Below, piece by piece: positions 1 through 20,480 of a DNA stretch of 20,480 nucleotides (positions are counted from its first letter, which is position 1; every line of letters starts with the position of its first letter). Both the position numbers and the translations under genes were made by a program. The stretch is taken from positions 62,001 to 82,480 of the forward strand of contig UYFQ01000611.1 of NCBI GenBank assembly GCA_900617105.1, read 5' to 3'. This DNA is from Hydrurus foetidus (lineage: Eukaryota). Under the pieces are notes generated by a model. That model searched no databases and was not told where the DNA came from. It saw nothing but the letters and a program-made list of their open reading frames with translations.

Positions 1-189
1 AACAGCACGAAGAGGAGACTCGATGTGTGGGGCACTGCTTGGTTTAGAGACGTATTCGGAGGGAGGAGAGGTGGGTATAGGGGGGCGAAGTACAGTCCAC
101 TGAGTAGCAATGAGAACGGATATTTGGAAGAGGGCATGTCAGAGACGGGTCTGATGATACCGCAAGACAGGGACAGAGAGAGGGAGTGA
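1..189 (+). CDS. 3' end of an upstream protein-coding gene (partial, unknown product)
   Basis: Frame +1 is open from base 1 to TGA at 187-189 (NSTKRRLDVWGTAWFRDVFGG...PQDRDRERE*), followed by AT-richer UTR-like sequence. No family recognised. Confidence 0.4.
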   Translation, partial: NSTKRRLDVWGTAWFRDVFGGRRGGYRGAKYSPLSSNENGYLEEGMSETGLMIPQDRDRERE

Positions 190-916
190 GGAAGGGAGTG
201 GGGCGATACTTTTCAATTCTCAACCAGTCAACAGCCCATTTAATTCAAATTACAATCCATCTCATTTGGGCAGTACGCTTGCTCTTTACCTCTTCCGTCC
301 ACGCTATCGATCGTCTCAGTGACTGCTTTCTAATAGTGCAAAACATGACAGAAATCTATTTTGGTCGACGTTTCACCCATCACCTCTAGTCTCATATTCT
401 CTCGTCCATCTACTCTTTATCTGGATCGTTGCACATTTATTGTTCTGTCGCGTGTTTTTAGTATTTACCATCTCGTCAGTTTTCTTTCAAGTGATAGTCA
501 TTTATTGCGAGAAATTGATTTCTGTCGATCTTCATAGCTGCGTGGTAGACTGCCCAGCAACTGGTTATTCGTTACATGTTCCTCACTGCTCTCCTCTCTT
601 GTGTCGTCCTCATAGCCAATATGCCTATGTAGTGAAGACAGCTAGAATGCCACGTGAACGGTGTTCGATTATTTGACAACCTCTGTGTGTGATGATTCGT
701 TCAATTCAGTGGTGCTCACCTGTACATTCCTGGCTATTCCGTGACGTGACCTCTGATAAAGATGGCTTCCTACTTCCTATACGCATTTTCCCTAATTCAT
801 CTATTGAAGTACTATTCACAATACCAAAGTACTTGCTCTTGGTGTAAATGAACGGATCATAGGCCGCATTTATGAAATATTCATATATTGGTATGGACCG
901 TGTGATGTTGCCACTC

Positions 917-1113
917 ATTATTGGATGCCTGCCAAGGCAGGATAGGTTCTCTGGAACGAACAGTCCAGGAGCCAAAAATATCAGCGTTAATAACGGTCGT
1001 GTGAATAACCTCGATCTTTTCAAGTGTGTCACACATTGTTTAAGCATCACGGTGGATGTCAATGTCATAAATTTACTCTATCTAAATTTACGTTCTACTG
1101 TTTCAAGTCACCC
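917..1113 (+). repeat. Split direct repeat A1 (197 bp)
   Basis: ATTATTGGATGCCTGCC...TTTCAAGTCACCC is identical by eye to 7101-7297. Confidence 0.97.
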
Positions 1114-1129
1114 GAGTTTTTAAGTAACA

Positions 1130-2767
1130 ATGTCAAGCAACAGTTCAGCAAGCGCTTCTTGCGCATCAGCTTTTGGAGTAGCACTTTTTCCTCATTATGA
1201 GATTCTTCCAGATGCTCTAATCAAGGGTTTGGAGATTGCGGCAAACTCAAGTATGCTATCAACAGACACTGCCGGTGACATGTTCAATTGCACCCGAGCA
1301 AACAAAGTCCCGCTCAGTGAGATTCAGCCAGATGCAGTGATAATGATTCCACTCTTCGTACCTGAAGATCCCATTGTTATGGACTCCTCAGCTCTTGCTG
1401 TGAGTCCAATGATGTACGTACAATTGGCCGGTCAACCGCAGCCGAGAGCAATCTTCGGCAACTGCATCGCTTACTCTGTAGATGTCGTACACCGAGAGGT
1501 CGAGATCGGGGCAGGAATTTACTTTCCACCTCCACCACACCTCTTGGTTGTAAAACCCTCCATTATCAGCCAAATAAGTATCACTGCGCCGGCAAAGAAT
1601 GACTATGCCGAGACAGACGAGATGCAGCAGTCAAAACGTCTTTGTGTTCGGTCGCTGGAAAATAGGGGTGAGCAGGCCGACGAGAGCCGTGATTCATCCG
1701 TCGAGAAAGGTATGTCAAAATACATACTTGATCTTGATGGAGGCAAGCATGCGACTCGTAATAAGTCAGACATCGCCCAAAGGGAGAAGGACTTGGGGTT
1801 TGCATTTAGAGCAGTCGATAGGGAGCGGTGGGAATACTTAGCCGGCACAGACTTTCTGCTACAATCTGCCGACTATCGGATAACGATCATACAGCAAGGT
1901 CGCATGCGTGCTGACCATAGGCACAAAGCATTCCTCTCATGTGGTGTCCTCGACAGAGTTCAGGGTCTGAGCGTTACTCAGAAGACTAGCGACACGAAAC
2001 TCTTGATAATGGGTCAAATTCTGGTCGAAGGCGACGAGCCGTCGCTTTCACTGGAAGACTTTCTTGACGCAGCCGATAAGCTAGCTCTATCAACATGCAG
2101 CTCTGTTTGTCCCGATCAGAATCGCCCCATGGTTGCAGTCTTAAAAAACTTGCAAGTGGCGTTGGAGGTATTTCTATCTGGAAAGTACGAAGGTGTTTTC
2201 AACGGCTTCATTGTTGCTTTGGAGGGAGTACATCGTCCCTTGGAGCTTGTTGCGGCTGACTTCTTAAAATATTCTGTTGAGGAAGTACTGCGAAAGTTCT
2301 TTCGCGCAGTGAGTTCAGAAAGGGTCTCAACGACTGTAGAGGAAGCACCCATCACAAATCCAGTAGAGTGCGCTGCATTCCTTAAATCTCTGTTCGTGAA
2401 ACTAGCCGATGATTTGTCTGATCACCGTCATCGTGCCGTAGAGGAAGAATACTTCAGAATGCGAATTATTCGGGAAGCGAGAATCTTTGAACGAAATGTT
2501 TCATGCGAGAAATCGAAAGTTAAAAGCGGGTCTCCCGCAGCAAAAAAGAGTGATGTCCCTTTGCGACCTTGCGCAGGACATCTAGGGAAACAGTTGAAAG
2601 CCCTTTATCCTGATGGACGTCCATACAAATGCGTTTATGGAAAGGCGTGCAAATTTCGGCACGATGGGAAAGCAGGAAAGACAAATGAGCAATTGATGCA
2701 AATCATCGCTCAATTACCGCTAACGGCGCAGGAGGACCTGCACAAAGTAATAAAGAAGACAGCTTGA
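1130..2767 (+). CDS. Gag-like ORF1 of the YR retrotransposon with C-terminal CCCH zinc finger
   Basis: 545-aa ORF starting 16 nt after A1. C-terminal motif CAGHLG...CVYGKACKFRH is C-x19-C-x5-C-x3-H. First-ORF position in the element. Confidence 0.8.
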   Translation: MSSNSSASASCASAFGVALFPHYEILPDALIKGLEIAANSSMLSTDTAGDMFNCTRANKVPLSEIQPDAVIMIPLFVPEDPIVMDSSALAVSPMMYVQLAGQPQPRAIFGNCIAYSVDVVHREVEIGAGIYFPPPPHLLVVKPSIISQISITAPAKNDYAETDEMQQSKRLCVRSLENRGEQADESRDSSVEKGMSKYILDLDGGKHATRNKSDIAQREKDLGFAFRAVDRERWEYLAGTDFLLQSADYRITIIQQGRMRADHRHKAFLSCGVLDRVQGLSVTQKTSDTKLLIMGQILVEGDEPSLSLEDFLDAADKLALSTCSSVCPDQNRPMVAVLKNLQVALEVFLSGKYEGVFNGFIVALEGVHRPLELVAADFLKYSVEEVLRKFFRAVSSERVSTTVEEAPITNPVECAAFLKSLFVKLADDLSDHRHRAVEEEYFRMRIIREARIFERNVSCEKSKVKSGSPAAKKSDVPLRPCAGHLGKQLKALYPDGRPYKCVYGKACKFRHDGKAGKTNEQLMQIIAQLPLTAQEDLHKVIKKTA

Positions 2768-2813
2768 CTACAATCGAAAGCTGATAGCGCAGTGGCGTTC
2801 CAACAATCACCCG

Positions 2814-3266
2814 GTAAGTTGAATATCAAATCGTTTGTTACCTTCGGTTGACCAATGTGTCGATGACTTGATCTGTGCTGAGTTCTGTCTATGCCGACTA
2901 CTCTGCTACGAACTTGTCGTTTGAGAGTATGTCCTGATGACATCGAGTCTGTCATCAGTATACTCTCTCCCGAAGAAGGTTTAGACATTGTCTTGGTTGC
3001 ATCGTGTCTACTGTACAATGATAGTAGAAATAGCCATTGTCACTGCAAAGCAGTGATCCTACCGTCCATGTGATGGTAGGAGCTCTCGATGCATCGGTTT
3101 AATGTTGCAACTACCACTGTGGCCGTCAATGGTGCGTACTTCACAGCGGTAGTTGTAACCCGGTGGTTTGCTTCGTCTCATCATAATGATGACGTCGCGC
3201 CGGATGGGGTCGCGGTAGACACCAAATCACGGTGACTAATTATACTCCTATGAATTCACAACACAG
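2814..3266 (+). other. Predicted 453-nt spliceosomal intron between gag and RT
   Basis: Donor CCG|GTAAGT at 2813/2814, branch-like TGACTAAT at 3233-3240, acceptor ACACAG| at 3266 (alternative TAG at 3269). Removal joins the gag frame to the RT frame in phase. Confidence 0.65.
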
Positions 3267-5545
3267 TAGGATATCATCGAGTACACACGCCGTCGTGCAT
3301 ACCACTAAAGACCCCATCAATTGTAGCAAAAATTGAACCTCGACCTACAATACCTGTAATCAAAGAAATCCGGAATGAGAAACAGATCCTTCCATCATAT
3401 CCTTCTCCAATTGACACCATCACTCTCTCGACACTGGACTGTACTGTCCCGCCACTTATTGGATGGGCAAATGCCATTTTCACTGCAATTGAAAGCACAT
3501 CGTCAAGCACGATATCCGCACTACTACACGAAGCGTCCGAAGCATCAAAAAATGATTTCGATGAAGAGTCAGCAAGAATATGGGCTGACGGGTACGAGTT
3601 TCCCTCTGAATACTTACGCTCAGACGCTGGGTGTCTTCAAGCTGCACAGCTAGACTTCGTGTCAATGGTCCGCCGTCGTTTACAGACACTGTCTCCAAAC
3701 CGACTCAATCATCACCGAGTTTCAAAATTAAGAAAAGACAACCCAGAAATACGGCTGCTGAGTGAGTTGGTCGATGGCATGTGGGTTCCGAAACCAATCG
3801 GTTTCCGACCGAATGGACTCGATCTGCCTACACCTCTCAGGGCGACATACTTAGCAGTAGCGCCGGCGGTGAATAAAATGCTTGGAGAGATCGTGGAGCA
3901 GAAGTTAGCGTTTTTGATTGGATACGACTTGGCTAAACAGCACGTTCCCAACCTACATCTGTGCAAGGCGCACTGGACAAAGAAAAAGGGCAAGGCGTCC
4001 GGACGGCCTCTGGGCGACCTGACCTTCGTAGATGGGACGCCCCTCAACACACCAGAAATGTCAACGGCTGCTGCAGAACACTACGGTGCTATTCTACACC
4101 CAACTATAGAAGCAATATCAATGATGATATGTGAATTCTGGTCCAAGACTATAAGGACTGACCCTGCAATTGAATGGGGTCGCATGAGATTATGGAAAAT
4201 GGATCTGAAGGGAGCCTACACGTTGCTATCTTTCCGTCCGGAGGACGTCGGGTTATTCGGAATGTTGCTGACCGGCAACATGGTGTACTTTCAAATAGCA
4301 GGAATATTCGGCTGGGCCGGCACCCCTGCGGCTTTTCAGGTCGTAACAAGAGCTATCCAATGGGAACTACAGCACTGCTTACGTAGCTCTACGATCATGT
4401 ATGTCGATGACATCATCGGCGTGTGCTTAGACACCGACATCACCAGCGATCTCAATCTCACACGGAAGGTATGCACCAGCCTTCTAGGCCCAACCGCCGT
4501 TGCCGATGACAAGACAGAGATAGGCCGGCGCATCGACGTTATTGGTTACGTCATTGACTTAGATAGCCAGAGGGTATCCATTGCAAGAAAGAATTTCTTG
4601 AACGCTCTGCATGGATTCGCAAGTGTTGACCTCACAAAAAATATGACCTTACGGATGGCACAAAGGTTAGCGTCATGGTCGAGTCGTTACGGCAAGATAT
4701 GCCGGGTCATGCGCCCGTTCTGTGGAGCTTTAAATCGGCTAATAGCGGGAAGAACAGAAGTTCACGCATCATTCTCTTTGTCATCTGAAGCCAAGATCAC
4801 TATCAAAACATGGCAAGCAATGTTATGTCTAGTTCACTATCAAGAATCACGGTTCACAAGGACGCTTGAATCCTTCTATACCGCGACGCCAATCACGGTA
4901 GCTGAATTTGATGCATCCCTGATTGGTGCAGGAGTAATCTGGTACAAGAGAAATAACAACGCAGAGGAAGTTGTGGGAGTCTGCGCGGTGGAGTTCTCGT
5001 TTCTAAAGTTTGGCGTCGACTCATCATTTCAAAATTTATCGGAGTTCATCGGGGCAATAGTATCAGTGATAGGACACGTGGCCATGGGGAATCGTGGACG
5101 CACGCTAGCCCTTCGTGGGGATAGTATCACAGCGTTGACTTGGGCGATCACGGAACGGCCCAGGGGATCCATAGTGACCAAGGCAGCCATGATCTGGATA
5201 CTGCTATGTGTAGCTGCGGACATCGATATCAGGGAAGTGACGCACATACCGGGAAAGGATAACGACAAATGCGATCAATTATCAAGAAGGGGACTGTCTC
5301 CTCATAACTCAGTCCATGAGCATGCTGAAGCACTGGGTATAGGCGGGGCGCAAGTCCTACAAATGCAAGATAATCTTCATGTTATGACGTTGCTGAGGCT
5401 TTGCGATCCAGCAACTGGAATCGATACTGATGAGGAATTCACCACCTTCTGGACGACTGCCCGCTCCCATATCGACGCTCTACTGGCTGGACACCCTCTC
5501 CCTTTCCCAGCCCTACCGAACACATTCATCCCTACACCTCATTAG
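3267..5545 (+). CDS. Reverse transcriptase-RNase H (pol) of the YR retrotransposon
   Basis: RT motifs KMDLKGAY, FGWAGTPAAF, YVDD (4400-4411). RNase H motifs FDAS, NLSEF, GDS, HIPGKDNDKCDQLSR. Frame +2 is open from 3254, about 135 codons upstream of the ORF-track GTG at 3659, with no start codon there. Confidence 0.93.
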
Positions 5546-5603
5546 CCGCGTATCCAGCCCAATAGACTCCTCCATCAAATCCTCGATCTTTTTACGGTTT
5601 CAG

Positions 5604-6805
5604 ATACCAAGAGTCGGCTCACGGTCAAGAATCGGACGGACCTAGCTGAGTTTATTGGGCGGTCTGTATTACCTAGTACTCTGCGGACCTATGACGGTCA
5701 CTGGCGAATGTGGAAAGATTTTCTCCGGACAGAAACGTCAGTGAGGGATCCGCTCCTGAGGGGTTACTTAGAAGATGACAAATCGTCATTGATTAGCTTG
5801 TTCCTCCGTCAGCGACATGAGGAAGGCTTTCGAGCAAAGGGAGCCACTGCAGTGACGGCTGGTGTTCGAATGCAGTTCGCGCAAGCCCTGCAGTCTACTG
5901 CCTTTCTGAATTCTTCGGTGGTCGCCACCGCACGACAGTCCTGCCGACTTACGCCCGATGAGCTTCGCGTCAGAAGAGATTCAGGGGCAGCCAACACTGT
6001 CAAGCTGCCAGCTTGTGAAGGCATGCTAGCTCACATGAGAGGCCGATTGTGGGATGGCCAGTTATGGAGCAGTAAGGGTCTCAAAGACCGAATGGTATAC
6101 ATCGCTTGCATGTTCGCGTACGACATGAGTGCAAGGATATCCGAGTACACTATCCCAGAACCTCGCGCGGTCGATCACTGTGCGAGGGTTAACGACCTGA
6201 CCTTTTACTCACAGACTCCGGATGGAGTCATCGGCAGTTCTGGTAGCACTTTGGCAAGAGAATTGATTGGCGTCAGTGATGATCACCTATTCGTGAAGAG
6301 AGTTTTAGAATGCCGGGTCCAAACTGCAAGTTCCAAAGGGAAGGAAGTTATTAAGCCAAAGCTCATCGGTCGCAGGTCAATAGCAGAGTCGCAACTGCTG
6401 AATGATCTCGTACTGTGGATCGTCAGGAGTGGAGCCTGTGGAACCGACGAACTGTTTAGTATACGAGAAGCCTCCAGACAAAAGACATCCCTTAGAGGAA
6501 GGACGGTGCGAGACGAAATCAAGATCACCTGCAGAGCCCTGAATCTGCCTCCGAACTATTTCAGCTCACACTCCCTGCGCAAAGGAGGCATAACCCACAT
6601 GAGGGCATCAGGTGCGACAGAAGATGACCGCCGTGACCGAGGCAACTATGCCCCAGGATCACAGGTAATGAATTTAACATACGACTATGCGACTGGTATG
6701 GGACCCCTAGCAGCTAACAGTATCCTTGGTGGATATCAACCAACGATATCTGATGTGCGACGGCTTCTGCCTATCGAACGTGACACTACTTCGCGGGATG
6801 CATAA
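5604..6805 (+). CDS. Tyrosine recombinase of the YR retrotransposon (first ATG at 5708)
   Basis: Catalytic-type motifs ARISEY (R), HSLR (6569-6580) and a C-terminal Tyr in LTYDY. The N-terminal STLRTYDGHW..W..F helix lies upstream of ATG 5708. The frame is open from 5546, directly after the pol TAG. Confidence 0.92.
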
Positions 6806-6822
6806 TGCCCTTGGGAAGTATG

Positions 6823-7100
6823 GGTGAAGGGCATCGTCATTTCAGGCTTGCTGGTACCCGGCCCGAGTCGAATTCAATGATGAACAGACCTCGAGGGGGG
6901 GGGGGCAAGCTGAAATATCCTGGCACGCAAGCGAAGCCATTTGTAAGCTAACATTACTGTCGCTTTGCTTCAGCAACTGACATGGTCTCCTGTATACTAT
7001 CGCGTCCCTCTGGGGGATATTAAAGGAAGGGGGGGAATGTCTCTCGATACCCGAGGATGGAGCCACCGACATAGCAACGCATGTCTCGGAGAGGAATAGA
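6823..7100 (+). repeat. Split direct repeat B1 (278 bp)
   Basis: GGTGAAGGGCATCG...GGAGAGGAATAGA is repeated at 7363-7637 with about 4 substitutions and a 3-nt length difference at a G-run. Confidence 0.96.
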
Positions 7101-7297
7101 ATTATTGGATGCCTGCCAAGGCAGGATAGGTTCTCTGGAACGAACAGTCCAGGAGCCAAAAATATCAGCGTTAATAACGGTCGTGTGAATAACCTCGATC
7201 TTTTCAAGTGTGTCACACATTGTTTAAGCATCACGGTGGATGTCAATGTCATAAATTTACTCTATCTAAATTTACGTTCTACTGTTTCAAGTCACCC
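7101..7297 (+). repeat. Split direct repeat A2 (197 bp)
   Basis: Identical to 917-1113 and abuts B1 directly. Confidence 0.97.
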
Positions 7298-7362
7298 CGT
7301 AGCCAGCCATATCCTATCAAGTTGTTTTTATGTTTTGTTATCTGACCACTTGCGTGTCAGAC

Positions 7363-7637
7363 GGTGAAGGGCATCGTCATTTCAGGCTTGCTGGTACCCG
7401 GCCCGAGTCGAATTCAATGATGAACAGAACTCGGGGGGGGGGCAAGCTGAAATATCCTGGCACGCAAGCGAAGCCATTTGTAAGCTAACATTACTGTCGC
7501 TTTGCTTCAGCAACTGACATGGTCTCGTGTATACTATCGCGTCCCTCTGGGGGATATTAAAGGGCGGGGGGGAATGTCTCTCGATACCCGAGGATGGAGC
7601 CACCGACATAGCAACGCATGTCTCGGAGAGGAATAGA
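7363..7637 (+). repeat. Split direct repeat B2 (275 bp), right terminus of the element
   Basis: Near-identical copy of 6823-7100. Confidence 0.96.
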
Positions 7638-7860
7638 ACCCATAATCACAAATATTCTGCTCTTTCGGATTCTCATTTCGGTAGGAATCGTGAATACGAG
7701 AATTCTGATTCGGTTCTGGTTCTGGTTCTGATTCCCACGACGCGACTCCTTCAATTCTTAGTCATCTCATCTCTCATCTCCTATCGGCCATAAGACAATA
7801 TAAGTACAGACCTGTCCAAATCTCTGCGAATCCAAGGAACAATCAGAGGTGGTGACAACT

Positions 7861-8544
7861 ATGATGCGATCTGTTTTCCGCTTTCCGGTGAAAAAAATTG
7901 CGTACAACAGCTTCAGAGCTGTAAGTTACAAACCAGTACCTTCTCTTGTCGACGACAGCTCACTGCCGACGCCATGGGCAACAATCCTGGACCGTACAGC
8001 AGAGATATTTTTCATGACCGAAATCTTCAGAGGAATTTGGCTAACTTGCGAAACTGCCATGAAGCCCAAAGTGACAATTAATTATCCTTTCGAGAAAGGA
8101 CCACTCAGCCCCAGATTCAGAGGAGAGCACGTCCTACGTCGTTATCCTAGTGGCGAAGAGAGATGCATCGCGTGCAGACTTTGTGAAGCTATTTGTCCCG
8201 CACAGGTAACAAGTTTTCTCCAGCACCTGTCATGAGTAAATTTCTGTTGGCACTGACACGTCGTACACGACAACACCCACTAGGCCATTACCATCGACTC
8301 GGAGATGCGCGAGGACGGCAGTAGAAAGACCACCAGATACGATATCGACATGACTAAATGCATCTACTGCGGCTATTGCCAGGAGGCGTGCCCTGTCGAT
8401 GCGATTGTCGAGGGACCCAACTTTGAGTTTTCAACGGAGACTCACGAGGAGTTGCTGTACGACAAAGAGAAGCTCCTCTCAAATGGAGACAAGTGGGAAG
8501 TCGCAGTTGCCAGAAATCTCGCTGCCAACCACATGTACCGCTAA
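7861..8544 (+). CDS. NDUFS8: NADH:ubiquinone oxidoreductase Fe-S subunit 8 (TYKY/NuoI), nuclear-encoded mitochondrial; exons 7861-8205 and 8284-8544, 201 aa
   Basis: [40 protein letters not shown] and [31 protein letters not shown] give two 4Fe-4S motifs. 78-nt intron 8206-8283 (CAG|GTAACA...CTGAC...CACTAG|). The R/S-rich N-terminus resembles a mitochondrial presequence. Confidence 0.97.
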
Positions 8545-9295
8545 AGTTCTTTACCTTGTAATATTAACTGTACATAATGCGGGTGTAAAATGACTTAAAG
8601 GCCACACCAGTATATTTGAGAATAGGAATAAGCAATTTTTCGAGGAGCAGCCTGACTTATTCCGCCTTTTATTTTAGTAAGATCTATCAATTGAATGACC
8701 CTCTGGGCCGCTAAGATTTTTCTTTTCAGCCAGCGATAACAAACTATGATCTAGACAAGTTTGATAATCTCATAGCAAACGTCTTTCCTTAGGGTCGCCT
8801 CTATCGAGCAGATTATGAAGACATGACGATTGTTGAAGAGAGCTTTTCAATCGACGGTAAATTTAGTAGATAAAGGGTAAGCTCGAGTTTCGCGAGACGC
8901 GATCTCCCATCTTCTTTTCAACGCCACATGAAACACGGCAGTGACACCAATTTGAGAAACTTCTGTCATGCGAACTCCATGCAGCAGCAGCGACACTACA
9001 CAGAACTGTGGATCTAACAACTGAAGTCCACCTTGGCACTCAGCAATCTTGAGAAACAGAGTTCCTGGAGAATCCACTTACACAGGGGTCACAGCAGAAC
9101 ACCGTCATTAAGGCAGCGAGAATCCGAACCCGCGATAAAACCTTAAGCCTGCTGCTGCCCTGAAGTATAGAAGGCACGGGTAGGTCACGGGGCTGATCAA
9201 GCTGATGGTTCCCGTCTAGAAGACTCCCGTTGGGTTTAGTACTTGATTGGACTGTGTGATACTGCATACAGTGAACTTGAGTGCGATGATATCCG

Positions 9296-9325
9296 ATATG
9301 CAGTAACGCCATATGCAGTAACGCC
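9296..9325. repeat. Perfect tandem duplication 2 x 15 bp (ATATGCAGTAACGCC)
   Basis: Seen directly at 9296-9310 and 9311-9325. Confidence 0.9.
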
Positions 9326-11084
9326 TTTATAGCGAAGGTTCGCTGCATTGGAAAGGAGCGGATGTTGGAATCGAAAAGGATCACTCTTAATTATTATATT
9401 AAAGTGGGTCCTTCTACACATGTTTCATTTCATTTCAATAATATTTTTTTAAAGGAAAACCGCATGAAAATAACGCGACATAGAAAGTGTTGCTGATACG
9501 TAATTTCGAACGTAATTTTCTCCGCTATTATAATAATACCAGCTGACGGCATTTGGTCAAATACTTCAAATCTATCCGAACACGAGAAGAGGCGGGTGAG
9601 CTGAGGTACAATTAGGGAAAGTTTCGTTTGTCTAACCTTTTAGGACGGTAATGACTTCCACAGTCCGATACTGGCATGATACGACTAGTGTACTCAGATG
9701 CGACACTTTACGTTCACGTAATATAATTTTGGTGACTGGCTGATTAGTGTAACTGATGGACAGGGTTGTTAATATCTGACGCACTGACTACATAATTGGC
9801 AACCGTGCTCAATATATATTTCGAAGGAAGGAGGGAAACATCAAATGATAACGAAAGAAATCACAACAGGATATTTTGAATGAAGAGTGTAGAGCGGAAA
9901 GAGTGAATAAAGGGATGTGGGATGAGGAAAAACAGGACAGCATTGCGTAGTTTAGAATAGTGGCGTGGAGAAACAGAAGATATCGAGGGCGCATATAAAT
10001 TATATAAGCGCCCAAGTAGGCTCTGACGTGTGATGATACGTCTACCGCAGTTTAGTGGAAAGAGAGGAGTAAAGGTCAGCGCCACACCGAGATACTGGCT
10101 GGCAGGCGTATAGGCAGAACTGAGTTGAGAGACCTTTTTACCATTTCCGAGGCAAGATATGCTATGCTGTCTTTTCTCTTCGTCTTGCATCATCATTTTT
10201 TTTCTCGTCACGCCAGTATTGCTACATTTAATTTTACTGTACTGGCTTCACTTCTATCTGTATTGCAGAAGCTTTATTCTGCGTTGCATACAAAGGTGTG
10301 TGGTGTGGGGAAGGGGTGGAAAGAGGGAATGGCATAGCTTGGCATGGTACGCTAAAGGGACGTAAACTATCCGGATTCTCGAACAGAATATTTCTGATCG
10401 GGAATAAAATCGATTAATTGCACTCGGATTTGAAATTGAAAGAACGTTGACTGTCCTAGAGCGATGGGCCTCACCATATAGGATAGAGTGCAGAGAGTGA
10501 AGAGGAGAGGAAGTGGAGGTGTACCATCTCACGCACGTACTCGGCTTAAAACCCCATTGACCTTACCGACAGGACAGGGGGTAGATGGATTGCCTTCCAC
10601 GATTCCACTACTTGCACTCTCTCTCTTGTCTGCCTTCATTCTCACGCTTGACTTGCGTTGACGCGACTGTAATTTCGTCATTCGCTGTCCTTCTTTTCTT
10701 ATTTTTCATCTCGTTTCATTTTTTGTCTATAACTTGTGCACATTTATTATTTTATCCTACTTAATCTTCAGGTCACTTCATGACTTGATTTGTCTTGCTT
10801 CTCTAACCGAACAACGAAATTGCACACGTACGGGTGTGGCTAGAAACGGCACTGGATAGATTTGGATGGACGCGCTAGGGTTGTGTTGAGTTGAACGGAA
10901 TGAAATTTGACTTGAAATTGACTCGAATTTGAGTACCTTGATTTGAGGGCGGACACGTAGTATAAGATAGGTCAGGACGGAATAAGATAGGAAGGAATAG
11001 AATAGGAAGCAGAAGAAGTGACGCACTGCTGCGCATCCCTAAGCGATGTGCAGTAAATGATGCTCTATCTTTCCCTCACTGCAC

Positions 11085-14000
11085 TCACAGGTCTCGAAGG
11101 AAAGAAGGCAGCTGAGCCTCGGATTTCTCTCTTTCTCTTTCTCTCTCCCATTCTTTTTCTCTTTGCAGCGCCGCTGATTGCATTTGCGCTCGTGACTTTT
11201 CTTCAGCCACGCCCATACCCACTCCCATACTGAGACGCTGTGATATCAAAAGACAAAAGAAGTTGAGAAGGAGATGAGGTAAGAGGAGAGGTGATTAGAA
11301 GGTGGTTGGATGTGAGGTGAAGTGTAATTCTAGTCTGGAAAACAGAGTATTATTCTTTGATAATGACGGTTGTAATCATTTTGTGGCACACACAGACCAA
11401 GCCGTAGCTGTACTATGATGTGAAGATGGCTCTTATAATGAGGTTAAGATCTACAAGCAATGGTATGACAAATTCAGGAGACTACGCTACGACATGAAGG
11501 AGTCTTGTGTGATAGAGACTATTGTGTGATGTGAGAGAGGCTGTTAAAGGGAATGTCCACCTGCTGCTGAGCTGCCCACATGTGATCCAGCAGTGACTCT
11601 CTTTCAGCTGAGATTCCTCTAGTAAGGGCACTGAACCCCGACCCCTGAGAGGATGGAAAGGGACCGTCTACATTGTGCATCGACTGTGACTGTGACTGAG
11701 GGTACTGCTGCTGTCTGAGCAGTTGGGAGGAGTGTTGCTGAGACGAGAGGGACCAGTTATCGAAGTCACTGGTGTCTGCCATCATGCCCATTCCCGTGCT
11801 AGGAGATCCTTCTCGCATCATAGGCGATGCGTCTCTGTGCAGATCTCTGTGTCCTTGCAGAAGGGGAGATGAGGAAGACTTCATTAATCCGTTCATGCTA
11901 CTGCTGTTGTTGTTCGTGATGTTGGCGTTGTAGTTGAGACGATTTGTCTGGGCGATGAAAGCTGATGTGTTGGGGGCCATAAGACGCTTTGACTGGTGGC
12001 CGGGTAGGCTGTGAGATAGCGGGGACGTGGAGGAGGTGGATCCCTGGTCAGATAGAGGCGATCTGCTTGCACGTGACCCGGGATAAGGTGAATTAGAGTG
12101 GTGATCTAATCTCTGCGTTTGACTCTGTCCTCTGCCTAGCTGTCCTTGCATTTGATGGTGGCCTGCGAGTGCCATACGGTTTGCCCTCATTCTGGAGTTG
12201 CCTTCCTCAGGATGATCAACCCAGTTGACATCGAACTCCTCTTCAGGCGGGGGATACATGTAGCTGTTGTTGCTGGGTCGGGTGTGTGCACTTGGAACCG
12301 GACTGTACCTCCCTGTGAAAAATGAAGATTGTAGGATAGGGTGAGAAAGGAGGATTAATAGATACTGTAAGATAGGAGGAGAGAAGAATAGGGTTCGAAT
12401 TTAAGTATAGGGTAGGAGTATAGGATAAAGTGAAAGGAGTACTGGGTAAGATGGGAGTAGTGATGATAAGGAAGAAGTAGTCAAGAAAATGCATGTAGTG
12501 CGTGTACATTGAGAAATATCGTTAGCCAGTGGTGTCAAAATAGATAAATCATGAAATACACATAAAACGAATTCCAAGACAACTCATACAATAATTTGCA
12601 TCTAATGTACCTGCTGTGGGTGGTGAAGCGCCTTGATGTGACCCTGGGCTGGACCCCATATTGGGGTATCCTCCTTTGAACCCCTGTTTCGCTCCATTGA
12701 TGGGCAGTGGAGGAGTTTTACTCACAGCTGGGGTGGATGCGGTACTGGCACCGAACTTACCGGGCACCCACACTTGCATTTCCTTTACCACAAAGGGCTG
12801 TATGAAGGGAGGGGTAGGGGGTTTGAGGGGAGGGGAGGGTACCGTGATAGGACTCTGATGTTTGGATATTGTCTGCAAAGGGGAGAGACTCTTGTACTCA
12901 TGTGGACTGTCCGTAGATTTCATCGACACGGATGTGGGAGGACGGGTGCTAGATACATTAGGAGGGGCTTGGCCTGAAGTAATGTTCTGAGACCTTCTTT
13001 GGAGGGTTTTCTGATGCAGGTAGTAAGCATTTCTGTCATCACCATCAGGACCCACATTGGTGATGCCACTGGAAGGTGTTCTTACACCCGTGTAGCCGAG
13101 GGGGTAAGACATAGGATCCCTGCCAGAGCTTTCTCTGGAGAGTAGAGGACTGCCGAATTGAGAGAAAGCACGCATATTTTGATCCATCTGTCCTTCTGGA
13201 AGGTTGATGAAGAAATCCCCACTGCCTTGATCGGATTCGAATGATGAGAAGGACTTGGATATAGTCCTGTCAGACAGGCCGCGGTTCTCCAGTCCCTCCT
13301 GTGCTTCCCTGTGGGAGAAGGCAGAAGGTGTAGTAGATCCACCCTCTGAAGCTGTCTCGCTGTCACCTTGATCCTTGTACTCTTTGACGCTCCTAGTCGT
13401 AGCGACAGGTGACACCTCATACACACTCTCCTGATCTGCTCCCTTCACTACACAGCTGTTTGGGTGCAGTAGAGATCTCAGATGGGACGAGCCGTCTGGC
13501 AGAGGTACAGGGACGGGGAGAGGGGTGGCGGTGGGTGTGTTCGTGTCCATGGTTGCACTGATCTTCATCTTCAGGGTTGACTCGGCTAGTCGGAAGTTCG
13601 CTTCGATGCCTTCAACGTCAGACGAGAGGAGGGAGGAGATGGTTGCCCCACAGTTAGACCGAAGCACTGACGGGTCCTTCACTACAATGCTCTTGGAGAG
13701 GGTAGGGAATGTCTCACTCACGACACGCATGATTCTGTCAGAGCCTTCGAAGGCACAGCTGGCAGACTCCGTGTCGGTGTTAGTGTTCTCTGTTTCCTGT
13801 ATGGTGTAGAGGATGCTCTGCAGACCAGACAAGCCGGCTGATAGGATGCGCTTCACAGTGCTGCATCGTATCTGCGTAGCCAACTTGGTCGACTTAGTGC
13901 CTATATCGCACAGGTTGGTCCATGCGTGTGTGGGGTCCAGTATACACATGCTGGTACAGTTGTCATTCGTGCGCTCATTGAAGGAGAATGCAGGCTTGCT

Positions 14001-15269
14001 GTTGGCTCGGCTTCTCTCGGAGGTGGTCTTCTTGTCGTTGACTTCACTGTCACAGGAAGCATCCTCCTCGTCTGTCTCTCCGCTCTGCCGACTGCTGCTC
14101 ACGCGTGAGACAGTGTACTGAGGTTGTAAAGAAAGGCCCAGTCTTGCCCTCACCTTGCACGCCATGGCACAGAGGGGGGTATTTCCAGTGACGGGTACAG
14201 GGATGGACCGGACAGAGGGATCGCAAGAGGGGGGGCTGGAGGTCTTAGACTGTATGCTTGACTCGTCCATCTCACTGCTGAGACAGTCACCGGTATAACT
14301 GCTGCTACTTCCGGGCAGGGCGATCGCACCGGTGATGCTGATAGCCCACTTGTTCCATTCGAAACGGGAAAATACGTTGAGGAAGCCGAGCAGCACTTGG
14401 AATGGGTTTAGAACTTCTGTTCCGGCATTAGTACTGCCAGCCATGATGTTGGAGGAGAACAGCCACATCAACATAGTCTCGATGACTCTGTCGCCGAGCA
14501 GCGTATTGATGGCATCTTTCACAGCTGCGAGAAGTTGTGCAGGATAGATGGGATAGATGTCAGGGTTCAAGTAGTTGTCGATGATAATATTGAGTACAGA
14601 GTCATGAGTTAAGTCTAATGACGTACCAGAATCATCGCTTTTATCTTGGCCAATTTGTATGCTTGGCGCTTCGAAGTTGCACCAGGCTCTCACAAGCAAT
14701 ATAGATCGCTTAAGCAAACTGTCGTTTCCTACGCATGCGTTTGCATCTTCGAGCATCGAAGCGAAGGCAAGAGAAGAGATGTTATTAGACTTTATTGTCA
14801 CGAGAGTGCCGTCTACAACTGCCTCGAGACTCTTTTCCTTCGGGAAAAAGGAGACTCTTTCGACGGTGGCATTTTCCATCTCCTTTCTGTTGAGGACAGG
14901 CCCTTCTGAGTCCATGCAGCTCCTGTCCTCGGATGACTGTATGCACAGAGCTTCGTACAAGCTGAGGTACCACTTGTCGCATTGGGGGCTCTCAGCCTTG
15001 TCGTAGAAAAGAGTGAGCTCGATTTGTTCGGAGTTGCGCCGTCCAGAATTGGTTCCGGTGGGCGATAGTGAAAGAGAGGTCTTCGAGAGGGTTCCTCCGA
15101 CACAAATCGGCTTCAAGCCAGAGTATTCCGTGGATAGCGCTCCTATCCAATTCGCGATGGATCGTTTGTGATTCCTCACATTATCGGCAGATTCGGAGTC
15201 CAAGATGCTTAGTAGAAGGAGGTTTGTCGCCTGAGAAACACATGAGTCTGCTACGCATAATCCCTCCAT
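11085..15269 (-). CDS. PAP/OAS1-substrate-binding-domain nucleotidyltransferase-family protein with long disordered C-terminus; predicted exons 15269-14627, 14524-12611, 12312-11561, 11237-11085 (about 1153 aa)
   Basis: Motifs VGNDSLLKRSILLVRAWCNFE, IETMLMWLF, PFQVLLGFLNVFSRFEWNKWAISITG and ILDPTHAWTNL resemble, from memory, plant/algal NTase-family proteins (LFKRSIILIKAWCYYE...FLEFFSKFDW...IDPL..NNLG). Three GT-AG introns join the exons in frame (3462 nt total). Confidence 0.75.
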
Positions 15270-16731
15270 TTACTAGGGTGATGCGTATTATATTAATTTT
15301 GAGGGAAGGGCTCTTCTTCGCCGATGATGTCTTGCGCGGTGTTCTAAGTCGTTTCAGTTGGGTTTCGCGAGCCCACGGATCACTTGTTGAAGTATTCAAA
15401 TTGCATTCGAAGGCGAAGAAGGGGAGATGTTAAGATTCTCTCGAGTATGGGGCTCTCCTGGTAAGTGATTCGCAGGACGCCCTTGTGATGATCGAGGTGA
15501 TGCTGTTTCAGATGGAAACAATTACTATCTTCGTCTGCGTGACAGTCCACAAGTCAATTATCAAGTCAAAGAATGTCGTCCCTTTCTCCCGAATTTTGAG
15601 TTTTGAGTGGGAGAATTGAATCGTCACCCTCCCATTTCAACCTCCTGCCATGTGTGGGTTTCGGTTTCGACTTCAAAAATATTCGTACTTTGATCCGTTT
15701 TACACCGGAACTCCGTTAAACCGTTACACCGGTATATCGTGATACGTTATACCATCTCCCGTCATATACCGCACAACACTGTGCACCACCCATACCTGGA
15801 TTTGAAAATGGGACCCAAATACAACAACATAGACCGGGAACACGTGATCCAGCAAAAAGGAAAAAGCATACTTCTGGGACAACCTATATTTGCAGGAGAA
15901 AGTCTCAGTGTGATTTGAGTGCAACTTTGTAGGAAACTACGAGTCGGAAACTAAAAAATCGTTTTTGCAACTTCAACGCTGAATGGTATCTATCTACATT
16001 ATTTACCATACCGACTACAAGCATGATTTTCAGCTTCTGCTCCTTCAATTGATCCATGGGTCCGTCCTACTGCCACCAAAATTTAATACTGTGAACTAAA
16101 CTACCTCTTCCTATTGAAGAGTACAAAAAACCTGATTTTTTACCCAGAATAAATCTTTCCATAGAAGAGGTAGAATGCACAGATTGAGAAAATAAATAAA
16201 TGTGAAATAAATTAGGGATAGTGTCGAGAATGAACTCCTAGTAAAGGATCATGAATGGCGGGAAAATGAGACCAATATAGAAGGCCACTAGACTAGTACG
16301 CACCGTCATTAGTAAACATGCTACAAAATGCCAAAGCAGGTGGGCATGGGTTATATCAAGATGTTCATGATGTTGAATATGTTTGGAAAGTCGGAATGAA
16401 GTAGAGGTAGGTGAGAAAAGTTTGACTGTTGCACTCCGACCCGGGACCTCGACCCGGGTCCCCCTTTGTTGATATTGCAGGTTGAATTGCGTACCAAGTG
16501 TGAAACGAATGGACTTGTTTCACGGGTGTTGGAATTAAATGATGTGTGAGATGTGAAATTGCAAGTTGACTATGAGATACTGTGACTGCACTGCATGTGT
16601 TTGAATCTAGTAGCGTACGACATGGAGAGTACGGACTGTGCAAACGTACGTACTGCGTGAACGTACAGTACGCGGATCAACACACCTTCTCAAACAGATA
16701 AGGTGGTGTTCACGTATTTATTTGTATTTTC

Positions 16732-17296
16732 TGGTCAAATTCCCACGAGCCACGAGTGTTGACGCAGTTGGTTAGAGATAATCAGTTGTAAACGAAAGGC
16801 CGCCGGCTCGTGTCCCAGTGTGATTTAGCTTTCGGTAGTGTGGATGTCGGAGTGTTAAAAAGTGCGTGAATCTCCCGCACCCGTCTCTGTGAGACGGTGC
16901 TATGTGAAACATGGGCTCCCTAGGTGACTGCAAAGTCGGCATTCAGTTTTGTTGCGGGTTCTTTTTCCATTTTGCTGCTCGAGCAGCTGACGATGAGAGT
17001 AGCGCAGCAGATGGTGCCGGAGGCACGTGGACTAGGAGGGGCATGAACGATTGGTGGACGTTGTGACCCGCACAGCTGTACAGCTGTACGGGTACAGGCG
17101 TACGTTCGGTTCGGATCGGGGACGATCCGAGCCATCCGATTCATGACTTGCCTATCGCTGTGTTTATCTGTAAGCTAACCACATCTCTTTAGCAATAGCA
17201 CCAGCACACCAGCTGCCTTTCCCTTGCCCACGCGCCCCGTTCCATCAGACCCACCGCTGAGCCCAGAGTTAGGCCATAATACTAGTATTTGGACCA
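16732..17296 (+). repeat. Candidate 5' LTR (565 bp)
   Basis: Begins TGGTCAAAT and ends ATTTGGACCA (TG...CA, imperfect terminal inverted repeat), followed 3 nt later by TGG. The second LTR copy is not in the window. Confidence 0.6.
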
Positions 17297-17299
17297 ACT

Positions 17300-17310
17300 T
17301 GGTGCTCTTT
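17300..17310 (+). promoter_or_regulatory. Candidate tRNA primer-binding site (TGGTGCTCTTT)
   Basis: TGG-starting tract 3 nt after the LTR-terminal CA, complementary to a tRNA ending ...GAGCACCA. The tRNA identity is unverified. Confidence 0.55.
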
Positions 17311-17827
17311 TTAGAGACCAGTTCCAAAAAGCGTTCCAAAAACATCGCCACGACCCGTGAAACGGCGTGCAAACAAGCTAGTAACTTGGAAACAAGTGAA
17401 AACAACGTCGAAAGACACTACAAAGGCTACGTCTAACCGACAGCCTCTGAAACGCTTTAGTTAAAAAGCTCGAGTCGTCGATATTTTCGCGACAAAATCG
17501 TGACGGCTTCAAAACTCGAAGCCTAACGAAGCAAGTAGCTCTGAGTCGAGCAAAAGCAAGTCCCATCGTTATAGAAACGAAAGCTGGCCAAAACGCCCGC
17601 AGTTTAGTTCCTTGAGAGGTTCAAACCGCCAGGCAACTTTTCGAGCGATTTCCGACGAAATCGCGCGAAAGTAAACCACCAACAGCTCCGTCAGTTAAAG
17701 GATCCTACGATCCCACGACATCATAGCTGCGGGGCTATATCCTCAGCTCCATAGAGAGCCGCGTCCGAGTTCCGTCGCTGTCCAAGACCCCAAGATCCAC
17801 GCGTTTAAGACTCAAGACAAAAGTCCC

Positions 17828-18430
17828 ATGACAAGGGCCCAAATAAAGAAGAAAGCGGCTGCTAACGCAGCCGCCTCTGCTTCTTCAGCTCCAAGCGCTT
17901 CGCGCAGTGCTCCTCTCACTGAGAAGGAAAGGCACAAAGCGGAGCAGGCCCTGTAAAGAAAACATCGAGAAATCGATACAGGCTCTGGCCAAAGAAGCAA
18001 TACATGTTTCGGCTACCCCAACTCGTCTTGAGGACGAACAAATTTTCTTCCAAAGCGTCATAGCAGCAACAAAAGAAATGCAAGCAGCTCACAACTAGAG
18101 CAAGCACAAATAGCTGCTGCACAAGCTGCTGCCGACGCTTTAGAACCCTCAAACGACGAGCTCCTCGGGTTGGCACCCGAGGAAGCCGAGGGCGAGACAG
18201 ACTCTCCCTCGATACCCGCGGGTACTTAAAAAGAGGGGAGAAATCTCGATACTCCCTCCGCGACTGCAACAGATCGGTGCAGAGGACGATCTGTTCGAAC
18301 CATCAGTCGACGCCAAAGTCACAACAACAAAGGCATCCGACACCGGCAAGGCCGAGGCCGACGCCGAGTCAGATCCGGAGGCTGACGCCGACGGTGACGA
18401 CAATGCCAACAACAACGACGACGACAAACC
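17828..18430 (+). pseudogene. Frameshifted N-terminal part of the LTR-element gag
   Basis: MTRAQIKKKAAANAAASASS... can only be continued by switching between frames +2 and +3 near 17954, 18090, 18273 and 18430, and it has an in-frame TAA near 18227. Confidence 0.6.
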
Positions 18431-20480
18431 CCCGACGAGTCCGACGACGACAACGACAGTAACGTCGACGACGTTAACGACACGGGAGGCGATGGTGGCA
18501 ACCCCGACAGCTCCTCCGACGAGTCCGACGCAAGTAGTGGCGACGGGGACGACGGAGAGGGTGACGGGGACGACGACGGGAACGACAACAGCGACGACGA
18601 TGAAGCGAAAGCTGAAGTCGAAGTCGAAGACGACGAGGAGGTCGAACCCGAAAAGTCTAAGCCCAAGGACAAGAAGTCCCTTAAGATAAAACCCCTCGCC
18701 AAGAAAAAGTCCCCAAAGGCGGGTCCCAAACCCGCCCCAAAGGACAAAAAGGTGAAAACCAAAGCCGATGCCAAATCCGGTAAAACACACCGCGCGCAAA
18801 AGGCGGAAAACTCGGAAGAGGATTCCCCTCCACAACGCAAAGCGGGTTTGCAAACCTCCATCATCAACATGAAGGAGGCGTACTACCTCACTCGAGAAAA
18901 ACTTCTCGACGACGCTGATAAAGCAGCAAGAGCGTTTTACGAACAAGCATACCGCCCCGGTATGTTAACCAGTTGGGAAATGCTAATCGAAATGGATGCC
19001 ATCCAAACGATCCGCGACCAGTTGCTTCGATGCAAAAGCGAGACAGGTTACAACACCAAGACTTGTCTCGCCTGGCCAACGGTCGAAGGCAAAACGTTAA
19101 CGTTAAAGAACATTGCAAATGATCTTAAAAAGATCTTTTACAAAAACAAACGTACGTCTTCCCATTTCGACTTCGAAATGAAGTTGAAAAATTGCAAATT
19201 CCGCATCAGCTGGAAAGATCCTTCTGTTGAAGACAGAGCTCTCTCTGAGTTCCGTGACATCCTACTCGGATTCTGGACGTCATACGACAATATCGATGCC
19301 GACATGCAAAATGATATCTGTAAGGCCTTCTACAAGAAGCTGCCAAAGAACAACAAGTTTACAGACAATTTCATGGCAAAGACAAAACGTAAGACGAAAA
19401 AGACCGGGAAAGATACCATCTTCAAAATGCTCACGCGTCTTGTCGTCATGCTGGGCGAAGCACGCCAGATGATCAAAGACGCGGAGGACATGGGAGGTCT
19501 CGACTTCGTCTTCGAGTCAAAGCTCACGCCAACAGACCAAGACGACGTTGAGGTCGCACCTCACCGTGACAGCCACTCGGCCAACGCCTACAAGGCAATC
19601 CCAAAACGTCAGGTGGACCCTGAGTCGTCCGGCCTCAGCCGGGCGACCAACTTCTGTCACACATGTGGCAAAAAGGGACACAACCGTTATGAATGCCAAA
19701 ACCACATGAACCCTCACTGCAACCGTAGTCATCGCACTTGGTCGCATTCTGAGGAGGCAAAGGACTTCAAACGGATTGGTCACGAATTCTTCGTACCAAA
19801 TGTGTACATCAACGGGGAACTTACCCGGGACACCAACAACCCCGGGGCAGCTACCTACGTGTACCCATCTGACGATGTGGAGAACGACTTCTCTCCTCCA
19901 GGGAGAGCCCAAGACGACCGTCCGACCAAGAAACAAAAGCTGGCCACCAACAACAACACCAAGTACAACAAGTACAAGAGCAACCAGACTCAACCGGATA
20001 GGGACAACGATCGTTCCAACACGAACAAGTTGAGCTCCAACTACAAGGGAAAAAGTAAGTCACAACTTGCTAACCCAAGTACGGACATAATCGAGTACGC
20101 TCGAGAATTACCGTCAATGAAACAACTTCTATCAGCTGTATTAACTGAAAACATAGATGATTTCTTACAAGTTCACATATCTCTACCACAGATCCGATCG
20201 CCAACTTCAAACCAAGTCGCGACCGACCTGACGATCGCAGGGACAACTCGCACCAGGCGGAGAGCAAGGAGGGGGACAGACATAAATCTTCCTCTTCTTC
20301 CTCCTCCTCCAACCAATACGTACCAAACTAGAGGCATGGAAGCCTTAGCCCAAATCGACACTGGATGTCAAGTCGGGGACGTCATCAACGGTAGAGTCCT
20401 TCGGGGCCTCCGTGGCGAAACCCACTTGAGGAATTCCGACTCACCCATGTGGATGTGTAGTGGCTTAAATAATCAATGTA
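18386..20480 (+). CDS. Gag-protease (gag-pol) ORF of the LTR retrotransposon, open to the window end
   Basis: Frame +2 has no stop from 18386 to the end (absent from the ORF track; first ATG 18869). It has an acidic block then a Lys/Pro-rich block, zinc knuckle CHTCGKKGHNRYEC (19655-19696), and protease DTG at 20357-20365. Confidence 0.88.

Follow-up and report, generated by a model that had tools for sequence, protein, structure and literature searches.

An intact Ngaro-type retrotransposon in Hydrurus foetidus

The window analysed here (20,480 nucleotides of Hydrurus foetidus contig UYFQ01000611.1, positions 62,001–82,480) contains an intact Ngaro-type tyrosine recombinase (YR) retrotransposon with split direct repeats, gag, reverse transcriptase/RNase H (RT/RH) and YR. 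All three open reading frames (ORFs) lie in frame 2 of the forward strand and, like both repeat pairs, are intact. In window positions, the layout is:

917–1113, forward: A1 split direct repeat, 100% identical to 7101–7297
1130–2767, forward: gag-like ORF1, 545 aa, stop TGA at 2765–2767, weak CCCH knuckle near its end
3254–5545, forward: RT ORF, coding region proper counted from 3270
3270–5545, forward: RT/RNase H coding region, first ATG at 3665
5546–6805, forward: YR ORF, coding region proper counted from 5604
5604–6805, forward: tyrosine recombinase coding region, first ATG at 5708
6823–7100, forward: B1 repeat, 98–99% identical to 7363–7638
7101–7297, forward: A2 repeat, abutting B1
7363–7638, forward: B2 repeat and element end

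Ngaro elements (order DIRS) are defined by split direct repeats in the order A1-ORFs-B1-A2-B2 (PMC8547959), carry gag, RT/RH and YR in this order on one strand without long overlaps (PMC3266345) and by definition lack a methyltransferase domain (PMC4157794). The element has this repeat arrangement and gene order without long overlaps, an RT and RNase H of the LTR-retroelement type, no protease or DDE integrase, and a tyrosine recombinase with R, HxxR and Tyr. A methyltransferase is absent, with no matches among 58 aligned RT members and only 93 residues left after the last RNase H motif. A DIRS1-like or PAT-like identity was rejected on the absence of this domain and of the DIRS1 inverted repeats and ICR. 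A first-pass annotation had placed a YR retrotransposon here in a DIRS/Ngaro setting, which the repeats, ORF order and domains bear out as Ngaro-type; its coordinates, frames, stop, donor, acceptors and phases were all reproduced on recomputation.

The two enzyme genes have no usable start codons. As previously noted, both ORFs have upstream extensions without an ATG, which first appears after 137 codons in the RT ORF (3665) and after 54 codons in the YR ORF (5708). RT residues up to about 3450 are predicted to be disordered, with helices from about 3450 onwards, and the helices ahead of the first ATG include conserved ones. The RT model (pLDDT 83) matches the folds of Ty3, MMLV and CaMV RT. 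RVT_1 was matched by 32 of the 58 aligned members, all weakly (best E 4e-4), with no match for the window's own RT, and the RT profile had no matches among the sequences of solved structures. RNase H is indicated by sequence motifs and by the predicted fold. The recombinase is XerD/Cre by profile, possesses the R...HxxR...Y motifs, and its model (pLDDT 92) matches Cre/Tre over its length. The fold begins with a helix 7 residues past the acceptor at 5603, ahead of the first ATG, so that a protein started at that ATG would lack this helix and some of the next.

A conserved donor within gag and entry into the recombinase

Splice donors were scored with our own weight matrix. The highest-scoring donor of the element, here D1, lies within gag between 1709 and 1710 and was missing from the signals listed in the first-pass annotation. 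The features relevant to recombinase entry are:

1634–1651, forward: basic K-R motif, 20–25 codons before D1, K-R in 39 of 42 rows
1707–1715, forward: donor D1, AAG/GTATGT, exon end 1709, phase 1, top donor score of the element
5588–5603, forward: YR acceptor with pyrimidine tract, phase 1

We found 44 Gag homologs (38–93% identity). The glycine at D1 is kept in 42 of 42 and is followed by Met or Thr in 41 (K-G-M/T signature); the corresponding ATG and ACG codons are each donor-compatible. This is the only Gly-then-Met/Thr column in Gag and it closes a variable linker. In 39 of the 42 alignment rows, window included, a K-R motif occurs in the 45 columns that precede the donor glycine. It is presumably NLS-like, a nuclear localisation that we assume from the motif. 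A search of the ESM Atlas with Gag residues 1–193 gave no usable match.

Distant loci came from one metagenome scan (n = 61, nearly all with 30–45% identity in RT and none of the 55–70% relatives) and from binned genomes (n = 3), while viral collections yielded one unrelated locus in one and none in the other. Of 15 distant loci, 12 have their best donor in phase 1, nine of these donors sitting mid-gag, 1037–1418 nt before the gag stop, and most of the distant elements with mid-gag donors need no RT acceptor. The best YR acceptor was likewise in phase 1 in 14 of 19 loci (8.6 expected), which supports the spliced phase-1 entry into YR proposed earlier. Five of the 19 YR loci and three of the 15 donor loci deviate from the pattern, and the associated P values (0.007 and 3e-5) are too small because the loci are partly related; phase covariation did not appear for L047/L025. 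Scored blind to phase, the acceptor at 5603 ranks second in the window, behind the TAG stop of RT. The recombinase is most likely produced from 1709^5604 without readthrough, as D1 is the best-scoring donor, 41 of 42 homologs retain its signature and distant loci also carry mid-gag phase-1 donors.

Contigs of three aligned sequencing runs were DNA-like and contained no joint at 1709, 2813, 3269 or 5603, which has no bearing on splicing. One X2 contig with a joint from 960 to 1701 (side of 34 letters) may stem from a diverged copy whose likeness is confined to the repeat and D1, and is too weak to use.

The gag stop and the donor behind it

2765–2770, forward: leaky-type stop UGA-CUA, type II context
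2768–2813, forward: predicted readthrough stretch, 15 open codons and one base
2811–2819, forward: donor D2, CCG/GTAAGT, exon end 2813, phase 1, second-best donor of the element

The gag stop has the context GCT-TGA-CTA-CAA, with the TGA at 2765–2767. UGA followed by CUA or CGG constitutes the type II readthrough context (PMC3159437), the sequence found here. Furthermore, 17 of 17 distinct distant gag-pol junctions have a single in-frame stop and no spacer, in the contexts TGA-C (n = 8), TAG-G (n = 5) and TGA-G (n = 4), with no TAA. Judged from these contexts, leaky throughout, readthrough of the gag stop is probably a trait of the family, as the first-pass annotation had suggested for this copy. 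Among 29 scored close Gag homologs, 25 have the stop 8 residues past a conserved motif. Type II readthrough also involves a 3' stem-loop placed 8–12 nt behind the stop; here a stem is predicted after the UGA (2771–2853) but lacks significance (z -0.3), and its 3' arm lies inside the predicted intron, hence spliced RNA would keep only UGA-CUA. Readthrough without a splice would end at 2849.

The donor at 2813, preceded by 15 open codons, is a phase-1 consensus as previously described, and is rare by chance: only two donors in 917–6800, and five on both strands of the whole window, score at least as high. Two Gag homologs, P0146 and P0157, have the only long in-frame extensions and both end in G-K-stop, which is the reading of a phase-1 G/GTAAGT donor. 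D2 was not seen directly in the DNA of any relative examined, and in the 15 distant loci the best donor never falls in the first 200 nt past the gag stop. A donor at the same offset in L034 was dropped, as the stop there is not a gag stop. In a sister copy of the element (about 80% alike), the alignment reaches 2770 and then breaks off, with 2771–2842 unalignable and one base shorter (71 letters before alignment resumes, against 72 here).

A folded spacer in front of the reverse transcriptase

2814–3269, forward: non-coding spacer, predicted intron, 456 nt, stops in all three frames
2923–2967, 3007–3028, 3039–3057, 3058–3080, 3104–3159, 3170–3198 and 3216–3238: spacer hairpins, predicted helices
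3233–3240, forward: branch-site-like TGACTAAT, partly within a predicted hairpin
3261–3269, forward: RT acceptor, tandem CAG (3266) and TAG (3269), both phase 1, TAG conserved

Nowhere is the element more structured than in the spacer (folding z -4.9, none of 100 shuffles as strong). The spacer had no match in Rfam and no protein likeness to the linkers of homologs, no repeat of it was found elsewhere in the window or in the loci, and no compensatory changes occurred among 12 mapped spacer substitutions. The sister copy keeps the layout and conserved spacer blocks with frame-breaking 1-nt and 10-nt indels, and remains alignable over 3224–3256, the block spanning TGACTAAT. The branch region and TAG are kept there but ACACAG is lost, and the likeness of the 93% homolog P0171 begins at the TAG boundary, hence it is the TAG at 3267–3269 that is conserved as RT acceptor. 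The acceptor first favoured in the earlier annotation, ACACAG at 3266, is not conserved, whereas its alternative (^3270) fits both observations, and its predicted non-coding spacer with a branch site and acceptor before RT is borne out by the sister copy. Scored blind to phase, acceptors at 3623 and 3266 rank above 3269. The features of a U2-type intron (GT donor, branch site and AG acceptor, conserved and in phase) are found through D1 and 5603 and through the branch site and 3269, and for D2 indirectly.

A parallel 371-nt spacer occurs in L002, with a weak phase-2 donor (score -0.2) and a phase-2 acceptor; its mid-gag donor is in phase 1 and therefore could not serve that acceptor. Close relatives such as P0002 (68%) need no intron, as the open frame there runs at least 306 codons before an anchor tryptophan, compared with 272 codons from stop to anchor here. 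N-termini of RT homologs gave a weak signal, with an intron-like hydrophobic start in 11 of 47 long extensions and none of 18 open linkers, nine of which reach the same hydrophobic value further in.

A proposed two-intron model of enzyme expression

We favour, at about an even chance, a scheme in which the two phase-1 donors and two phase-1 acceptors are used as two separate introns, YR being made via 1709^5604 and RT via readthrough of UGA-CUA together with the 2813^3270 splice. The former would join the first 193 Gag residues to the recombinase as a 593-aa Gag(N)-YR without readthrough, bringing the basic NLS-like motif onto the enzyme. The latter would give a Gag-RT/RH of roughly 1,320 aa, the product that relatives are predicted to make by readthrough alone, for which reason the 456-nt intron may have been added later to a readthrough scheme already in place. 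Unspliced RNA would make the 545-aa Gag and serve as the genome, with the hairpin array as a possible cis signal unique to genomic RNA, acting in packaging, export or the control of splicing. Such a role would account for the survival of the intron despite reverse transcription.

More tentatively, and again from sequence, RT may be gated in series by a structured intron and a leaky stop, while an ancient mid-gag donor builds a Gag(N)-recombinase and the folded intron marks genomic RNA in the manner of a retroviral packaging signal; gag-pol introns would then have been gained more than once (phase 1 here, phase 2 in L002) on top of family-wide readthrough. No Gag-YR or Gag-RT fusions were detected with Gag profiles among the fetched RT homologs and 150 YR homologs, which are mostly DNA gene calls, and no longer Gag fusions among 4250 candidates, which is weak evidence. 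Action of RT in trans has been suggested for DIRS-1 (PMC7192593).

D1 and the RT acceptor are both in phase 1, so 1709^3270 is also in phase, and this is the main rival route to RT, though an improbable one. The mid-gag donor would then feed both enzymes, yielding a Gag(N)-RT/RH of 951 aa alongside the 593-aa Gag(N)-YR, with the leaky stop and D2 as relics of an older readthrough design. No other donor is as strong or as well conserved as D1, each join leaves a frame that stays open to its end, and the readthrough stretch is unalignable in the sister copy. This route, however, gives no account of UGA-CUA, the 15 open codons or the second-best donor; the G-K-stop ends of P0146 and P0157 point to a donor kept at the end of gag, and the RT of relatives is a full-length Gag fusion.

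The first-pass annotation had proposed readthrough followed by the donor at 2813 for both enzymes, leaving D1 without a role. Its readthrough, phase-1 YR entry and pre-RT spacer are supported, however the single post-stop donor is not: although D2 is a consensus donor, the phases fit and both joins are open, D1 is stronger and far better conserved, and neither its signature in 41 of 42 homologs nor the mid-gag phase-1 donors of distant loci are explained, with best donors within 200 nt post-stop in none of the 15. We consider this version doubtful, although 2813^5604 may occur as a minor form.

Slightly less probable still is that RT is expressed unspliced from a non-AUG start near 3270, the folded spacer acting as an internal ribosome entry site or internal promoter, with YR spliced from D1. 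The pronounced structure of the spacer would suit this, as would the Candida Tca2 gag-UGA-pol junction, where a minor promoter is present and a reporter gave no readthrough (PMC2194720). Against it, the spacer is framed by a donor, branch site and AG in matching phase, has no Rfam match, and the boundary codon in this copy is not a usual near-AUG start. Least probable, and very unlikely, is that the spacer is an insertion or decayed linker inactivating RT expression in a subfamily, with splice-like signals arising by chance: close relatives such as P0002 do manage without an intron, but the three ORFs and both repeat pairs are intact, the sister copy has the same layout with conserved blocks, and P0171 starts at the same boundary.

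Implications and comparison with known systems

YR retrotransposons are widespread, and the preferred two-intron scheme, if true, would explain how start-less enzymes are made; a splice and readthrough in series for one protein would be an unusual recoding design. That the recombinase is probably fused to Gag, at a defined length, bears on any annotation or expression of these enzymes. The element offers exact and cheaply testable junctions, namely 1709^5604 and 2813^3270, versus 1709^3270 and 2813^5604. In the literature examined, neither readthrough nor splicing is described for Ngaro/DIRS elements and the translation route of the second and third YR-retrotransposon ORFs is not stated, although a description may exist elsewhere.

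Ngaro elements of Cafeteria burkhardae (types 1–4) share with this element the A1-[ORFs]-B1-A2-B2 structure, a length of about 6.7 kb, a gag-like ORF1, RT/RNase H ORF2 and YR ORF3 with HxxR and Tyr, and the absence of a methyltransferase; the excerpted text of that study describes no readthrough, intron or splice (PMC8547959). In contrast, RT and YR here are without usable starts and have conserved splice signals, and 65 unique bases separate A2 and B2. Gammaretroviruses (UAG-G), systems with alphavirus-type UGA-CUA/CGG (PMC3159437) and Candida Tca2 (PMC2194720) keep gag and pol in the same frame with a single stop between them, as here, and the stop contexts of this family match readthrough types II and III. 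The present element differs from known Gag-Pol readthrough systems in that a splice would also be needed, and no significant 3' stem would survive it.

Foamy viruses produce a spliced pol mRNA whose pol has its own start, unlike the enzymes here, and retroviral packaging signals are located behind the main donor. In foamy viruses and plant Ty1/copia elements alike, splicing divides the transcript into a genome and enzyme or Gag mRNAs, with unspliced RNA as the genome. Copia splices for Gag, as a short GAG RNA (PMC5580714), whereas here splicing would serve the enzymes. None of these systems is known to join readthrough and splicing in the making of a single product, or to attach half of Gag to a recombinase, and the two-donor layout with a folded intron is new here.

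Element identity and genomic context

All coordinates in the first-pass annotation were correct on recheck against the sequence. All three long ORFs of the element share frame 2. Gag ends at TGA-CTA (2765–2770), and 15 open codons past this stop lead to CCG/GTAAGT at 2813/2814 (donor D2). The acceptors at 3266, 3269 and 5603 are each phase 1, and trial splice joins kept the reading frame open to the end of both enzymes. In the RT ORF the first ATG stands 137 codons in. Judged on sequence comparison, the splice and stop signals are real and conserved.

Features of the element (repeats, by repeat comparison) and of the neighbouring DNA
917–1113, A1 repeat
6823–7100, B1 repeat
7101–7297, A2 repeat
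7363–7638, B2 repeat
7804–8544, + strand, host 4Fe-4S protein gene (Fer4 matches)
11519–15269, − strand, large host gene (weak Cid1-type nucleotidyltransferase match)
18398–20479, + strand, 694-aa open frame that continues past the window edge (weak zinc knuckle)

The repeat order matches the Ngaro layout, A1-[ORFs]-B1A2B2, as set out in PMC8547959. The Pfam search gave no clear match for the window's own element proteins; RVT_1 was matched weakly by 32 of 58 aligned ORF2 members. In structure comparison the ORF2 model (pLDDT 83) resembles MMLV, Ty3 and CaMV RT, and the ORF3 model (pLDDT 92) Cre/Tre. No methyltransferase was found after RNase H in those 58 members or the window's own ORF2, and the element was assigned as Ngaro-type by structure.

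Between A2 and B2 lie 65 unique T-rich bases (7298–7362) with no counterpart after A1, possibly a 3'-end signal or a shortened A1. Summed contig depth is 30- to 100-fold higher over the terminal repeats (6772–7638) than over the coding part, and 4688–4722 is touched by many unlike contigs; numerous related elements or solo repeats probably have both regions in common.

The host is a eukaryote whose genes carry introns, with canonical ones in the 4Fe-4S gene (78 nt, 8206–8283) and, pyrimidine-rich, in the large minus-strand gene (about 12610–12313). The 4Fe-4S gene starts about 220 nt past the end of B2, and its product resembles complex I subunit NDUFS8/NuoI. The 18398–20479 frame, with an acidic low-complexity start and a D-T-G protease-like motif near its end, probably represents an LTR-retrotransposon gag-protease.

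Predicted splice donors within and after gag

The element was compared with contigs from three sequencing runs, 64 related loci (nearly all at 30–45% RT identity), 44 Gag homologs, cluster members, and the 120 RT and 150 YR homologs listed of 341 and 707, respectively. Donors were scored with a phase-blind weight matrix.

The first-pass annotation had a single post-stop donor, D2, serving both enzymes. Listing the donors within gag revealed one it had overlooked, AAG/GTATGT at 1709/1710 (D1), which scores highest in 917–6800, with D2 second; only two donors in the element reach the D2 score. Gly at the D1 site is invariant in all 42 Gag homologs covering it (of 44). Lys comes before it in 34, and the residue after it is Met in 20, Thr in 21 and Ser in one, a mix that follows Gly in no other Gag column. 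Read from protein rather than DNA, Met/Thr would represent ATG/ACG of a GTAYG donor. Of the 15 distant loci in which gag is complete, 12 have a phase-1 best donor (4.2 expected; exceptions L047, L044 and L028), nine of these 12 donors lying 1037–1418 nt upstream of the gag stop. In the loci to which a Gag profile could be aligned (L007, L020, L056, L028 and L004), the donors fall within about 35 codons of the D1 point on the Gag profile (hand-computed offsets).

That D1 feeds both enzymes is unlikely but deserves consideration, given its score and conservation. D2 feeding both is less probable again: in none of the 15 loci does the best donor fall in the 200 nt downstream of the gag stop, and the single-donor proposal is unsupported on this count and on the higher score and conservation of D1. 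Direct support for D2 itself is thin. Long in-frame extensions occur in two Gag homologs, P0146 and P0157, and each ends G-K-stop, which is what a phase-1 G/GTAAGT reads as; the D2 region is not alignable in the sister copy, a diverged copy of the element.

Probable readthrough of the gag stop

In 24 of the 64 related loci, one stop interrupts the RT frame after at least 100 open codons, the remainder being incomplete or carrying a spacer (L002, L042). These 24 represent 17 distinct gag-pol junctions, all in leaky contexts as had been proposed for the element (8 TGA-C, 5 TAG-G, 4 TGA-G, no TAA), with the linker of L004 shifting frame further downstream. UGA-CUA/CGG is classed as type II readthrough and UAG-G as type III in PMC3159437. 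For 25 of 29 scored close Gag homologs the stop falls 8 residues past a conserved motif, a count omitting 15 of the 44 that are cut or frame-shifted. Because of these stop contexts and the fixed stop position, readthrough without a splice is likely the family's old way to Gag-Pol. The stem predicted after the UGA is not significant vs shuffles and would be removed by splicing.

The gag-RT spacer

Readthrough on unspliced RNA would terminate at 2849. The sister copy (runs X1, X2) aligns at 2569–2770 (40 differences), 2843–2944, 3056–3095 and 3224–3256, with inter-block lengths of 71 vs 72 and 101 vs 111 letters. Past 3256 it retains the TAG of 3267–3269 and the next codons, and in the 93% homolog P0171 likeness begins at the same point, TAG 3269. 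These indels, kept blocks and shared boundary indicate by comparison that the spacer (2814–3269) does not code for protein and that its branch block and the acceptor at 3269 have been kept. The proposed branch site and RT acceptor survive in part: in the sister copy the branch block and TAG are kept, ACACAG (3266) is not.

The spacer folds far better than all of 100 shuffles (z −4.9), and nowhere else in the element is the predicted structure as strong: of 92 windows of 150 nt, four neighbouring ones here reach z −2.8 to −5.5. Seven probable hairpins are predicted, one over the branch site; the spacer has no Rfam match, and none of 12 mappable spacer substitutions was compensatory.

The putative RT intron is patchy among relatives. 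In P0002 (68%) the open frame is longer than the whole corresponding distance in the element. L002 has a 371-nt AT-rich gag-RT spacer (region 3298–3704), possibly an independent gag-pol intron not needing readthrough; its phase-2 acceptor is strong, and its phase-2 donor, just upstream of the gag stop, is weak. In L042 a 733-nt pyrimidine-rich spacer (1655–2388) separates gag (TAA stop) from an RT ORF that has an early ATG itself, and no good donor/acceptor pair was found. An internal start within the spacer is improbable, slightly more so than D2 feeding both enzymes. A dead insertion is very improbable.

Predicted entry into the recombinase frame

The predicted spliced phase-1 entry into the YR frame is supported: of 19 loci, 14 have a phase-1 acceptor as the best one upstream of the YR fold, against 8.6 expected (phase-blind score; exceptions L011, L012, L013, L025 and L035). 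Some of these loci are related to each other, which makes the nominal P values look stronger than they are. In the window, acceptor 5603 ranked second by this score. The first helix of the YR model spans residues 7–18 after the acceptor, upstream of the first ATG, which is 54 codons into the ORF.

Arrangements vary among relatives. A 760-nt non-coding gap separates RT from YR in L025 (3010–3767). ORF3 reaches 750–1750 aa in L017 (6716–10252), L027 (4519–9768), L019, L042, L043 and L064, the recombinase match covering only part. In L024, L007 and L056 the YR end is followed head-to-tail by a gag start, as expected of circles, tandem copies or collapsed assembly. L063, L064 and L065 are eukaryotic-type YR retrotransposons in records titled bacterial metagenome-assembled genomes, probably binning contamination.

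Proposed expression strategy and comparison with known systems

Our preferred reading, which we consider evenly poised between right and wrong, is a series model. Join 1709^5604 would give a 593-aa Gag(N)-YR carrying a basic motif that 39 of 42 alignment rows retain, readthrough plus 2813^3270 would give Gag-RT/RH, and unspliced RNA would be both Gag mRNA and genome. The spacer hairpins may label the genomic RNA much as packaging signals do in retroviruses, and RT would work on an RNA different from its own mRNA. A search for fused proteins among the Gag, listed RT and listed YR homologs, which are mostly gene calls on DNA, found none. Of the first-pass reading as a whole, the signals, readthrough context and YR entry phase stand; a single post-stop donor serving both enzymes is not supported.

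Searches of the openly readable literature by abstracts and text passages turned up no description of Ngaro/DIRS elements using readthrough or native splicing, including in passages of PMC7192593, PMC8547959, PMC9341512, PMC3783388, PMC3266345, PMC6681497, PMC5633606, PMC4157794 and PMC12477816. For copia, splicing is described for Gag (PMC5580714). Candida Tca2 urges caution in reading gag-UGA-pol junctions as readthrough, as its junction alone did not direct it (PMC2194720). A parallel for the proposed RT action on another RNA is DIRS-1, for which RT acting on RNA other than its own mRNA has been suggested (PMC7192593).
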